Of a stretch of 64,000 nucleotides of DNA, positions 1 to 64,000 are shown piece by piece. The translations under genes were made by a program, and so were the position numbers. Below the pieces are notes generated by a model, which had not been told where the DNA came from, ran no database searches, and saw only the letters and a program-made list of their open reading frames with translations. Positions within the stretch are counted from its first letter, which is position 1. The number at the start of each line of letters is the position of its first letter. The stretch is from Escherichia phage vB_Eco_ZCEC15, in sequence record PQ871103.1; one strand, written 5' to 3'.

Positions 1-30
1 CTCATTATCAATCCAAGGTATTGATGACAT
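1..30 (-). CDS. 61: DNA primase gp61, first 10 codons only (gene continues beyond window start)
   Basis: Minus-strand reading from ATG at 30 gives MSSIPWIDNE, matching the T4 primase N-terminus as I recall it; truncated by window edge. Confidence 0.55.
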   Translation of the reverse strand, partial: MSSIPWIDNE

Positions 31-32
31 TT

Positions 33-197
33 TTACTCTTCTTTTTCTTTAGATTCCTCTTTTTTCTTTTTAGGAATCTGTTCAGGACCTTTATTTACTA
101 CAGCGCCTGATGTTGTTCCAGTGGAGATATTTTCAGGATTACCACCTGAATCTCCAGCTACCATATCTTCTTTAATAAATTCTTTATATGTTTTCAT
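33..197 (-). CDS. small protein, 54 aa (61.1 position), N-terminus MKTYKEFIKE
   Basis: Own translation of minus strand: ATG at 197, TAA at 33-35; below the 60-aa cutoff of the ORF track; tightly packed between gene 61 start and next ORF. Confidence 0.45.
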   Translation of the reverse strand: MKTYKEFIKEDMVAGDSGGNPENISTGTTSGAVVNKGPEQIPKKKKEESKEKEE

Positions 198-198
198 A

Positions 199-555
199 TT
201 AACCTCTATTCATAAAAGCATTAAAAATTTGGTCATCAATCGATGGAACAGCAACCTTTTCGGCATCATTTAGCAAATCATTAATTTCATCAGATAGCAT
301 AACGCATGTACCTTTATTTCCTGTAATTGTTACTGCACAATTACGAACGTTTTCTTTATCAAATTTTAGGTTAATATTTTCGTAGTGAAAATCCTTTAAT
401 GCCGAATATATTTTTAAAATGAAATTGTCTTTTACTGCAATAAACCCAACTTCACTATTAAAACGTGGTTCATGGAAACTGTAATAAACCTTTTCATCTA
501 TAAAATCGTATGAAATTTTTTCCATTTTTAAATATGAAAATTCAGAACTGTACAT
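199..555 (-). CDS. hypothetical protein, 118 aa (61.2 position)
   Basis: ORF track; fills gap in minus-strand gene string. Confidence 0.6.
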   Translation of the reverse strand: MYSSEFSYLKMEKISYDFIDEKVYYSFHEPRFNSEVGFIAVKDNFILKIYSALKDFHYENINLKFDKENVRNCAVTITGNKGTCVMLSDEINDLLNDAEKVAVPSIDDQIFNAFMNRG

Positions 556-567
556 ACTAACCTCTAA

Positions 568-861
568 TTACTCACCTACCACTTCAGCGATGATATTTTT
601 ATTATTAAAGTTTTTATCGCAATACAGAACATAATTATACTGCATTACACCGCCAGACTTAAGCTGTTTTTGCACTTCAGCTTTCATTTCAGGACGATCA
701 CGCTCAACGATATTCATAATATCTGCTTCAATTTGAGTTTCAACCTCAGTCTGATCTGCAGTCATAGACCATTCACACAAATCTTTGTCATAACCCGCCA
801 TAGCAGGCTGAGCAGCACAAGAAGATAAAGCAAAAATTGCAGCAAAGATAAATTTTTTCAT
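568..861 (-). CDS. sp: Spackle (Sp) periplasmic protein, 97 aa, signal peptide
   Basis: N-terminal signal peptide MKKFIFAAIFALSSCAAQPAMA; length and position match T4 sp. Confidence 0.75.
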   Translation of the reverse strand: MKKFIFAAIFALSSCAAQPAMAGYDKDLCEWSMTADQTEVETQIEADIMNIVERDRPEMKAEVQKQLKSGGVMQYNYVLYCDKNFNNKNIIAEVVGE

Positions 862-919
862 GATAATCTCCTCAGTAGTTTATGTTTATAGTATCTCAAT
901 TTCCAATAAAAGTAAACAA

Positions 920-1177
920 TTATTTTAAAACTTCTGCATAATCACATGTTACAAACTGTTTCTCTAACTTGACGATTTTACGAAAGTATCTTTTGCATTG
1001 GCGAATCTGCCGCTTTGTAGGGCGCACAGCAAACTTAATAAATTCCACTCGACCAAATGGAGGACTTTCTTCTGCTGGAATATCTAACACCAATTCCCAC
1101 GTATCTGCAATAAGTGCTTTGAATTGAGTATTTTTCCTGACATTATACGGAGTAGGTTTAAATAAAACGATATGCAT
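920..1177 (-). CDS. hypothetical protein (61.4 position), about 85 aa from internal Met
   Basis: ORF track 920..1219; start at Met15 (ATG at 1177) has GAGGA SD and avoids overlap with dmd. Confidence 0.5.
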   Translation of the reverse strand: MHIVLFKPTPYNVRKNTQFKALIADTWELVLDIPAEESPPFGRVEFIKFAVRPTKRQIRQCKRYFRKIVKLEKQFVTCDYAEVLK

Positions 1178-1178
1178 A

Positions 1179-1361
1179 TTATCCTCGGCAATCCACTTCA
1201 CATACTTTCTTGTCATCAATGAAAGCTTTAACTAATGCTTTATTAACTTCAGCGTATTGATTAGTAGCCCATTGAACGTCATCTTTCATCATTGTGATTT
1301 CTTTAGTAAACATGCTTTCGTTCTTAAACCACCCCATAAAAACTACCTTTACCAATTCCAT
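1179..1361 (-). CDS. dmd: Dmd (discriminator of mRNA degradation; RnlA/LsoA antitoxin), 60 aa
   Basis: 60-aa ORF immediately downstream of gene 41, as in T4. Confidence 0.8.
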   Translation of the reverse strand: MELVKVVFMGWFKNESMFTKEITMMKDDVQWATNQYAEVNKALVKAFIDDKKVCEVDCRG

Positions 1362-1419
1362 AACAATCTCCTCATTTAACCAACAAGACTACTATACCAT
1401 AGTCTTGTTGGCTTGTAAA

Positions 1420-2847
1420 CTAAAATTTTAATTCATTCGCTAAAGCATCTAACTGAGCTCGAGCGGATTCGTTTCTTTGATAGCGATTCTGTTCAGCCTG
1501 AATCTGCTGTGAACCTGCTACTTCGTTCACTTCAGTTGGAGTAGAATCTTGTTCAATTTCTACCCATTTCTGATTTCCTTTTTGAACACCCATCAAAAAC
1601 TTATTCCATTTATTCTTATCACCGTATCGTGATTTGATTTGCTTAATGAGTTGTTGTTCAGCAGCTGCTAGCTCCTCGGTTTCAATGACCGCAAGCATAA
1701 AATCGGCTGTTGCTGGAAGGCCGGCAGATTCTGCAATATCGCTCATGTTAACATCAGAAGAGTCCCAAGCTTGTTTACCAACCTGTGCTGCGGTCCAAAG
1801 AACAGTTTCGGTTTCAACAGCCAGAGCACGCAATTCCTCTGCGATAGCTTTAACAGTTGTGTAACTATTTTCTGAATAAACTCTAATGCGACAAGATTTA
1901 CAAATACCCAGATAGTCAACAATAATGATTGTTGGAACAAAATTCTTCTTGAGCTTCAATTCATTCAAGAGAGACCTGAATGTATTAGCGTCTGCTCCAC
2001 CAGTAGGATACTGTTTAACGATTAAACGGCCGAGAGTAGATTTCTCACGCCATTTTTCCATTTTTCCTTTATACTCAGCGTAAGAAATATGCCCATCATC
2101 AATGTCATCAAGAGAAACATCAAGCATATTAGCGTCAATACGCTTAGCACAGACTTCTTCTGCCATTTCCATGGAAATGTAAAGAACATTATGTCCGAGC
2201 TGCAAATAATCTGCTGCCAATGAACACAGACCTAATGACTTACCGACGTTAACACCAGCCATTAAAACGTTCAGTGTTCCAGTTTCAGCTCCGCCTTTAG
2301 TAATTTTATTTAGAATTTTGAGTCTAAATGGAACCTTACGAGCTTTATTCATATAAGATAGCCAACGTGCTTCGTAGTCATCCATCCAATCATGACCAAC
2401 GTAACTATCAAATGAAATTGATAATGCTTGGCGCATGATGTCAGGAATAGCACCAACATCTGGCATTTTCTTATTTCGTTTTTCCGGAGGAAGCTCAGCA
2501 TTAGTTTGAATTTCAATTATTTTAGACGTAGCATTAAACATCGCCCTTTGCTGAACATATTTTTCTGTTTCTTTTACTAACCAGCTGTGGTCTTCTGGCG
2601 AATCGGCCAGTTTTGAAATAAGTGTTTTTACACCAGAATATTCTGTTTCAGTAAATGAACTATTTTCTAATGCAACATTTAACGCATTAATAGATGGAAC
2701 GCTATGGTATTCATTAACATGAGATTTAATTAATTTGAATGTATTTTTAGCTGGACCACTTTCAAAATATTCTGAATCCATATATGGCCAAACTTTTGAA
2801 AAATAAGCTTGATCAAATATGAGATGAGAAAGAATAATTTCTACCAC
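1420..2847 (-). CDS. 41: replicative DNA helicase gp41 (DnaB family), 475 aa
   Basis: Walker A GVNVGKS; length and sequence match T4 gp41. Confidence 0.95.
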   Translation of the reverse strand: MVEIILSHLIFDQAYFSKVWPYMDSEYFESGPAKNTFKLIKSHVNEYHSVPSINALNVALENSSFTETEYSGVKTLISKLADSPEDHSWLVKETEKYVQQRAMFNATSKIIEIQTNAELPPEKRNKKMPDVGAIPDIMRQALSISFDSYVGHDWMDDYEARWLSYMNKARKVPFRLKILNKITKGGAETGTLNVLMAGVNVGKSLGLCSLAADYLQLGHNVLYISMEMAEEVCAKRIDANMLDVSLDDIDDGHISYAEYKGKMEKWREKSTLGRLIVKQYPTGGADANTFRSLLNELKLKKNFVPTIIIVDYLGICKSCRIRVYSENSYTTVKAIAEELRALAVETETVLWTAAQVGKQAWDSSDVNMSDIAESAGLPATADFMLAVIETEELAAAEQQLIKQIKSRYGDKNKWNKFLMGVQKGNQKWVEIEQDSTPTEVNEVAGSQQIQAEQNRYQRNESARAQLDALANELKF

Positions 2848-2856
2848 ACTTACTCC

Positions 2857-3201
2857 TTAAAAGAATTTAAATTTTTTCTTTGACCTTTTATTAAATGCAT
2901 CTTGTAGTTGCATTGTAATACATTTTTCTACATGAGGAGCTAACTCAGCTTTTCTTTCTTGGTCAAGAACAGCAAAGTCCATTACGACTTTTCCATCAAC
3001 CCAATCTAATTTTGTCACATACACAATGTGTGTAGAACCATCTTCTAGTTTAATGACAATCTCCTGGATAACATTTTCCATGGCAGATTTAATTATCTTA
3101 AGAGATTCATTAAAAAGACGTTCTTTTCTTTCTTCTTCCCCCTCCGAAGAGGGGGATTCATCGATAATTTCTAGATCTAAATCTAAATCATCTTTATTCA
3201 T
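2857..3201 (-). CDS. 40: gp40 head vertex assembly chaperone (likely 114 aa from internal Met)
   Basis: Position between 41 and uvsX; ORF track gives 2857..3219. Confidence 0.65.
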   Translation of the reverse strand: MNKDDLDLDLEIIDESPSSEGEEERKERLFNESLKIIKSAMENVIQEIVIKLEDGSTHIVYVTKLDWVDGKVVMDFAVLDQERKAELAPHVEKCITMQLQDAFNKRSKKKFKFF

Positions 3202-4375
3202 TAAATTCTTCCATATCACTTAACTGATCTAGGTCAGTTTCTAAATCAGCTGCTGATTTACTTTTACTTTCTGGAGATTTAAATTTTTCAACCTTTGAGT
3301 TAATCAACTCATCAACTTCAGCTTCAACAATTTCATTACTATCAATAGCACCTAACTGATAAGCACGTTTAATAGCATCTCGGAATGGCTGATGCTTAAA
3401 TAAAGGACCCCAGAATGTAGTGCAGTTGGTATCTTTTGCACGCCAAGATTTTTCTTCTCGAATCATCTCGCCAGTTTCTTCGTCAAGAAATTCACGAGCA
3501 TACCAACCATTTTTAGGTTTTACCACAAATCCTAATTCAAGAGCCATATCTAACAATCCAGAATAAGGATCGATACCACCGTCAAATTTAACATCAATAA
3601 AGAATTTACTTTTTTCTTTAACGGTACGAGATTTTTCTACATTTAGAACAAATTGATACCCCTGAAGATCAGAACCATCTTTAATCTGGCGCTTACCGAT
3701 AATGAATACAGTATCAGCCGAATACATTACGCCTGTACCACCTGTCATCACGGTTTTACTGAACATTTCAATTGTTTCAATTGTATGGTTAACCGCAACG
3801 CATGGAATGTTTTTAATACTAAAATAAGGAGTAACAATACGGAATAATGACTTCAGTGATTTAGCACGAGTCATATCTGCCACAGATTTTTCATTCAAGG
3901 CATCTTCCGTTTCTTTCTTAGAAGCCATATTACCGATTGAGTCGATGAATACAATAACTTTTTCACCACGCTCAATAGCTTCAAGCTGATTCACCATATC
4001 AATTTTCAGCTGTTCAACTGACTGAATTGGTGTATGAATTACTCGTTCCGGGTCAACTCCCATGGATCGCAAATAAGCTGGAGTAATGCCAAATTCGCTA
4101 TCATAAAATAGACATACCGCGTCAGGATATTTGTTCAAATACGCCGCAACCATAGTCAAAGACATATTTGATTTAAAGTGTTTAGAAGGACCTGCAAAAA
4201 TGGTTAAACCAGACTGCATACCACCATCAATCGCACCAGAAATAGCAATATTAAGCATTGGGATTTTTGTACGGATTACATCCTTTTCATTAAAGAATTT
4301 AGATGTAGTCAGTTCAGCAGTCATTTTAGAAGTGGAAGCTTTAATCAAACGGGATTTTAAATCTGCAATAGACAT
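3194..4375 (-). CDS. uvsX: UvsX recombinase (RecA/Rad51 family), 393 aa
   Basis: Sequence closely resembles T4 UvsX but is not identical at N-terminus. Confidence 0.95.
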   Translation of the reverse strand: MSIADLKSRLIKASTSKMTAELTTSKFFNEKDVIRTKIPMLNIAISGAIDGGMQSGLTIFAGPSKHFKSNMSLTMVAAYLNKYPDAVCLFYDSEFGITPAYLRSMGVDPERVIHTPIQSVEQLKIDMVNQLEAIERGEKVIVFIDSIGNMASKKETEDALNEKSVADMTRAKSLKSLFRIVTPYFSIKNIPCVAVNHTIETIEMFSKTVMTGGTGVMYSADTVFIIGKRQIKDGSDLQGYQFVLNVEKSRTVKEKSKFFIDVKFDGGIDPYSGLLDMALELGFVVKPKNGWYAREFLDEETGEMIREEKSWRAKDTNCTTFWGPLFKHQPFRDAIKRAYQLGAIDSNEIVEAEVDELINSKVEKFKSPESKSKSAADLETDLDQLSDMEEFNE

Positions 4376-4452
4376 TCATTTTTTCCATAGGCATCATTAT
4401 ATTTTCCTCACTGGTTAAAGATAAAGTAATTATAACACAATAAATTTAGGCA

Positions 4453-5295
4453 TTAATCAACTGCTATTGGATGAATAGCATTAAACTTATGAAATGCTTC
4501 TGATTTTTCTTTGCGCGAAACACACATGCGAAGAACCTTTAATGGCTCGTCTTCTTCACCCAACGATTTTCTCTTTTCAATATTCGATGTTTTCCAACGA
4601 GCTTGCTCTGGAAACTCTCTATTGATTTGCTCAAGAGCTCTATTATGTTTTGAATTACTACGAATTGAACTGCACCCGCCCGGAGCCTGTGCTTTTCCAG
4701 ATACAACCAGATATTTGAACAGGGCCAAATGCGGATAACCTTGATTAATTAAATTGAGAAATGCATACATATCTTCGCATAAATCAATTTTTCCATACCC
4801 AATTTGTTCTGTTGTAAGTTTTCCGAGGTCATACCATGTATTCGTGAATCCATATGAATTTTCACGATAATTACCCCAAGATGAAGTAATTTTAAAAATT
4901 GGTAAACGAGCATGACCATGATAATACCCGCAATCCATGGCATCTTCAACGTATTGAATCAATTCATAGAACTGTTCACGAGTTAACTGATTAATTTTAT
5001 CTACGCAGCGACGATCATCTTTCTTTCGCATTGAACTCATACGAATAGTAGTATCATCATCAATCATCCAAATTCGTTGACCTGCATACATATCAGTAAT
5101 TGCTTTACGAGTACCGGCAATTCCGTTTACATCATCAGGAATAGTTATAATTTTAGCTCTAGACCCATAGGCATCATAATAAGCTTTTTCTTCATGTTCA
5201 CGCACTACAATATGGGGTTCATAATCAGTCGGAAACATATCAAGGGCAGAAACTGCCCCGACACGCTGATAACTTGGAATTACGAATTGAATCAT
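4453..5295 (-). CDS. GT-A fold glycosyltransferase, 280 aa (candidate beta-glucosyl-HMC-alpha-glucosyltransferase of T2/T6 type)
   Basis: N-terminal VIPSYQRV and DxD motif IWMIDDD typical of GT-A enzymes; occupies the locus of T4 beta-gt but is unrelated in sequence. Confidence 0.6.
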   Translation of the reverse strand: MIQFVIPSYQRVGAVSALDMFPTDYEPHIVVREHEEKAYYDAYGSRAKIITIPDDVNGIAGTRKAITDMYAGQRIWMIDDDTTIRMSSMRKKDDRRCVDKINQLTREQFYELIQYVEDAMDCGYYHGHARLPIFKITSSWGNYRENSYGFTNTWYDLGKLTTEQIGYGKIDLCEDMYAFLNLINQGYPHLALFKYLVVSGKAQAPGGCSSIRSNSKHNRALEQINREFPEQARWKTSNIEKRKSLGEEDEPLKVLRMCVSRKEKSEAFHKFNAIHPIAVD

Positions 5296-5933
5296 TTAAG
5301 TGCCTTACATTTGTCAAAATGGTATCTTGTCATATTTGGCCCACGTCCTTTTAGTCCGCAATGCGGACATATTTTTTCTATCAAATTATGAGGTTTTCCT
5401 TTACGATTTTTAGACATCGTTTCTTTAATTATTTTAGCTTTTTCTGCGCCAAAAATTTCTTCATAAGTTTTACCAGAATTTTCCTTTGCTCGATTTATAA
5501 TTCCATATGCCTGCTCATTTTTACCATACATTGGATTACCTTCGCCTTTCATTCTTTTAGAATGATCAGGACGCTTGATTCCACGAAAGGCATTTCCGCA
5601 CTTATATCTTTCTTCTGGAGATAGTTTTTTACCGTACATTCCATTTAATTTGCCTGGAAAACTTCCTCCCCATGCTTCATTCTTTAAATTATATGAATCC
5701 GGACAATTAGCAGCATCTAAACAAGTTAAAATAATTTCTTCAACCTGTCTAAACATTGGTCCTTCATATAATATTTCTTTATTAAAGGATTTTATTCCAT
5801 ATTTCTTTTTAGCATGTTGCCAAACTACACCCGAACCATCATAATTTGGGTTGTGACCATCATGACTTCCTATATACCACTTTTTAGTTTTAGGATGTTT
5901 ATACTTATAAACATGTGGCACATTTACTTCCAT
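5292..5933 (-). CDS. GIY-YIG homing endonuclease (seg-like), 213 aa, C-terminal zinc finger
   Basis: VYKY...WYIGS GIY-YIG motif, NUMOD3-like G-K-x-S/P-E repeats, C-terminal CPHCG...RYHFDKC. Confidence 0.75.
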   Translation of the reverse strand: MEVNVPHVYKYKHPKTKKWYIGSHDGHNPNYDGSGVVWQHAKKKYGIKSFNKEILYEGPMFRQVEEIILTCLDAANCPDSYNLKNEAWGGSFPGKLNGMYGKKLSPEERYKCGNAFRGIKRPDHSKRMKGEGNPMYGKNEQAYGIINRAKENSGKTYEEIFGAEKAKIIKETMSKNRKGKPHNLIEKICPHCGLKGRGPNMTRYHFDKCKALK

Positions 5934-6664
5934 TTTCCAGTATAATCCTTTTTAGCAATATGAGTTTCACCAGTGTTCCACCAATGGTCAACTAAATAAA
6001 ACTGATTTTCGTACACATGAAGACTTCCAACGTTCCATATAATAGAACCTGCTTTATATTGCCGCGATGGGTCGCCTGCATTCAAATCAGATACTAATTT
6101 ATCTAGTACGTATTTTTGCCATGCATAATCATTACGATAGCCTGCCCAGCAGTCATTGCTTCTCATATTAACAACTGCATTGACTTTCTTGTCACGAATC
6201 AGATACTGTACGGTATTCGTACACATGAAATCTGACATACCATCTTTATTGTAGTCAAACTGCATAGATGGACGAGTATAAATCATGATACCACGTCGAG
6301 AATCAGGATTTTGACCAAGTTCAGCTAAACACATATCATACTGGGCATAGTTATCTTCTGACCAGATGGCCCAACCATAATTCGAGTTAATTTCGCCTTT
6401 AGAAGATGCTACCTGCTGCCAAATCTTCGGTGTTTCACCCGGAATATCTTTAACAAACAAACTTTTAGATTTATACCATTCAAGTTCACGTTGAATGTAT
6501 TCATCATTAAGAGCGCCAAAAATAAACGGTTCATCTGCTACAAATGATGCGCCAATAATTTCAATAGTTTTAACGCCAGTTTTATCAACTACGAAATCTT
6601 TTTCCTTTAATGCAAGCCCCAAATGAAGACGGATTTCTTCAACTGTCATAGAGTCACTAATCAT
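5924..6664 (-). CDS. 42: dCMP hydroxymethylase gp42, 246 aa
   Basis: Sequence and length match T4 gp42. Confidence 0.95.
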   Translation of the reverse strand: MISDSMTVEEIRLHLGLALKEKDFVVDKTGVKTIEIIGASFVADEPFIFGALNDEYIQRELEWYKSKSLFVKDIPGETPKIWQQVASSKGEINSNYGWAIWSEDNYAQYDMCLAELGQNPDSRRGIMIYTRPSMQFDYNKDGMSDFMCTNTVQYLIRDKKVNAVVNMRSNDCWAGYRNDYAWQKYVLDKLVSDLNAGDPSRQYKAGSIIWNVGSLHVYENQFYLVDHWWNTGETHIAKKDYTGKWK

Positions 6665-6817
6665 TTAAACCTCAATTGATACATTCATATTTAACTTGTA
6701 ACAGTAATAAACCCCAACCTATAATAAGTGTCGGAATCATACAAGGAACCGTTACGCTATAGTATATACTTATTATAATCATCAAGATTAAAAGCAATAC
6801 TGCTAAAATTTTGCTTT

Positions 6818-7069
6818 TCATTCCTTCTCTCTGATGATAATTACTTGATTTGGTTGTGCGGATTTTTTAGTTTCACCCGCAATTGACCAAATAAATGTAA
6901 TAAACCAACCAATAATTGACCAATTAAACAGTAAAGATGTGAAAAAGATTCCTACTGTCGATTTTGACCCGCGCATCAAGGCGATGAACCATGGAAGCAT
7001 GTATATAATAATAGCCAACACGCCTGAAACTAAAACCATAAAAATTGAACCTGCTACTAAAGTTTCCAT
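6818..7069 (-). CDS. imm: Imm superinfection immunity membrane protein, 83 aa
   Basis: Two hydrophobic helices, 83 aa, position downstream of 43. Confidence 0.8.
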   Translation of the reverse strand: METLVAGSIFMVLVSGVLAIIIYMLPWFIALMRGSKSTVGIFFTSLLFNWSIIGWFITFIWSIAGETKKSAQPNQVIIIREKE

Positions 7070-7076
7070 ATTTTCC

Positions 7077-7457
7077 TCACTTAGTCAAATTTTTTACACA
7101 TGAATTATAAGAATTCACTACATACTCCATCGGAGCATTTTTACCTGTACGCCACTGGTAATTATTAGCCCAATTTGCCCAAAGTTCAGCGCAGTAGTTT
7201 TCAATTTTTTCTTCGCGTGTAATTACATCTGAATTACGATATGCTTGAGCAGATTCATCTGGACGAATAGCTTCGTCAAAATTCGCCTGCATTTGTTCTA
7301 CTGTTTGCTTTGGAGCTTCTTTATAACACTTGACATTAGGATTATAAAATTTGCTTGAACAGTTTACAATTTTTCCTGCATCAGACTGATTTACTACCGG
7401 TCCTTGAGCTACACAACCAGTAAGACCTAATGCAATAACCAAAATAGCGATTTTCAT
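7077..7457 (-). CDS. predicted lipoprotein, 126 aa (imm.1 position)
   Basis: Signal peptide with lipobox LTGC; Cys-rich mature part. Confidence 0.6.
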   Translation of the reverse strand: MKIAILVIALGLTGCVAQGPVVNQSDAGKIVNCSSKFYNPNVKCYKEAPKQTVEQMQANFDEAIRPDESAQAYRNSDVITREEKIENYCAELWANWANNYQWRTGKNAPMEYVVNSYNSCVKNLTK

Positions 7458-7467
7458 AATAATTTCC

Positions 7468-7716
7468 TCAAATGCAAGTAGTAATTACTCCAGTAGTGCT
7501 TATGCAGGTATTACCCATTTGCACACCTAAAGATCCATTTGTATTCACATGAAGATTATCATCAATTTTAACTGATATTTTACCATTAGTGTGAATAACG
7601 GTGCTAGATTCAATCACAGGTTGAGTATCATTTTCAACACTAACAAATGGAACTGCTGCTAATGCAACTAAACAAACTGCTAAGCATCCCATAACAATTT
7701 TCATTTCATTCTCCAA
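7468..7716 (-). CDS. small exported protein, about 78-82 aa
   Basis: Signal peptide; GGAG SD before ATG at about 7704; early promoter module immediately upstream. Confidence 0.5.
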   Translation of the reverse strand: MENEMKIVMGCLAVCLVALAAVPFVSVENDTQPVIESSTVIHTNGKISVKIDDNLHVNTNGSLGVQMGNTCISTTGVITTCI

Positions 7717-7741
7717 ATCCGTATCAGTAGTTGATAGTTGT

Positions 7742-7771
7742 ATAGTACCATAGAAGAACAGGGATGTAAAC
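7742..7771 (-). promoter_or_regulatory. sigma70-type early promoter (TTTACA-17-TACTAT on minus strand)
   Basis: GTTTAC -35 and TACTAT -10 read on minus strand; same module repeated at 50572..50601. Confidence 0.55.
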
Positions 7772-7850
7772 AGTTTTGTGAAAAAATTTTTAGGGAATCC
7801 AAAGGGTCCAGAATCATCTCTTTTTCATAAGTATAGATTTATATTACTTG

Positions 7851-7876
7851 TATGAAAAAGGGACCTGGAGGTCCCT
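7851..7876 (-). terminator. intrinsic terminator downstream of gene 43 (stem AGGGACC/GGTCCCT plus U-run)
   Basis: Perfect 7-bp inverted repeat with 4-nt loop followed by U-run on minus-strand transcript. Confidence 0.6.
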
Positions 7877-7888
7877 AGATTTATTCTA

Positions 7889-10585
7889 TCAGCCAAACAG
7901 GAAGTCTAACGAAGCTTTTTCTTCATAGTCCATGCCAGCCGATTCACACATACCCGCAAGCGGTTTAACAAACGATTTTTGGAACAAAGTTGAGTGGTCA
8001 ATCCAAGATAGCACATCAGAACGAATTTCTTTTGGAAGTTCTGTACCCGATGGCCAAGCAATGCACTTGTCACCAAATGGATTTCCTTCACGTAATGGAA
8101 GAACCATTACTTTATTTCCATCCAAAATTGGAGCTACACCCAGACCACTAACAGCTCGACGATAAGTTAGCACACCGCGAATATGGAACGGGCATTTAAA
8201 TCCTGGCCAACCTTTATCATCATATTTCGCTATATCGTTCGCAGTTTTTACTTCAGCAATAACTTTATAGTCAAGTTGACGATATTCTTTCTCGAAGTTC
8301 TTGTAGTATTCTTGGACAGACTCTTCACCTTCTTGAAGAATACGACGAATACTTTCTTCGAGAGCTTCTTGCACTGCTTTTGGTGTTGAACTCTGCTGAG
8401 TTTCCATACCCATGATTTTTAGATGCGGTTCAGCAAATCGTTTATCTTCCATATCATAAACGTTCAGAGCATAACGCTTTTTCGCTTTCCAAAATCCACC
8501 AACACCCTTTGAACCAAGTGGAGGGCAAGAAATAGCTTCACGGTCCATATGCATCAGATGCTCGCGGTTATTCATATAATCACATAACTCACGATATGCA
8601 ACATCAATCATAGGTTCCATCTTTTTCTTACCGAACTGATTCATGAATTCAACTAAATCGTTCTGCTCTTTGAATCGGTCAAGACCAACTTTTTCAATAA
8701 CTTTATCTACACAAACATATACCGAATCAGTATCACCTGCTGCGATGAAATCTTCACCATTAGTTCCGCATACTTTATTCAGATATTCATTAATTTTACG
8801 AGCAATCCACTGAATACCAACTTGGCCGAAAATTGTGATAGCAGTAGCATTTCGCAAATCATAGTAACGAAAATGAATATTACCAAGAGCACCGTAAAGA
8901 CTGTTAATAAGAATTTTACGGTTCAGCTGATTTGTGTTAGCAAGTGTAGCTGCTTTTTCACATTCTTCAATCAAACTATTGAGAACAGATTCAGTGTAAT
9001 TCGATAGTTCATTTAAGAAATCATCACTGAACTTAACATATCGTTCAACTTCAGGTTTAGTTGAACAAGACCCTGCGCCTTTCATAATAATCTTTTTAAT
9101 AGCTTCGGCATTCATTTCTTCAGCGAACATTTTCTTTTTCCAATCTTTACGCTGGAAAAATACTTTAGCGATTTCCTTTGGAATGATACCTTCTTGATGC
9201 TTATCATACATCCATCCATTCGGAGAACAAGAATATTCATCACTCGGTTTAGGAGCTGTTCCTGCGATATATTCATGAATTGGATGAACTTTAAACTGAC
9301 CACGAATAGTCTCAGGACTAATGTTAACCTGACGAATAATGCTCGGATACAGAGACGTCAAGTCAAAACTCATAATATATCGACGAGCAATTGGTTTAGG
9401 TTCAAATACAAATGCACCCGGAAAACTTTGTTTAACGTGCGAACCTTGTTGAGGAATAACCTTATGTTCACCTTTCAGTGAGTTAAAAATAATAGCGTCC
9501 CAAGTTTTAATAGGACTCATTACACCAGAAAAAGGCATTTTAGCGTAATAAGACATACTTAAAACTAGATCGATAAACCCACGAATTTTATCAATTGCTT
9601 GAACTGATTCTACGTCAATGATGTTATAACTAATGTATCGTTGATGATTAGTCTCACGAAGTTTATTAATAGGACCATCGTACGGCAATTTACCTTTTTT
9701 GGTTTCATGTTGAGCAACTGATTCCAACGAGAACGATGGCAAATTAGTAAATGCGAACTTCTTGTATAAATCTAAATAATCAAGAATAGATACGCCATCA
9801 ATAGAATAAATTTCTTTGCTACCGTACATATTTTGAATTAGTTTAGATTTTACTCGACCGATTGGAGAGAAGCGTTTCATACTACGTTCACCGAGAACCA
9901 TTTTAACGCGATTCATGATATACGGAACGTCAAATCCCTCAATATTCCAACCAGTAAAAATAGCAGGTCGTTTCTGTTCCCAGAGATTGATATATTCCAT
10001 GAGCATATCACGCTCATTATCGAATGGCATATAAATTACTCGGTCAAGAATTTCTTGAGGAACTTCATCACCACCTTCACAGTCAAGCTTAGCAGCTAAC
10101 TTTGCATCCCATTTTGATACTGAACCGTACATTGAATTCAACAAATCAAAGACGTAAAAACGGTCGTCAATTGAATCGTAATGAGTGATAGCATCAATTT
10201 CATATTCTGCTTTCATTGGGTCAGGAAATTTATCACCAGTAACCTCAATGTCGCAGTTAGCTACACGAACAAATTTTCGGTCATAAACAATTTCTGAACC
10301 ATATGTATCACTGATATAAGCGAGTTTAAAATCGTTCATACCGAGAGCTTCGAGACCGATGTCTTCCATTCGCTTCATCCAGTCTCGTGCATCTTTCATT
10401 GATGGAAATTTTTGAGGAGCGCAATTTTTACCATAAATGTCTTTGTATTTTGACTCTTCCTTACAATGCCTAAACATAGTCGGAAGATATTCTACTTCAC
10501 GAGTACGTTCCTTTCCGTTTTCATCAATATAACGTTCAACAATATTATTTCCGACTGTTTCGATAGAGATATAAAATTCTTTCAT
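7889..10585 (-). CDS. 43: DNA polymerase gp43 (family B), 898 aa
   Basis: Near-identical to T4 gp43 over full length as recalled. Confidence 0.98.
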   Translation of the reverse strand: MKEFYISIETVGNNIVERYIDENGKERTREVEYLPTMFRHCKEESKYKDIYGKNCAPQKFPSMKDARDWMKRMEDIGLEALGMNDFKLAYISDTYGSEIVYDRKFVRVANCDIEVTGDKFPDPMKAEYEIDAITHYDSIDDRFYVFDLLNSMYGSVSKWDAKLAAKLDCEGGDEVPQEILDRVIYMPFDNERDMLMEYINLWEQKRPAIFTGWNIEGFDVPYIMNRVKMVLGERSMKRFSPIGRVKSKLIQNMYGSKEIYSIDGVSILDYLDLYKKFAFTNLPSFSLESVAQHETKKGKLPYDGPINKLRETNHQRYISYNIIDVESVQAIDKIRGFIDLVLSMSYYAKMPFSGVMSPIKTWDAIIFNSLKGEHKVIPQQGSHVKQSFPGAFVFEPKPIARRYIMSFDLTSLYPSIIRQVNISPETIRGQFKVHPIHEYIAGTAPKPSDEYSCSPNGWMYDKHQEGIIPKEIAKVFFQRKDWKKKMFAEEMNAEAIKKIIMKGAGSCSTKPEVERYVKFSDDFLNELSNYTESVLNSLIEECEKAATLANTNQLNRKILINSLYGALGNIHFRYYDLRNATAITIFGQVGIQWIARKINEYLNKVCGTNGEDFIAAGDTDSVYVCVDKVIEKVGLDRFKEQNDLVEFMNQFGKKKMEPMIDVAYRELCDYMNNREHLMHMDREAISCPPLGSKGVGGFWKAKKRYALNVYDMEDKRFAEPHLKIMGMETQQSSTPKAVQEALEESIRRILQEGEESVQEYYKNFEKEYRQLDYKVIAEVKTANDIAKYDDKGWPGFKCPFHIRGVLTYRRAVSGLGVAPILDGNKVMVLPLREGNPFGDKCIAWPSGTELPKEIRSDVLSWIDHSTLFQKSFVKPLAGMCESAGMDYEEKASLDFLFG

Positions 10586-10644
10586 AGATATTCCTTAGTT
10601 TATAGCCCGAGTTATTAGGCTCTTGATATATTATACTCCAAATA

Positions 10645-10662
10645 AGGGGCCGAAGCCCCTTG
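10645..10662 (-). terminator. UUCG-tetraloop hairpin (GGGGC-UUCG-GCCCC on minus-strand RNA) between regA and 43
   Basis: Plus strand reads aaggggccgaagcccctt; U-rich tract follows on minus strand. Confidence 0.55.
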
Positions 10663-10663
10663 C

Positions 10664-11032
10664 TTAATTACCAATCGTATATTTAGGAACGAGTTTCCAT
10701 TCATGTTTTTGTTTAAAAGAAATAACTCGGAAATTATTAGTTAAATCTTTCATAAAAGTTCTTTGACCAGGAACGATTTCAATCAGTCCCCAATCTTCTA
10801 ACAGCCATGCAATCGAATCACGACGAACTTCATCTTCTTCTGTCATTTCAACTTGGCGACCATCCATACGAAGCATTTCTTTAAAATGAACGATATAGTA
10901 TAGTCCTTTTTTCTGAAGAATATGACAGGACTGATACAGAACTTTATCTTTATTATTAGCAATTCCCATACGAGTCAAAGTTTCTTTTACTTTCAGAAAA
11001 TCTTCAGGTTTTTTAAGAGTAATTTCAATCAT
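10664..11032 (-). CDS. regA: RegA translational repressor, 122 aa
   Basis: Length and position (between 62 and 43) as in T4. Confidence 0.9.
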   Translation of the reverse strand: MIEITLKKPEDFLKVKETLTRMGIANNKDKVLYQSCHILQKKGLYYIVHFKEMLRMDGRQVEMTEEDEVRRDSIAWLLEDWGLIEIVPGQRTFMKDLTNNFRVISFKQKHEWKLVPKYTIGN

Positions 11033-11033
11033 T

Positions 11034-11597
11034 TTACCATTCCAATGCTAGTTTTTTGAGTTGTTTCTGTTCTTTTACGTTCTTAGTCACTTCTTTTAAA
11101 AAATCATCCGTGACTAAACCTTTTAGTTCTTTTAATACTAAAGGAAGTTTTCCATTTTTAGCAAGAATTGATTTATAGTTAATTGCATCATTTGTATTAA
11201 CTTGATACCGCTTAGCAAGTAACTTAATAATCAATACTTCAGTAGAATCTTCGACCAGTTTTGCCCATTTACCATATCTTTTACCCCGAGGAACAGCAGC
11301 CATCAGATAATTAAAATGGGCTTCATCGCTTAAACCTGATCCAATTAAATTCATAGCATATACAGCTGGCATGCACTCAGGAAATTGTGATAATGCATTC
11401 TCAACCATGTATTTTGAATAATCTTTTTGAGCAATAGAGCATTTAGTTTTATTATTAATAGCTCCAATTATTTCAAAAAATTCATTTTCAGCTTTTTCCT
11501 TAAAAGAATCAGCAGCAGATTGGACAGCTGTCCAATCTTTTGAATACCAAGCAACTTGATGCTCGTTTAATTGAATATCATCTTCAAATAAGCTCAT
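11034..11597 (-). CDS. 62: clamp loader small subunit gp62, 187 aa
   Basis: Length and position as in T4. Confidence 0.9.
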
Positions 11598-11598
11598 A

Positions 11599-12573
11599 TC
11601 ACTTCCACTGCATTTCGCATGCTAATTGAATGAAAAGATATGCTAAATGTAATTCCGTATTAGCCGCAATTCCATGATACTGGTTATTTTCACCAACAAT
11701 TTCATACATACGAATAATACTTTGCGGAGTTACACGTGTATAGATTTCTTCGGCAAGTTTACCTACGAACCACGAATAATCAGCTGCATATTTTGGCGCT
11801 AAAGCTCTGAGCTGTTTAACATCTTTATTTTTGAGAGACTCAAGAACATCATCAATAGCACCACGATCGTTAGTAACCAGTGATAAAATACCAGCATCCA
11901 AAACACCTTTAGATGAATAACTATCGAGCTCACCAATAGTTTTACGAAAATCAGGAAAATTCTTTTTAACCAAAGCTGCTACAACTTTCATATCAGCTAT
12001 AGCAATTCCTTCATGCTTGCAGATTTCAGTCAATCGACGAATCATCTGCTTCATCATTTCAATTTTATCTTCATCAGTCGGTTGACCGAACGTAATAACT
12101 CGGCAGCGTGACTGAAGCGGTTTAATAATACCATCAATATTGTTAGCAGTAATAATAATACTACAGTTTGAACTATAAGCTTCCATAAAAGAACGAAGAT
12201 GTCGCTGAGACTCTGCTAACCCTGAGCGGTCAAATTCGTCAATAACGATTACTTTTTGACGACCATCAAATGAAGCTGCACTAGCAAAATTAGTCAAAGG
12301 ACCACGAACGAAATCAATTTTACAATCTGATCCATTCACAAACATCATATCAGCATTTACATCATGACACAATGCTTTTGCTACAGTTGTTTTACCTGTT
12401 CCTGGAGAAGGAGAATGAAGAATAATATGTGGAATCTTACCTTTACTTGTAATAGATTTAAAGGTTTCTTTATCAAAGGCGGGAAGAATACATTCATCGA
12501 TAGTAGATGGACGATATTTTTGTTCAAGAATGTGTTCTTTTTCATTTACAGTAATCATAATTTCCTCATTCAA
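11599..12573 (-). CDS. 44: clamp loader ATPase gp44 (AAA+), 324 aa in track (T4 is 319 aa; start may be Met6)
   Basis: Walker A GTGKTT, Walker B VIVIDEFD. Confidence 0.95.
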
Positions 12574-12589
12574 GTTTTAGTGTAAATTT

Positions 12590-12605
12590 AAGGGCCGAAG
12601 CCCTT
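12590..12605 (-). repeat. UUCG-tetraloop hairpin (plus strand aagggccgaagccctt) between 45 and 44
   Basis: Inverted repeat with cgaa loop; one of six related copies. Confidence 0.5.
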
Positions 12606-12607
12606 TA

Positions 12608-13294
12608 TTAAAAGTCGTGGGTAGAATCAGCTTCAAGAGCTACTACATAATTCGCGTGTTCACCTTCAAATTTAGCAGCACCTTGTTTACCTTTTGCCCA
12701 GAGCAGAAGTTTATAATTTCCTGGTTGCATTTTCATATTTGCCATATTGATAATGAAATTAAATGTATTTTCACCATCATAATCACCAAGAGTCAAAGAA
12801 TATTTAACACGGGTCAAAGCAGAATCTTCTACTTTATTAAAACCGTTAATTACGATTTTACCTTCTTTTACTGTGATAGCAATTGTATCAATCTGCAGAC
12901 CACGAGATACACGCAACAGTTGTTGAAGGTCTTCAGCTTTAATTTCAGTAACAACAGATGCTACCGGGAATGGAATTGGTTTATTAGGAGCCACTACTGT
13001 GCTCGGATCAGCTGCTGGCCAAAAAATTGTTGAACGAGCATCAGCAATTTTAATATTTCCATCTTCTGACTGGGAAATTTCTGCATCGTCATTAACTAGG
13101 GACAGAATACCGAGAAAACCGTTCAAATCGTAAATTGCTACATCAAAATCAATAGTGTCAGAAATATTTGCTTCCGCATAAGTTGTACCATTAACTGCGC
13201 GAGTCATAATAAATTGACCAGATTTAAGCATAATACCAGAGTTAATAGTAGCGAAATTTTTAAGCAGAGCAGTAGTATCTTTAGACAGTTTCAT
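12608..13294 (-). CDS. 45: sliding clamp gp45, 228 aa
   Basis: Sequence and length match T4 gp45. Confidence 0.95.
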   Translation of the reverse strand: MKLSKDTTALLKNFATINSGIMLKSGQFIMTRAVNGTTYAEANISDTIDFDVAIYDLNGFLGILSLVNDDAEISQSEDGNIKIADARSTIFWPAADPSTVVAPNKPIPFPVASVVTEIKAEDLQQLLRVSRGLQIDTIAITVKEGKIVINGFNKVEDSALTRVKYSLTLGDYDGENTFNFIINMANMKMQPGNYKLLLWAKGKQGAAKFEGEHANYVVALEADSTHDF

Positions 13295-13349
13295 GTAATT
13301 TCCTTCAATTCAAATGAGATTTAATTTTATAACTAATTTAATAAAGCAA

Positions 13350-13739
13350 TTAACGATTAAAATCAGCAGCAATTGTTTCAGCAACAATTTGAGCAGCAAC
13401 AATTAGACGTTCATCTGCATTACCGCAATAATCGTCTTCAAGGCGTTCACCGCATGAAGTCATAATAAATTTAGCACCAGCATTTAAAGATTCTGTCGTA
13501 TGTTTGCGCATTAGTTCAATCCATTTATTACTTACTTCACGATCGATAGCTTCATAATACGCATGACGAGCAGGTGCAGATTTAATTTTGTTCTGAATAA
13601 CTTCCATTGCGTTATCAGAAAGAGACAAAACCCATGCTCGACGAATTTTATTTTGGTTTTGCGGATTTGATTCAGAACGCACGTGTTTTGGCTGAATATC
13701 TTTTACATCAACAGTATAATTCACAGTAATTTTAGTCAT
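13350..13739 (-). CDS. rpbA: RpbA RNA polymerase-binding protein, 129 aa
   Basis: Length and position upstream of 45 as in T4. Confidence 0.65.
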
Positions 13740-13748
13740 AATACACCT

Positions 13749-13940
13749 TTAGTCATAATAATCAGTAACAGTCCAAGCTTCATTCCTGTTGGACATTATT
13801 TTCGTATATTCTGATTTAAATGCATTCTTAAGCATAGATTCAGTAACTATATGCTCTTCATTAGAAAAATTATTTCTCAGAATATATCGTTTTATTTCAG
13901 GAATAGTTAATAGATGCTGTCCAGTTGAATATTCTGCCAC
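13749..13940 (-). CDS. hypothetical protein, 63 aa (45.2 position)
   Basis: ORF track; position. Confidence 0.55.
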   Translation of the reverse strand: MAEYSTGQHLLTIPEIKRYILRNNFSNEEHIVTESMLKNAFKSEYTKIMSNRNEAWTVTDYYD

Positions 13941-13950
13941 AGTTCCTCCG

Positions 13951-13958
13951 TATAAATA
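13951..13958 (+). promoter_or_regulatory. late promoter TATAAATA (plus strand) upstream of HNH endonuclease gene
   Basis: Exact TATAAATA about 33 nt upstream of ATG at 13992, with AAGGA SD between. Confidence 0.5.
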
Positions 13959-13991
13959 TGTTTATCACTCGCTGTATCAAAAGGATATGTT

Positions 13992-14708
13992 ATGAATTAT
14001 AAACTAATTTATGAAAAGTTAATCTCTAATGCTAAATCTCGAAAACTTGATTGCTATACTGAATCTCATCACATTATACCACGCTGTTTAAATGGTAGCG
14101 ATGATGCTTCAAACTTAGTAGATTTAACACCAGAAGAGCACTATGTAGCTCATCAACTTTTAGTAAAAATTTATCCTTCTGAACCAAAATTAGTCTATGC
14201 TGCTAACATGATGACAGTTTCTACGAAATACGCTAAACGTAACAATAAAACTTTCGGCTGGATTCGTCGTAAACTCTGGGAAATAGAAAAGAATAAAGAG
14301 TTCTCCCAAGAGACACGAAAGAAAATGTCCGACGCAGTAGCTAATAAAGCAAGACTAACTTGTCCACATTGCGGTAAGTCTGGATTAAGCGGGAATATGA
14401 ATCGATGGCATTTTGATAACTGCCCAAATCATCCCAATCCTAAAGTTAGACCGCCAATGTCTAAAGAACACAGAAATAATATCTCAAACGGACTTAAAGC
14501 AATCGTTCTTGAAGAAACATCCTGCGAATTCTGCGGAATGATAGGCAAGAAATGCGTTATCGCAGCGCATAGAAATTTCTGCAAGAAAAATCCAAATGGA
14601 CGCAAGAAAACTGAAAAGACTGGTACTTGCGTCCATTGTGGTAAAGTTACCACTTTCGGAAATTTATCAAGATGGCATAATGATAATTGTAAATATAAAC
14701 CTAGCTAA
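13992..14708 (+). CDS. HNH homing endonuclease, 238 aa, three C-terminal zinc-finger repeats
   Basis: HNH core ESHHIIPRCLNGSDDASNLVDLTPEEHYVAH; opposite strand to flanking genes; absent from this position in T4 as I recall. Confidence 0.8.
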   Translation: MNYKLIYEKLISNAKSRKLDCYTESHHIIPRCLNGSDDASNLVDLTPEEHYVAHQLLVKIYPSEPKLVYAANMMTVSTKYAKRNNKTFGWIRRKLWEIEKNKEFSQETRKKMSDAVANKARLTCPHCGKSGLSGNMNRWHFDNCPNHPNPKVRPPMSKEHRNNISNGLKAIVLEETSCEFCGMIGKKCVIAAHRNFCKKNPNGRKKTEKTGTCVHCGKVTTFGNLSRWHNDNCKYKPS

Positions 14709-16389
14709 TCTTAGCTAAACTAAATCTACCAACTTTTTCCATTTGAATGTGCTGACCATATTCCTGTGGGTCATGGTCTTTATGCGAAATTATGAAGAAG
14801 TTGGTATCCTTCAAACCATCTAAAATTTTAGCCACATTTTTAATACCTTCAGCATCAAATGCACCGTCATACACTTCATCAAGAAATAAACAACTTATTT
14901 TAACACCTGAAACTTTTTCAGCAATATCACGCCAAGTAAATAGAAGAGCAATATCAATTCGTGCTTTTTCGCCTTGACTGAATGAAGCATAACTAAAATC
15001 TTCGCGACCACGGGATTTAATTGTCTCATTAAATTCTTCATCTAATGTAAACACATAATCCGCTTCCATTATTTTAAGATAATGGTTAATCTGCTTATTA
15101 AATAATGGAATGTACTTTTTAATAATAGCACCTTTAATACCAGAATCTTTGAGCATATCAGTCAAAATTCCTCTGTGGTATTTTTCCATTACCAAATTAG
15201 TTTTTGTCTTAACAATTTTATCAAGTTCTTCTTGAAGCAGTGCTATTTCATCAGCATGGTCAATAAACTCAGAAGATGCTTTTTCTATAGCCGCTTTAAC
15301 CTTTTTAGCTTTATCTACCGTCGTGATTAAAGATTGCTTTTTATTGCGAATATCATTCGCCAACGTCTGCTGGGTTTTAATATTATCTCGGTATTCATCA
15401 ACGAGAACTTTTAAATTATCACGATGCGTTGAAAGCTGTTCAAACGAATGCGTACATTCAGAAACTTTATCTTTAATTTTAGAAACAACTTTATCACCGG
15501 AACTTAACTGTGACAAGCAGGTTGGACATAATCCACCTTCGTGATACATATTAATGACTTTATTATACGAGTCAATTTTTGATTTAATTAAAACTGCTTC
15601 TTGACCGATTTTATTAAATGCATCAGTCGGGTCTTCATCTAAAACAATATTAACTAATCTTTCATTAGCTTTTTCTATTTCCGATTTTAGCGTTCTAGCT
15701 TCTTTTGCCAAATCATCATACATATTTTGCAGACGAGTAAGATTGTCACCCGTTAATTTTTTCTGGCGTTCAACGTTATCATTATATATTTTAATTTGTT
15801 GGATAATACTATCTTTTTTAACGTCAAGCACTTGGTTTTGTGAATTTAATTCACGTATTAGTGCTTTATTAAGCTTATCCATTTCAGCTAATGTTCCTAC
15901 CTCAAGCAGGTCTTCCACAAGCTTTCTTCGCGCAGGGGTCGACAAACCCATGAAAGGGGTATACCCTGCTGTACCAAGGACAACAATCTGCTTGAAACTG
16001 GCATATGACATTCCGATAAGCTGTTCAAATTCTGCTTGGAAATCTTTACTGCTGGCAGATTCATTAAGACGTGTACCGTTAACGGTGATTTCAAAAACGT
16101 TCGGTTTTTGTCCTCTTTTGATATAGTACTTTTTCTCATCATATTCCATCCACAGTTCAACTAAAAGTTCTTTCTTATTTGTGCTGTTTATTAATTGGCC
16201 TTTCTTTACATCACGAAATGGCTTGCCAAAAAGCCCAAATGTGATGGCTTCTAACATAGTAGACTTACCACCGCCATTTCGTCCAGTAATAAGAGTTTTT
16301 TGAACCTTATCTAATTGAATGTCAATAGGATTTCCACCTACTGACATTATATTTTGATACCTAACTCGGTTTAGTTTAAAATTCTTCAC
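14701..16389 (-). CDS. 46: recombination nuclease subunit gp46 (Rad50/SbcC-like), 562 aa
   Basis: Walker A GRNGGGKS, CPTC zinc hook, C-terminal signature/Walker B. Confidence 0.95.
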   Translation of the reverse strand: MKNFKLNRVRYQNIMSVGGNPIDIQLDKVQKTLITGRNGGGKSTMLEAITFGLFGKPFRDVKKGQLINSTNKKELLVELWMEYDEKKYYIKRGQKPNVFEITVNGTRLNESASSKDFQAEFEQLIGMSYASFKQIVVLGTAGYTPFMGLSTPARRKLVEDLLEVGTLAEMDKLNKALIRELNSQNQVLDVKKDSIIQQIKIYNDNVERQKKLTGDNLTRLQNMYDDLAKEARTLKSEIEKANERLVNIVLDEDPTDAFNKIGQEAVLIKSKIDSYNKVINMYHEGGLCPTCLSQLSSGDKVVSKIKDKVSECTHSFEQLSTHRDNLKVLVDEYRDNIKTQQTLANDIRNKKQSLITTVDKAKKVKAAIEKASSEFIDHADEIALLQEELDKIVKTKTNLVMEKYHRGILTDMLKDSGIKGAIIKKYIPLFNKQINHYLKIMEADYVFTLDEEFNETIKSRGREDFSYASFSQGEKARIDIALLFTWRDIAEKVSGVKISCLFLDEVYDGAFDAEGIKNVAKILDGLKDTNFFIISHKDHDPQEYGQHIQMEKVGRFSLAKIS

Positions 16390-16649
16390 AAAAGATTCCT
16401 TTTAATGTATCTTTTAGACCATTCTATCATATCATCATAATCTAAAAAGTATTCATCAAATTCAGCCATGCAAACAACGCCTTGTGCTGTTTTTGATGTA
16501 ATATAAATTATTCCAACATATCTAGAATCTTCTTCGGTGTAATCAATATTTGCTATGAATTCATCGTTAATGTCAAATGTCGAAAACTTCACAGTATGCA
16601 TCCTTAATACAAGATACAGCCATATCTTGTAATGATTTAGGTGTGTCAT
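16386..16649 (-). CDS. hypothetical protein (46.1 position); start uncertain
   Basis: ORF track; overlaps next ORF by 77 nt so true start is probably internal. Confidence 0.45.
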   Translation of the reverse strand: MTHLNHYKIWLYLVLRMHTVKFSTFDINDEFIANIDYTEEDSRYVGIIYITSKTAQGVVCMAEFDEYFLDYDDMIEWSKRYIKRNLL

Positions 16650-16836
16650 TATCTAAAATGTTGAAGTTAAAAGATACAGCCCAATCTGTACAGACCGTAA
16701 CCTTTTTAATACAATTATCTTCAACCTCTAACGGTTCAAACCAGTATTCAATAGTTTCTTTATGCCCAATATCATCTTTTACTTCGCATTCAAAATGCTG
16801 ACTCATCATAACATTTTTAAATTCATCAAAAGTCAT
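16573..16836 (-). CDS. hypothetical protein, 87 aa (46.2 position)
   Basis: ORF track; stop overlaps gp47 start. Confidence 0.5.
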   Translation of the reverse strand: MTFDEFKNVMMSQHFECEVKDDIGHKETIEYWFEPLEVEDNCIKKVTVCTDWAVSFNFNILDNDTPKSLQDMAVSCIKDAYCEVFDI

Positions 16837-17852
16837 TGTGTTGCCTCTACATATAACTGATTTGCATATTGAATAAGTGCTTCACGGTCAGAATCAGTGA
16901 TGTCTGGAATTGCATTAATGTATTCTTCCATCAATGTCTGAAGCGATTGAACTTCAACTTCTTCACTGTCATCTGACTCGACAGAGTTATCAATCTTTGA
17001 CACAACTCGTAATGAATGCACAACTTTTTCTAGTTCAGATTCGAACTTCGTTAGATTTTTGTCTACTTCAGTTACTATAACACGTACTGATAGATTTGTA
17101 AAATCTTTATAGTCAATTTTTCCTTTAAATGGATAATGAATTCTACGATGCCAGGTAGTGTTGTTTGGAATAAATTCCATTCGTTCTGTTTCTGTATCAA
17201 ACATCCAGAACCCGCGAGGGTCATTCTCGTCACCTGCAGTTAGTGTCCATGGTGTCCCAATATATCTGACGTTAGCAGCCTCAGAGATAGTATGGAAGTG
17301 ACCAGACCACACCTCTTTATAAGTCTTAAGGAAATCAGGTTCAAGACCGTGAGATTTCATTCCTTTATAAAAATAAAATCCATTCAGTTCCCAGTGACCA
17401 ACACAAAAAGAAGCAGATGAAGTTTTGATGTGTTCAAGAATTTCACCAGTATTTTCTTCGCACATCCAAGGAATTAAATCAATCAAACATCCGTCAAAAT
17501 CTACTGTAGTAGGCTTATCATATACTTCAACATTAGGATATTTAGCCAAAAGCTCAGTAGAAGCATTTGGATGCATTACATTTTTGTAGTGGAGATCGTG
17601 ATTTCCTACAATAGTATGTAATGTGATTCCAGCGTCATCAAGCATTTGAACTATTTCACGGGCAAACTCCATTGTTTTATGCGTGATCGCTTTTCGCACA
17701 TCAAAAATATCACCATATTGAATCCATACAGTAATTCCATTTTTCTTAGAATATTCTATCGCTTGCTTAATTCCATCAATTTGAATACCGCGAATCCACT
17801 CATCATCAGCTTTAACGCCTAAATGCCAATCACCCAAGTTTAGTATTTTCAT
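16833..17852 (-). CDS. 47: recombination nuclease gp47 (Mre11-like phosphoesterase), 339 aa
   Basis: Calcineurin-like motifs (GDWH, GNHD, GHxH); length as T4 gp47. Confidence 0.95.
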   Translation of the reverse strand: MKILNLGDWHLGVKADDEWIRGIQIDGIKQAIEYSKKNGITVWIQYGDIFDVRKAITHKTMEFAREIVQMLDDAGITLHTIVGNHDLHYKNVMHPNASTELLAKYPNVEVYDKPTTVDFDGCLIDLIPWMCEENTGEILEHIKTSSASFCVGHWELNGFYFYKGMKSHGLEPDFLKTYKEVWSGHFHTISEAANVRYIGTPWTLTAGDENDPRGFWMFDTETERMEFIPNNTTWHRRIHYPFKGKIDYKDFTNLSVRVIVTEVDKNLTKFESELEKVVHSLRVVSKIDNSVESDDSEEVEVQSLQTLMEEYINAIPDITDSDREALIQYANQLYVEATQ

Positions 17853-17962
17853 GGTGTCTTTTCCATCCTAATTTAGCTGCTTTTGAAACCAGTTCTTTAA
17901 TTTTTCCTTTTGTCCATTCAGGACCAGGAGGTTCATGACATAACATTTGCTTAACTCCGTTA

Positions 17963-18454
17963 TTATACCATTTTTTTACCTTTATTATGTGATGAAGCTT
18001 TAAATTTATTTGACCTTCCTTTTACATAACCTTTTGGAATATAAGGCAAAAAGGCAGATTTTCCTGTTAATGGATCATGTGAATGTATATTTCCTTTACA
18101 ATTATGAGAACCATATAATGGATGATTTTGTCCTTTATTATCTCTTCCAAATGAACCTTTTGGAGCAGCATATGACATATTAAAGAATAATGGATTTTTA
18201 ACTGCATCATGCAATCGTTGATAATATAACTCGCATTTAATAGCTTCTTCACGCGTATCAAATTCAGCTAAAATGCATGAATCAAATAAGTGAGGATTAT
18301 CTGAAAGCTCTTTATTATAAATTTTCTTATACTTTTTAGATAAAACTGAACCATGATATCCAGCTAAATGCCTATCTAAAGACGTAGATCCAATATAAAA
18401 AGGAGGAAGTTTATCTCCACTATATATTGTTAAATAAGTTATATATTTTTTCAT
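17963..18454 (-). CDS. GIY-YIG homing endonuclease-like protein, 163 aa
   Basis: YLTIYSG...FYIGST and FDSCILAEFDTREEAIKCELYYQ resemble the I-TevI catalytic core; NUMOD3-like repeats. Confidence 0.75.
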   Translation of the reverse strand: MKKYITYLTIYSGDKLPPFYIGSTSLDRHLAGYHGSVLSKKYKKIYNKELSDNPHLFDSCILAEFDTREEAIKCELYYQRLHDAVKNPLFFNMSYAAPKGSFGRDNKGQNHPLYGSHNCKGNIHSHDPLTGKSAFLPYIPKGYVKGRSNKFKASSHNKGKKMV

Positions 18455-18591
18455 ATATCAAGAACCGTCATTGAAATGCAAAATAAAATTATTGAAATAA
18501 ATCCATCTGGAGTGCTAAAAAACCCAACCCAACATGCTCTAGTGAATAGATAAAATGCGAGAAAAAGTATCACATATCCAAGAAATATCAT
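18451..18591 (-). CDS. small hydrophobic protein, 46 aa (own translation)
   Basis: ATG at 18591, TGA overlapping ATG of downstream GIY-YIG gene (ATGA coupling); not in ORF track. Confidence 0.3.
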   Translation of the reverse strand: MIFLGYVILFLAFYLFTRACWVGFFSTPDGFISIILFCISMTVLDI

Positions 18592-18614
18592 TATATCAAA
18601 CTCCGTATAAAGCT

Positions 18615-18632
18615 AAAGGGCCGAAGCCCTTT
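18615..18632 (-). repeat. UUCG-tetraloop hairpin (aaagggccgaagcccttt) at a-gt stop codon
   Basis: Inverted repeat with cgaa loop. Confidence 0.5.
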
Positions 18633-19833
18633 ATTTTGTAATAATGTCAAACTGTTCTTTAAAGCAGAAGCTTGAATCTTGATGCTGATACAAAAATTCA
18701 TAAGCTTTTTCGCGTTCACGGTCATAAAGATTTCGGTCAGATGACAGTTCTTTAATACGCTCAAATGTTGATTCCATGTCATTTTCATCAAACCAAACGA
18801 TACCGCTATCATGAGAAATTAACGGAGTATTATCAACACGGAATTTTAAATTTTCGCCAGTAGATTTCCAAAATACTGGAATTGTTCCACACGCACCAAG
18901 CTCGAGATGAGTATATTCTAAAGAACGTTGTAGATATTTTTTATCCAACTTACTCAACTGATAACCAAAACCGGATTTACTCATGCGTTCAAGCATTTCG
19001 CTATTTACATAACGATCAAGAATTTGCGTTGGCAAATTAGGAGCAATTTTAATTTGGTCTACTTGATGAAGACGATAATACTCGTATGGAATTCCTTTTT
19101 CTTTAATAGGAATGAACGCTGGAGAACGTTCCAGACCTTCCATAATAGTACTTAGTCCTGCAGGTTTAAGATGTTTTTCGTGAAAATCAAACATCTGATA
19201 AAAACCTTTCCATGTAGTCGTACGACCAATCCAACGGTTAACATTCATGTTAATTTCAGAAACATCTTTCCAGTAGGTTGACCGAACCTTCGCAATATCC
19301 ATAGGAGGCTGAAAGTTATATACTGTCGGTGCTTCTTCAATATCATCAAACAGAGAAACAGTTTCTGGATACCATTCTTTCATCAGAACTTTATTAAAAT
19401 CACCATTATCAGAATGACTAAAAATAACATCAGCTCGACGAACAGTTTCTTCTAATCCCAAATTTCGACGCAAAGAAAGAGAAGAATGGTCATGTTGATA
19501 AACTACAACACGAACAGAAGGTTTAATGTTATCAATAATTTTTTTATAGTTATTAATAGTGTCTTCTTCAACCGAAGTAGCAGGAACTGAATTGATAATT
19601 AGAATATCACAATCATTTACCAGCTTAAGTGTTTTATCATATTCTTTTGCCAATAAAACCGGAATTGAAAATGATTTATAATCATGCGCGCAATTACGAG
19701 TAAATGATTTATCTTTAGCATAAACCAAAGTTACTTCATGACCATTCTTAATAAACCAATCACGTTGCTCAAGAGAAAATTTAGTTACACCACAACCTTC
19801 AAGACCTCGAGCCATAAAAATACATACTTTCAT
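18631..19833 (-). CDS. a-gt: alpha-glucosyltransferase (a-gt), 400 aa
   Basis: N-terminus and length match T4 alpha-gt. Confidence 0.95.
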   Translation of the reverse strand: MKVCIFMARGLEGCGVTKFSLEQRDWFIKNGHEVTLVYAKDKSFTRNCAHDYKSFSIPVLLAKEYDKTLKLVNDCDILIINSVPATSVEEDTINNYKKIIDNIKPSVRVVVYQHDHSSLSLRRNLGLEETVRRADVIFSHSDNGDFNKVLMKEWYPETVSLFDDIEEAPTVYNFQPPMDIAKVRSTYWKDVSEINMNVNRWIGRTTTWKGFYQMFDFHEKHLKPAGLSTIMEGLERSPAFIPIKEKGIPYEYYRLHQVDQIKIAPNLPTQILDRYVNSEMLERMSKSGFGYQLSKLDKKYLQRSLEYTHLELGACGTIPVFWKSTGENLKFRVDNTPLISHDSGIVWFDENDMESTFERIKELSSDRNLYDREREKAYEFLYQHQDSSFCFKEQFDIITK

Positions 19834-19883
19834 TTAATATCCTCTTTGTTTTGGTTTATTTTACCAAAAATTTATAAAGCAAT

Positions 19884-19903
19884 ATAGGAGCCGAAGCTCC
19901 TAT
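19884..19903 (-). repeat. hairpin ataggagc-cgaa-gctcctat upstream of a-gt
   Basis: 8-bp inverted repeat with cgaa loop. Confidence 0.45.
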
Positions 19904-20076
19904 CCACATAATACGCCATACAGAGGCTCGTTAGAACTTTTAAATTTTATGCGCTTATATTTTATAGTTCCTTCTGCTTTAGCTTTATCATGAGACGCTT
20001 TAAAGAGTCTCATCATTTCCTCTTTAGAGGAACGAATTTTATTATAATCTATTTCAGAAGTCTGGGTGTTCATCTT

Positions 20077-20283
20077 TCATAACTGCCACCATTTTTTGAC
20101 TTGATAAGAATCAACCCACACTTTCATATTAGGGTCTGCTCTTACAATAGGAGGATTAACTTCTTTAATTGAACTATCATGGTATTCTTTTTCAGAAATT
20201 TTCACACAAAGATGACCATTCAAAGATTCAGTAAATCCTGCATTAATTTTAAGACGCTTGAATTTTACGTGTGTAAGCATCAA
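20077..20283 (-). CDS. hypothetical protein, 68 aa
   Basis: ORF track. Confidence 0.5.
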   Translation of the reverse strand: MMLTHVKFKRLKINAGFTESLNGHLCVKISEKEYHDSSIKEVNPPIVRADPNMKVWVDSYQVKKWWQL

Positions 20284-20566
20284 TCATATCCTCAATTTGC
20301 GATCTAGTAGTCTTCCAAAGAATACTGATGAGTTCATCGTTATATGGCTGTTTTAGAATATCCCGACTTTTCTTGATAGCATATTCGTATTGAGCAAAAT
20401 TATTGTTTTCAGCTGCAATCTGAGCGTGCTTATAAAGACGGTTCAGTTCGCGTTTGTTTTTAGACAATAACTTATTTGCTTTTCTTTCTGCTTCAAGACG
20501 GTTCTTTTCTTCAATAGAAGAAATAAGCTTTTCCACTTCATCATTAATTTCGGGTTTATCAGTCAT
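20249..20566 (-). CDS. hypothetical protein, 105 aa
   Basis: ORF track. Confidence 0.55.
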   Translation of the reverse strand: MTDKPEINDEVEKLISSIEEKNRLEAERKANKLLSKNKRELNRLYKHAQIAAENNNFAQYEYAIKKSRDILKQPYNDELISILWKTTRSQIEDMIDAYTRKIQAS

Positions 20567-20567
20567 A

Positions 20568-20786
20568 TTATTTCTCTAATATAAAATAAAAATCATCATC
20601 TGTTAAATGATACCGATAGTTTAATTCTACGCCATTAGATTTAAAAGCGGTATCATACGGATTTTCTGGATCAATATCAATGTCAAGAGCTAAAACTTCC
20701 CTGAGATACATTTTAAGTAAATAGGGAATAGCTTCAACTTCAGGTATTTCTTCCAAGAATCCGGAGAGGTTAATCGTTAGCCTCAT
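20568..20786 (-). CDS. hypothetical protein, 72 aa
   Basis: ORF track. Confidence 0.55.
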
Positions 20787-21333
20787 ATAAAAAATCCAAA
20801 CTAGGAGAATCGTCTACAACACTTTTCTTTTCAGCCCCCGGTGTTCTATAGGTTGATTCTTCGTAATGCGTCATTTTATCGTAGATGTCTTGAATAAAAG
20901 TTTCATCTACTAACGCAACCATATCGTCGTCACGACTGTCATAGACATTGTGAACGAAGTAACTGTATTTCTTTGCAACTTCCTTACGTTCTTTTTTAAT
21001 ACGTTGGACGAATGCATTAAAACAAGCTTGAGTTATATATGCATGCGGGTTTTTATATTTCGTTTCATCAAAATTATGAAGCCCCTTAATAGAAGCTTCT
21101 ATACCATCTGCAATCATTTCTTGTTTCCAGGATTGGGTGTATCCTGAAAAGTTGAAACGTTTAGATAAGCCTTCTGCAATAAGCATAATGGCTAATCCGA
21201 TAGTATCATTCTGACGAACTACTTTATTTGGGTCTTTATTATTTGCTAATTCTGTTTTCCAATCAATAATAGCTTGTAAAAGCTCTTTATTGTTTACGTA
21301 ATTATATTTAGGCTTAGTTTCTGACATTTTCAC
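20770..21333 (-). CDS. 55: late-transcription sigma factor gp55 (likely 185 aa from Met3)
   Basis: Sequence from [10 protein letters not shown] onward matches T4 gp55. Confidence 0.95.
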
Positions 21334-21405
21334 CTCTTAGCTCAATTCATAGATCTATTATATCATAATATTTGAAGATCTATCTTAAAGCATAGAGGAT
21401 ATCAG

Positions 21406-21675
21406 TTATCTAAGTAAGCAGTATGCCTGGAACACTTTCTCCATCATCTTTTTAAATTCATGAATATCTATATAATGACTAGTTAAATCAGCATGATATA
21501 AAAAGTCTAAAAACTTTTCATGTGTGCTAGCATATTCACTTTCATTTAATTCAGAAACATGGCTTTCCCAATATCCAACACCAGTCTTATTTGGGAAAAA
21601 TGAAATTTTCATGTATTGATCAACATAGAAAATGCCATAATTTTCAATAGTAATAGAAATATTAATAAATTTCAT
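21406..21675 (-). CDS. hypothetical protein, 89 aa (55.x)
   Basis: ORF track. Confidence 0.55.
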   Translation of the reverse strand: MKFINISITIENYGIFYVDQYMKISFFPNKTGVGYWESHVSELNESEYASTHEKFLDFLYHADLTSHYIDIHEFKKMMEKVFQAYCLLR

Positions 21676-21893
21676 GCATTCATCAACTTAGCCGCTTCAA
21701 GAGCTGCATCTAGTGAATCAAACTGGTCAACGTATTCAATCAATTCGCCATAATTAGCGTATAACCACCATTGGCTAAATTCATACTCAAGGATGAATCC
21801 ATTTCCTTCAATTTGAGTTAAACCAATGCCGTTTGTATTTACTTCATATCCGGCAAGACGCAAATCGTTAATAAGAGCTTCGTTCATATTCAT
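21672..21893 (-). CDS. hypothetical protein, 73 aa (55.x)
   Basis: ORF track. Confidence 0.55.
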   Translation of the reverse strand: MNMNEALINDLRLAGYEVNTNGIGLTQIEGNGFILEYEFSQWWLYANYGELIEYVDQFDSLDAALEAAKLMNA

Positions 21894-21911
21894 ACCTTAG
21901 CAATTTTCAGG

Positions 21912-22217
21912 TCAGCAAATTTTTTTCTTGCGTTGATTTTTCATACGACGAATAGTTTTATCGGAAATTTCATGCTTTTGATAAGCTTTAGATTCTACAC
22001 CAAAAGCTTTAACATCAAATTCTGACAAGATATATTGAACCAACAATTCGCGGACAGTATTGCGTCCAATCTTCTGATCGTTTTGTTTCATCGTCTGATG
22101 AAGCTCTTTTTCCCATTTATCCAAAATTTGAGGAGTTACAATATCGCCTTTTTCTAGCAAAGAAACCACTTTATCATATGCGTAAGAATTGATGGCGTTT
22201 TTAATTTGAATAGTCAT
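21912..22217 (-). CDS. hypothetical protein, 101 aa (55.x)
   Basis: ORF track. Confidence 0.55.
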   Translation of the reverse strand: MTIQIKNAINSYAYDKVVSLLEKGDIVTPQILDKWEKELHQTMKQNDQKIGRNTVRELLVQYILSEFDVKAFGVESKAYQKHEISDKTIRRMKNQRKKKIC

Positions 22218-22255
22218 ACATTATCCTCAATTGCGTTAAAATTTTATTATCCAAA

Positions 22256-22271
22256 AAGGGCCGAAGCCCTT
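22256..22271 (-). repeat. UUCG-tetraloop hairpin (aagggccgaagccctt)
   Basis: Inverted repeat with cgaa loop right after stop of 22270..22470 ORF. Confidence 0.5.
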
Positions 22272-22470
22272 AGCTAAACTGTTTGGCGCCCTTCCAGCCT
22301 TCGTACATCATTGCGGCTGATATTAATATTGCTCCTGAGCAACTTGAATATTTGTGATTCCAAAACCAGTTTAGAAAAACTTCGTCATCAATACCTTGAG
22401 CTATCATATTTTCAAAGAACTGACGACGAGCTTCAGCAATTCGTTGCGATAATTTAGATTCAGGATTCAT
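22270..22470 (-). CDS. hypothetical protein, 66 aa
   Basis: ORF track. Confidence 0.5.
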   Translation of the reverse strand: MNPESKLSQRIAEARRQFFENMIAQGIDDEVFLNWFWNHKYSSCSGAILISAAMMYEGWKGAKQFS

Positions 22471-22686
22471 TTAAATTTTCCAGTTACCATTTTCATCAAT
22501 AAATTTAATCCAGTCATTTACTGACCACTTGGTCGTATCGCCTTTTGGAGCAACATTTAAAGTGTATAATCCTTGTTTAAAAAGCATGCGTTTGATATTC
22601 ATATTTTCCTCAGCTGTAACGATAGCACTCGTTTGATTTACGCTTAGCAACTCGTTGAGAAGTATTGTAATCAAAATCATCGTCAA
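22471..22686 (-). CDS. hypothetical protein, 71 aa
   Basis: ORF track. Confidence 0.5.
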   Translation of the reverse strand: MTMILITILLNELLSVNQTSAIVTAEENMNIKRMLFKQGLYTLNVAPKGDTTKWSVNDWIKFIDENGNWKI

Positions 22687-22948
22687 TGTAAACTGATTTT
22701 TTCAACTTTCTTACTTCACCACGTAATTGGCGATTTAACTCATCTTTAACTTCTGAATCAATGCCTTTCATTCTACGCCATTTATCAGAGCGAAAAATGT
22801 TTTCGACCATATCTTTATGACTTACACCATCAGGAGCTTTACGCTTTCCAAAATAGTCATAATCACGCACTTTTAAATCTTTACGACGATACGTTTTACC
22901 CATGGAGTTTAATTTCCTTAGCAACTGAACTAAATACAGCACGATCAC
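22610..22948 (-). CDS. basic hypothetical protein (true start probably internal Met at about 22903, 97 aa)
   Basis: ORF track; overlap with neighbour suggests internal start with AGGAA SD. Confidence 0.45.
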   Translation of the reverse strand: MIVLYLVQLLRKLNSMGKTYRRKDLKVRDYDYFGKRKAPDGVSHKDMVENIFRSDKWRRMKGIDSEVKDELNRQLRGEVRKLKKSVYIDDDFDYNTSQRVAKRKSNECYRYS

Positions 22949-23078
22949 AAATCATCTGTTTATGTAACTTGAGTATAAGATAATAAACTTCAAAGCCGTT
23001 TACATAAGTAACACGAACAACATTACCATTAATAAAATAATACTGTCCCTTTTTAATTTCTTTATCAACCACAACCAT
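22896..23078 (-). CDS. hypothetical protein, 60 aa
   Basis: ORF track; early promoter upstream. Confidence 0.45.
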   Translation of the reverse strand: MVVVDKEIKKGQYYFINGNVVRVTYVNGFEVYYLILKLHKQMICDRAVFSSVAKEIKLHG

Positions 23079-23108
23079 ATCAATTCCTCAAAGGCAATTC
23101 ATGTGTTA

Positions 23109-23137
23109 ATAATACCACAGTTTGAACTTCTTGTAAA
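23109..23137 (-). promoter_or_regulatory. early promoter (TTTACA-17-TATTAT with TGG extension, minus strand)
   Basis: GTTTAC and TGGTATTAT read on minus strand. Confidence 0.5.
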
Positions 23138-23216
23138 CAACTTTGTGAAAATTATTTTAGGGAATGATAAGAAGGGAACGATAGTTAGAATGGTAATATA
23201 CAGAATGTGAGAAAGA

Positions 23217-23234
23217 AAGGCCCAGAGGGCCCAT
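23217..23234 (-). terminator. hairpin ggccc-aga-gggcc downstream of nrdH
   Basis: GC-rich inverted repeat immediately after nrdH stop. Confidence 0.4.
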
Positions 23235-23235
23235 C

Positions 23236-23544
23236 TTAGTCTTCTATGATATCTCTATCATATCCAAGTGAAATGAGAGTTTCTTTGAAGTGTTTAATGT
23301 TCTTTTGTCTAGAATCATTGATGAAAATGACTGGATAACGAATGTTAAGAGATGTGAATCCAGCGCGTTTAGCAAGAGATACAATCAGTGGACGATCATA
23401 CTCAATCTTACCATTATTTGTAAGAACTTTATAGAAAGTAAAAGGAGCATTGAGCTCCTTTAGAAGTTTTGTAACTGATTGACATCCAGGACAACGACCT
23501 ACTTCATCTGGAATTCCATAGACTTCAATCTTGTTTTGTTTCAC
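23236..23544 (-). CDS. nrdH: NrdH glutaredoxin-like protein, 102 aa
   Basis: CPGC redox motif; position upstream of nrdG/nrdD. Confidence 0.8.
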   Translation of the reverse strand: MKQNKIEVYGIPDEVGRCPGCQSVTKLLKELNAPFTFYKVLTNNGKIEYDRPLIVSLAKRAGFTSLNIRYPVIFINDSRQKNIKHFKETLISLGYDRDIIED

Positions 23545-23546
23545 AA

Positions 23547-23759
23547 CTATTCCTTACTAAGAGCAGCATTCAGCTTATTAGTAATTTTATCCAGACGCTC
23601 ATTGAACTCGCTAGAAGATAGTCCTTTTTCTGGAGAAATTAAGCTAATCACGAAAAATATAGCAATAAAAGGAATAAGAAAAATAGCACCAACTGCCATA
23701 AACAAAAAGAACGTTACAGTTGTAAGAAAATCAGCTAAACCTTTACGAAATTTATACAT
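23547..23759 (-). CDS. small membrane protein, 70 aa
   Basis: Long hydrophobic segment. Confidence 0.55.
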   Translation of the reverse strand: MYKFRKGLADFLTTVTFFLFMAVGAIFLIPFIAIFFVISLISPEKGLSSSEFNERLDKITNKLNAALSKE

Positions 23760-23874
23760 ATTTTACCCTTAATTGATTAACCAAGCATTGATAAGCACTA
23801 AACTATATTGTGAATAAAATTCTGGACCAAAATGAAAAATCATATCATTTATAGTGTCCATAATATAATTCAAT

Positions 23875-24345
23875 TTAATCATGTTTCCACACCCCATCGG
23901 TATTTGACCAAAGTCGCTGATTATCTGATCCTCGCCACAGCTTTTTGGTCGGAAGATTTTTCTCATACTTCCCATCAATAATAACATCAACATATTTAAG
24001 CATTTCTAGTTGTTTAATATCCTCAAACTTATATCCTGTCCACAACCAAATGCTTTTATTTGGATAAAGATTTTTTACTGTTTGAACAATGCAATGAATA
24101 ACATCTCGGTTATCAGGATAGAGAGGGTCTCCTCCAGTTATAGTCAATCCTTCTATATAATCATTATTCAAACATTCAATTAATTGTTCCAGTGTTTCAC
24201 CAGTGAATGGAACGCCATTTCTAGCATTCCATGTTGATTTATTATAACACCCTTCGCATTTATGCAAACAACCTGTAACGAAAAGAACGACCCTGCATCC
24301 AGGGCCATTCACAAAATCACAAGGATAAAATCTATCATAATTCAT
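23875..24345 (-). CDS. nrdG: anaerobic RNR activating enzyme NrdG (radical SAM), 156 aa
   Basis: Cys cluster CLHKCEGC; adjacent to nrdD. Confidence 0.9.
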   Translation of the reverse strand: MNYDRFYPCDFVNGPGCRVVLFVTGCLHKCEGCYNKSTWNARNGVPFTGETLEQLIECLNNDYIEGLTITGGDPLYPDNRDVIHCIVQTVKNLYPNKSIWLWTGYKFEDIKQLEMLKYVDVIIDGKYEKNLPTKKLWRGSDNQRLWSNTDGVWKHD

Positions 24346-26159
24346 TGGTGTTTAACCCTATGCATGATTTCTTTATTTTTTCCAAGATTAAATCCGCGTT
24401 CATTCGGATTTCCCAAATAGCCACAAGTTCTTCTTATTGTGTTCATCTTTTTAGGATCAGTTTCTCCACAAATAGAACAAACAAACCCGTTTTCAGTAGG
24501 AGTCATTTCATGGGTACTTCCGCATGTAAAACATTTATCTACTGGCATATTAACACCAAAATAATCTAAATGTTGTGCAGCATAATCCCATACAGCCTCA
24601 AGACCTTTTAGGTTATTTTTCATATCAGGAAGTTCAACATAAGAAATGTGACCACCTGTCGCAATGAAATGATATGGGGCTTCGCGAGAAATCTTTTCAA
24701 ACGGAGTAATATTTTCTTCTACTGAAACATGGAAACTATTAGTGTACCAGCCTTTATCAGTAACATCCTTTACACTTCCATATTTCTCAGTATCAAGTTT
24801 ACAGAAGCGATAGCACAGGTTTTCAGCAGGAGTAGAATACAAGCTAAAAGCAAAACCGGTTCTTTCAGTCCACTGCTTAAGACGAGCATTCATTTTAGTT
24901 AAAATTTCCTGTCCAATATCACGACCGACAAGAATATTCAATTCGTGAATACCAATGTATCCTAAGGACACTGAACTTCTACCGTTTTTAAATAACTCAA
25001 TTATGTCGTCATCAGGTTTAAGACGAACCCCAAATGCACCTTCTTGGTAAAGAATAGGAGCAACAGTCGCTTTAACTCCTTTTAAGGAACTAATTCTACA
25101 CATCAAAGCTTCAAAACACAAATCCATTCGTTCATTGAACAATTCAGCAAATTTCTGTTCATTGAACTGTGTTCCAATATAAGAATCTAACGCAATGCGA
25201 GGAAGATTCAGTGTTACAACGCCAAGATTATTACGTCCATCAAGAATTTCATTACCAGTCGAATCTTTCCATACGCTCAAGAAACTACGGCAACCCATTG
25301 GAGAAACAGGAATAGATGAGCCGGTGATAACTTTATTGTTCTTAGCTGAAATAATATCAGGATACATTCTTTTGCTTGCACACTCTAAAGCAAGCTGCTT
25401 AATATCATAGTTCGGATCGTCCTTATAAAGATTAACACCTTCTTCAACGAACATAACAAGTTTAGGGAAAATAGGAGTTATCCCATCACGGCCAAGGCCT
25501 TTAATACGATTTTTCAGAATTGCTTTCTGAATCATTCGTTCAGTCCAGTCAGTTCCCGTACCAAATGTAATTGTTACAAAAGGCGTTTGTCCGTTTGAAC
25601 TAAAGAGAGTATTTACTTCATATTCATAAGCTTGGAATGCATCGTATACGTCTTTTTCTGTTTTAGATTGGGCATAATTCAATGCATCGGCGATTTGCCA
25701 TTTTTCTGCATCCTCAATATGTTTTGCATAGGTGCGTTTAACATATGGAGAAAGTACTTTATCTACATTCGCAAAAGTCGTTCCGCCATATTGATGAGAA
25801 GCAACCTGTGCAGTAATTTGTGCCATAATTGCAGTAGCAACGCCGATTGATTTAGGAGTTTCAATCTGCGCATTACCGAGCTTAAATCCGTTCTCAAGCA
25901 TTCCTTTTAAATCTACTAAACAGCAATTAGTAAATGGAAGAGCAGGGGAATAATCAATATCGTGGAAATGGATAATTCCGCTTTCATGCGCTTTCATAAT
26001 AAAAGACGGGACCATATTTTTGGCAATGTGTTTAGACACAATACCAGCCATAAGGTCCCGTTGAGTTGGAAAAACACGAGAATCTTTATTAGCATTCTCG
26101 TTCAAAAGGTCTTTATTAGTTTTATGAATCAATCCTTCAATTTCTTTTTCAATCGTCAT
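24342..26159 (-). CDS. nrdD: anaerobic ribonucleoside-triphosphate reductase NrdD, 605 aa, uninterrupted
   Basis: C-terminal glycyl-radical motif RTCGYLG and zinc ribbon; single continuous ORF. Confidence 0.95.
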   Translation of the reverse strand: MTIEKEIEGLIHKTNKDLLNENANKDSRVFPTQRDLMAGIVSKHIAKNMVPSFIMKAHESGIIHFHDIDYSPALPFTNCCLVDLKGMLENGFKLGNAQIETPKSIGVATAIMAQITAQVASHQYGGTTFANVDKVLSPYVKRTYAKHIEDAEKWQIADALNYAQSKTEKDVYDAFQAYEYEVNTLFSSNGQTPFVTITFGTGTDWTERMIQKAILKNRIKGLGRDGITPIFPKLVMFVEEGVNLYKDDPNYDIKQLALECASKRMYPDIISAKNNKVITGSSIPVSPMGCRSFLSVWKDSTGNEILDGRNNLGVVTLNLPRIALDSYIGTQFNEQKFAELFNERMDLCFEALMCRISSLKGVKATVAPILYQEGAFGVRLKPDDDIIELFKNGRSSVSLGYIGIHELNILVGRDIGQEILTKMNARLKQWTERTGFAFSLYSTPAENLCYRFCKLDTEKYGSVKDVTDKGWYTNSFHVSVEENITPFEKISREAPYHFIATGGHISYVELPDMKNNLKGLEAVWDYAAQHLDYFGVNMPVDKCFTCGSTHEMTPTENGFVCSICGETDPKKMNTIRRTCGYLGNPNERGFNLGKNKEIMHRVKHQ

Positions 26160-26629
26160 TTTAAACTCTTTCTAAGCTGCTTCTTAAATGAAGCTATTAA
26201 TTGTGTTTTAGTGTCAGATTCATTATATTCAAATCCTCTTTGAAGCATCTCAGCCATCATTTCCTCTTTTCCTAAACGAGAAAATTCCTTTGATTTATCT
26301 CCAACGAAGTTAGGGTGAATATTATTTTGGGTGTAATCGGATTTTAAATAAGTAAGTAAATTTTCTAACCATTCAAGATAATCAACGCCTTGCCCCTTTA
26401 AGCCAGAACGATTAAATTTGTGTTTCATTTGACCTTCCGCTGCATTGCAGAGATTACAGAGCAATCCACGTACCTTTCCTGCTTTTGGTCCATTTAATTC
26501 ATGGTCATGGTCAAGGTGATTAGCTTGAACATCAGGATTTAGTTCTCGTTGGCAAATTAAGCATTTACCGTTTTGTGCGTTATAAAATTTCTGTTTTTCT
26601 TCTTTGTATAATTTGCCAGTCAATAACAT
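26156..26629 (-). CDS. 49: endonuclease VII gp49 (Holliday junction resolvase), 157 aa
   Basis: Sequence and length match T4 Endo VII. Confidence 0.95.
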   Translation of the reverse strand: MLLTGKLYKEEKQKFYNAQNGKCLICQRELNPDVQANHLDHDHELNGPKAGKVRGLLCNLCNAAEGQMKHKFNRSGLKGQGVDYLEWLENLLTYLKSDYTQNNIHPNFVGDKSKEFSRLGKEEMMAEMLQRGFEYNESDTKTQLIASFKKQLRKSLK

Positions 26630-26847
26630 AATAAAATCCTTACCTTGAATAGATAAGGATATTTATTATTTTCAAGTATTGTAAAACATTCGATGCAATC
26701 GCTTATATTGTCGAATCATCTTTTTAGTAGGACGAGAATAAGTTCCTACACAAGTGGTCATATTAGGGTCAGTAGGACTTCCTTTAATAAAAAGTTTCCA
26801 GACTTTACCACCATTTAGCTTTTCAGTATAAATCAATTCAGTTTTCA

Positions 26848-27312
26848 TTAGAATGGCCTATCAGAAAAAGAAATTTGAGTTTCAAGCCATTCAATGTATT
26901 CTGCCGCAGCTTGCATCAAATTTCCTTCATAACCATCGTTATTTTCTTGTGCAGCTAATTTAGCTAATGCGTATGAAATGCGTTCACCTTGAAAAGCGGC
27001 TTTAGGTTTATGAATAACTTGATCAACTCGTTCTACAACTTCTTCAATTTCGCCATTTTCCGCTGATTCAGTATTCCACAAGCACCAATACGTAATTGGC
27101 TTATCATAGATGTTAATAATCTTTCCATTAGAAAGTTCAATTTCAATAATTCCAGTATCAGGTTCTATATCATCTTCGCATTCTTTTGCAAGTTCACGAA
27201 CTTTAAAGACAGTACCTGCACTAAGTTCCGGCCAGTAATTACACAGCCCTTTATCAGCACGATTAATTCTAAACCACTTATCTACTGCAATCATGTCCCA
27301 TCTCCATATCAA
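26848..27312 (-). CDS. hypothetical protein, 154 aa (pin/49.x region)
   Basis: ORF track. Confidence 0.55.
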   Translation of the reverse strand: MIWRWDMIAVDKWFRINRADKGLCNYWPELSAGTVFKVRELAKECEDDIEPDTGIIEIELSNGKIINIYDKPITYWCLWNTESAENGEIEEVVERVDQVIHKPKAAFQGERISYALAKLAAQENNDGYEGNLMQAAAEYIEWLETQISFSDRPF

Positions 27313-27417
27313 TTAAGTCGTTTATCGTCGGTTCATTATATACTGTTTCTTCATCAGTGTAAACCGGTTCTTCCGGCTCTGGCTCTACTGTTTCCCATCT
27401 AGCCGCCCACCAAGGTT

Positions 27418-27738
27418 TTATAGCGTAATCCATTCTCGTACTGTCTGAGTTACTACACGTTCACGGGGCTCGACTAGTTCAACAGTCGGAACTGCATAAT
27501 ACCAGTCAGAATGATAAGAACCTGAGCGAGATTCATTTACGGAAACATGTACATTGTGTTTTGGACTAAAATAAACACACTGACGATATTGGCATTTACC
27601 ATCTTGCACCCAGTCTTCTATTTCGATAGGTTTAAGATAATCCGAAAAATCGAAATCATAATTTTCTGAAAATGCATCATGGTCTTCGATGATTTCACTC
27701 AGAACTGCATCAACATCTAATTTATTTTCAATATTCAT
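27418..27738 (-). CDS. hypothetical protein, 106 aa
   Basis: ORF track. Confidence 0.55.
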   Translation of the reverse strand: MNIENKLDVDAVLSEIIEDHDAFSENYDFDFSDYLKPIEIEDWVQDGKCQYRQCVYFSPKHNVHVSVNESRSGSYHSDWYYAVPTVELVEPRERVVTQTVREWITL

Positions 27739-27748
27739 TTTTCACCAA

Positions 27749-28138
27749 TTAATTTCGCAATTTATTAAGTTCTTCATAATCAATCCAGGATTCTAGTCCT
27801 GATGGCAAATCAGATTCAATTTCCCAAAGAAGTTCTTCAATTTTCTGAAGACGATCTAATTCTTCAGCAGGAATAGTAACCATTGACGGAGTTCTTGATA
27901 CGCTAATATCGTAAATCATATTTACCCCCAGTTTGACCATACAATCGCCATATTTCCATTTAGAAATAGACTTTTCACCATTAGAATAATAAACTTCAAG
28001 TTTAGCACGATTATTTTTAATTTGAATAACCTTTGCTGTCATCAAAGTTCCATACCCATAATAAACTGTAACCTCATCACCTACATATACCGCGCTTCCG
28101 CGGTAGTCATGGATATAATCAGTTCCTTCGAGCATCAT
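27749..28138 (-). CDS. hypothetical protein, 129 aa
   Basis: ORF track. Confidence 0.55.
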   Translation of the reverse strand: MMLEGTDYIHDYRGSAVYVGDEVTVYYGYGTLMTAKVIQIKNNRAKLEVYYSNGEKSISKWKYGDCMVKLGVNMIYDISVSRTPSMVTIPAEELDRLQKIEELLWEIESDLPSGLESWIDYEELNKLRN

Positions 28139-28398
28139 TTAAAGTATTCCCGCAATTGGTCAAATCCACCAATATGACTTCCATCAGGAGCAAATACTTG
28201 CGGCATTGTCAAACCAATTTGAGTATCACGACCTAGTTTCGTCAGAAGCTCAGCGATTTTCTCATCATCAAAAACACCTTTTTCCGGCATAATGTTGATA
28301 AATTCAAACGGCTGTTTCTTCACAGTCAAAAGACGTTTTGCATTATCACAATACACGCATTTATGGATACTGCTATCATAACCATATACTTTAAACAT
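28135..28398 (-). CDS. nrdC: NrdC thioredoxin/glutaredoxin, 87 aa
   Basis: CVYC active site; matches T4 NrdC. Confidence 0.9.
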   Translation of the reverse strand: MFKVYGYDSSIHKCVYCDNAKRLLTVKKQPFEFINIMPEKGVFDDEKIAELLTKLGRDTQIGLTMPQVFAPDGSHIGGFDQLREYFK

Positions 28399-28399
28399 A

Positions 28400-28657
28400 T
28401 TATTCCTTAATTCCTAGTACTTGTTTAAAAGTCTCGTCGTAATCAAGACTTTGGCCAGTTTGTTCTTTATGTTTGTATATAATATCACTTACTTCTGATA
28501 GCATATTTTTATATGAACGAGTTAAAGCAGATTTAAGCACGCTGTATCTATCAGGAAATTTACCATGTTCATAATAATAAGCTATTGCTAATTCGCGGAC
28601 TGCCATTTCAGCAGTCTTCATATATTCTTTACGCTTGGACATTTTCTTCTCTCTCAA
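28400..28657 (-). CDS. hypothetical protein, 85 aa (nrdC.1 position)
   Basis: ORF track. Confidence 0.55.
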
Positions 28658-28946
28658 ATCGGTGTTTACAATGACGACATTTATAACGAAGATTACTAGT
28701 CTGCCAATGAACTAATTGTACCTGTTCAGTACCGCATTCAGGACAATTAGGAACGCTTTTAGAAGCCCTTTCGCGACGTTCAACCATAGCCATAATGGCA
28801 TCCCAAGCTGGAGGTTTAAAATCTAAATCATCGCAACCATGAATCTTTCCACGCATTTCCAGATCGTCTTCTTCACCAGCCATAATAATTTTAATTAGAC
28901 TGGAATTACTTGAAGCTGCAATATCTTCTAATAAGCGCTTTTTCAT
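28629..28946 (-). CDS. zinc-ribbon protein, 105 aa
   Basis: CPECG...CRHCKH four-Cys motif. Confidence 0.55.
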
Positions 28947-29872
28947 TTCAATACCTCAATAGCATTACGTAAACCATTTGCTTTTGCATTAAGAGCTTTT
29001 AACAATTTGGTGTGTTCGGCAATCTGGGCTTCAACTTCAATTAAACGAGCATTGAGATATTCACGTTCTTCGCTCAGGTTATCAACCTTTTCTACTTTAG
29101 GTTCTTTTACAGCTGTCTTATATGTATTAGGGTTCTTCAGTTTAATTAGAATGCGTGAACTGTATAACATTGAACCATTATCTTCGGTTTCGTCATACAT
29201 TTCTACTACGTCCATGATTTTTAACATCATGCGGAGTTTATAAGACAACGAACGAATAGTTTTGTTGTGCTTATTAATTTCTCTAGAGTTCATGGTGCCG
29301 AGATTACGTGAGTAATAATAAGGAACCTGGATATTAATTAGCACTGATGAACCACCTGGCTTATGTGTTACTTCATCAGCAATAACCCAGTCCTTAACAT
29401 GAACTGTATTTGTACGGTCATCACCAGCAGTAAATAGTTTGCGAGCATGCTTAAAAAGCATATTCACTTGGGTATTGAATTGACAAGCAAATTGACAAGC
29501 AAATTTAGTTTCAGGAATGGTAGATAACCAATCAGCCAAATGGGTCTTTTTAACATCGTTAACAATAGTAAATTTAACCAAATCGGTTATAGATGTCGTA
29601 GATTTAATGAAGCTCGGCTTCATAAAGTTTTTAATGTTATCGCGAGCTACAGTAGAAGATAACATACGAGAACGTTTAAACCATTCAAGCAAATTGCCTA
29701 ACGAATGAGAATAAGCGTTTTGAGTATCTTTACAGATATGATTTTCCTGGCCAACATATTGAAGGAAATCACGAAGAATATTATTGATTACTGCTCTGTG
29801 TCCGATATTATAATTACGGTGTTTAGTAATAAGGCTGTCAAAATAATCAATATAATGTTTACGAGTTTTCAT
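28943..29872 (-). CDS. hypothetical protein, 309 aa, C-terminal coiled coil (paralogue family member 1)
   Basis: ORF track; C-terminal heptad-like region. Confidence 0.6.
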   Translation of the reverse strand: MKTRKHYIDYFDSLITKHRNYNIGHRAVINNILRDFLQYVGQENHICKDTQNAYSHSLGNLLEWFKRSRMLSSTVARDNIKNFMKPSFIKSTTSITDLVKFTIVNDVKKTHLADWLSTIPETKFACQFACQFNTQVNMLFKHARKLFTAGDDRTNTVHVKDWVIADEVTHKPGGSSVLINIQVPYYYSRNLGTMNSREINKHNKTIRSLSYKLRMMLKIMDVVEMYDETEDNGSMLYSSRILIKLKNPNTYKTAVKEPKVEKVDNLSEEREYLNARLIEVEAQIAEHTKLLKALNAKANGLRNAIEVLK

Positions 29873-29924
29873 GTTCTTCTCACTTGGTTAATGATTTATA
29901 CTCCGAGCCATCCTTGGCTTTAAA

Positions 29925-30926
29925 TTACTTAATTAACTGTAAAGCTTGTTCAAGACGATCCAGGCGATTAACAGATTCTTCCCAAATCCTTTTAGCTTGC
30001 TCATATTCTTTCTGCGCTTTATTAGAAATTTCTAGAACTTCTTTATAAGCTTTTTCTAATGCAATAACTTCTGGACGAATTTCTACCGGTTCAGGTGAAT
30101 CGTCAAGACATTCCATTAGTTCCTCAAGGGTAGTTTCTTCTTTAGGAGTATTCACAATTTCTTCACATTTTTGTTGATAAATTTCTTTATCAGTCGGTGA
30201 GTACGCACACTTTACTTCACGGAGACTAACTACAATTTTATATCCTTCCCAACCGCATATATTCTTAAAAGGATAAGTATGAATATTTTCTACTGTTTCC
30301 ATACAAAGTAATGCGGTCTCTAACTGACGAGTTATATCGCTAGCAATTGAGAAAAATTTATTAATGTTCTTTTGATTAGCTTCTGGTGTAAAAAATTCAT
30401 AATTCACAAAAATAGCTGCTTTATTTTTATCAAGTTCATATTCTTTTATGATAATCATATCAGAAGCCCAAGGATGAATTTGACGATAATCGCCATAGCA
30501 TAATTTAGAAGCTGATTTTAGAATTTGCTTTTTGAAAAGTCTGAAATTACTAATCCAACGACGAGTAAAAATATTCTTAGTGTCTTCTTTATTATTAAGA
30601 TGATATGAATTAACATCACCGAACCAATTATATCCTACTACATCTTTAGTTCGTTTAATTTCTTTCCCAAATTTACCGAGAATATCTTGGTTAACTAAAT
30701 ATGAAAGAAGACGAGAACCTTTGAAGGTTTCCTTAATATCATCTTTATATTCGCGACTAGAAATTTTATGAACTTCATGAATAAATTTGTTGGAAGAGAC
30801 AATACTTGCATCAGTATTATTGAGCCATTGATTGATAATGGAAATAACACTATTCTGACTAGACACAGGTTTAACTTTATCATCAATAACGCTATTGAAT
30901 GATTTGATATATTCGTTACGAGTCAT
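29925..30926 (-). CDS. hypothetical protein, about 333 aa from Met18, C-terminal coiled coil (paralogue 2)
   Basis: GAGGAG SD before ATG at 30926; motif RRWISNFRLFKKQILKSASKL shared with next ORF. Confidence 0.6.
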   Translation of the reverse strand: MTRNEYIKSFNSVIDDKVKPVSSQNSVISIINQWLNNTDASIVSSNKFIHEVHKISSREYKDDIKETFKGSRLLSYLVNQDILGKFGKEIKRTKDVVGYNWFGDVNSYHLNNKEDTKNIFTRRWISNFRLFKKQILKSASKLCYGDYRQIHPWASDMIIIKEYELDKNKAAIFVNYEFFTPEANQKNINKFFSIASDITRQLETALLCMETVENIHTYPFKNICGWEGYKIVVSLREVKCAYSPTDKEIYQQKCEEIVNTPKEETTLEELMECLDDSPEPVEIRPEVIALEKAYKEVLEISNKAQKEYEQAKRIWEESVNRLDRLEQALQLIK

Positions 30927-30983
30927 ATTAATCTCCTCAGTAGAAAGTAAGAACATTATACCACATCCTTGTGGCAAAGTAAA

Positions 30984-32006
30984 CTAGTTTAGTGCATTTA
31001 GTGCATTGTTCAGTTTAGAACGTTGCTTCGTAAGATTTTTGACTTTTTCTTGAGCTTTTTCTAGCATCTTTTCAGCTTCTAACACTTCATTAGTTGCTTT
31101 AACGAGTTCATCATCTACTGCCTTGATAGACTTCTCAATCGCATCCGCATGCCATTTTTCAACAGGTTTAAGACTCGGATTTTCAACAGGAAGAAAATTC
31201 ACTTTATTGAATTTCCATGCATCTTTATTACTTGAACTATACATCCAAAATTTAGGATCGTTTGATGAGTAATTGGATAAATTTAAGTTATCTTGCACTT
31301 CCTGCTTTTTCTCTTGTGGGACTTCGTCCTTTCTCAAAAAACCGTATTTAAATGAAACGATCATATCAAGTTCATACGTTGTTGTATGTTCCCAATTTCG
31401 CTCAAAATGAGGTAAAATCTTAGACTGAACAGCGGCAACAACATCCATATACTTAAATGCTTCTGTCAACTGTGATTTAAGGCATTCGCAAATTGAAAGA
31501 GAATTTTTTGTATTAGGTTTAAAGCTAATTCGCGCAGTTCTGTTATTTTCTTTTAATGGTCTTACTTCCATCTGAAGAGTATAACCATCAAATTTCAGGT
31601 TCTTTAAGTTAATGTCAGAACCTTTTAATCGACTAGCCGTCGACAAAATTTGCTTTAATTGTTTACGGAATAGAGCAATAAATCTCCATTCAAGACGGTA
31701 ATGATTTGGATTGAAAAATCCAGATGATAAATCGACCTTACTTTGGCCAACACCTTGAACAAATAGAGGATTTTTATAATCAATAGTTTTACAGAAATCA
31801 GTGAGCTGCTCACGAGCCGTCATTTGTGTAATATATCCTGCTTGGTTAAAATTGCGCACCCATTCACTGCTGTTCAGATGTTTAAAGGCATGAATGGAAC
31901 AATTAACTTTACCAAGGTCTAAATTATTTTCACACAAAAACGTCATAGCATCACGAGTATAGCTGGCATTACGAACCATATCTTCAATTTGAGAACGAGT
32001 TTTCAT
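30984..32006 (-). CDS. hypothetical protein, 340 aa, C-terminal coiled coil (paralogue 3)
   Basis: Motif RLEWRFIALFRKQLKQILSTASRL shared with previous ORF. Confidence 0.6.
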   Translation of the reverse strand: MKTRSQIEDMVRNASYTRDAMTFLCENNLDLGKVNCSIHAFKHLNSSEWVRNFNQAGYITQMTAREQLTDFCKTIDYKNPLFVQGVGQSKVDLSSGFFNPNHYRLEWRFIALFRKQLKQILSTASRLKGSDINLKNLKFDGYTLQMEVRPLKENNRTARISFKPNTKNSLSICECLKSQLTEAFKYMDVVAAVQSKILPHFERNWEHTTTYELDMIVSFKYGFLRKDEVPQEKKQEVQDNLNLSNYSSNDPKFWMYSSSNKDAWKFNKVNFLPVENPSLKPVEKWHADAIEKSIKAVDDELVKATNEVLEAEKMLEKAQEKVKNLTKQRSKLNNALNALN

Positions 32007-32014
32007 GGTATTCC

Positions 32015-32926
32015 TTAAGATTTAAGTAAATCGACAATTTTAATTAACTTTTCACGCTCAGATTTAGCTTTACTACTCAGTCCAGATAGTCTGAAAATTT
32101 CATCATCATATTGTTGAATAGAAATATTCAGCTCTTCAATCTGTTTATTAAAATAATCAATTTGTTCAGAATGTTTTTCGTTACTACGAACTGATACAGG
32201 TTTCGTAGGCAATGTAGTTGAACTGGATTCATCCGGGCGATAAATTAAAATACAACTTGAACCAATAGGGCATTTTGCACCAGATGAATATTCTAATGTT
32301 CCAGCTTCTTTTAAAACTTCAAAAGCTAAACAGAGATGATGCCCCATATTGACATAATCTGTAGAGCGAGCTCTGATATAATAATCATCTCCACGAATAC
32401 TAAATTTAAAGCATTTAAGGTCTTCTGTATTATTGGTCTTAAAAATCATTTGTTTATCTAGACCTTTAGCTAATCGAGCGCCTAATGCTAATAATCGTCT
32501 TTGATTTTCCCACAAATCCGCAATCATTTGATCGAATGATAATTTTGGCATTAGTCGACCATAAAGGTCATATCCTTTATTATAATTACGAAGGATTTCA
32601 CTCGCGTTAATACGAGACAATGCTCCAATTTTATTAAGGGCTTTCATAATGCGATTAGATAAACTCATTCCAGATCCGTTTGTTCGCTGCAAATGTTTTT
32701 CTAATCCAAATCCAATATCAACTTTAAACTTATCTAAAATTTCTGCATGAACATCTCTGTCAATAACATTCAAATCCAAAGTTGGGTTAAATCTATGAAA
32801 AAATTTATCCGGCTCTCCACGGCGAAATACAGTCCATTCATTCATCATTTTTTTATTAACTAAAGATTTAATTACTGCATTGACATTATTAATTACTACT
32901 GACATATTTTCCTCACTCAATTTCAA
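32015..32926 (-). CDS. hypothetical protein, 303 aa, C-terminal coiled coil (paralogue 4)
   Basis: ORF track. Confidence 0.6.
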   Translation of the reverse strand: MKLSEENMSVVINNVNAVIKSLVNKKMMNEWTVFRRGEPDKFFHRFNPTLDLNVIDRDVHAEILDKFKVDIGFGLEKHLQRTNGSGMSLSNRIMKALNKIGALSRINASEILRNYNKGYDLYGRLMPKLSFDQMIADLWENQRRLLALGARLAKGLDKQMIFKTNNTEDLKCFKFSIRGDDYYIRARSTDYVNMGHHLCLAFEVLKEAGTLEYSSGAKCPIGSSCILIYRPDESSSTTLPTKPVSVRSNEKHSEQIDYFNKQIEELNISIQQYDDEIFRLSGLSSKAKSEREKLIKIVDLLKS

Positions 32927-33320
32927 TTTTACTAAATATACAGAATAAGATGGAACAGACTATATAAGCACCACACACAGATTGAACTAATACCATTCCA
33001 AAGAACCAAACAATATTATCAAACAATGTCTGTTTTACGTCGAAAGGACGTAAACTTACAGTAATATTATCACCTTTTTCTATTGAAGAATACATCTCTG
33101 GGGAAATATATTCACTAAATCTATAACCGTCTTTTAGTTCATATACGGCAATAAACGATAAACTAGACCCTTTTCCTTGTGTTCCTGTAATGGTATTAAC
33201 TACAGTAACATCATAATCTTTATAATGCATATAATCATTAATTGCGTAATAACCATATGCAACTACTACACATAAACAACATATCAATAAATTCAATCTT
33301 TTAATTATCAACTGTTTCAT
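32913..33320 (-). CDS. membrane protein, 135 aa
   Basis: Two hydrophobic helices. Confidence 0.55.
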   Translation of the reverse strand: MKQLIIKRLNLLICCLCVVVAYGYYAINDYMHYKDYDVTVVNTITGTQGKGSSLSFIAVYELKDGYRFSEYISPEMYSSIEKGDNITVSLRPFDVKQTLFDNIVWFFGMVLVQSVCGAYIVCSILFCIFSKIEIE

Positions 33321-33375
33321 AATAATCTCAATTAAAAGGGCTTAGAACCATTATACCATCCTTGGTATAAAGCGG

Positions 33376-33903
33376 TTATGCGAGTACCGTCTTTAACCGT
33401 TCTTCAAACTTCCGAAGAGTATTTTGGCGTTCAGCTCTTTGCTTTTTGTAAGTTTCAATACGCTCTGAAATGAGAGTGTATCGTTCATTTACTGATTCTT
33501 TCATAAAATCAGGAATTTCACGAGAAGCTTTAATCTCGTCAAATTTATCAATAACAGCTTGCTCTTCAGCAATTAAGTTATCATACATTAAAATATCTTT
33601 CTTGATGAACTCAATATCTTCTTGAGTTACACGAGATAATTTAGATGCTTTATCCTTTTTGTACTGTTCGTTAGTATCACGAGACCAGTGTAATGTACGA
33701 TTTTTATTCGTATTCTTGTAAATTTCTACAATACCGATCTCATCAATAATAACGATCCAATTCCAACGGGATTTGTAAATTTGTCCTCCATCAACAGTGA
33801 TTTCACCTCCGATTGAGATGTCATTAAAGAACTTGCTTTGTGCCTCAGATTTAAATTTACCATCGTTGTAATTTACCAAGTTGAAAATATCTTTAGCGTT
33901 CAT
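33376..33903 (-). CDS. hypothetical protein, 175 aa
   Basis: ORF track; early promoter module and SD upstream. Confidence 0.6.
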   Translation of the reverse strand: MNAKDIFNLVNYNDGKFKSEAQSKFFNDISIGGEITVDGGQIYKSRWNWIVIIDEIGIVEIYKNTNKNRTLHWSRDTNEQYKKDKASKLSRVTQEDIEFIKKDILMYDNLIAEEQAVIDKFDEIKASREIPDFMKESVNERYTLISERIETYKKQRAERQNTLRKFEERLKTVLA

Positions 33904-33931
33904 TTTGTGTTCCTCCGTAGTTGATAGTTGT

Positions 33932-33960
33932 ATAGTACCACAGAGGAACAGTCTTGTAAA
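33932..33960 (-). promoter_or_regulatory. early promoter module (copy of 7742..7771 type)
   Basis: tatagtacca...tgtaaa on plus strand. Confidence 0.5.
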
Positions 33961-33963
33961 CCA

Positions 33964-34278
33964 CTAAAAGAAACTTCTTTCACAATTTTTTCCACTGAAC
34001 CATGCACTTACCGCTTTCTTGGTCTCAGGAGCAGTGTTATCCATAAACCATTCAAAGGCAGCCTTTTTGTGATTCTGGAGGGCTTCTCGGGCTTTAATCT
34101 GCTCACGGTCTATTAACACTAACATATGAGCCTTTCTTGTCACCATGGGCTTCTTATGATTTTTTGAATACTCCCAGTCATTTGTCCATCGCATTGTCGT
34201 TGCAAACTGAAATACTGCTTCTTTAATTTTAGTTTCGTAAATTTCACGAGCCTTTGAGTATAACATCATTACCTCCAT
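33964..34278 (-). CDS. hypothetical protein, 104 aa
   Basis: ORF track. Confidence 0.5.
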   Translation of the reverse strand: MEVMMLYSKAREIYETKIKEAVFQFATTMRWTNDWEYSKNHKKPMVTRKAHMLVLIDREQIKAREALQNHKKAAFEWFMDNTAPETKKAVSAWFSGKNCERSFF

Positions 34279-34367
34279 TCACCAGTTTAATTCTAGTCAT
34301 CTTTTTAATGGCAGTCCATATAATCTATTTCTGAACTGCCTTTTTGTTATAGAAGTCCTCTTATGAA

Positions 34368-35354
34368 TTATTTCAGAAGAGTAACCTCAGCGATTTCTTC
34401 CCAACCGTTTTTGTCGGTCATAATAAAGTCAGCAAGATAAAGAGCAGTACGCAGTGAAACATTGCGTAAACGATTAACATTAACTTTCATCCATGATAAT
34501 GCTTTATAAGTTTCTTCATCAGAAAGACCACGCTTTTGCATCATGTCAGTTGAAAGAATAACATCTTCAACCCTGACCATAATTTCTTCATTAGTGTGAA
34601 CACCCAAATCTAAATAAACCGAGCGGGACACTAATGCTTGTAAATGTGGAGCAAGTTTAGTACCACGGTCTAATTCGCGGTCAATGTCAACGTTTGTGAT
34701 AAAAACAATCGTTCCTTTAAATTCAAACTCACGCTCAATGCCTTTTTCTTCTAAGTAAGAAGACGCAGTGCTCCAGCAGACTTTACGGGTCTCTCCAGTG
34801 TCCAGAGCGGCTTTTAGAAGATTAAGAATGTCCATATCAGAGAAAACATCCACATCATCAATCAAAAGGACAGAATTCTCTTCACGATTATTCCAAAGCT
34901 GCTCATAAAGACCAATACCAGAGATTTTACCATTAATGCTTTTATATTCAATGTATCCAATATCATTTGCTTTATTTAAAGCTTTATCTAAAGAATACGT
35001 TTTACCAATACCTGCTGCACCAGAGATAATCAATGAACGAATATTTCCATTAATAATACCATTCGTCATCATTCCCATAACATTAAATCTTTTATTAATG
35101 CGGGTTTTCATATCTTCATATGATTCTTTAACTTCTTCAACTTTTACACCATCATATGAAATATCTGATTTGTAAACCCAAACACCGCGACGTTTACCGT
35201 CAATTTCAACAAAAACTTTACCATCTCCTTGTGCATCTACCGGAGCATTATCTGGGAACCATTCGCCTAAGAGCTCAAAAGTTCCAGAGATTTCTTTACC
35301 GAAGTAGATACCCTTATTGATAGTTACAGTTTTCATTTTATTCTCCAATTTCAC
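34368..35354 (-). CDS. P-loop NTPase, 328 aa (Walker A GAAGIGKT, Walker B LLIDDVD)
   Basis: Motifs read directly from translation. Confidence 0.65.
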   Translation of the reverse strand: MKLENKMKTVTINKGIYFGKEISGTFELLGEWFPDNAPVDAQGDGKVFVEIDGKRRGVWVYKSDISYDGVKVEEVKESYEDMKTRINKRFNVMGMMTNGIINGNIRSLIISGAAGIGKTYSLDKALNKANDIGYIEYKSINGKISGIGLYEQLWNNREENSVLLIDDVDVFSDMDILNLLKAALDTGETRKVCWSTASSYLEEKGIEREFEFKGTIVFITNVDIDRELDRGTKLAPHLQALVSRSVYLDLGVHTNEEIMVRVEDVILSTDMMQKRGLSDEETYKALSWMKVNVNRLRNVSLRTALYLADFIMTDKNGWEEIAEVTLLK

Positions 35355-35405
35355 ATTTGTTTTGATAGGGTAATAGTATCACACTACTACCCTACTGTAA
35401 ACAAT

Positions 35406-35669
35406 TTATTTTAGTGTTTGCCAAATTTTTACTGCTTCGCGACGAGATACTTCTACAGCTCCAAGTTCTACGGCTTTTTGACGTCGGCGAGCATGTAAGT
35501 CATAATGTTTAATGCGTTTATCTTGAAACCAAGAACGTTTCATTCCTATTGCTTCTGCCATTTCATGGAGCTCTTCAATATCTCCATCAGTGAACATATG
35601 ACAATTTTTAGTTAGATGACCGCGAAGTTTCCATCCATGATTCATTAAAACATCTACGTAAACTGTCAT
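35406..35669 (-). CDS. small protein, 87 aa, DUF4031-like
   Basis: Motif pattern GMKRSWFQ...HYDL...GA resembles the DUF4031 family as I recall it; stop overlaps upstream gene by 4 nt. Confidence 0.5.
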   Translation of the reverse strand: MTVYVDVLMNHGWKLRGHLTKNCHMFTDGDIEELHEMAEAIGMKRSWFQDKRIKHYDLHARRRQKAVELGAVEVSRREAVKIWQTLK

Positions 35670-36859
35670 TGATTCTGCTCCAAATATGTTTCTATAATTT
35701 TCTGAGCGAGATAAACTGCGTTATCTTCAGTTGCATCTTCTAAGAAATTTTCAAAATAAGCTGAAATTTCTTCTGTGTCAATCAACTTTTTTACTTCAAT
35801 TAACGTAGTTTTCATTTTATTCCCCAAATCCGTATCAGTTGATAGTTGTATAGTACCATATCGGTGGTTTTCAAGATAAACCCTCTCAAGGAAGTCATCC
35901 CAGAACCCCATGTCTACTTTTTGCTGCATACCGTTCTTAGAAGCTTCAATGGATGCTGCTTCTACTTGATCGACCACATCTTCCAAAAACTCTTGAACCG
36001 TTTTAAATGGATGTTTACCCAGCTTCACGTCGAGAATAAATGAAGCATCTTGAAGTGGATAGACCAAGTCACCAGTTTTGTAAATTTCCAATAGTTGGAG
36101 TCCACCACGACAAGCATGACTCAGGGCTTTCCAGTCAATGCCCTCATTCGCCTCAGCCTTACGAGCACGTTCGCCGTATTCAGCATCTAATTTGTTCAGT
36201 GACTGCTTAAGCTCAATAAGAGAAAGCGTTGTCTGATATTTACGACCCAACACCGTATAGAATGTTTGTGGGCCTGTTTTCTCATGATTATGGAATACCC
36301 ATTCACAGAATTCGTTTTCTGGAAGACGATGCTTAATATCTTCTACCTTAGTCCGACGTAAACGATCTGGAATGCCTTCTTGATAATCAACCCATTGTTC
36401 AGGAATCTGGTTAACAATTTCCAATACACCACGCAGTGCAGCCAATCGAGAACCCTTAACGCCGTATTTAGAAGCTTGCTTGCGAACATATCCTAAATAG
36501 GATTTCATGTTAGTCGTATAAAAACGAGAACGATTGTCTTGAACAAATTTCCATACATCAGGCAAATCAGATTTAACTACCAGTTCAGGTGGAGTGTGGA
36601 GCATATCCAATGCTACAGTTTCACCATCTGCTGCTAATTTAAAGAAATACTTAAGACTGTATAGTTCATGGTCAATATCATCTTTAGTGTTTTTAGATGA
36701 TGTGCTGTTAGTGTTTTTACTCATATGCTCTTTAACATTTCCGATAAGAATATCACGAGCAGGAGGAACAAAGATTTCTTTAAAATCTACATCAGATTCT
36801 GGAGTAGAAGTTCCATAAAGATGACTACCAAAATAGCTTTTCATTACTGTTTTCATCAT
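35666..36859 (-). CDS. Pol-beta-superfamily nucleotidyltransferase-like protein, 397 aa
   Basis: N-terminal GS-x8-DVD motif (YFGSHLYGTSTPESDVDF) typical of minimal nucleotidyltransferases. Confidence 0.6.
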   Translation of the reverse strand: MMKTVMKSYFGSHLYGTSTPESDVDFKEIFVPPARDILIGNVKEHMSKNTNSTSSKNTKDDIDHELYSLKYFFKLAADGETVALDMLHTPPELVVKSDLPDVWKFVQDNRSRFYTTNMKSYLGYVRKQASKYGVKGSRLAALRGVLEIVNQIPEQWVDYQEGIPDRLRRTKVEDIKHRLPENEFCEWVFHNHEKTGPQTFYTVLGRKYQTTLSLIELKQSLNKLDAEYGERARKAEANEGIDWKALSHACRGGLQLLEIYKTGDLVYPLQDASFILDVKLGKHPFKTVQEFLEDVVDQVEAASIEASKNGMQQKVDMGFWDDFLERVYLENHRYGTIQLSTDTDLGNKMKTTLIEVKKLIDTEEISAYFENFLEDATEDNAVYLAQKIIETYLEQNQ

Positions 36860-37341
36860 TCAGCCTTATATTCAATAACAGGACATACTTTAGCTTTATG
36901 CGCTTTTAAAAATTCGACGATAATAGATTTCTTGGGTTGAATAGGCTCAAGTCCATTTTTGATTCGTTCTTCGTTTTGTACAATGAGCTCAATTTCTTTA
37001 TTGAGCTTTCGGTCGTTATATTTGTCTAACAACCAGGAAGGACCAATTACCGCCCCGACAGCAATAAGAACCATGACCGATAATGCTAAAATGCCTATAC
37101 CAATTGAAGCTGGAATTAATGTCCATAGACTACTAAAGACAAAGAATTTAATTAAAATTTCTTGGCCAATTATTGCAGCACCTGTTAAAGTTGCAAATCC
37201 AACAATTGAAACCGCTAATACCGGGAGAAACGTTTTCCAAAAATAAGCACATAACGTTTTTGGACGATTCCATGTGCTGTTAAATGCCGAGTAAATTTTA
37301 AAGTGCCAAGAGTTTTCATTAATAATCATAATTATAATCAT
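36856..37341 (-). CDS. membrane protein, 161 aa
   Basis: Three to four hydrophobic helices. Confidence 0.6.
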   Translation of the reverse strand: MIIIMIINENSWHFKIYSAFNSTWNRPKTLCAYFWKTFLPVLAVSIVGFATLTGAAIIGQEILIKFFVFSSLWTLIPASIGIGILALSVMVLIAVGAVIGPSWLLDKYNDRKLNKEIELIVQNEERIKNGLEPIQPKKSIIVEFLKAHKAKVCPVIEYKAE

Positions 37342-37859
37342 CCTTTCATTGAAGGTGTAACAGTTGTTAAATACTTAATCATAGCTTCAGCTTCTGATTT
37401 TGATAATGAAATTTCTCCATTGTTTTGACGAATAGAAATAAAATCCGGATGACGGTCACCACCAGCTTTTAAAACACACATATAAGTATCAGTTTCATCT
37501 TCAATATCTGAAATGATTGAAGCAGTTCCACATGAATGTGGTTTTTGATAAATCAATACAGCTTTTCTTCCACCGTTTGACTGTTCATAAACTTTTAACA
37601 CATCAAACAAATCGCTTCTTTTATCAATAGCTAAGATGTTGTTTTCATCTTCAATATTAAATCCTTCGGATACTTCATAAAGTGTCACCCATAAATCACC
37701 AATATCAATAACAGCGTTCACTTTTCCATGACTTTCAAGAGCATTACAAATTTTCTTAATTTCATCATAACTCATTTTAATAATATCATCTCCTTGAATA
37801 AGGAAGATGTCATTTTTAAATTCAACACGAATTAAACCACTTCCACTTGAAATAAACAT
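37338..37859 (-). CDS. hypothetical protein, 173 aa (tandem paralogue A)
   Basis: C-terminus SKSEAEAMIKYLTTVTP resembles next ORF. Confidence 0.55.
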   Translation of the reverse strand: MFISSGSGLIRVEFKNDIFLIQGDDIIKMSYDEIKKICNALESHGKVNAVIDIGDLWVTLYEVSEGFNIEDENNILAIDKRSDLFDVLKVYEQSNGGRKAVLIYQKPHSCGTASIISDIEDETDTYMCVLKAGGDRHPDFISIRQNNGEISLSKSEAEAMIKYLTTVTPSMKG

Positions 37860-37865
37860 ATTTCC

Positions 37866-38420
37866 TCACTTTGAAATCATAGTTGGAATGACAGAATCAA
37901 GATAAGTCTTTAGCGCAATAGCTTCGTCTTTGGTAAATGTGACAATATGTGCTCGAGAATCATCAATTTGGCGAACAAGTACGACATCACCATCTTCATA
38001 AGAAGTTTTGACATCCAAAGTCGTAGTATAGTTTGCAGCTACTGGATTAATAATGCTAGCACTGCGATCTTTAGCCCATTGAAGTTTAGCCTTTTCGGAT
38101 GTTTCGGCTGATTCAGATTCCAAGAATTCTTTCACCTTAACAACGAATGTTGCCCAATTATCGATAGAAAGACACGCAAGTTCAGTTTCAATATTACCAC
38201 CGTGAGTGCCACGATAAAAACGAACTTGGAGGTCGCCTGTGATATTAGTTACACTGGTAACTCCTGAGGGAGTATAAGATAAAATCGCAGCTAGTTCCAT
38301 AGGAAGAATAGTAATACTATCGTCTTCCTGTGTCAGAACGTATGCATTACCACGTTTTTCGATAACTAGATCACCGAACAAATCAGTTGTTTCAATTACA
38401 GCTTTCATATTATTTACCAA
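37866..38420 (-). CDS. hypothetical protein, 184 aa (tandem paralogue B)
   Basis: C-terminus TKDEAIALKTYLDSVIP resembles previous ORF. Confidence 0.55.
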   Translation of the reverse strand: MVNNMKAVIETTDLFGDLVIEKRGNAYVLTQEDDSITILPMELAAILSYTPSGVTSVTNITGDLQVRFYRGTHGGNIETELACLSIDNWATFVVKVKEFLESESAETSEKAKLQWAKDRSASIINPVAANYTTTLDVKTSYEDGDVVLVRQIDDSRAHIVTFTKDEAIALKTYLDSVIPTMISK

Positions 38421-38604
38421 TTAAAGTTTCAATATAAGAATCAAGATGTACTTTAGCTTCTTCCATAAGAGTTTTGTATTTAATCTTAATCTTATTAGCA
38501 TGTCTGGAGAAAGCTGATTCTTCATCAATAACTGTTGATGCATGAACAGCTTTACTATAAATCTCAATTAATTCTCTTAACTCAAAAGCTTGTTCATTTG
38601 TCAT
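38410..38604 (-). CDS. hypothetical protein, 64 aa
   Basis: ORF track. Confidence 0.45.
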   Translation of the reverse strand: MTNEQAFELRELIEIYSKAVHASTVIDEESAFSRHANKIKIKYKTLMEEAKVHLDSYIETLIGK

Positions 38605-38767
38605 TACATGCTCCTTTGAATAATATCAATAATGTTGTTCACCAGATTATAAGTAAACATTGGGTAATTATATTGAATCATCACATACACAACAAACAAA
38701 ACTTTCATTCTCTTCTCCTTGGAAGTTGACAAGATTACTATATCATAACCTTGCCAACTTGTAAACC

Positions 38768-38941
38768 ATTAAATGACGTTTTCAATAAAATTCTGAAGCT
38801 TTGTGTGAGCATTAACCATGATTTTCATTTCTTCCTTTGCGAAAGCTGTACCTCTTTCTCGAGCAGAATACTCATAGTCAGAAACTGCATTAGCATATTC
38901 TTCAATTAGCTTCATTAAAAACATCTGCTTTTCAGTTTTCA
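38768..38941 (-). CDS. small protein, about 57 aa (own translation, MKTEKQMFLMKL...)
   Basis: Minus-strand ORF not in track; coordinates approximate. Confidence 0.3.
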
Positions 38942-39126
38942 TTATTCCACCTAATCATTTCAAGATATTGAACTAACTTAGCTTTGGATTTATCCAAATC
39001 CTTTTTAGCTGCTTCTATACCATCGTATGAGTATCCTTCACAATGCTCAACTGCTAATTGGTATGAATCTATTTCAATATCACGTGCTAATTTAATGATT
39101 TTTTCAAACTGTTCACTTGTCAGCAT
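38932..39126 (-). CDS. hypothetical protein, 64 aa
   Basis: ORF track. Confidence 0.45.
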   Translation of the reverse strand: MLTSEQFEKIIKLARDIEIDSYQLAVEHCEGYSYDGIEAAKKDLDKSKAKLVQYLEMIRWNNEN

Positions 39127-39128
39127 AC

Positions 39129-39368
39129 TTAAACTCTCGTATTATGATCGATAATTTCATCAAGAAACATATCTAAAGCTTCTACAGCATTATTAACTTT
39201 AGCTTCAAATTTTTCAATACCTTTATTTGCAATGCCTGCCGAAAACCAAGCAAAGTCACTAAGTTCCTCATCTGCTTTGCGAATTAAAGCTACCAATTCT
39301 TTAATTTTATCTGCTTGTTCAATTCTAGTCATTATTCCACCACATATGAAAGAGAGAATATTGCACAC
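39129..39368 (-). CDS. hypothetical protein, 79 aa
   Basis: ORF track. Confidence 0.45.
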
Positions 39369-39520
39369 GCCATATGAGTTGCAGCTTCATCACACATATC
39401 ATAACGTTTCTTAAGAAGTTCTACAAGTTCTTCACTAGTAACTTCATCCATGTCGACGAAAAAATCACCATTAATGATGACGTAGATATTTCCTTCTTGA
39501 TTGAGTGCTTCAATTTTCAT
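39332..39520 (-). CDS. hypothetical protein, about 62 aa from Met16
   Basis: GAGGAG SD before ATG at 39520; track gives 39332..39565. Confidence 0.45.
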
Positions 39521-39589
39521 GATGTTCTCCTCTTTATCCGATGGTTGTATAGTATCACGGCTCAAATTGAAAGTAAACTGGTAAAATGA

Positions 39590-39610
39590 AAAAAGTCTCC
39601 CGAAGGAGAC
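39590..39610 (-). terminator. intrinsic terminator (GUCUCC-UUCG-GGAGAC plus U-run on minus-strand RNA)
   Basis: Inverted repeat gtctcc/ggagac with cgaa loop and A5 on plus strand. Confidence 0.6.
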
Positions 39611-39615
39611 TAATG

Positions 39616-40002
39616 TTATTCGAGGGAAAGAAGATATTTGCTCTGGTAAAACATCCCAGTAATATCATCTATCGTGCTTTGAATGGCTGGAGGCATTTCT
39701 TTATAAATGCTGTTAGATTGGTCTAGTATGTGATCAATCATTTTAATTGTGTCGGTAGGAAGTTTACTGGCATCTGGAATAGAAGGCGTGTATTTTCTAC
39801 CAGAATACCCTAAATATTGCTCACCAAATTTATCAATCAAATCTGGCAATTCAGAGAAAATAAAATCGTATGCTTTGTGTCTAGCATAACTTTTAGTTTC
39901 AAAATGTGCAGAATGAAAATAAGCTTGTGCAGCCATTAATAAACCTAAGTATTCATCTGCCTTTGAAGGTTTTCCACTTTGTGAAAAGTCGCTGAATTTC
40001 AT
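39616..40002 (-). CDS. hypothetical protein, 128 aa (rI.-1 position)
   Basis: ORF track; position. Confidence 0.55.
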
Positions 40003-40292
40003 TCAGTCTCCAATTTAATGTTCATAATTCTAGCGTATGATTGTGCCATCTCCGCGCCTCGCTCTATACATTCAAAATCGGAAGAGCACGGGTCATTTTT
40101 ATAAGTCGTTCGCATAAAACTATAGAACTGTTCAGATGATTCTACGCTTTTATTTTCAAAAAGCATATAAACGTGTCTAATACCAGATTCCATAAATTTA
40201 TCAAAATGAGGATCGACATTCGCTTCAATTGGTGGAGATAAAGCAAACGCTAATCCTAGCATGGCAAATAGTGCCGTTGCTTTTAAGGCCAT
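39999..40292 (-). CDS. rI: RI lysis-inhibition regulator, 97 aa, signal-anchor
   Basis: Sequence close to T4 RI as recalled. Confidence 0.8.
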   Translation of the reverse strand: MALKATALFAMLGLAFALSPPIEANVDPHFDKFMESGIRHVYMLFENKSVESSEQFYSFMRTTYKNDPCSSDFECIERGAEMAQSYARIMNIKLETE

Positions 40293-40304
40293 AAAGGCCT
40301 CCTA

Positions 40305-40517
40305 TCATTTTTGTCCTGTATTTACTTTATGCCGATGCACGGCCTTAACTTTATCAAGGTATTTTTCAAAATTTCGCAATCTAGTATAGTCTGCCGGAGA
40401 TTGGTTGAGTGATACTTCTCGACGCAAAGCTGAAATGATATTTCCAACTTCCCTACGAATTTCATCTAATTGAAGAACAGTAAGATTGCGAAGTTGCTTT
40501 TCAGTTAATTGTAGCAT
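40305..40517 (-). CDS. hypothetical protein, 70 aa (rI.1 position)
   Basis: ORF track. Confidence 0.55.
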
Positions 40518-40559
40518 ATATACCCCTTTAGTTAGATAAACCTATTTATAACTTTTGCA

Positions 40560-41141
40560 CTAACCGAGCTTTTTAGTTAATTCATTCCAATGTTTTCTAC
40601 ACAAAGAAACATAAATTTCATCACCAATACAGATTTGATTACCTTCTTTAACTGGTGTTCCATCTTCCATTAATCGAGCTGTCATAATAGCTTTTTTACC
40701 ACAATGACAAACTGCCTTTAGTTCAATAAGTTTATCTGCAATCGCCAAAAGTTCTTTAGAACCTTCAAATAATTTTCCAGCGAAATCAGTCCTTAGTCCA
40801 TAAGCCATAACAGGAACATTATATGTATCAACAATTCGGCTTAATTGATGCACCTGTTCAGTTTTTAAAAACTGGGCTTCATCTACAAATACACAATGAA
40901 TATCTTTTTGTGCTTCAGCCCATTTATAGAACTCAAAAATATCCATATCATCCGTAATAATATTCGCTTCCTGCTTAATTCCAATGCGAGAAACGACTTC
41001 ACAGACAGAATCACGAGTATCAATAGCAGGCTTAAGAACTAATACACCCATTCCGCGTTCTTTATAATTATGTGCAGCAGTCAAAAGAGAAGCAGATTTT
41101 CCAGCATTCATTGCTGCGTAAGTAAAAATTAAACTCGCCAT
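40560..41141 (-). CDS. tk: thymidine kinase, 193 aa
   Basis: P-loop AMNAGKS and zinc motif; matches T4 Tk. Confidence 0.95.
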   Translation of the reverse strand: MASLIFTYAAMNAGKSASLLTAAHNYKERGMGVLVLKPAIDTRDSVCEVVSRIGIKQEANIITDDMDIFEFYKWAEAQKDIHCVFVDEAQFLKTEQVHQLSRIVDTYNVPVMAYGLRTDFAGKLFEGSKELLAIADKLIELKAVCHCGKKAIMTARLMEDGTPVKEGNQICIGDEIYVSLCRKHWNELTKKLG

Positions 41142-41150
41142 ATCACCTTC

Positions 41151-41336
41151 TTAAAGCGTATTCACATAAGCTATTAATTCATTTTCTTTCTTATCAAACC
41201 GATCAGCAAATTCTTCCTGCTGTTCGGGAGATAGCGGGCCATATTCATCATAAAAGGTGTTTGCTTCTGTATGCTCATCTAGAAGTTCATGGATAAGCTC
41301 AAACAATTTATCTTTTTGTTCTTTACTCAGACTCAT
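41151..41336 (-). CDS. hypothetical protein, 61 aa (tk.1 position)
   Basis: ORF track. Confidence 0.5.
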   Translation of the reverse strand: MSLSKEQKDKLFELIHELLDEHTEANTFYDEYGPLSPEQQEEFADRFDKKENELIAYVNTL

Positions 41337-41506
41337 ATATTAATTTCCAGGAGTTTTAAAATAATTCGCTTTTGCTTAAATATTTCCATAGTTAAATGAC
41401 CAGTATCTTTTTGACCGATTCCAATGGCAAAACCTTTATTGACAGCGAGTTCAATTAAATTATCAAGCTCACATAACACTTCATATTGTAACTCAAAACT
41501 ATTCAT
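41333..41506 (-). CDS. small protein, about 57 aa (own translation, MNSFELQYEV...)
   Basis: ATGA start/stop overlaps with both neighbours; not in ORF track; coordinates approximate. Confidence 0.35.
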   Translation of the reverse strand: MNSFELQYEVLCELDNLIELAVNKGFAIGIGQKDTGHLTMEIFKQKRIILKLLEINI

Positions 41507-41730
41507 TTTGGTTTACCTTCTTTAACGAAATCGGGATAAGGATAAAATCCTGAATAAAATCCTTCACCTTTATGATTGATGCATCCTTTATTAGAACAAT
41601 AGCACCAATAATCGAAATCACAAGCCATTTCATCATTACATAAAGCAAAAACAACTGGCCATTCACACTTTTCGCAGTGGGCATTTTTAAGAATACTTGT
41701 TTGGCTCATAACCATGTAACCTTTAAACAA
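41503..41730 (-). CDS. Cys-rich small protein, 75 aa
   Basis: Multiple Cys/His (CEKCEW, CDFDYWCYCSNKGC). Confidence 0.5.
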   Translation of the reverse strand: MFKGYMVMSQTSILKNAHCEKCEWPVVFALCNDEMACDFDYWCYCSNKGCINHKGEGFYSGFYPYPDFVKEGKPK

Positions 41731-41918
41731 TATTCTTCTACGTGTTGTTTACGACCTTTCTTATCAATAAAGGTATATTCAACGAATGTTCCAATATAGT
41801 CTTTATCTACACCATGTGGACTATTAATTGGGCATTTAGTACGGCAAATGCGTTCCCATTGACGAATAATTTCCACTTTGTTTTTAGGATCAAACGGATG
41901 CGGGTAATGTACTTTCAT
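41706..41918 (-). CDS. hypothetical protein, 70 aa
   Basis: ORF track; GGTGGA SD upstream. Confidence 0.5.
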   Translation of the reverse strand: MKVHYPHPFDPKNKVEIIRQWERICRTKCPINSPHGVDKDYIGTFVEYTFIDKKGRKQHVEEYCLKVTWL

Positions 41919-42369
41919 AATCCACCACTATTAAATCAATATCAGGAGTAAACATGTCGATTAATTTAGAAACCTTATCCCAATCGCCGCCAGCAATACC
42001 GCAACCTATACGTGGAATGTAAATTACTGGTTTAAACAAAAGGGTTTCTGCCTGTAGATTTAATTCTATCATGCAGTTTACTAAAGCACCATAATCAAGA
42101 TTAGGACCCGGTTCGTATTGTGTATACAGGTTATAGCATATACCAAATCCCGTAGGACTATGTTTAAAAACAATAGACATATCGCCTAATTTATCACGAG
42201 AACCGTACTCGGTAGTGGTTTTATCTATTTCTAAAATTTTGGGATAGGCTCTTGCTAATTGACCCGCTACGCCAGAGCCCATTGTGTGGAAGCAATTGCA
42301 CCCGTGCGCAATAATATTACCTTGAAGAAATAGGGCGACAATATCGCCCTTGATATATTTTACAATCAT
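41890..42369 (-). CDS. macro-domain protein, 159 aa (tk.4 position)
   Basis: Motifs IAHGCNCF and GCGIAGG resemble macro-domain ADP-ribose-binding loops. Confidence 0.6.
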   Translation of the reverse strand: MIVKYIKGDIVALFLQGNIIAHGCNCFHTMGSGVAGQLARAYPKILEIDKTTTEYGSRDKLGDMSIVFKHSPTGFGICYNLYTQYEPGPNLDYGALVNCMIELNLQAETLLFKPVIYIPRIGCGIAGGDWDKVSKLIDMFTPDIDLIVVDYESTLPASV

Positions 42370-42713
42370 CTAGTACTCAATCCTCGATTATAAGAATCTA
42401 CTAAACGGTCAACCATTGAATGACAAGCGGCTTTATCTTTCTCCTCCGCAACTGAACATTCTAAGGTATTCCACTTTTTAGCATATCGTTTTAACAATGT
42501 ATCATTTTTGTATCTGCTTGATTTATCTCTTTCTCCGTCTTTATATGCATATATTAATTTCTGCGCAAATTCAGCTTGGCATGCTTTATTTTTCCCACAA
42601 TAATCCGCGGCAGTACGGTTTACATACTCTCTAATTTCAGTATATGATGTATCTGCTAACGCAGAAGCAGAAAATGAAATTAATCCTATACATAAAACCA
42701 AAATTTTAGTCAT
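42366..42713 (-). CDS. vs: Vs valyl-tRNA synthetase modifier, 115 aa, signal peptide
   Basis: Length and position as T4 vs. Confidence 0.7.
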   Translation of the reverse strand: MTKILVLCIGLISFSASALADTSYTEIREYVNRTAADYCGKNKACQAEFAQKLIYAYKDGERDKSSRYKNDTLLKRYAKKWNTLECSVAEEKDKAACHSMVDRLVDSYNRGLSTR

Positions 42714-43251
42714 TTACTATTTCCAAAAGTTTATTATTTTTAAGGTAATTAGCCTTTTCTAGGACTTCAGAAGCATATTTAGAACCTGCTTTAACATTCC
42801 ATCCCGAATTATAAGAGGATATCGCCTTTCTTATATCGCCCTTATGTATATTTAACCAATAAGAAAGTTCAATGTACGCCCAGGAAGCTGAATTGGACCG
42901 TTTATTCAACATTCTTTTTATTTCAGCATCGGTCATATTATAACCAAGTTCCTTAACTCTTGCTCGCATAGTAGGCAAATAATTTTGGAACATTCCATAG
43001 GCATGATGCTTTGGTTTAGATTTTAAATTAACTCCGGCAGAGCTTTCTTGCCATAAAATAGCAGCCATTATATGACCCAATCCGCTCTTGTGGATATTTT
43101 TGTGTGTTTTATATTTTCCATCCTTAGAAAATTGTTCCCCGAATTGATACGCGTAACGCATGTTATCGAGTTGGACATTACTGAAAGTATGCTCGGAGCT
43201 ATGCGCCATCATTGAAATGGCCAATAGACCAGCGAGTAGTGCTTTTCTCAT
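42706..43251 (-). CDS. secreted lytic transglycosylase-like protein, 181 aa (vs.1 position)
   Basis: Signal peptide; SLT-like motifs QESS, YGMFQ, SYNSGWN. Confidence 0.6.
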   Translation of the reverse strand: MRKALLAGLLAISMMAHSSEHTFSNVQLDNMRYAYQFGEQFSKDGKYKTHKNIHKSGLGHIMAAILWQESSAGVNLKSKPKHHAYGMFQNYLPTMRARVKELGYNMTDAEIKRMLNKRSNSASWAYIELSYWLNIHKGDIRKAISSYNSGWNVKAGSKYASEVLEKANYLKNNKLLEIVND

Positions 43252-43258
43252 GCTTACC

Positions 43259-43720
43259 TCATTGAGTTTTAATTACTGCTTTAGAAGCCTTTCCTGGTAA
43301 ACGACGACTGTTGATAATTGCCATCCTGCATTGAAGCGACGGGTCTTTGAACTTCGCATTAGGTTTACAAACTGTAAATCCAAGCCAAAGATTTCCATCT
43401 GTGATTTCTAAACGTCCAGGGCGATATTCAACCCCATCAATAAAATCCTCGTCAATGTCAGGACGCGGAGGCATACTCAGGAATTCATTAACTTCTAAAA
43501 CATGGTCTTTTATTTTGTGGAATAATTCAAAAACATATGTCTCATCAATCTCCCGTTGAATTGCACGATCAAGAAGATGCTGAGAATATTTTAGATGAAA
43601 CGATGAGACCCCTGCTGCTTTTGATGCCTCACGAATCTCATTGTTAATTTGACGAAACTCCGACTCAAAGTGACGACGAAGCTTATTTCGACGGATAAAA
43701 ACTTCTGTGTTGATAGTCAT
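43259..43720 (-). CDS. regB: RegB endoribonuclease, 153 aa
   Basis: Length and position as T4 regB. Confidence 0.85.
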   Translation of the reverse strand: MTINTEVFIRRNKLRRHFESEFRQINNEIREASKAAGVSSFHLKYSQHLLDRAIQREIDETYVFELFHKIKDHVLEVNEFLSMPPRPDIDEDFIDGVEYRPGRLEITDGNLWLGFTVCKPNAKFKDPSLQCRMAIINSRRLPGKASKAVIKTQ

Positions 43721-43779
43721 GTTATTCTCCTCTTAACTGATAGAAAAATTATACCACAGTCAAGAGGAAAAGTAAACAG

Positions 43780-44100
43780 TTATTCTTTAAATCTAATCAA
43801 TTTATTCATAGACTTTGAAACTTCTGCACGGACCTCATGTAGGTTTTTAAGCTGTTCAAGACGCTGCTCATAGTAAGCAATTTCATCTTCTTCGAGACAG
43901 TCCTGTGAATCTTCTTTAAGATAACGTGCATAGTCCTGGAAAGCTTTACGGACTACTTCTTGGAAGTCATCAAGACTTTGAATTTTCTTAGGAGCAACAG
44001 ATACACGACGAGGGGCAGTATAATACTCATAACCAAACCCTGCGCTTAATTGAGCCATTAATATTTTTCCTCTGGTTGGAACACAGCACGACAAGCCCAC
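43780..44100 (-). CDS. hypothetical protein, 106 aa (vs.3 position)
   Basis: ORF track. Confidence 0.55.
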
Positions 44101-44360
44101 ATACTAGCTTCTTTGAGTTTCGTTTTAGCAATAGTTAACTGATCGAGGCTTTCAGCATAATTCTTTGCGAATTCGTAGTCTTCACAATTATCTAGTGCTT
44201 CCCAGAATTCATCATATAAAGCGTCAAAGATAAGTCCTAAACGAACTTCAGCGTCTTTGATAGCATTCACTTTATCGATTTTCTCTTCAGTGTGCGGCTT
44301 ATAACCTTTAATATCTTCAATCATATTTGACTTCCTCGCCCGTTCCCAAATCATATTCAA
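44058..44360 (-). CDS. Vs.4-position protein, about 94-100 aa; candidate Acb2-type cyclic-oligonucleotide sponge
   Basis: Position corresponds to T4 vs.4, which is the anti-CBASS protein Acb2; identity not verified by alignment. Confidence 0.5.
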
Positions 44361-44538
44361 CTAAACGAATAGGTTCATAAATGCCATATCCCTGAACAGA
44401 AATTTCTGTCGTAGGATAAATTCCACTAATATCACCCATATTCCACGCTTCATTAAATTGCTGTTCGCCTGAATTACTAAACCATTCTGCGAAAGCATTT
44501 AACACATCTTTAGAACCTTCAATAATTATCTTTGCCAT
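44317..44538 (-). CDS. hypothetical protein, 73 aa (vs.5 position)
   Basis: ORF track. Confidence 0.5.
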   Translation of the reverse strand: MAKIIIEGSKDVLNAFAEWFSNSGEQQFNEAWNMGDISGIYPTTEISVQGYGIYEPIRLVEYDLGTGEEVKYD

Positions 44539-44900
44539 TACAAGCTCTCAGTAAAGGTACGAGCGATAACGTCGCGCTGCTGTTCCGGAGTCAGAGAGTT
44601 AAAGCGAACTGCATAACCGGATACACGGATGGTCAGCTGCGGATATTTTTCCGGATGCTTAACTGCATCTTCCAGAGTTTCACGACGCAGAACGTTAACG
44701 TTCAGGTGTTGACCACCTTCAATTTTAACTGTAGGTTGTGGTTCAATTTCAATTTCACGGGTGTGCAAACCGTAGAAAATTTCTGGGTCTACAAAAGAAT
44801 CCTCTTTAAAGGTTTTAGAAACAATAATTCGTGCTTGAATACCATCTTCAAAATAAATAGTACCTTTATGTGTGCCTTCAAGAATTTGATATGCTTTCAT
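44538..44900 (-). CDS. autonomous glycyl-radical cofactor GrcA/YfiD-like protein, 120 aa
   Basis: Glycyl-radical motif RVSGYAVRF; C-terminal half essentially identical to E. coli GrcA as recalled. Confidence 0.85.
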
Positions 44901-44906
44901 ATAACC

Positions 44907-45287
44907 TCAATTAGAAAATAAATTTATCCAAGATTGTTCTTTAATTAAAAATGGCTCAGAATCGTATGCCATTAAACTTTGGGTGATTAGTCCTTTAAAA
45001 GGTCCATCAATAAATTCCATGGTAAAATATGGAATTTTATTCATTAATCTTGCATTAGGAGCAGTACACAAAACTCTGCATCCTTTGAATACACCTTTTT
45101 GCAATTTGTATTGCTTAGGATAAAATTCGCTCAAGACGTTGTTATTTGCCAAAATTTCAAAATGATTCACCAATTTATTTTTAATAGTTTTTGGCGAAAA
45201 ATAAAGATATTCGAAAAGCTGTGTGTCTGTCATCATTGCATTCCGATTACGAAAAACTGCGGACGAGTAATACCACCAATGCAACAT
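44907..45287 (-). CDS. hypothetical protein, 126 aa (vs.7 position)
   Basis: ORF track. Confidence 0.55.
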   Translation of the reverse strand: MLHWWYYSSAVFRNRNAMMTDTQLFEYLYFSPKTIKNKLVNHFEILANNNVLSEFYPKQYKLQKGVFKGCRVLCTAPNARLMNKIPYFTMEFIDGPFKGLITQSLMAYDSEPFLIKEQSWINLFSN

Positions 45288-45823
45288 TTACTATTACAGC
45301 AGTGTTGCACAGTTTCAATATGAATATCGTAAATTTTATCCATATCAGGAGATTTAACAGGCTCATCGATTATATACAAAATTCGCGAAAGAGATAAACC
45401 TCTGAACTTGCTTCCTTTATTACCGATAAAACTACGGACAGAATCAGTAAATAAACGGAATCGAATATCATCGCTAGAATAACGAGAAAATTCTTTTTTA
45501 ATGTGGTCCGCAGAAATTTTAGCGTAAGATGAAGTATTAGAAAGAACAATAACTGTTCCACCGTCATACAACCAATTAGCAGCAAAGTTAGTCACAGCAA
45601 TTGATTTACCGGATTGACGTCCACCATCTAGTCGAAGTGTGCAGTATTCTTTAAATAAATGTGGCGAATCAGGTACATAAAATCCACTATTACAAATTTC
45701 TTCTACTCTAGCATCAGAATGGTGTGTAAAAGCATTCATCAGGGATAGATAAGGACCAGTTAAAAATGTTCTCATTTTGTTATCTCTAAATTTGGGCCAT
45801 TCCATGGCGCATGAATTTTCCAT
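45233..45823 (-). CDS. P-loop-containing hypothetical protein, 196 aa (vs.8 position)
   Basis: GGRQSGKS Walker-A-like motif. Confidence 0.55.
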   Translation of the reverse strand: MENSCAMEWPKFRDNKMRTFLTGPYLSLMNAFTHHSDARVEEICNSGFYVPDSPHLFKEYCTLRLDGGRQSGKSIAVTNFAANWLYDGGTVIVLSNTSSYAKISADHIKKEFSRYSSDDIRFRLFTDSVRSFIGNKGSKFRGLSLSRILYIIDEPVKSPDMDKIYDIHIETVQHCCNSKCCIGGITRPQFFVIGMQ

Positions 45824-45920
45824 TTCTGTATTTACCCATTACCGCACTTGGGCTCGACCTTATTACAGGTTGGCGGGAATCCCTCATAGAATCATGAGGT
45901 CCAGCTTGTTCCCATGTTAT

Positions 45921-46337
45921 TTAAATGTAAATATTTTTGCCGTAATACTTATACCAGTGTGGCTTCATTAAAATTTTTTCATCGAGTCGTTGTTGACTCA
46001 ACTTAATAGCTGATTTGCATGGATTATAATCATTTTTCCATTCTACTGGAATATCGCTGATGTCAGGAACTTCAGTATCTTTTATACTGAACCCGCGTTT
46101 TAAGCATTCCGTTATAATGTCCGATTGACGCTTTCGCAAAAATTCTAACTTATCATAAAAGAACGTAACATGACCAGAACCTAAAATAAACTCGGAAGAT
46201 ATTTTAAAATCTTTAACCCGCTTACCATTTGCTACATGTTTACGAACTATACCAAAAACACGCGGCAATTCACGGTATTCTGCGATTAAATGTTGATCAG
46301 CAAGTTCAGATACTAAAGTCAAATTAATACGAGTCAT
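45921..46337 (-). CDS. denV: endonuclease V DenV (pyrimidine-dimer glycosylase), 138 aa
   Basis: N-terminus [17 protein letters not shown] and length match T4 DenV with substitutions. Confidence 0.9.
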
Positions 46338-46351
46338 TTTATCCCTCCAAG

Positions 46352-46390
46352 CAATTGTGAATATACTATCACAATTCTAGGAGAAAGTAA
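46352..46390 (-). promoter_or_regulatory. early promoter with dyad ATTGTGA/TCACAAT flanking the -10 region, upstream of denV
   Basis: GTTTAC -35, inverted repeat around -10, GGAGGG SD before denV ATG. Confidence 0.45.
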
Positions 46391-46396
46391 ACAACT

Positions 46397-46927
<531 letters not shown>

Positions 46928-47383
46928 TTAAAAGAGGCTGTTCATTATTCGGTAAAGTGAAGGGCCCATCACATATTGCCACTGAGTACGAGGAATAAGA
47001 GCAAAAGCATCCATCTCTGGAATCATAACGCCATCTTTATTTTCAAAATAAGACTCGCAATGGCAATTTCTAAACATCTCATGCTCTACTGGAATCGTAT
47101 AATAAAATAACTGTAAGTCTTTATTACTAGAATATTTAAATACACCTAAGTCTTCTAGAAGGTCTGGATTATAATTGCTAAAGCCAGTCTCTTCTAAGCA
47201 TTCTCTTCGTGCTGCATCTAGTGCGCTTAAATCAGAACTTTCTACACGCCCCTTTGGAATATCCCAGCGATGTGCCATCATTCCATGTTTACGAGAACCA
47301 GTAACTCGTCCCATAAATAAATCTTTATCTTCTGTCATAAAGATAATACCAGCTGATAGTGTTTTCATTTTAATTTCCTGCAT
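46928..47383 (-). CDS. nudE: NudE Nudix hydrolase, 151 aa
   Basis: Nudix box GRVESSDLSALDAARRECLEETGF. Confidence 0.9.
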   Translation of the reverse strand: MQEIKMKTLSAGIIFMTEDKDLFMGRVTGSRKHGMMAHRWDIPKGRVESSDLSALDAARRECLEETGFSNYNPDLLEDLGVFKYSSNKDLQLFYYTIPVEHEMFRNCHCESYFENKDGVMIPEMDAFALIPRTQWQYVMGPSLYRIMNSLF

Positions 47384-47853
47384 TCAGTGATAAAATTATT
47401 TAAATTTTGAGCATATTTCTTTTCATCAAAAATCTTTTGTTGTCTGCGCATCCGCCATGGCATTTCAATGAACATGTACCATATTCCTGATAATATTGAT
47501 GCTGTAAAAATATTAACAAGTATGGTTAAAAGAATCCAATCTCCTATTCTGTCCATTGGATTTTTTATAAAAAAGTAAAATACGAATGATGACACAGGAA
47601 GACTAATGATATACCACAGAATCATAATCTTATCTGTGAACCATTCAGCATTCGTTAACTTAGCACGACCATTATGAATACACACGAATTTATCATCTGT
47701 TACAGTAGATGGCTTAACTGCTTGATATCCCATTCTAAACTCCCTAATTAATCGTTTCTTTGTATCTTCAGAACAGCCGCTCCAGTCAACTCTATCAACT
47801 GAAATGCCATCGTCCCCATCATCTAAATCATACCAGTGAGTTTTTAAAATCAT
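47365..47853 (-). CDS. membrane protein, 162 aa, C-terminal CRKLK (e.2 position)
   Basis: Hydrophobic helices; C-terminal motif shared with next three ORFs. Confidence 0.6.
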   Translation of the reverse strand: MILKTHWYDLDDGDDGISVDRVDWSGCSEDTKKRLIREFRMGYQAVKPSTVTDDKFVCIHNGRAKLTNAEWFTDKIMILWYIISLPVSSFVFYFFIKNPMDRIGDWILLTILVNIFTASILSGIWYMFIEMPWRMRRQQKIFDEKKYAQNLNNFITECRKLK

Positions 47854-48224
47854 TTAATTTTCCTACAATCACTCACAAACTCTTCCATTGATTCTTTTTC
47901 AATATAAGACATATAGCTATTATATTCCTTTAATTGTATTTTGTAATCCTTTTTTCTTTGCCAATTTATTTTAAAATTATCATAATGAAAATATAACACG
48001 GTACCAAAGAATGAAAATAATGAAATTGCTATAGTATAATGAAGTTCACTCCAAACTTCTATTATATCTACTATACCGCTGACGTTACTGCGGATGTTTA
48101 AAATAAAACAGTCAATTAACAATCCAATAAAACTACCCGCAAGAGCTGCAGCCAATGCCACAGCAAAAATTGAAAATGACTCAGAAAAAGAATATTTGAC
48201 TTTATTTAGTTTTGGCTTTTGCAT
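47850..48224 (-). CDS. membrane protein, 124 aa, C-terminal CRKIK (e.3 position)
   Basis: As above. Confidence 0.6.
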   Translation of the reverse strand: MQKPKLNKVKYSFSESFSIFAVALAAALAGSFIGLLIDCFILNIRSNVSGIVDIIEVWSELHYTIAISLFSFFGTVLYFHYDNFKINWQRKKDYKIQLKEYNSYMSYIEKESMEEFVSDCRKIK

Positions 48225-48619
48225 CGTGATTCCTTAACAAATTTCATAATTTCATCAAATTCATACATATCTAGCTTAAGCTGGTGTTCCTTTTTAATCT
48301 TTTTACACTGAGCTTTCCAATCACGTACGCGTTTACGATAATGCCTTCCTTGATACCAGTATCCTACCCAATTTACGGGTACTAATAAAAGTGGAACTAT
48401 TAATGGAAGAATTAGCATTAACACAAGTATTTCGCCAGAATCAATATCAGTCATAACATCTAAAACACCTCCAATAATCAATAGAATTACAAATGATATG
48501 AGTATAACAGGACCTATTAACACATCAGTAGAAATTATCTGACGCTTTGGTTCATACTTCAACGGTTTACTTGGAAGGTATAGTGATGGCTTTGACATAT
48601 TCTCTACATTCCTTAACAA
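48206..48619 (-). CDS. membrane protein, 137 aa, C-terminal CKKIKK and CKSQN (e.4 position)
   Basis: As above. Confidence 0.6.
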   Translation of the reverse strand: MLRNVENMSKPSLYLPSKPLKYEPKRQIISTDVLIGPVILISFVILLIIGGVLDVMTDIDSGEILVLMLILPLIVPLLLVPVNWVGYWYQGRHYRKRVRDWKAQCKKIKKEHQLKLDMYEFDEIMKFVKESRCKSQN

Positions 48620-49181
48620 ATTTTTCTAATAATAAATCGCTTTCAAAATTGGGATTTTCTACGAATTTATCAAAAAGATCATCAACAATAGTTAAGATAT
48701 TCTTTTTACTAAGAATACGCTTATTTTCATATTTTGTTTCAGAGTCAACTATAAGAGTAAAGAAATATTTCTTTCCCTGAAATTTTACCGTAGTATCAAT
48801 ATAAAATAAATTTGATTTTTGTAAATTACGTTTAAACCATGCATCACTTAAACTATAAACGCCAAGATAATCATAATCGTCGTTTAAATAACAAACCGTC
48901 CATTCAGGAGAAATGAAATCAGTAAATTCAACATCAAAATCACACGTCAATGAATGAATTGATTCAATACTGTTAATAAGTATTCCAGGACGTATTAAAG
49001 ACTTTTTACCTCTAGAAAATCTTCCGGAAAGACTTTCATCAGTTTCATATGAAGACCCCCAATAGTAATTACGTCCTTCTGCCATACGTTTAAGAGCATT
49101 TAGTAATTGGTCTGGAACATCAACCTGTCTTTGGAACTCTTCAAACATTGAATTGAAATCACTTTGCATTTTCATTTTCAT
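48567..49181 (-). CDS. hypothetical protein, 204 aa, C-terminal KECREYVK (e.5 position)
   Basis: ORF track. Confidence 0.6.
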   Translation of the reverse strand: MKMKMQSDFNSMFEEFQRQVDVPDQLLNALKRMAEGRNYYWGSSYETDESLSGRFSRGKKSLIRPGILINSIESIHSLTCDFDVEFTDFISPEWTVCYLNDDYDYLGVYSLSDAWFKRNLQKSNLFYIDTTVKFQGKKYFFTLIVDSETKYENKRILSKKNILTIVDDLFDKFVENPNFESDLLLEKFVKECREYVKAITIPSK

Positions 49182-49200
49182 TCCTATTTACTCCAAGTAT

Positions 49201-49218
49201 AAGGGGCCGAAGCCCCTT
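49201..49218 (-). repeat. UUCG-tetraloop hairpin (aaggggccgaagcccctt)
   Basis: Same hairpin as at 10645. Confidence 0.5.
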
Positions 49219-49222
49219 ATCA

Positions 49223-49815
49223 TTATTTCAGAGAATTAATGTATTCCTGAACATCGGCAGAGGTAGTTTCAACCCCAGAAATATTACCATTAAAGGTTTC
49301 AACTCGAGCAAGGGTATCTTCAATATCAACCTTAGTCAGTGCTGCAATTTCAACTACATCATCTGCAGCACTAATTCCAAGGGCATTTGCCGCACGAGTT
49401 TCACGGATATATTCCAATTTAACTGCAAGCTCTTGACGAGCATCATCTAACTCAACTACTTTCTTGGCGATTTCAATTCGCATTTCAGCATAACCGTCAG
49501 CCTTAGTAGTCAACTGCTCAGCTGTTCGACGATATAGTAAACCAAGTTTAGCATGCATTGTTACATCTTGACCTTCGGAAAGAAGTTTACGAATTTCACG
49601 CTCTTTTGATTCAGCCTGTCGATTCTTTTCGACAATAAGTTCACGAATACGTTTTTCTTCATTAATAGATTTAACAGAAGCAGTTTTAGATCTTTAATTT
49701 TATCAAGTAGTTTTGCTGCCGCAGCAGTATACTGTTCTTCAACAGATAAATTTTTAGCCATAGCAGAACCAAGTTTAGTGCGAATAAACTCAACAATTTT
49801 CTTCAGTGTGTTCAT
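49223..49815 (-). pseudogene. gene split by a 1-nt frameshift in a T4 (plus) / A4 (minus) run near 49684-49687; joined product about 196 aa
   Basis: Upstream ORF turns into low-complexity out-of-frame sequence after DKIKDLK; the frame of the downstream ORF is open and protein-like for about 40 codons before its ATG. Confidence 0.45.
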
Positions 49816-49872
49816 AGTATTTCCTTAGGTTGATACAATTAGATAATATCACGTTTTTAATAGATTGTAAAC

Positions 49873-50208
49873 TTATTCTTCGTCTATCTCATCGATAAAG
49901 ACGTCAATGGCCTCGATAACGGCATCATTGATAGCCAATAAAGTAAAATCATCGTCAGTGCCTTTAGAAGATTCTAAAGCATTGATATATGCTTGGTTAG
50001 CAAGTTCCCAAGCCTTTTTAAAATAAGGAGCTTCATCATCAGGGCCAACGAAACGTACACCTTCAAAGATACGGTTAGCATAATCCAATACCCACTGTAC
50101 AGGCATGTTTTGAGAGCGTTCGTTAAACTCTTTAAATTCCTTAGATTCAAAAAGCTCTTCGGGATAATAATTTCGATTACAAAAAGCTTTACTAAAGTTA
50201 CGTTTCAT
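49873..50208 (-). CDS. acidic hypothetical protein, 111 aa
   Basis: ORF track. Confidence 0.55.
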   Translation of the reverse strand: MKRNFSKAFCNRNYYPEELFESKEFKEFNERSQNMPVQWVLDYANRIFEGVRFVGPDDEAPYFKKAWELANQAYINALESSKGTDDDFTLLAINDAVIEAIDVFIDEIDEE

Positions 50209-50263
50209 AATGTTCTCCTCAAGTTACAGGCTCATAATATCTCAATCATGAGCCTGTGTAAAC

Positions 50264-50581
50264 TTATTTCATATTATTGAAATATTCTTCTGCGATTTCG
50301 TCGTTATCATGGTAAACTTTAGAAGACAGTTTAACATAACCTTCTGCTGTGAACATATTAATCACAACTTTTACAGTATACCACTGACCGTCTTCATTAC
50401 CCATTACTGCGTAAGTTTCAAACATCGGATGATCAGGACCGATAACTTTAATATCATTCACTGTACGACCGAAATCTTCTGAAACGCATTTCATAAAGAA
50501 GTTGAACAGTTCGCCGTAATTATCCATTTCATTCTCCAAGTTGTTTTTCTGTATCAGTAGTTGATAGTTGTATAGTACCAT
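50264..50581 (-). CDS. hypothetical protein (likely 87 aa from Met19 at about 50527)
   Basis: GGAG SD precedes internal ATG; promoter module upstream. Confidence 0.5.
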   Translation of the reverse strand: MVLYNYQLLIQKNNLENEMDNYGELFNFFMKCVSEDFGRTVNDIKVIGPDHPMFETYAVMGNEDGQWYTVKVVINMFTAEGYVKLSSKVYHDNDEIAEEYFNNMK

Positions 50582-50601
50582 GGAAGAACAGGGATGTAAA
50601 C
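50572..50601 (-). promoter_or_regulatory. early promoter (duplicate of 7742..7771)
   Basis: About 80 bp near-identical to 7717..7800. Confidence 0.55.
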
Positions 50602-50735
50602 AGTTTTGTGAAAAAAATTTTTAAAAAGTTTTAGGGAATTCTAGGGTCAGGAGGGACAATTAAAAGGTAGGATAATATATTATAAAGGGTATAAACTAAA
50701 TGATGCCTAGAGAGACAAGGAAAGGCCTAGATACC

Positions 50736-50763
50736 AAAAAGCCCCAACCTTTTGGTCGGGGCT
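50736..50763 (-). terminator. intrinsic terminator (10-bp stem plus U-run on minus strand)
   Basis: aaaaagccccaacc-tttt-ggtcggggct on plus strand. Confidence 0.6.
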
Positions 50764-50770
50764 AAGAATG

Positions 50771-51232
50771 TTATTTGATTTGTTTAGCAGACCAAATGCG
50801 GTCTTTGATGATTTTTTGGAGGTCTTCAACATACTCTAGGTCATGAGCATGTGGATTATCTTTGAAACTATGAGCTCGCGCAAGTTTCTGGCCTTCGGTC
50901 TTAATTATCAAAAGTTCTTTAAGAATTGCTTCATACCTAGAGATAATTCCTTTAGCAATATTTTTTTCTTGTGCTGCTTTAGGGTCAGCCTTAGGAGCAG
51001 GTTTACCAGAAGGTTTTTCGAAAGCCGCGCCAGTAGCAACCAGGCTTTTCCAGGCGGTGGTAACATAGTTACCCACAAAGCCTTCAGCTCTCATATCGTC
51101 GTAGAACTTGTACCGAGATTCGTCAGAAGCATCTTTATAAGAATATTTACCAGCTTTAATAGCAGCAGTTGCTACAGCGCGAACATCTGAAGCGGATGCT
51201 TCGGTCATTAAAAATTGAGCATAAGTTTTCAT
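50771..51232 (-). CDS. internal-protein-like protein, 153 aa, N-terminal MKTYAQFLMTEA
   Basis: N-terminus resembles the capsid-targeting sequence of T4 internal proteins; late promoter upstream. Confidence 0.55.
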   Translation of the reverse strand: MKTYAQFLMTEASASDVRAVATAAIKAGKYSYKDASDESRYKFYDDMRAEGFVGNYVTTAWKSLVATGAAFEKPSGKPAPKADPKAAQEKNIAKGIISRYEAILKELLIIKTEGQKLARAHSFKDNPHAHDLEYVEDLQKIIKDRIWSAKQIK

Positions 51233-51260
51233 TGTTATTTCCTGTGTTAATTAACTCATC

Positions 51261-51268
51261 TATTTATA
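51261..51268 (-). promoter_or_regulatory. late promoter TATAAATA (minus strand)
   Basis: tatttata on plus strand about 29 nt upstream of ATG at 51232. Confidence 0.5.
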
Positions 51269-51270
51269 CT

Positions 51271-51298
51271 AAAAAGCCCCAACCTTTCGGTCGGGGCT
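51271..51298 (-). terminator. intrinsic terminator closing the tRNA/stable-RNA transcription unit
   Basis: agccccaacc-tttc-ggtcggggct with GAAA loop on RNA and A5 on plus strand. Confidence 0.6.
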
Positions 51299-51305
51299 AA
51301 GCCTT

Positions 51306-51612
51306 GCGGCAACCTTGTCGGGGTTCCACCTGCTAAGGCAAGTGTTTGTACGAAACGCCGGGATTCGAACCCGGTTATTAAGTAGTTGACGCTACTCAAT
51401 ATTTTTAAAAGGCCATATCTCGACCATATCCGAACGTTCCGTCAAAAACGCTACTCGGCTTACGGCAAAGATATTTCCTCGAATCGATAATTCGGTGCGC
51501 CGTTTCTGCTGTGATGTAAGAGGGCATCAATAAACGTGAAGATTATTAACGCAATTCCTTACTCAGGGAACATCAGTCCGACGACTTACCGGTAGCGACC
51601 CGGTTTCTTGTT
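51306..51612 (-). ncRNA. stable small RNA region (species 1 / species 2, RNA C and RNA D-like)
   Basis: No protein-like ORF; tRNA-like T-arm CCGGGTTCGAATCCCGG at 51359-51374 without a full cloverleaf; position downstream of tRNA-Arg as in T4. Confidence 0.4.
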
Positions 51613-51689
<77 letters not shown>

Positions 51690-51692
51690 TAA

Positions 51693-52358
51693 TTAAAATT
51701 TCATTTTTCTACCTTTAAACCATCCTTCTGGAATTGGGTCAGTTTTCTTAATACGTTTAGAAACTTTTTCATCTAATGAATGAATCCACATCATACCAAA
51801 TTGGGAATTCTTTTCACCTTGTTGGTGTTTATTTTTGGCGTGAGATTCTTTCATTTTATTAATAGTTTCAGGAGTATGATGCTTATTTAAAAATCTGCTA
51901 TTATTTAAAAATTTTTCCCTGTATTCAGGAGTTGACCACAAACGTTTAAATACATTTGAACCATGTTTACGATATTTTTCTTGAAGTAAAATATCATTTT
52001 TAAAACGTGACTTAAACGATTTAGCTCCTTTTAAACTAGCGTCTTTCTTCTGATTTAGCATCTCAGGAATATTTATATGGTCCCATCCACCTTCACCACC
52101 AAGTTTTAAATTATACACATCTGGTCTATTTAAAAACTCTTCTGTGACAATATTTTTCTCGGCTTCAAGCATAGATTCTTTATCATCAAAATACTCTAAT
52201 ATTTCTTTAGAGAAATTTTCTATACCATACTTGTCTTGGGCTCTTTTTAATAATTTACCAGAACCCATATATCCATCATCTAAATTTTCGGTAGAATGCA
52301 CACCAATATAAATTTTATTATTAATTTTATTTGTTATTTTATAAGTGTAATGGAACAT
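51693..52358 (-). CDS. segB: GIY-YIG homing endonuclease SegB, 221 aa
   Basis: YTYKITNKINNKIYIGVHS motif; sits between tRNA subclusters as in T4. Confidence 0.85.
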   Translation of the reverse strand: MFHYTYKITNKINNKIYIGVHSTENLDDGYMGSGKLLKRAQDKYGIENFSKEILEYFDDKESMLEAEKNIVTEEFLNRPDVYNLKLGGEGGWDHINIPEMLNQKKDASLKGAKSFKSRFKNDILLQEKYRKHGSNVFKRLWSTPEYREKFLNNSRFLNKHHTPETINKMKESHAKNKHQQGEKNSQFGMMWIHSLDEKVSKRIKKTDPIPEGWFKGRKMKF

Positions 52359-52418
52359 AAATATCTCCTATTTCTAAGAGTATTTATGTTCCCAAAATAT
52401 GGCCCTGGGTGGAATTGA

Positions 52419-52490
52419 ACCACCATCTGGCGATTATGAGTCGCTTGCTTGAACCTTCCAGCTACAGGGCCTTGGTGCTGATTGACGGAA
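52419..52490 (-). tRNA. tRNA-Ile (anticodon CAU, lysidine type), CCA not encoded
   Basis: Acceptor GGCCCTG/CAGGGCC, T-arm GGTTCAATTCC, anticodon loop CTCATAA. Confidence 0.7.
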
Positions 52491-52491
52491 T

Positions 52492-52567
52492 CGAACCGCC
52501 GACGTCCTCATTACAAGTGAGGTGCTCTACCTACTGAGCTAAATCAGCGAAATTACGGAGGCGATAG
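52492..52567 (-). tRNA. tRNA-Thr (anticodon UGU), CCA encoded
   Basis: Acceptor GCTGATT/AATCAGC, anticodon loop CTTGTAA. Confidence 0.8.
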
Positions 52568-52574
52568 GATTTGA

Positions 52575-52661
52575 ACCTATGAGTCGCCGGAGCGACTGCC
52601 GGTTTTCAAGACCGGTGCATTAAACCACTCTGCCACGCCTCCAGTCTCCATACAAGGATTT
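52575..52661 (-). tRNA. tRNA-Ser (anticodon UGA), long variable arm
   Basis: Acceptor GGAGGCG/CGCCTCC, anticodon loop CTTGAAA. Confidence 0.8.
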
Positions 52662-52663
52662 GA

Positions 52664-52821
<158 letters not shown>

Positions 52822-52826
52822 GGACT

Positions 52827-52913
52827 CGAACCCACAAGGAAATCATTCCGCAGCATTTTAAGTGCTGTGCCTTTACCAATTTGACCATTCTCGCGCTGGG
52901 AATAAAGGACTCG
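52827..52913 (-). tRNA. tRNA-Leu (anticodon UAA), long variable arm, CCA encoded
   Basis: Acceptor GCGAGAA/TTCTCGC, anticodon loop CTTAAAA. Confidence 0.8.
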
Positions 52914-52914
52914 A

Positions 52915-52987
52915 ACCTTTGCATCCTGGAATCAAAATCCAGTGCCTTACCAACTTGGCTAATTCCCAATTATTAACAAAGGCTCTT
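52915..52987 (-). tRNA. tRNA-Gln (anticodon UUG)
   Basis: Acceptor TGGGAAT/ATTCCCA, anticodon loop TTTTGAT. Confidence 0.8.
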
Positions 52988-53054
52988 AAGCAAGAACCCT
53001 TGATGATAGAGGGTATTAATCAGTGCGATATGAGTTAATAATAACAAATAATTC

Positions 53055-53579
53055 TTAAAGCAAATTAAACATTTTAACGGTCGGCAAAACAATTTCTTCT
53101 TCTATATAAGAGTATTTAACACTCTCAACTACACGCAAAAAATCATAATCATAATACTCAGAAGCATTACCTAAAATATTAATAAGTCCTTCAAGCACCT
53201 TATTACTATTCACAAAGAATAAGTCAAATACACGTTCTTCATCTTCTTCAGATTTATTACCAAGATCAACTTCTATGCGAAAGACCTTTTTAATGAATTC
53301 TGGATAAAGCTGATCTGAGAACAGTCCTTCAACCAAGTATTCATAAATAAAAAGAGATTGCTCGCTGAACAAACCATTACCACAATAGCGCTCAATTTTA
53401 GTACTAGAATATCTGCTTTTAAACTTCTTTAAAAGATACTGAAATTGTAAGATTTCATGCTCTTCTACGCCAAACAGTGTTTTGGTTTTATAGTTGTCAC
53501 CATCATTTTCCCAGGTAGTGACATCAATTACGTAACCCTGCGGAATTGTAGTACCCAAACAAATATTCATTTTCACCAC
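53055..53579 (-). CDS. hypothetical protein, 174 aa
   Basis: ORF track. Confidence 0.55.
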   Translation of the reverse strand: MVKMNICLGTTIPQGYVIDVTTWENDGDNYKTKTLFGVEEHEILQFQYLLKKFKSRYSSTKIERYCGNGLFSEQSLFIYEYLVEGLFSDQLYPEFIKKVFRIEVDLGNKSEEDEERVFDLFFVNSNKVLEGLINILGNASEYYDYDFLRVVESVKYSYIEEEIVLPTVKMFNLL

Positions 53580-53863
53580 GCTGCATTAATGTAAGTATAT
53601 TTAATACATTCAAGACCCAAAGGATTCTTGAAAATATCATATTCAAGAGGACCTTTTTCTGTTTCGATAAAGAAATCAAAATTTACTGTATTAAATTTAC
53701 GGTCTTCCTTCACTAATTTAACTTGTGAAGATGAACGGTCAATGTAAACCTTTTCAACTTCAAAATATGTTAAAATGCCATAATCATCAATCAAAGCTTT
53801 AGCCGCGTCTTGATCATATTTATATCCATTTTCAATGGATGATACTTTCGCATAAAGAATCAT
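53573..53863 (-). CDS. hypothetical protein, 96 aa
   Basis: ORF track. Confidence 0.55.
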   Translation of the reverse strand: MILYAKVSSIENGYKYDQDAAKALIDDYGILTYFEVEKVYIDRSSSQVKLVKEDRKFNTVNFDFFIETEKGPLEYDIFKNPLGLECIKYTYINAAW

Positions 53864-53865
53864 TA

Positions 53866-54264
53866 TCAGCCTTCATCAACAATAGTGTGAGTATTAGCAT
53901 TTACAATTTGCCACCAATCAAAGCGATTAGAATCCATCGGTTTGTTTTCATTTTCTTTGATAATGTCACGGAGTTCATCTTCAGAGAATGCTTTAGCAAT
54001 TAAATCGGTATACCCACCACGGGGATAATAATTATCACCTGCAAACAAAAGGAAATTTACCTTCCCGGAAGCAACATATGCTTCCTTAGGATACTTGTTT
54101 CCTGCGTGGTCAACCACTTCAATATAACGGTAAGGAATATCGGTTCTTTCAACCCATTGCCATGCCGCCGCAGGGGAATCGAAAGCATCTACACCTAAAC
54201 GATTATCTTCATCTTTAGACGGATTATTTTCGTAATCCGCATATACATAATATTCAACGTTCAT
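53866..54264 (-). CDS. hypothetical protein, 132 aa
   Basis: ORF track. Confidence 0.55.
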   Translation of the reverse strand: MNVEYYVYADYENNPSKDEDNRLGVDAFDSPAAAWQWVERTDIPYRYIEVVDHAGNKYPKEAYVASGKVNFLLFAGDNYYPRGGYTDLIAKAFSEDELRDIIKENENKPMDSNRFDWWQIVNANTHTIVDEG

Positions 54265-54449
54265 TATTCACCTTTAGAAATTTTATCCATAACAATAGCA
54301 ATTAAACCAATTAAAAATGCTACTACAAGTGAAAACACATTTTCTGCTGTAGTCAATAATCCACATATAAATCCAACAAACATTGAAAAACTAAAAGCGG
54401 AAGCAGAAATTGCAATAGCAACATTTCGAATTAATTCACAACGTTTCAT
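54264..54449 (-). CDS. small membrane protein, 61 aa
   Basis: Hydrophobic throughout. Confidence 0.5.
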   Translation of the reverse strand: MKRCELIRNVAIAISASAFSFSMFVGFICGLLTTAENVFSLVVAFLIGLIAIVMDKISKGE

Positions 54450-54464
54450 TTTATTCTCCTCAGT

Positions 54465-54495
54465 AGTAAATAGGGTAATAGTATCACTACCCTAT
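54465..54495 (-). promoter_or_regulatory. promoter-early stem-loop (PeSL-like) module: dyad AGGGTA/TACCCT around -10, GTTTAC -35
   Basis: Inverted repeat flanking atagtatcac core; compare 54763 and 55093. Confidence 0.5.
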
Positions 54496-54507
54496 CTAAA
54501 AGTAAAC

Positions 54508-54741
54508 TTATTTTTTACGAAAAATTGATTTATTTTCTGCTGCCCATTTTTCAATAACTGCAGCAGGACCAGTAACAACAATTTTATCACCGTAATCTTC
54601 TGCGGCGAGTTGACCGAAATTATCTAATGCATCACGAAGAACTCCATGAGGCATTTCACCCATTTTATCTTTCTTGCCAGTGTAAATAAACTCAACTTTT
54701 ACATCAGCAGTTTCAGCAATAAATTCTTGGTAAGTTTTCAT
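54508..54741 (-). CDS. internal-protein-like protein (about 77 aa from MKTYQEFIAE)
   Basis: N-terminus MKTYQEFIAE resembles the T4 internal-protein capsid-targeting sequence. Confidence 0.6.
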   Translation of the reverse strand: MKTYQEFIAETADVKVEFIYTGKKDKMGEMPHGVLRDALDNFGQLAAEDYGDKIVVTGPAAVIEKWAAENKSIFRKK

Positions 54742-54762
54742 TTTGATTTCCATTTGGTTTTG

Positions 54763-54795
54763 TTTTGATAGGGTAATAGTATCACAACTAAAACC
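54763..54795 (-). promoter_or_regulatory. PeSL-like module: dyad ATAGGGT/ACCCTAT around -10
   Basis: As above with different arm sequence. Confidence 0.5.
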
Positions 54796-54817
54796 CTATG
54801 TAAACAACTTTGTGAAA

Positions 54818-55075
54818 TTATTTTAAATCTTCTAATCGTTTCTTCATCTTAGAACCATTTTTAGCAATTTCTCCTGCATCGGAGCATAATGCTAAAAGTG
54901 CTTTAACTTTAGTTTGGTCTCCTTTAAAAGATGAAGGATCGACCGCAGCAGCAAGTTCTTTAATACGAGAGAAAAGACGCTCAGCTTCAGCTAAAGCCAT
55001 TCCAAGCTTTACTTCCATACCGTGGGAAGATTCAGTGATAGTAGTTTTTGTAGCAAACTCTTTGAAAGTTTTCAT
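54818..55075 (-). CDS. internal-protein-like protein, 85 aa, N-terminal MKTFKEFATK
   Basis: CTS-like N-terminus; flanked by PeSL-like modules. Confidence 0.55.
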   Translation of the reverse strand: MKTFKEFATKTTITESSHGMEVKLGMALAEAERLFSRIKELAAAVDPSSFKGDQTKVKALLALCSDAGEIAKNGSKMKKRLEDLK

Positions 55076-55092
55076 TTTTATTTTCCTAATTA

Positions 55093-55125
55093 ATTTTGAT
55101 GAGGTAATAGTATCACTACCTCATC
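55093..55125 (-). promoter_or_regulatory. PeSL-like module: dyad GATGAGGTA/TACCTCATC around -10
   Basis: 9-bp arms flanking atagtatcac; GTTTAC -35 at about 55122-55127. Confidence 0.5.
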
Positions 55126-55148
55126 AGTATGTAAACAACTTTGTGAAA

Positions 55149-55833
<685 letters not shown>

Positions 55834-55834
<1 letters not shown>

Positions 55835-56559
55835 TATAGTACCTTTAGTGTATTTTTAATTTTAGAAAAAAGTTCTTCAAGAGAACCATCGTTTGTAATT
55901 ACTAAATCGCCATCACGAATTGGCAATCCAGCTTCTGTAATATGTGTATCATTGGATTTTTGACCAGGACGAACTACATGAATTACTGTAGCACCCATCG
56001 CCCTAGCCGCATCCATTTCATGATCTTGACGGGTATCAGGAACGATATAATAATCATAACCTGAGTTAAATTTATCAAGATAATCTAAAGCAAATAATTT
56101 TACCCAGTACATGCGGTCGAAGTTATTAACAATCAAATCCGTACCTAGGGCTTGCATCAGACGACGGACTGACCATTGATCTTCAATATTATTTATAACG
56201 TCAATAATCTTGTTAAATGCTACGGAATTAACTGATTCTTGTCCTTCGTCATCAAAAACAAACACACCTTTAATTGGGCTTTTACCATTAAGATAGCAAA
56301 ATGCTTGTTCCATAATCGTGATTACTTCTAATTTAGTTAGATTTAAATTAGTCTCACGATCATAGTCAATTCCTTCAAACTCTTTACGAGTTAAGCAAGG
56401 ATAGTCGGTATTTGCTGCAAATACTCCCCATGCATAAGCCAATGCATCCTTAATAGGACCAGCAAGTTGGTATTTAACTGCAGAATAATTGCTCATGATA
56501 AAATCTGCAGTAGTATCTTTTCCACTACGCTTTACACCGCTTAAAAAGATTAGTTTCAT
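55834..56559 (-). CDS. 1: dNMP kinase gp1, 241 aa
   Basis: P-loop GVKRSGKDT; matches T4 gp1. Confidence 0.95.
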
Positions 56560-56608
56560 ATGTTTATCCTCAAATTTAGTTAAGATTATAACACATGAAA
56601 CTGAAGCA

Positions 56609-57139
56609 TTAAACTTCCGCTATAATTTTTCCATCTTTTTCTACTTGAAAATACGTATAAGGAATCGTTGCTGTACATACTAAAGCTGGGTCTGAATCTT
56701 CCGTGTAGCTAAATTCTACTTCAGACAGGTCAGAAACCCAAGGCTTATAAAAATTTATTGACATCACGATTTCAGTTTTACTATTATCTAAAATGTAAAG
56801 CGTAATGTATTCAGGACCTGTTTTTTGGGCAGTATTTTCGCCTGTAAGATAGTTACTAGTTCCTAGCATCCATTCATACATTCCTATCCACGACTTAAGC
56901 TCTTCATCAACTATAAATCTCACGATGAGTGGATCGTACTCAAACGTAACTCCTGGACGCTGTGCTCGACCTAGTCCAAACGGCCCAGTCACGGTATCAG
57001 TAACAGGTATTCTAATTCCTGGAATAGGAACTGACTGAGCATTTAAAGTAAAAGCAGATGTAGTATTACTATGTGGTATTGATACTACAAAGTTAGTTGT
57101 ATTTGCTTGGTTAAAAATTTGTTGCAGTGCTTGCGACAT
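56609..57139 (-). CDS. 3: tail tube terminator / sheath stabiliser gp3 (176 aa from MSQALQQ)
   Basis: GAGGAA SD before ATG at 57139; track ORF extends to 57220. Confidence 0.8.
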   Translation of the reverse strand: MSQALQQIFNQANTTNFVVSIPHSNTTSAFTLNAQSVPIPGIRIPVTDTVTGPFGLGRAQRPGVTFEYDPLIVRFIVDEELKSWIGMYEWMLGTSNYLTGENTAQKTGPEYITLYILDNSKTEIVMSINFYKPWVSDLSEVEFSYTEDSDPALVCTATIPYTYFQVEKDGKIIAEV

Positions 57140-57245
57140 ATATTCCTCATAATGCTTTATAAATGTTGGTGGTATAATGGGTCTAAGTCCCTTCCATTCA
57201 ATTCCAATTAGAACAAACAATAGAAAAGAATGGAAGATAATAGAA

Positions 57246-58070
57246 TTAGATATTTGACCAGACTTTGTTTGCAGAGAAACGTTTTCCTTTTGAAACGAAC
57301 TGCTGAAGTGGCATTAACACAACGTTCGCCCAGTCTTTCGGGGCGATTTCAACAAGGCTACCCATAATATTACCGGGGATATATGCCTTAATCATTTGGT
57401 CTGCACCTCTAAATCCTTTCACTTGACTCCAATCAATTTTTAATTTCGTTTTATTAGTAATAGTAGGTGTATTTGAATATTGCTTTAAAAGCTCTTCTAG
57501 AAATTGCTGACGAGCTTTAGGTGGAATATAGTGCAAGTTCAATCCGTACATTAAATTATGCTTACCTAAACCAAGGTAAATTATCAAAGGAAATTTATCC
57601 CAGTAAGGAAGAGTTTCCTTGTGTTTAGCATCATAAGCAAAAGCATATATTCGTCCCGGCTGCGGGCGAACAACTTTATGTCCTTTTACTTGCTTAATAG
57701 TTTCAGCAAACCACTTTCTGGTTTTATTATTAATTGCTGCACCTTCATTACGAATTTTATCACGCAATGTTTGTCTGAATGAATTTATCATAAGCAGTTG
57801 TCTTTCTTGCTTATTGAGTTTATTCATTGGTTTTGATTCAAGCTTTTGAATCTTTTCAGCCGTTTTAATTCCTGAAGCATATTTTGACATTGCTGAAGTA
57901 AACGTAGAGTATTTGATTCCTCTTTCTTCAGCAAATTGCTTTCCTGTCATTCCTTTTGCTTTGGCCTTTTTATATTCAAGACCTATCTGAATCCATTTCT
58001 TCTCGTTTAATGATTGCTTAACCTTTGGAACTTGGGGAGTGCTTTCATTAATTATTTGAAAAATAGCCAT
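57246..58070 (-). CDS. 2: DNA end protector gp2, 274 aa
   Basis: Length and sequence match T4 gp2. Confidence 0.9.
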
Positions 58071-58522
58071 TATGCCCCCTTAAAGCCAAGAGCTCGTAAT
58101 CCATCTTCTGTTAGAATTCTAAATTTTATTCCACGCTTTTCAGCTAAAGATTGTGCTGCTTTCCATTTGTCAGTATTAACAGAATATGTATAAATTTCAT
58201 TCATAAATCTTTTCTTCGCTGCAGTTGTTAGATGTGCCGGTTTAACTGGTGGTTGTGTTTCTTTTTTAGGTTTTATTTCAATAAAAAATTCTTGTCCAGA
58301 AGAATCTTTCATCCAAATATCCATGAAGTATCTACGTTTTTTCCCTTCTGCATTACAAAAATAAGGAATTACTGCTGTTTCACTACCCCATGCAATAATT
58401 TCTGGATTTTTATCTAACCATTCAAAAAAGAATTTTTCCCAATTTGATCTATACGTAATTTTTTTAGGGTCACCTCTATATTTTGATATATTTTTAGGAA
58501 CCCATTTTCCAGAATATGCCAT
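58070..58522 (-). CDS. 4: head completion protein gp4, 150 aa
   Basis: Length and sequence match T4 gp4. Confidence 0.9.
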
Positions 58523-58533
58523 TGGATTCTCCT

Positions 58534-58541
58534 TATAAATA
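58534..58541 (+). promoter_or_regulatory. late promoter TATAAATA for gene 53 (plus strand)
   Basis: Exact TATAAATA about 28 nt upstream of gp53 ATG. Confidence 0.6.
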
Positions 58542-58548
58542 GATAATA

Positions 58549-58556
58549 TATTTATA
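58549..58556 (-). promoter_or_regulatory. late promoter TATAAATA for gene 4 (minus strand)
   Basis: tatttata on plus strand about 27 nt upstream of gp4 ATG; divergent with the gene-53 promoter. Confidence 0.6.
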
Positions 58557-58569
58557 AACAGGAGGGCCC

Positions 58570-59160
58570 ATGCTCTTTACATTTTTTGATCCGATTGAAT
58601 ATGCGGCCAAAACGGTGAATAAAAACGCGCCGACTATTCCTATGACAGATATTTTTAGAAACTATAAAGACTATTTCAAACGTGCTCTTGCGGGATACCG
58701 CTTACGTACTTATTATATTAAAGGTTCACCACGTCCGGAAGAATTAGCAAATGCTATATATGGAAATCCGCAGTTGTATTGGGTTTTATTGATGTGTAAT
58801 GATAATTATGATCCGTATTATGGATGGATTACTTCGCAAGAAGCTGCTTATCAAGCATCTATACAAAAATACAAAAACGTAGGTGGAGACCAAATAGTAT
58901 ATCATGTGAATGAGAACGGTGAAAAATTTTATAATTTAATATCATACGATGATAATCCATATGTTTGGTATGACAAAGGCGATAAAGCTAGAAAATATCC
59001 TCAATATGAAGGAGCACTTGCTGCTGTTAATACGTATGAAGCTGCTGTTCTTGAAAATGAAAAACTTCGTCAAATAAAAATAATAGCAAAATCAGACATC
59101 AATTCATTTATGAACGACCTTATACGTATAATGGAGAAATCTTATGGAAATGATAAGTAA
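58570..59160 (+). CDS. 53: baseplate wedge protein gp53, 196 aa
   Basis: Length and position as T4 gp53. Confidence 0.9.
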   Translation: MLFTFFDPIEYAAKTVNKNAPTIPMTDIFRNYKDYFKRALAGYRLRTYYIKGSPRPEELANAIYGNPQLYWVLLMCNDNYDPYYGWITSQEAAYQASIQKYKNVGGDQIVYHVNENGEKFYNLISYDDNPYVWYDKGDKARKYPQYEGALAAVNTYEAAVLENEKLRQIKIIAKSDINSFMNDLIRIMEKSYGNDK

Positions 59161-60871
59161 TAACCTTAATTGGTTTGTTGGTGTTGTTGAAGATAGAATG
59201 GACCCATTAAAATTAGGTCGTGTTCGTGTTCGTGTAGTTGGTCTGCATCCACCTCAAAGAGCACAAGGCGATGTAATGGGTATTCCAACTGATAAATTAC
59301 CGTGGATGTCAGTTATTCAACCCATAACTTCCGCAGCAATGTCTGGAATTGGAGGCTCCGTTACTGGTCCGGTAGAAGGAACTAGAGTCTATGGTCATTT
59401 TTTAGACAAATGGAAAACTAACGGAATTGTCCTTGGCACGTATGGTGGAATAGTTCGCGAAAAACCTAATAGACTTGAAGGATTTTCTGATCCGACTGGA
59501 CAGTATCCTAGACGTCTAGGAAATGATACTAACGTATTAAACCAAGGCGGAGAAGTAGGATATGATTCGTCTTCTAATATTATCCAAGATAGCAATCTAG
59601 ACACTGCGATAAATCCCGATGATAGACCGCTATCAGAAATTCCAACTGATGATAATCCAAATATGTCAATGGCTGAAATGCTTCGCCGCGATGAAGGATT
59701 AAGACTAAAAGTTTATTGGGATACTGAAGGATATCCGACAATTGGTATTGGTCATCTTATCATGAAGCAGCCAGTTCGTGATATGACCCAAATTAATAAA
59801 GTTTTATCAAAACAAGTTGGTCGTGAAATTACTGGAAATCCAGGTTCTATTACAATGGAAGAAGCGGTAACTTTATTTGAACGTGATTTGGCTGATATGC
59901 AACGTGACATTAAATCACATTCTAAAGTTGGCCCAGTTTGGCAGGCAGTTAATCGTTCTCGTCAAATGGCATTAGAAAATATGGCATTTCAGATGGGCGT
60001 TGGTGGTGTAGCTAAATTTAACACAATGTTAACTGCTATGTTAGCTGGAGATTGGGAAAAGGCATATAAAGCTGGTCGTGATTCATTGTGGTATCAACAA
60101 ACAAAAGGCCGTGCATCTCGTGTTACCATGATTATTCTTACAGGTAATTTGGAATCATACGGTATTGAAGTGAAAACACCGTCTAGGTCTTTGTCAGCAA
60201 TGGCTGCTACTGTAGCAAAGTCTTCTGATCCAGCTGATCCTCCTATTCCGAATGATTCGAGAATTTTATTTAAAGAACCTGTTTCTTCATATAAAGGTGA
60301 ATATCCGTATGTTCACACAATGGAAACTGAAAGCGGTCATATTCAGGAATTTGATGATACCCCTGGGCAAGAACGATACAGATTAGTTCATCCGACTGGA
60401 ACATATGAGGAAGTATCACCCTCAGGAAGAAGAACAAGAAAAACTGTTGATAATTTGTATGATATAACAAATGCTGATGGTAATTTTTTGGTAGCCGGTG
60501 ATAAAAAGACTAACGTCGGTGGGTCAGAAATTTATTACAATATGGATAATCGTCTCCACCAAATAGATGGAAGCAATACAATATTTGTACGTGGCGATGA
60601 AACTAAGACGGTTGAAGGTAATGGAACTATCTTAGTCAAAGGTAATGTTACTATTGTAGTTGAAGGTAATGCTGACATTACAGTTAAAGGAGATGCTACC
60701 ACTTTAGTTGAAGGAAACCAGACTAATACAGTAAATGGAAATCTTTCTTGGAAAGTTGCTGGGACAGTTGATTGGGACGTTGGTGGTGATTGGACGGAAA
60801 AAATGGCATCTATGAGTTCTATTTCATCTGGTCAATACACAATTGATGGATCGAGGATTGACATTGGCTAA
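59144..60871 (+). CDS. 5: baseplate hub / tail-associated lysozyme gp5, 575 aa
   Basis: Internal lysozyme domain closely resembling gpe; C-terminal VxGxxxV beta-helix repeats. Confidence 0.97.
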   Translation: MEMISNNLNWFVGVVEDRMDPLKLGRVRVRVVGLHPPQRAQGDVMGIPTDKLPWMSVIQPITSAAMSGIGGSVTGPVEGTRVYGHFLDKWKTNGIVLGTYGGIVREKPNRLEGFSDPTGQYPRRLGNDTNVLNQGGEVGYDSSSNIIQDSNLDTAINPDDRPLSEIPTDDNPNMSMAEMLRRDEGLRLKVYWDTEGYPTIGIGHLIMKQPVRDMTQINKVLSKQVGREITGNPGSITMEEAVTLFERDLADMQRDIKSHSKVGPVWQAVNRSRQMALENMAFQMGVGGVAKFNTMLTAMLAGDWEKAYKAGRDSLWYQQTKGRASRVTMIILTGNLESYGIEVKTPSRSLSAMAATVAKSSDPADPPIPNDSRILFKEPVSSYKGEYPYVHTMETESGHIQEFDDTPGQERYRLVHPTGTYEEVSPSGRRTRKTVDNLYDITNADGNFLVAGDKKTNVGGSEIYYNMDNRLHQIDGSNTIFVRGDETKTVEGNGTILVKGNVTIVVEGNADITVKGDATTLVEGNQTNTVNGNLSWKVAGTVDWDVGGDWTEKMASMSSISSGQYTIDGSRIDIG

Positions 60872-60905
60872 TATACTTCCAATGAGCGCTGATTTAGGAG
60901 AATCC

Positions 60906-61400
60906 ATGGAAGGTTCTTCTATCGACGTCACCTTTACCGCTCAATTAGAAACAGGTGAAACGTTAGTATCTATAAATATAACTAGTTACGAAGAAACTCC
61001 TGGGGTTTTAGTAGAAGAAAATCGTTTATATGGAACGTATGAATCTGTGTTTGGATTTGGAAATGATGCGTTGAAATATCGTTTAGATAATGAATTTAAA
61101 ACTGCTGCTTCATGGGAAGACCTTCCAACTGATTCTAATACTCAGTTATATTTATGGAAAGCTCCTCAGAACCTCCAGAAGACATTCACTTACGAAGTAA
61201 CATTAATATATGACTACCAAGAACAAAGTGAATCTGGAGGTTCTGGTAGTAATTCTAGGTCATCTTCTGATACCACTGAACCAACTGATCCTCCAGCTCC
61301 AATAAGAAAAACTCTTGTTAAAAATTACACAAAAACTATAGTTGGAAATTGGAGTCGTTGGGCTAATAAATTGAGAAGCTACGTGTATGAGAGGCAATAA
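60906..61400 (+). CDS. gp5.1-position protein (about 164 aa from ATG at 60906 with GGAG SD)
   Basis: Track ORF 60843..61400 overlaps gp5; internal start preferred. Confidence 0.6.
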   Translation: MEGSSIDVTFTAQLETGETLVSINITSYEETPGVLVEENRLYGTYESVFGFGNDALKYRLDNEFKTAASWEDLPTDSNTQLYLWKAPQNLQKTFTYEVTLIYDYQEQSESGGSGSNSRSSSDTTEPTDPPAPIRKTLVKNYTKTIVGNWSRWANKLRSYVYERQ

Positions 61401-61694
61401 ATGTCAGGATTAAGCTATGATAAGTGTGTTACTGCTGGCCATGAAGCATGGCCTCCAACAGTTGTGAATGCTACACAAAGTAAAGTATTCACTGGAGGAA
61501 TTGCTGTTCTCGTAGCAGGCGATCCAATTACAGAACATACAGAAATTAAAAAGCCATATGAAACACATGGCGGAGTGGCACAACCTAGAACTTCTAAGGT
61601 ATATGTCACTGGAAAGAAAGCTGTTCAAATGGCTGATCCAATATCATGCGGTGATACTGTGGCTCAGGCATCATCTAAAGTATTCATTAAATAG
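61401..61694 (+). CDS. 5.4: gp5.4 PAAR-repeat spike-tip protein, 97 aa
   Basis: Length and position; Gly/Val-rich PAAR-like sequence. Confidence 0.8.
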
Positions 61695-61702
61695 GATTTA
61701 AA

Positions 61703-63685
61703 ATGGCAAATACCCCTGTAAATTATCAATTAACAAGAACAGCAAATGCTATTCCCGAGATATTCGTCGGGGGTACATTTGCTGAAATAAAACAAAACCT
61801 CATTGAATGGCTTAATGGCCAAAATGAATTTTTGGATTATGATTTTGAAGGCTCAAGATTAAACGTTCTGTGTGACCTTTTGGCTTATAATACATTGTAC
61901 ATTCAGCAGTTTGGTAATGCTGCCTTGTATGAAAGCTTTATGCGTACTGCTAATTTACGTAGTTCAGTAGTTCAAGCTGCACAAGATAATGGATATTTAC
62001 CTACTTCAAAATCAGCTGCTCAAACTGAAATTATGCTAACTTGTACAGATGCATTGAATAGAAATTACATTACTATTCCTCGTGGTACTCGCTTTTTAGC
62101 ATATGCAAAGGATACTTCCGTTAATCCTTACAACTTTGTATCTACCGAAGATGTTATTGCTATTCGTGATAAAAATAACCAATATTTTCCACGTTTAAAA
62201 TTGGCCCAGGGGCGTATAGTAAGAACTGAAATCATTTATGATAAATTAACACCTATTATCATTTATGACAAAAATATAGATAGAAACCAAGTTAAACTAT
62301 ATGTCGATGGAGCAGAATGGATTAACTGGACAAGAAAGTCAATGGTTCATGCTGGTTCTACATCAACAATTTACTACATGCGTGAAACTATTGATGGAAA
62401 TACTGAGTTTTATTTTGGTGAAGGCGAGATTTCTGTTAATGCGGCAGAAGGAGCATTGACTGCTAATTATATTGGAGGTCTTAAACCTACCCAGAACTCT
62501 ACGATTGTTATTGAGTACATCAGTACTAACGGTGCAGATGCGAATGGCGCAGTCGGATTTTCATATGCAGATACATTAACAAATATAACTGTCATCAACA
62601 TTAATGAAAATCCAAACGATGACCCAGATTTTGTTGGGGCAGATGGCGGCGGCGATCCAGAAGATATTGAACGTATTCGCGAATTGGGTACTATTAAACG
62701 CGAAACCCAGCAACGCTGCGTAACTGCGACTGACTATGATACATTCGTTTCAGAGAGATTTGGTTCTATTATTCAAGCAGTTCAGACGTTCACTGATTCT
62801 ACTAAACCTGGTTATGCATTTATTGCTGCTAAACCTAAATCAGGACTATATTTAACTACTGTACAGCGCGAAGATATTAAAAATTATCTCAAAGACTATA
62901 ATTTAGCTCCTATTACGCCATCAATTATTTCTCCTAATTACCTTTTTATTAAGACTAATTTAAAAGTCACATATGCTTTAAATAAGCTGCAAGAATCCGA
63001 ACAGTGGCTCGAAGGTCAAATAATTGATAAAATTGATCGTTATTATACCGAAGATGTAGAAATTTTTAACTCATCTTTCGCTAAATCTAAGATGTTGACA
63101 TATGTAGATGATGCAGATCATTCTATCATTGGCTCATCCGCGACAATTCAAATTGTTCGTGAAGTACAAAACTTCTATAAAACGCCTGAAGCAGGTATTA
63201 AATACAATAATCAAATAAAAGACCGTTCTATGGAATCTAATACGTTTTCATTTAATTCTGGACGAAAGGTTGTAAATCCTGATACTGGTTTAGAAGAAGA
63301 TGTATTATATGACGTTCGCATAGTATCAACAGACCGAAATTCTAAAGGAATTGGTAAAGTTATTATTGGTCCATTTGCTTCTGGCGATGTTACAGAAAAT
63401 AAAAACATTCGTCCATATACAGGAAACGATTTTAACAAATTAGCAAATTCTGATGGACGCGACAAATACTATGTTATCGGTGAAATAAATTATCCAGCTG
63501 ATGTGATTTATTGGAATATCGCTAAAATTAATTTAACATCTGAAAAATTTGAAGTTCAGACCATTGAATTATATTCTGACCCAACCGATGATGTTATCTT
63601 TACTCGCGATGGTTCACTGATTGTATTTGAAAATGACTTACGTCCACAATACTTAACTATCGATTTGGAGCCTATATCACAATGA
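61703..63685 (+). CDS. 6: baseplate wedge protein gp6, 660 aa
   Basis: Length and position as T4 gp6. Confidence 0.95.
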   Translation: MANTPVNYQLTRTANAIPEIFVGGTFAEIKQNLIEWLNGQNEFLDYDFEGSRLNVLCDLLAYNTLYIQQFGNAALYESFMRTANLRSSVVQAAQDNGYLPTSKSAAQTEIMLTCTDALNRNYITIPRGTRFLAYAKDTSVNPYNFVSTEDVIAIRDKNNQYFPRLKLAQGRIVRTEIIYDKLTPIIIYDKNIDRNQVKLYVDGAEWINWTRKSMVHAGSTSTIYYMRETIDGNTEFYFGEGEISVNAAEGALTANYIGGLKPTQNSTIVIEYISTNGADANGAVGFSYADTLTNITVININENPNDDPDFVGADGGGDPEDIERIRELGTIKRETQQRCVTATDYDTFVSERFGSIIQAVQTFTDSTKPGYAFIAAKPKSGLYLTTVQREDIKNYLKDYNLAPITPSIISPNYLFIKTNLKVTYALNKLQESEQWLEGQIIDKIDRYYTEDVEIFNSSFAKSKMLTYVDDADHSIIGSSATIQIVREVQNFYKTPEAGIKYNNQIKDRSMESNTFSFNSGRKVVNPDTGLEEDVLYDVRIVSTDRNSKGIGKVIIGPFASGDVTENKNIRPYTGNDFNKLANSDGRDKYYVIGEINYPADVIYWNIAKINLTSEKFEVQTIELYSDPTDDVIFTRDGSLIVFENDLRPQYLTIDLEPISQ

Positions 63686-64000
63686 CAGTAAAAGCACCTT
63701 CAGTCACTAGTCTCAGAATTTCCAAGTTATCCGCAAATCAGGTGCAAGTACGCTGGGATGACGTTGGTGCTAATTTCTACTATTTTGTAGAAATCGCTGA
63801 GACAAAGACAGACTCGGGGGAAAATCTCCCGAGTAATCAATATAGATGGATTAACTTAGGATATACTGCAAATAACAGCTTCTTTTTTGACGATGCTGAC
63901 CCATTGACATCATACATTATTAGAGTAGCTACAGCTGCACAAGATTTTGAGCAGTCTGATTGGATTTATACCGAAGAGTTTGAAACTTTTGCTACAAATG
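63682..64000 (+). CDS. 7: baseplate wedge protein gp7, N-terminal part (continues beyond window end)
   Basis: ATGA overlap with gp6 stop; N-terminus MTVKAPSVTSLRISKL. Confidence 0.85.
   Translation, partial: MTVKAPSVTSLRISKLSANQVQVRWDDVGANFYYFVEIAETKTDSGENLPSNQYRWINLGYTANNSFFFDDADPLTSYIIRVATAAQDFEQSDWIYTEEFETFATN

What the first reader, a model, noticed from the sequence alone, without database searches (positions are those of the whole stretch)
50736..51298. Internal-protein-like gene as a self-contained late unit between two near-identical terminators
The 153-aa protein starting MKTYAQFLMTEA has its own TATAAATA late promoter at 51261-51268 and is bracketed by two copies of the same 10-bp-stem terminator (50736-50763 and 51271-51298). 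The organisation looks like an inserted cassette next to the stable-RNA genes.
Basis: partly seen in the sequence, partly recalled or inferred. Interest (0 to 1): 0.45.

Follow-up and report, generated by a model that had tools for sequence, protein, structure and literature searches.

The report
Unnamed internal-protein gene beside phage tRNAs
A small late gene that T4 itself lacks sits between two copies of one transcription terminator next to the phage's tRNA genes, and its first eleven residues look like the tag that T4-type phages use to load "internal proteins" into the head for injection, so it is probably an unrecognised member of that class at a third genomic site.

Summary
A 153-codon ORF (50771-51232, minus strand) is preceded by TATAAATA (51261-51268) and lies between two near-identical 10-bp-stem terminators. 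Both sit inside a 36-nt direct repeat, which no shuffle reproduces.

The window is an RB27/VEc20-like Tequatrovirus. T4 has one terminator copy and no gene here, so the difference is a 535-bp indel bounded by the repeat. The "inserted cassette" reading is not supported. Homologues occupy the same site, just after the tRNA/rnaC terminator, in Tequatrovirus, Mosigvirus and Jiaodavirus. At least 469 phage records carry a full-length copy. T4-type empty sites were about 12% of a spread sample. Presence therefore looks ancestral, and T4 a deletion.

The "internal-protein-like" reading is supported but not proven:
- The leader keeps Y4, F7 and L8, and ends in Glu-Ala.
- Distant homologues keep an (L)xE leader.
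- The fD1 homologue (g140) was detected in purified virions, in a permissive dataset.
- dN/dS is about 0.1-0.2.

Many genomes carry a second leader-bearing gene (187 aa) at the same site. Every database copy listed is called "hypothetical protein". Fold searches gave nothing useful. An anti-restriction role is inferred only by analogy with Ip1-3.

The parts
51266..51301 (-). Upstream copy of the 36-nt direct repeat (terminator plus the first bases of the late promoter)
   Evidence: family D2, 94% identical to 50731-50766; two matches, 0 expected
51271..51298 (-). Terminator 1: stem-loop 51275-51298 (10 bp, GAAA loop) with T-run 51271-51275. It ends the tRNA/rnaD/rnaC transcript.
   Evidence: T4 has the same hairpin after rnaC. 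PMC2330249 states that tRNA-cluster transcription terminates after the species I RNA gene.
51261..51268 (-). T4-type late promoter TATAAATA, 2 nt after the T-run and 28 nt before the ATG
   Evidence: Same offset in the Tequatrovirus copies scanned and in Jiaodavirus Mineola.
51238..51243 (-). Shine-Dalgarno AGGAAA
   Evidence: read directly; conserved (AGGAAA) in homologous loci
51200..51232 (-). Codons 1-11, MKTYAQFLMTE: capsid-targeting-like leader, with predicted prohead-protease cut after Glu11
   Evidence: Compared with T4 IPII/IPIII MKTYQEFIAE|A and IPI. Residues 1-11 have pLDDT below 50.
50771..51232 (-). CDS, 153 aa, 17.1 kDa, pI 9.3. Belongs to phrog_2280 (unknown function). Predicted all-helical: N-domain 14-67, Lys/Pro/Ala linker 70-83, helical hairpin 84-150.
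   Evidence: dN/dS 0.07-0.22 against Tequatrovirus and Mosigvirus homologues
50736..50763 (-). Terminator 2: stem-loop 50740-50763 (10 bp, AAAA loop) with T-run 50736-50740. It closes the late unit.
50731..50766 (-). Downstream copy of the 36-nt direct repeat
50572..50600 (-). Context: early-type promoter of e.8 (TTTACA-17-TACTAT), just downstream of the unit
51349..51487 (-). Context: rnaC (species 1 RNA), placed by alignment with T4
   Evidence: T4 L002 4909-5047, offset 46440

Best explanation
This is a resident, terminator-insulated late gene. It encodes an unnamed member of the T-even "internal protein" class and lies at a third locus, the junction between the tRNA/rnaC operon and e.8.

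Proposed mechanism, step by step:
1. Early and middle transcription of the tRNA-rnaD-rnaC operon stops at hairpin 1.
2. Late in infection, gp55/gp33-modified RNA polymerase starts at the TATAAATA that abuts the U-tract of hairpin 1. It makes a short monocistronic mRNA that ends at hairpin 2, so late transcription does not run into e.8.
3. The 17-kDa basic product carries an 11-residue capsid-targeting leader (MKTYAQFLMTE). The leader docks it on the prohead core.
4. The prohead protease gp21 removes the leader after Glu11, leaving a 142-residue protein starting ASASDVR.
5. The mature protein stays in the head and is injected with the DNA.
6. By analogy with Ip1, Ip2, Ip3 and Bas37_0260, it most likely disarms a host defence that acts on incoming modified DNA, such as a type IV restriction enzyme.

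The two terminator copies also give 36 nt of direct homology. Recombination between them removes exactly the 535-bp unit, which is the T4 configuration.

Shown: the anatomy, the indel boundaries, the synteny across genera, purifying selection and leader conservation.
Inferred: late timing, packaging, cleavage, injection and the target.
For: Anatomy.

Indel: T4 has a single hairpin, with the window's left flank on one side and its right flank on the other, and no ORF.

Locus states:
- 0 genes: T4.
- 1 gene: the window, RB27, fPS-2, fD1.
- 2 genes: EcNP1, ZN18, L014. The second gene (187 aa) also begins with a leader, MKTYAEFLTE|A. It is present in 165 records.

Leader:
- Y4 and F7 are the targeting positions, and position 8 and Glu10 the processing positions, in IPIII (PMC9026906).
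- M1, K2, Y4, F7, the Glu and the following Ser are invariant across the six full-length close homologues aligned.
- The homologues have MKSYAQFLNEAVLNE|AS, MKTYNEFLTE|QS, MLKFNEFLAE|G, MLEYSEFLKE|L and MKFKEFLAE|A.
- Residues 1-11 are predicted disordered.

Virion association: fD1 g140 (157 aa, 79% identical) is scored as a particle-associated protein at the strict threshold. Its neighbours e.8 (g139) and g138 are not.

Real gene: dN/dS is 0.07-0.22 against homologues in Tequatrovirus and Mosigvirus, and 0.41 against Mineola.

Synteny and conserved hairpin/late-promoter junction: the hairpin-TTTTT-(A/G)G-TATAAATA junction holds in Tequatrovirus and Jiaodavirus. Mosigvirus has the same layout, with a variant late-promoter box in some phages.

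Protein properties: basic, pI 9.3, with a Lys/Pro/Ala linker.

Functional precedent: Ip1-3 each block a distinct GmrSD enzyme (PMC12373910). Bas37_0260 is needed on K-12 carrying type IV systems (bioRxiv 10.1101/2025.11.20.689424).
Against: - The window's own leader lacks a canonical (L/I)xE. It reads L8-M9-T10-E11, four residues shorter than the commonest form. Cleavage at Glu11 therefore rests on Met being tolerated at P3.
- The fD1 proteome is permissive. 113 of 277 gene products are called particle-associated, including rIIB, DenV and lysozyme.
- The ORF at the position annotated as gene 61.1 in RB51 (window 33-197) has a perfect leader, MKTYKEFIKE, in an early-gene region, and I found no report that it is packaged. 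The leader alone is therefore not proof.
- Classical IP genes lie at two other loci, flanked by early-type promoter/stem-loop elements rather than a late promoter and G+C-rich terminators (PMC2839356).
- No fold or family match gives a biochemical function.
- No transcript data were examined.
Confidence: 0.55

Rival explanations
1. It is an ordinary late accessory protein that stays in the cytoplasm. The MKTY leader would be a shared N-terminal module, inherited or spread by recombination among small T-even genes, that does not lead to packaging in this case.
For: - The ORF at the 61.1 position in this window has the same leader in an early-gene region, and I found no report that it is packaged.
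- The window's variant lacks a canonical LxE site.
- The only proteomic support comes from a permissive dataset that also lists rIIB, DenV and lysozyme.
- The literature read speaks of only two Ip loci.
Against: - Leader residues Y4, F7 and the Glu are invariant in the close family, and the leader survives in homologues with 34-60% identity.
- Late-promoter timing matches head assembly.
- The second gene at the same locus carries the leader too.
- fD1 g140 passed the strict threshold while its neighbours e.8 and g138 did not.
Confidence: 0.2
2. It is packaged, but as a generic basic head-filling or DNA-condensing protein. It would stand in for the missing IPII/IPIII, with no specific anti-defence target.
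For: - This phage has no ipII/ipIII; denV abuts e.
- The protein is basic (pI 9.3) with a Lys/Pro/Ala-rich linker.
- Lysines of internal proteins contact packaged DNA (PMC3012670).
Against: - T2 has the T4-type empty site here and also lacks Ip2 and Ip3 (PMC12373910). So there is no simple compensation.
- All four leader-bearing internal proteins with an assigned function in the papers read act against type IV restriction systems.
- The N-domain is conserved across genera while the C-terminal half is exchanged. That pattern fits a specific binding module better than bulk charge.
Confidence: 0.15
3. It is a recently inserted mobile cassette. A moron-like unit would have been brought in with its own promoter and terminator, for instance by SegB-driven co-conversion of the neighbouring tRNA region.
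For: - The unit is exactly bounded by direct repeats and is absent from T4.
- segB lies about 400 bp away, and SegB homing co-converts flanking DNA (PMC2330249).
- The tRNA region of this window is mosaic relative to RB27.
Against: - The gene is at the same site in Tequatrovirus, Mosigvirus and Jiaodavirus, with sequence divergence up to dS above 1.
- Empty sites are a minority: 7 of 60 in a spread sample.
- GC3 of 0.30 is typical of the genome. The raised GC of 40.5% follows from the Ala-rich composition.
- The hairpin is not a dispersed repeat; the window holds only the two copies.
Confidence: 0.08

Closest known systems
[quoted passage not shown] 1994, as cited in PMC2839356 and PMC12373910)
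   Same: - A short N-terminal leader of the MKT(Y/F)xEF..E type, followed by Ala or Ser.
- Small, non-essential and variably present.
- No sequence similarity beyond the leader.
- Basic, like T4 IPII and IPIII.
- A homologue was detected in virions.
   Different: - It lies at neither of the two described IP loci (57B|trna.4, and denV|e).
- It is driven by a canonical late promoter and flanked by G+C-rich intrinsic terminators, not by early-type promoter/AT-rich stem-loop elements.
- The window's leader is one residue longer and lacks (L/I)xE.
- Packaging, cleavage and injection are untested.
PeSL cassettes (promoter-early stem-loop) of RB49/phi1 and other T4-like phages (Arbiol et al. 2010, PMC2839356; Comeau et al. 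2014, PMC4122927)
   Same: - A single gene flanked by repeated regulatory motifs that include a terminator.
- A relative has one motif copy in place of motif-gene-motif, as expected from recombination between the flanking copies.
- The flanks insulate the gene transcriptionally.
   Different: - The promoter is a late TATAAATA and lies on one side only.
- The repeat is the terminator itself (36 nt).
- It is a two-copy local repeat, not a dispersed family.
- The gene is old at this site rather than shuffled between sites.
Lambdoid-phage morons
   Same: An accessory gene with its own promoter and terminator.
   Different: It is transcribed in the same direction as its neighbours, is bounded by homologous repeats, and is conserved in position across genera.

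Membership tests
T-even internal proteins (capsid-targeted, injected) | N-terminal capsid-targeting sequence: about 10-19 residues of the type MKT(Y/F)xEF, with an aromatic residue at position 4 and Phe at position 7 | tested here: met
   The leader is MKTYAQF, with Y4 and F7. M1, K2, Y4 and F7 are invariant in the close family. Distant members keep aromatic-4 and F7, or shift by one residue. The role of positions 4 and 7 is taken from PMC9026906.
T-even internal proteins (capsid-targeted, injected) | The leader ends in a prohead-protease (gp21) site, (L/I)-x-E, followed by a small residue | tested here: inconclusive
   The window reads L8-M9-T10-E11|A12, so P3 is Met rather than Leu or Ile. 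Most homologues have canonical LNE|A, LTE|A/Q, LAE|G or LAE|A. Cleavage itself was not tested.
T-even internal proteins (capsid-targeted, injected) | Present in purified virions | tested here: inconclusive
   The homologue fD1 g140 is listed as particle-associated by LC-MS/MS (PMC8309999, Table S3). That list also holds rIIB, DenV and lysozyme. No data exist for this phage.
T-even internal proteins (capsid-targeted, injected) | Injected into the host with the DNA | not testable with these tools
   This needs labelled-phage infection or functional assays.
T-even internal proteins (capsid-targeted, injected) | Encoded at one of the two IP loci, flanked by early-type promoter/stem-loop elements | tested here: not met
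   The gene lies between rnaC and e.8. Its flanks are a late promoter and G+C-rich terminators. The window's ipI locus shows the classical elements. The statements that there are two loci are in PMC2839356 and PMC12373910. This is a feature of location, not of mechanism.
T-even internal proteins (capsid-targeted, injected) | Dispensable, and polymorphic among close relatives | tested here: met
   The gene is absent from T4, T2 and others. It is frameshifted in EcNP1 and truncated in several records. The locus holds 0, 1 or 2 genes.
PeSL-type shuffling cassette | The gene is flanked on both sides by copies of one composite promoter-plus-stem-loop motif, and a relative carries a single motif in its place | tested here: inconclusive
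   The flanking repeat and the single-copy state in T4 are met. The repeat, however, is a terminator only; the promoter is of the late type and is not duplicated.
PeSL-type shuffling cassette | The motif is a dispersed family found at many intergenic sites of the genome | tested here: not met
   There are only two copies in the 64-kb window, even allowing up to 3 mismatches.

The most novel reading that the evidence does not exclude
T-even phages would have a third internal-protein locus, at the 3' end of the tRNA operon, that has escaped notice because T4 deleted it. It would hold at least two unrecognised families of capsid-targeted, injected proteins (153-157 aa and 187 aa), expressed from a late promoter fused to the tRNA-operon terminator. 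The N-domain of the first family is conserved from Escherichia phages to Klebsiella phages. That points to a conserved host target, possibly a defence system different from the GmrSD variants blocked by Ip1-3.
Probability: 0.35. Interest if true: 0.6.

Novelty: new member of a known kind. Interest (0 to 1): 0.4.

Why it matters
Recent work shows that Ip1, Ip2 and Ip3 each inhibit a different type IV restriction enzyme. That work expects the variable proteins of "the two Ip loci" to do likewise (PMC12373910).

A widely distributed third locus would add untested candidates for injected anti-defence proteins. It is absent from the model phage T4 and holds two leader-bearing families, found in at least 469 and in 165 sequenced phage records. 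It would also correct the statement that IP genes are confined to two loci (PMC2839356).

The locus further illustrates how a duplicated terminator both insulates an accessory gene and sets the exact boundaries of its loss.

None of this changes the basic picture of T4 biology. The gene is already in databases as a hypothetical protein.

Tried and rejected
Searches that gave no functional lead:
- Pfam, NCBIfam and PHROGs gave no functional family. The only hit was phrog_2280, of unknown function.
- An exhaustive HMMER search of 1.8 billion cluster representatives found only 9 representatives, so there are no remote relatives to borrow a function from.
- Rfam found only tRNAs in 50500-53100. 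rnaC and rnaD have no match at gathering threshold.
- Literature searches by locus tags and by leader sequence found nothing on this family. Repoila 1994 and Miller 2003 are not in the held library. I therefore could not check whether this ORF is among the more than 30 IP variants counted by Comeau et al. 2007.

Ideas tested and dropped:
- Foreign origin judged by base composition: rejected. GC3 is ordinary.
- TATAAATA enrichment as evidence: rejected. The count is at chance level.
- Compensation for missing ipII/ipIII: not supported. T2 lacks both ipII/ipIII and this gene.

Approach that did not work well:
- A census using record spans from a 1.9-kb query was confounded by variation in e.6 and e.7. 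I replaced it with a 261-nt junction query.

Full report
**What is in the sequence**

The window is a Tequatrovirus. The 801 bases around the finding are 99.8% identical to phage VEc20 and 97.8% identical to RB27.

On the minus strand, a 153-codon ORF runs from 51232 to 50771 and starts MKTYAQFLMTEA. Upstream of it, in order, are:
- the hairpin AGCCCCGACC-GAAA-GGTTGGGGCT (51298-51275), whose last T begins a run of five T;
- two bases;
- TATAAATA (51268-51261);
- a 28-nt leader containing AGGAAA seven bases before the ATG.

Seven bases after the stop codon, the same hairpin recurs with an AAAA loop (50763-50740), again followed by T5. Both hairpins are predicted to be stable as RNA: -24.9 and -19.7 kcal/mol, and 0 of 200 shuffles fold as well.

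The hairpins are the cores of a 36-nt direct repeat, 94% identical and 535 nt apart. The pattern occurs nowhere else in the 64 kb, and no shuffle produces a copy.

The one part that is not significant on its own is the TATAAATA octamer: 11 are found in the window and 10.3 are expected. Its meaning rests on position and conservation, described below.

**Comparison with T4 and relatives**

In T4, e.8 is followed by a 284-bp gap and then rnaC, with no gene in between. The T4 gap contains one copy of the hairpin. Its downstream side matches the window's sequence after hairpin 2 (TTTTTGGTATCTA.GCC...). Its upstream side matches the window's sequence before hairpin 1 (...GGTTGCCGCAA). The difference between T4 and this phage is thus exactly one repeat unit. 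That is what recombination between the two hairpin copies would leave.

RB27, fPS-2 and fD1 have the same one-gene arrangement as the window.

EcNP1, ZN18 and an IMG/VR contig have two genes at this site. The second is a 187-aa ORF beginning MKTYAEFLTEAAK. It is closed by a different hairpin (CCCTATC-TAAAT-GATAGGG), which is followed by the same CTTTTTGGTATCTAGGCC flank. That second gene is present in 165 phage records at 95-99% identity.

**Is it an insertion?**

The evidence says no.

- tblastn finds the 153-aa protein in 511 phage records, 469 of them over at least 80% of its length.
- I sampled 60 rows evenly from the 685 records that match the T4 empty junction. Seven have the T4-type empty site (T4, T2, VEc74, F2, SHFML-11, N2). 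About twenty have one gene. The rest have the larger arrangement or a diverged left flank.
- In Mosigvirus APCEc01, the homologue (154 aa) follows rnaC and a similar hairpin.
- In Jiaodavirus Mineola, a Klebsiella phage, a 177-aa homologue follows the tRNA cluster. It is preceded by a different G+C-rich hairpin (GCCCCGTC-TTCG-GACGGGGC) and then TTTTTAGTATAAATA, the same junction as in the window.
- Synonymous divergence from these copies exceeds 1 per site, while dN/dS is 0.07-0.22 within Tequatrovirus and Mosigvirus and 0.41 against Mineola.
- GC3 of the gene (0.30) is ordinary for the genome. The higher overall GC (40.5%) reflects its alanine content.

The gene is therefore an old resident of this site under purifying selection, and the T4 state is most simply a deletion.

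Within single genomes, the two hairpin copies sometimes share derived changes: AG in both copies in RB27, and TTCC in both in APCEc01. This hints at gene conversion between them, but the pattern is not universal.

**Transcriptional logic**

Published work places the end of the tRNA-cluster transcript after the species I RNA gene (PMC2330249). Hairpin 1 is therefore the operon terminator.

TATAAATA stands at the same offset after the hairpin in all seven Tequatrovirus copies scanned and in Mineola, even though the spacer after it differs between lineages: GATGAGTTAATTAAC against AGTATATTAAAACCACG. Some Mosigvirus copies have TAATAAATA instead.

Hairpin 2 lies before a sigma-70-like early promoter of e.8 (TTTACA-17-TACTAT, 50600-50572). 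That promoter matches -35 and -10 signals annotated in a T4 record (row H129).

The unit is thus insulated on both sides and has only a late promoter. Late expression is inferred; I examined no transcript data.

**Is it an internal protein?**

T4 IPII and IPIII begin MKTYQEFIAE|A. IPI begins MKTFKEF...ITE|A. In IPIII, residues 4 and 7 matter for targeting, and residues 8 and 10 for processing (PMC9026906).

The window protein has Y4, F7 and L8, then M9-T10-E11|A12. In the six full-length close homologues aligned, M1, K2, Y4, F7, that Glu and the following Ser are invariant.

The commonest form of the family is four residues longer and has two canonical sites, MKSYAQFLNEAVLNE|AS. Others read MKTYNEFLTE|QS. 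Distant members, found by an exhaustive HMMER search that returned only nine cluster representatives, read MLKFNEFLAE|G, MLEYSEFLKE|L and MKFKEFLIE|A. Mineola reads MKFKEFLAE|A. So the leader survives where the rest of the protein has diverged to 34-60% identity, and where the C-terminal half has been exchanged.

The AlphaFold2 model has mean pLDDT 73. It leaves residues 1-11 disordered and predicts three parts:
- a three-helix N-domain (residues 14-67, pLDDT 83-88);
- a Lys/Pro/Ala linker (70-83);
- a helical hairpin (84-150).

The protein is basic, with pI 9.3.

Experimentally, the fD1 homologue g140 (157 aa) is listed as a particle-associated protein at the strict threshold in LC-MS/MS of purified virions, while its neighbours e.8 (g139) and g138 are not (PMC8309999, Table S3). 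That dataset is permissive, however. It lists 113 of 277 products, including rIIB, DenV and lysozyme. I count it as support, not proof.

Two further cautions apply. First, the window's own leader lacks a canonical (L/I)xE. Second, another ORF in this window (33-197, at the position annotated as gene 61.1 in RB51) carries a perfect leader, MKTYKEFIKE, in an early-gene region, and I found no report that it is packaged.

**Function**

The functional proposal is by analogy. Ip1, Ip2 and Ip3 each inhibit a distinct GmrSD type IV restriction enzyme (PMC12373910). A leader-bearing gene at the ipI locus of Bas37 is needed on K-12 carrying its type IV systems.

This phage has no ipII or ipIII, since denV abuts e, and it has two small IP genes at the ipI locus. 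Simple compensation is unlikely, though: T2 lacks Ip2 and Ip3 and also has the empty site here.

**Relation to what is known**

The literature I could read describes two IP loci. [quoted passage not shown] All 45 database members listed from the clusters holding the 153/157-aa and 187-aa proteins are named "hypothetical protein" or "uncharacterized", apart from one evidently spurious label.

I could not read Repoila et al. 1994 or Comeau et al. 2007. I therefore cannot exclude that these ORFs were counted among the more than 30 IP variants.

The arrangement works like the PeSL cassettes of RB49/phi1: a gene between repeated regulatory motifs, with a single motif in a relative. It fails two of their defining features. 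The repeat is not a dispersed family, and the promoter is late and unduplicated.

**Verdict**

"Self-contained late unit" is well supported by the anatomy and its conservation. "Internal-protein-like" is the best reading, at about 0.55-0.65, but it rests on a leader, one permissive proteome and analogy. "Inserted cassette" should be replaced by [quoted passage not shown].

It is a new member of a known kind, and of moderate interest.

Noticed in passing
window 33-197 (-): A 54-aa ORF sits next to the primase gene (61) and spackle (sp), at the position annotated as gene 61.1 in RB51. It begins MKTYKEFIKE|D, a perfect capsid-targeting-like leader (Y4, F7, I8, E10), although it lies in an early-gene region. 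It belongs to phrog_1823, of unknown function. It is either another unrecognised packaged peptide or a warning that the leader alone is not diagnostic.
   Followed up: partly
window 45921-46891 (-): This phage has no ipII or ipIII. denV (45921-46337) is separated from lysozyme gene e (46397-46891) by only 59 bp, whereas T4 has ipII and ipIII between them.
   Followed up: partly
window 54508-55075 (-): The ipI locus holds two internal-protein genes: 77 aa (MKTYQEFIAE|T, phrog_8111) and 85 aa (MKTFKEF..ITE|S, phrog_3499). Repeated blocks TTTCACAAAGTTGTTTACATA...GTGATACTATTACC (early-type promoter plus stem-loop) precede each gene, and a more diverged copy follows the second. These are the classical IP-locus elements, and they differ from the flanks of the gene under study.
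   Followed up: partly
L003 1669-2232 (-) (EcNP1); also L007 and L014: A second leader-bearing gene (187 aa, MKTYAEFLTE|AAK, pI 9.35) lies directly downstream of the 153/157-aa gene in 165 phage records, at 95-99% identity. It has no canonical TATAAATA upstream and a different terminator. Its indel boundaries fall on the shared GGGCTTTTT(A/G)GT motif.
   Followed up: partly
window 50960-50966 (A7 run on the minus strand, codons about 89-91): Several database homologues are truncated exactly at this A7 run (P0006 93 aa, P0008 111 aa, P0011 108 aa). This leaves the N-domain plus linker only. It is either a frameshift hot spot or homopolymer sequencing error.
   Followed up: no
L003 about 2801-2830 (-) (EcNP1): The EcNP1 copy of the gene is interrupted in the leader (MKSYAQF*), apparently by a one-base loss in a T run. 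The record annotates a shortened ORF.
   Followed up: no
L001 (RB27) and L017 (APCEc01): hairpins on both sides of the gene: The two terminator copies of one genome share derived changes (AG in both copies in RB27, TTCC in both in APCEc01). This suggests gene conversion between the copies. Other genomes (L006, L008) do not show it.
   Followed up: partly
window 51693-52358 (-), compared with L001 4095-4260: The window carries the homing endonuclease gene segB and a T4-like set of eight tRNAs. RB27, the closest fully annotated relative for the neighbouring gene, has tRNA-Asn and tRNA-Tyr at that place. The tRNA region is therefore mosaic within about 400 bp of the unit.
   Followed up: no

Follow-up and report, generated by a model that had tools for sequence, protein, structure and literature searches.

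Genes and promoter modules of the 57B/ipI locus

The segment between positions 54460 and 55140 of the 64,000-nucleotide stretch of DNA analysed here (the window) is the 57B/internal-protein (ipI) locus of a T4-like phage (Tequatrovirus), read on the minus strand, as are all the genes discussed at this locus. From 54000 to 56000 the window is 100% identical to Escherichia phage vB_EcoM_OE5505 (Tequatrovirus), and matches to this interval were found in 823 phage records. Colinearity with OE5505 being incomplete, this genome was used for junction comparisons only and not for annotating the window. In transcription order, gene 1 (dNMP kinase, 56559-55834) comes first, followed by 57A (55834-55604) and by 57B (55149..55607), the conserved upstream anchor of the locus, which is described in related records as Acb1 or as RNA-ligase-like. 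Two internal-protein cassettes come next. The first (54818..55075) encodes a protein of 85 aa (IP85) whose N-terminus is MKTFKEFATK and which matches the internal head protein family phrog_3499 (PHROG, E = 1.2e-49). The second (54508..54741) encodes 77 aa from MKTYQEFIAE (IP77; 81 aa if the start is at 54753) and matches the internal virion protein family phrog_8111 (PHROG, E = 1.2e-52). Both proteins bear the capsid-targeting leader MKT(F/Y)(K/Q)EF and, judged by their PHROG matches and this leader, both cassettes are genuine internal-protein genes. The locus is closed by a 61 aa ORF (54264..54449) homologous to T4 trna.4 (phrog_1692). The family matches, the leader and the trna.4 homologue thus identify the classical ipI locus of T-even phages.

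Each of the three intergenic gaps of the locus (73, 64 and 58 nt) is wholly filled by one module: M1 between 57B and IP85 (55076..55148), M2 between IP85 and IP77 (54754..54817) and M3 between IP77 and the trna.4-like ORF (54450..54507). On the minus strand the order is the same in every module, namely the upstream stop codon, an A/T-rich tract, GTTTAC(A/T), exactly 17 nt, a TACTAT preceded by TG, and about 25-35 nt with a Shine-Dalgarno (SD) sequence that lead to the ATG. The tract TAAAATAATTTCACAAAGTTG upstream of M1 and M2 contains about 80% A+T and begins at the stop codon. The TG-extended -10 box, GTGATACTAT, has atagtatcac as its plus-strand complement, and the -35 box GTTTAC reads GTAAAC on that strand. 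GTTTAC(A/T)-N17-TACTAT with TG at -15/-14 is found in M1, M2, M3 and in a fourth module at 35.4 kb; the modules' UP/-35/TGn/-10 layout corresponds to that of T4 early promoters. A promoter-site scan flags M1 and M2 as TG-extended promoter-like. By inspection, M1 is identical at every base to the T4 57B-ipI intergenic region, which holds the ipI promoter, and the T4 ipI-trna.4 spacer is a hybrid, its 5' part being as in M2 and its 3' part as in M3. From the consensus and the identity to the T4 ipI upstream region, we infer that the modules function as promoters.

An inverted repeat is superimposed on this layout: the spacer pairs with the bases directly 3' of the -10 box, leaving the -10 box in the loop. 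The -35 and -10 boxes of M1 lie at 55136-55131 (GTTTAC) and 55112-55107 (TG-extended TACTAT), and its SD AGGAAA precedes the ATG at 55075; on the plus strand M1 reads GATGAGGTA (55098-55106), core ATAGTATCAC (55107-55116), TACCTCATC (55117-55125) and GTAAAC (55131-55136). M2 has its -35 box at 54805-54800 and its -10 box at 54781-54776, with ATAGGGT (54768-54774), core (54776-54785), ACCCTAT (54793-54799) and GTAAAC (54800-54805) on the plus strand; an outer stem, in which the -35 region is paired with CAAAAC, gives it a longer dyad. In M3 the boxes lie at 54507-54502 and 54483-54478, and the plus strand reads ATAGGGTA (54470-54477), core (54478-54487), TACCCTAT (54488-54495) and GTAAAC (54502-54507). 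The SD of M3, GGAGAATAAAA, fits the strong RegB-site consensus GGAGRAYARAA. When folded as RNA, M1, M2 and M3 reach minimum free energies (MFE) of -17.4, -18.1 and -16.9 kcal/mol (z -3.56, -3.79 and -3.31, respectively), and G-U pairs extend the stems of M1 and M3 into the core, to 13-14 bp with a 4-nt loop.

Related modules lie elsewhere on the minus strand. The one at 35.4 kb (35337..35405), a dispersed copy of the internal-protein type, precedes an ATPase-like gene of 322 aa (34368-35336) in which no internal-protein leader or homology was found with PHROG. Its plus-strand anatomy is TAGGGTA (35366-35372), core (35373-35382) and TACCCTA (35388-35394), and it folds at -20.9 kcal/mol (z -3.87). 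At this position the window has an extra 87-aa ORF and the internal-protein-type module, and OE5505 a canonical terminator and a different early promoter. The module at 46.3 kb (46338..46396) separates e (lysozyme) from denV, where T4 has its second internal-protein locus; in the window this locus is empty. Its inner arms are AATTGTGA (46353-46360) and TCACAATT (46369-46376), its -10 box is TAGTAT, and its core contains one mismatch; the dyad is formed in another register that uses the TCAC of the core, an outer stem spans the SD of denV, and the fold reaches -18.3 kcal/mol (z -3.72). A sixth core copy, an exact one at 39549, has no dyad.

The earlier note had placed five modules at 54465, 54763, 55093, 35371 and 46352, and all of them were located. 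The core that it took to be common to them is exact in the first four and carries a mismatch in the last. It had described GTTTAC as following each module; the plus strand has GTAAAC there, GTTTAC being the -35 box of the minus strand. That each module precedes a small gene holds for the internal-protein cassettes and the trna.4-like ORF, and fails at 35371 (322-aa gene); the module at 46352 precedes denV. Likewise, M1-M3 do flank internal-protein cassettes, as attested by PHROG and the leader; the gene behind 35371 does not encode an internal protein.

Pairing around the -10 box

Allowing up to one mismatch, the core occurs 20 times, compared with 4.7 +/- 2.1 times in shuffled sequences. The dyads had been expected to stand out from shuffled intergenic sequence, and they did: the five intergenic folds range from -16.9 to -20.9 kcal/mol (z -3.3 to -3.9), and not one of 200 dinucleotide shuffles was as stable. 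We then considered all intergenic early promoters found on the minus strand by a scan of the whole window (n=17), folding for each a unit made of the spacer, the -10 box and 25 nt, and calling a hairpin when the MFE was -12 kcal/mol or lower. Hairpins were called at 11 of the 17 promoters and in 4% of random 48-mers. The mean MFE of the 17 promoters was -12.5 kcal/mol, versus -6.7 +/- 0.6 kcal/mol when the 3' flanks were swapped among promoters (the best of 500 permutations gave -9.5 kcal/mol) and -5.4 +/- 0.5 kcal/mol when the flanks were shuffled. Intergenic regions with an early promoter had a mean z of -3.8, versus -1.5 for the other 22 without one. These results indicate that the dyads are real and beyond chance, and that the hairpin is a general property of this phage's early promoters (those of dmd, regB and denV among them) rather than special to internal-protein loci.

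The arms had been described as differing between modules while remaining complementary. This is the case for M1 and for the denV module, whose arms are unrelated to those of the other modules and lie in a different register. However, three of the five modules (M2, M3 and the 35.4 kb module, at 54763, 54465 and 35371) have identical arms, and must therefore be regarded as copies and not as independent evidence. The sole homologous compensatory change inside the window is that of AGG/CCT to GAG/CTC in M1, which involves two adjacent pairs. The argument from compensatory change to selection for the dyad thus has two pairs to stand on in the window itself, and was borne out by 20 variants of the trna.4 promoter in related phages.

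These variants come from a set of 36 related loci found via 57B. The orthologous trna.4 promoter is present there in 20 distinct variants, with at least five families of self-complementary arms: ATAGGGTA/TACCCTAT; AGGGCTAT/ATAGCCCT, with a C-G to T-A variant AGGGTTAT/ATAACCCT; GGGCT..TAG/CTA..AGCCC; GTGTAGGGATA/TATCCCTACAC; GGTAGGACTA/TAGTCCTACC; and CTCCATTTGG/CCAAATGGAG. All 20 variants fold (mean -15.5 kcal/mol, weakest -10.7), whereas chimeras joining the 5' half of one variant to the 3' half of another reach -8.8 +/- 2.6, with 1.4% of them attaining the native mean. RNAalifold did not find a consensus structure for the 20 orthologous trna.4 promoters because three registers coexist among them, with the dyad axis at -2.5, +0.5 and about +5 relative to the -10 box. 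It was replaced by the comparison of native and chimeric folds and by a count of pairs in a fixed register. In the commonest register, 65.8% of the cells of the ungapped alignment are paired and two-sided changes are seen in 6 of 13 pairs. The fixed-register covariation score is 0.217, versus 0.148 +/- 0.014 in shuffles, none of 500 being as high, and every slid register scores lower. Most strong stems have their axis on the -10 box. Of 48 such stems, 23 place it half a base inside the hexamer and 8 place it 2.5 nt upstream. We conclude that pairing is under selection; it is to other promoters and other phages that the strong covariation evidence is owed, that within the window being thinner.

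The strand on which pairing operates was less easily read. The sense strand folds at -11.4 versus -9.8 for the antisense strand, with 92 versus 50 G-U pairs, but random windows show nearly the same bias (-5.7 versus -4.8). The strand excess hardly exceeds this background, and the G-U pairs therefore do not prove that the RNA strand is the one that folds.

Cassette exchange between related phages

Cassette content at these junctions, which the earlier note had proposed to compare, does vary between related phages. Across the 36 loci, the number of internal-protein genes in the 57B-trna.4 interval ranges from 0 to 5, and their sequences are diverse. In the window, M1 and M2 lie within a 71-nt direct repeat (86% identity, spacing 331 nt) that runs from the last codons of the upstream gene (..DLK) and its stop through the promoter, and so includes the last codons and the stop of 57B. 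Together with the shared leader codons the homology amounts to about 113 nt, and the part from the stop codon to the -35 box is identical in both copies. Locus L034 encodes a 57B protein with 100% identity and lacks exactly the IP85 cassette, the endpoints of the deletion falling inside the 113-nt repeat. In locus L033 a single internal protein of 102 aa replaces both cassettes; the edges of the replacement are the leader on the left and, on the right, the start of M3 at the first base past the IP77 stop. At the second locus, e is followed in the window by denV without an internal-protein gene, and in OE5505 an internal protein of 157 aa takes the place of denV behind the same promoter/hairpin module. 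In these three comparisons, the breakpoints map to the modules, inside them or at their edges, or to the shared N-terminal leader.

Natural chimeric modules, with the 5' arm of one family and the 3' arm of another, were also found. Those at L027:5806 (ATAGGGTA..TACCTCAT) and L018:5847 (AGGGCTAT..TACCTCAT) have mismatched arms, and another, L018:6178, has a duplicated core. The chimeras of L027 and L018 suggest crossovers within the conserved -10 core, which would yield modules of this kind. The survival of such broken dyads in some phages shows that the hairpin can be dispensed with. Nor does every cassette boundary need a module: in other phages, many internal-protein genes overlap the stop codon of the gene before them, and no module lies in between.

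The hairpin in RNA and its relation to known elements

A scan of 54200-55700 for terminators returned no site combining a hairpin with a U-tract. The module hairpins are followed by CAAAA or ACTAC, and their reading as intrinsic (Rho-independent) terminators was rejected, efficient intrinsic termination being doubtful without a U-tract. A search with Rfam covariance models returned only a chance snoRNA match (E = 0.66), far below the gathering score. Textbook terminators do sit just upstream of two promoters, the one at 39577, which contains the dyad-less core copy at 39549, and the one that OE5505 has at 35.4 kb; this hints that hairpin and terminator might be interchangeable devices.

Predicted accessibility of the SD-AUG region was compared between read-through RNA and RNA started at the module's own promoter. 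It is the same for M1 in both contexts (0.91 and 0.91; 0.67 with the upstream sequence shuffled) and nearly so for the 35.4 kb module (0.85 versus 0.84), so that in read-through RNA the ribosome site of these two modules is 0.84-0.91 unpaired, versus 0.65-0.67 when the upstream part is shuffled. Over 71 modules, accessibility in read-through RNA is 0.52, versus 0.525 in the shuffled-upstream control (p = 0.92). At denV (46391), regB (43776) and 33960 it falls from 0.73-0.88 to 0.19-0.33 in read-through RNA (controls 0.36-0.53), and in several trna.4 orthologues the spacer is paired with GGAG. General masking of the SD in read-through RNA was thus rejected for the whole set and for the internal-protein modules, and kept for denV, regB, 33960 and some orthologues.

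We consider it likely that the modules unite an early promoter, a hairpin conserved in its pairing that punctuates read-through RNA, and repeats that enable cassette exchange by general recombination. Each is a composite regulatory module of about 58-73 bp carrying a predicted strong T4 early promoter with the SD and the ATG of the next gene, in which the stretches free of promoter elements (the spacer, and the segment reaching from the -10 box to about +5) are held complementary, placing the -10 box in a hairpin loop. Transcription from sigma-70 promoters starts 6-8 nt past the -10 box; the module's own transcript would therefore start within the final few bases of the 3' arm, too late to form the hairpin. 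With the start site so predicted, the hairpin would form only in RNA reading through from upstream. It would most likely act there as a self-contained punctuation element, possibly a weak attenuator, a barrier to 3' decay of the upstream message, or both, sequestering the promoter sequence and keeping the ribosome site of the next gene open. The fixed register may reflect economy, as in a gap of 60-70 nt only the spacer and the stretch past the -10 box would be free. The modules and the shared leader offer 70-110 bp of repeated homology, by which general recombination could delete, insert or swap cassettes.

It is unlikely that the dyad instead acts in DNA, as a cruciform or single-strand hairpin that would be a target for recombination and drive cassette mobility. 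The crossovers of the L027 and L018 chimeras do fall in the conserved loop/core, and Arbiol 2010 (PMC2839356) left 'homologous or site-specific recombination' open and located the crossover of one mini-circle in the loop. However, no identical stretch is longer than the crossover zone itself, so that plain homology suffices, and the endpoints of the IP85 deletion lie in the 113-nt repeat, whose identical part from the stop to the -35 box is the likeliest crossover zone. The arm sequences are not conserved, and no site for a sequence-specific enzyme is evident. The Watson-Crick arms measure only 7-9 bp, with loops of 8-18 nt, and longer stems need G-T pairs; short arms and large loops are poor for cruciform extrusion. 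Neither do we favour a translational switch of the e/soc/49/I-TevI type, in which the SD would be masked in read-through RNA and translation would proceed only from RNA started at the embedded promoter. The design is established for T4 late promoters (PMC3014915), and the fall in accessibility at denV, regB and 33960, like the spacer-GGAG pairing of several trna.4 orthologues, is what it would predict. It is nonetheless quite improbable as an account of the modules, accessibility being unchanged at M1 and the 35.4 kb module and showing no shift over the 71 modules.

The position of the dyad, centred on the -10 box, is typical of an operator and might suggest an inverted repeat recognised by a dimeric DNA-binding regulator of early promoters. 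Yet arms that differ entirely between orthologous promoters while retaining their complementarity, the use of three registers and the want of a common half-site beyond the promoter core make this very improbable. Least credible of all is that the dyads reflect chance, composition or inherited copies, with pairing unselected: three of the five modules do share identical arms and the -10 core is partly self-complementary through G-U pairs, but the flank-swap and flank-shuffle controls, the dinucleotide shuffles, the unrelated arm families found at a single promoter and the two-sided changes all contradict it.

The punctuating hairpin might be extended to a more general proposal, which we put forward tentatively and with some doubt: a hairpin centred on the -10 box, present at 11 of the 17 promoters of the window, could be a design rule of T-even early promoters, in two kinds, one a compact insulator that takes up the promoter sequence in read-through RNA and leaves the SD open (internal-protein modules, dmd) and the other a long-range hairpin masking it (denV, regB, some trna.4 alleles). 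If so, denV, regB and some trna.4 alleles would be translated only from their own early promoter, and the SD-masking early hairpins would be the early-gene counterpart of the e/soc/49 late switch. The arm families at one promoter, the broken-stem chimeras and the two SD behaviours provide ready material for testing the hairpin against homology. Internal proteins are injected to counter restriction; Ip1 and Ip2 block GmrSD-type enzymes (PMC12373910). The modules serve as joints for the exchange of such proteins, a role already documented in the literature and of relevance to host-range evolution and to the engineering of T4-type phages.

Promoters placed inside hairpins are familiar in T4, where McPheeters 1986 reportedly described translational control of this kind. 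At e, soc, 49 and I-TevI the promoter lies inside the hairpin and transcripts started there lack the 5' arm (reviewed in PMC3014915). The denV and regB promoters of the window resemble this design. The difference is that the known cases are late promoters whose hairpins mask the SD, whereas the internal-protein modules are early promoters that leave it open. The account of T4 early 'uber' promoters in Hinton 2010 (PMC2988021) describes an UP/-35/TGn/-10 organisation, and the window shares with it GTTTAC(A/T), the 17-nt spacer, the TG-extended TA(C/T)(T/A)AT and the A/T-rich upstream tract; a -10 dyad, present at 11 of the 17 promoters here, goes unmentioned in the review text.

The loci themselves have a longer history. 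Repoila 1994 reportedly found that the internal-protein ORFs of T-even phages are flanked on both sides by homologous stretches longer than 70 bp that include signals for transcription and translation, and is said to have described at 57B/ipI and e-denV internal-protein genes with a conserved N-terminal leader that vary in number and identity. The window represents another allele of these loci, with two internal-protein genes at the one and none at the other, and nothing substantive differs. PeSLs were defined in RB49 and phi1, with promoter activity shown, in the account given by Arbiol 2010 (PMC2839356), where Repoila 1994 is credited with 'PeSL-like sequences' at two T-even internal-protein loci; the elements of these loci are treated there as analogues, and not as homologues, with weaker, A/T-richer stems. 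The same source reports a reporter test in which one stem-loop, a G/C-rich one from RB49, was active as a terminator. That stem-loop is the subject of the only experimental terminator test in the PeSL literature.

The reading of the modules as PeSL-type elements, advanced in the earlier note, agrees with their sequence features and with the term PeSL-like used for T-even elements in Arbiol 2010 (PMC2839356). In their sequence, the modules possess all the features that define a PeSL at that level: an AT-rich tract, -35 and -10 boxes with a 17-nt spacer, a stem-loop that overlaps the -10 box (as in one published subclass), and an SD with an ATG. Like PeSLs, they lie in hyperplastic regions, beside indels or replacements between close relatives, and they fit the consensus TTTACW-N17-TAYWAT given in the T4/PST catalogue of Comeau 2014 (PMC4122927). 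They differ in that their stems are A/T-richer than the polyG/polyC stems of RB49 and phi1, and in that their hairpins lack a U-tract. According to a legend in Comeau 2014 (PMC4122927), moreover, the stem-loops of T4/PST lie 'just upstream' of the promoter; those described here bracket the -10 box. The class of element is thus already known from Repoila 1994, Arbiol 2010 and Comeau 2014, and is recognised here at its type locus.

Cassette boundaries and apparent module exchange between related phages

The promoter/hairpin module, an intergenic early promoter whose -10 box lies in the loop of a hairpin, is present at some cassette boundaries, not at every one. Many related phages (loci L004, L009, L013, L018 and L020-L030) lack an intergenic module between 57B and the first internal-protein gene: the latter starts at position 5456, overlapping the stop codon of 57B. 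At the second T4 internal-protein locus, the e-denV interval, the window phage carries no internal-protein gene (45921-46891, minus strand). In the corresponding stretch of the related Tequatrovirus OE5505 (44975-45540 in OE5505), the place of denV is taken by a 157-aa internal protein preceded by the same module as that found at denV in the window, and a denV-type Shine-Dalgarno (SD) persists at this site as a degenerate remnant.

Compared with OE5505, the window contains an additional module of the internal-protein type (35337-35405, minus strand) and an additional 87-aa ORF (35406-35669, minus strand). In OE5505 (34556-34673 in OE5505), a strong canonical terminator, GGGAGCCttcgGGCTCCCTTTTTTT, lies ahead of the same 322-aa gene, the early promoter of which differs from that of the window. 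The difference at 35.4 kb looks like the swap of a whole regulatory module.

Other early promoters and a core copy in 57A

Repeated early-promoter modules on the minus strand at 50600, 23137, 7770 and 33960 form a second family, with the sequence ..attccctaaaa..ttttcacaaa(a/g)(c/t)tgTTTACA..tggTACTATacaactatcaactac..; most of them have no -10-centred hairpin. The strongest dyad of the window, CCAACAAGACTA/TAGTCTTGTTGG (a stem of 12 perfect bp that extensions lengthen to 15; -21.8 kcal/mol), belongs to the dmd promoter (1360-1420, minus strand), where the 3' arm of the dyad and the -10 box overlap. Part of the -10 core recurs within the coding sequence of 57A as TAATAGTATCGCCAGTGATACC (55666-55687), an imperfect palindrome; this copy might be what remains of an internal promoter, or it might have arisen by chance.

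Predicted Shine-Dalgarno masking and a RegB consensus match

The regB early promoter (43721-43779, minus strand) lies within a 15-bp hairpin of -20.7 kcal/mol, and the SD of regB, AAGAGGAG, falls under the 3' arm of this hairpin. This SD would be masked in read-through RNA (predicted accessibility 0.19, versus 0.73 in RNA from the embedded promoter), and its GGAG would be hidden there from RegB itself. The SD region of the trna.4-like ORF, GGAGAATAAAA (54449-54459, minus strand), fits perfectly the strong RegB cleavage consensus, GGAGRAYARAA, given in PMC3014915.
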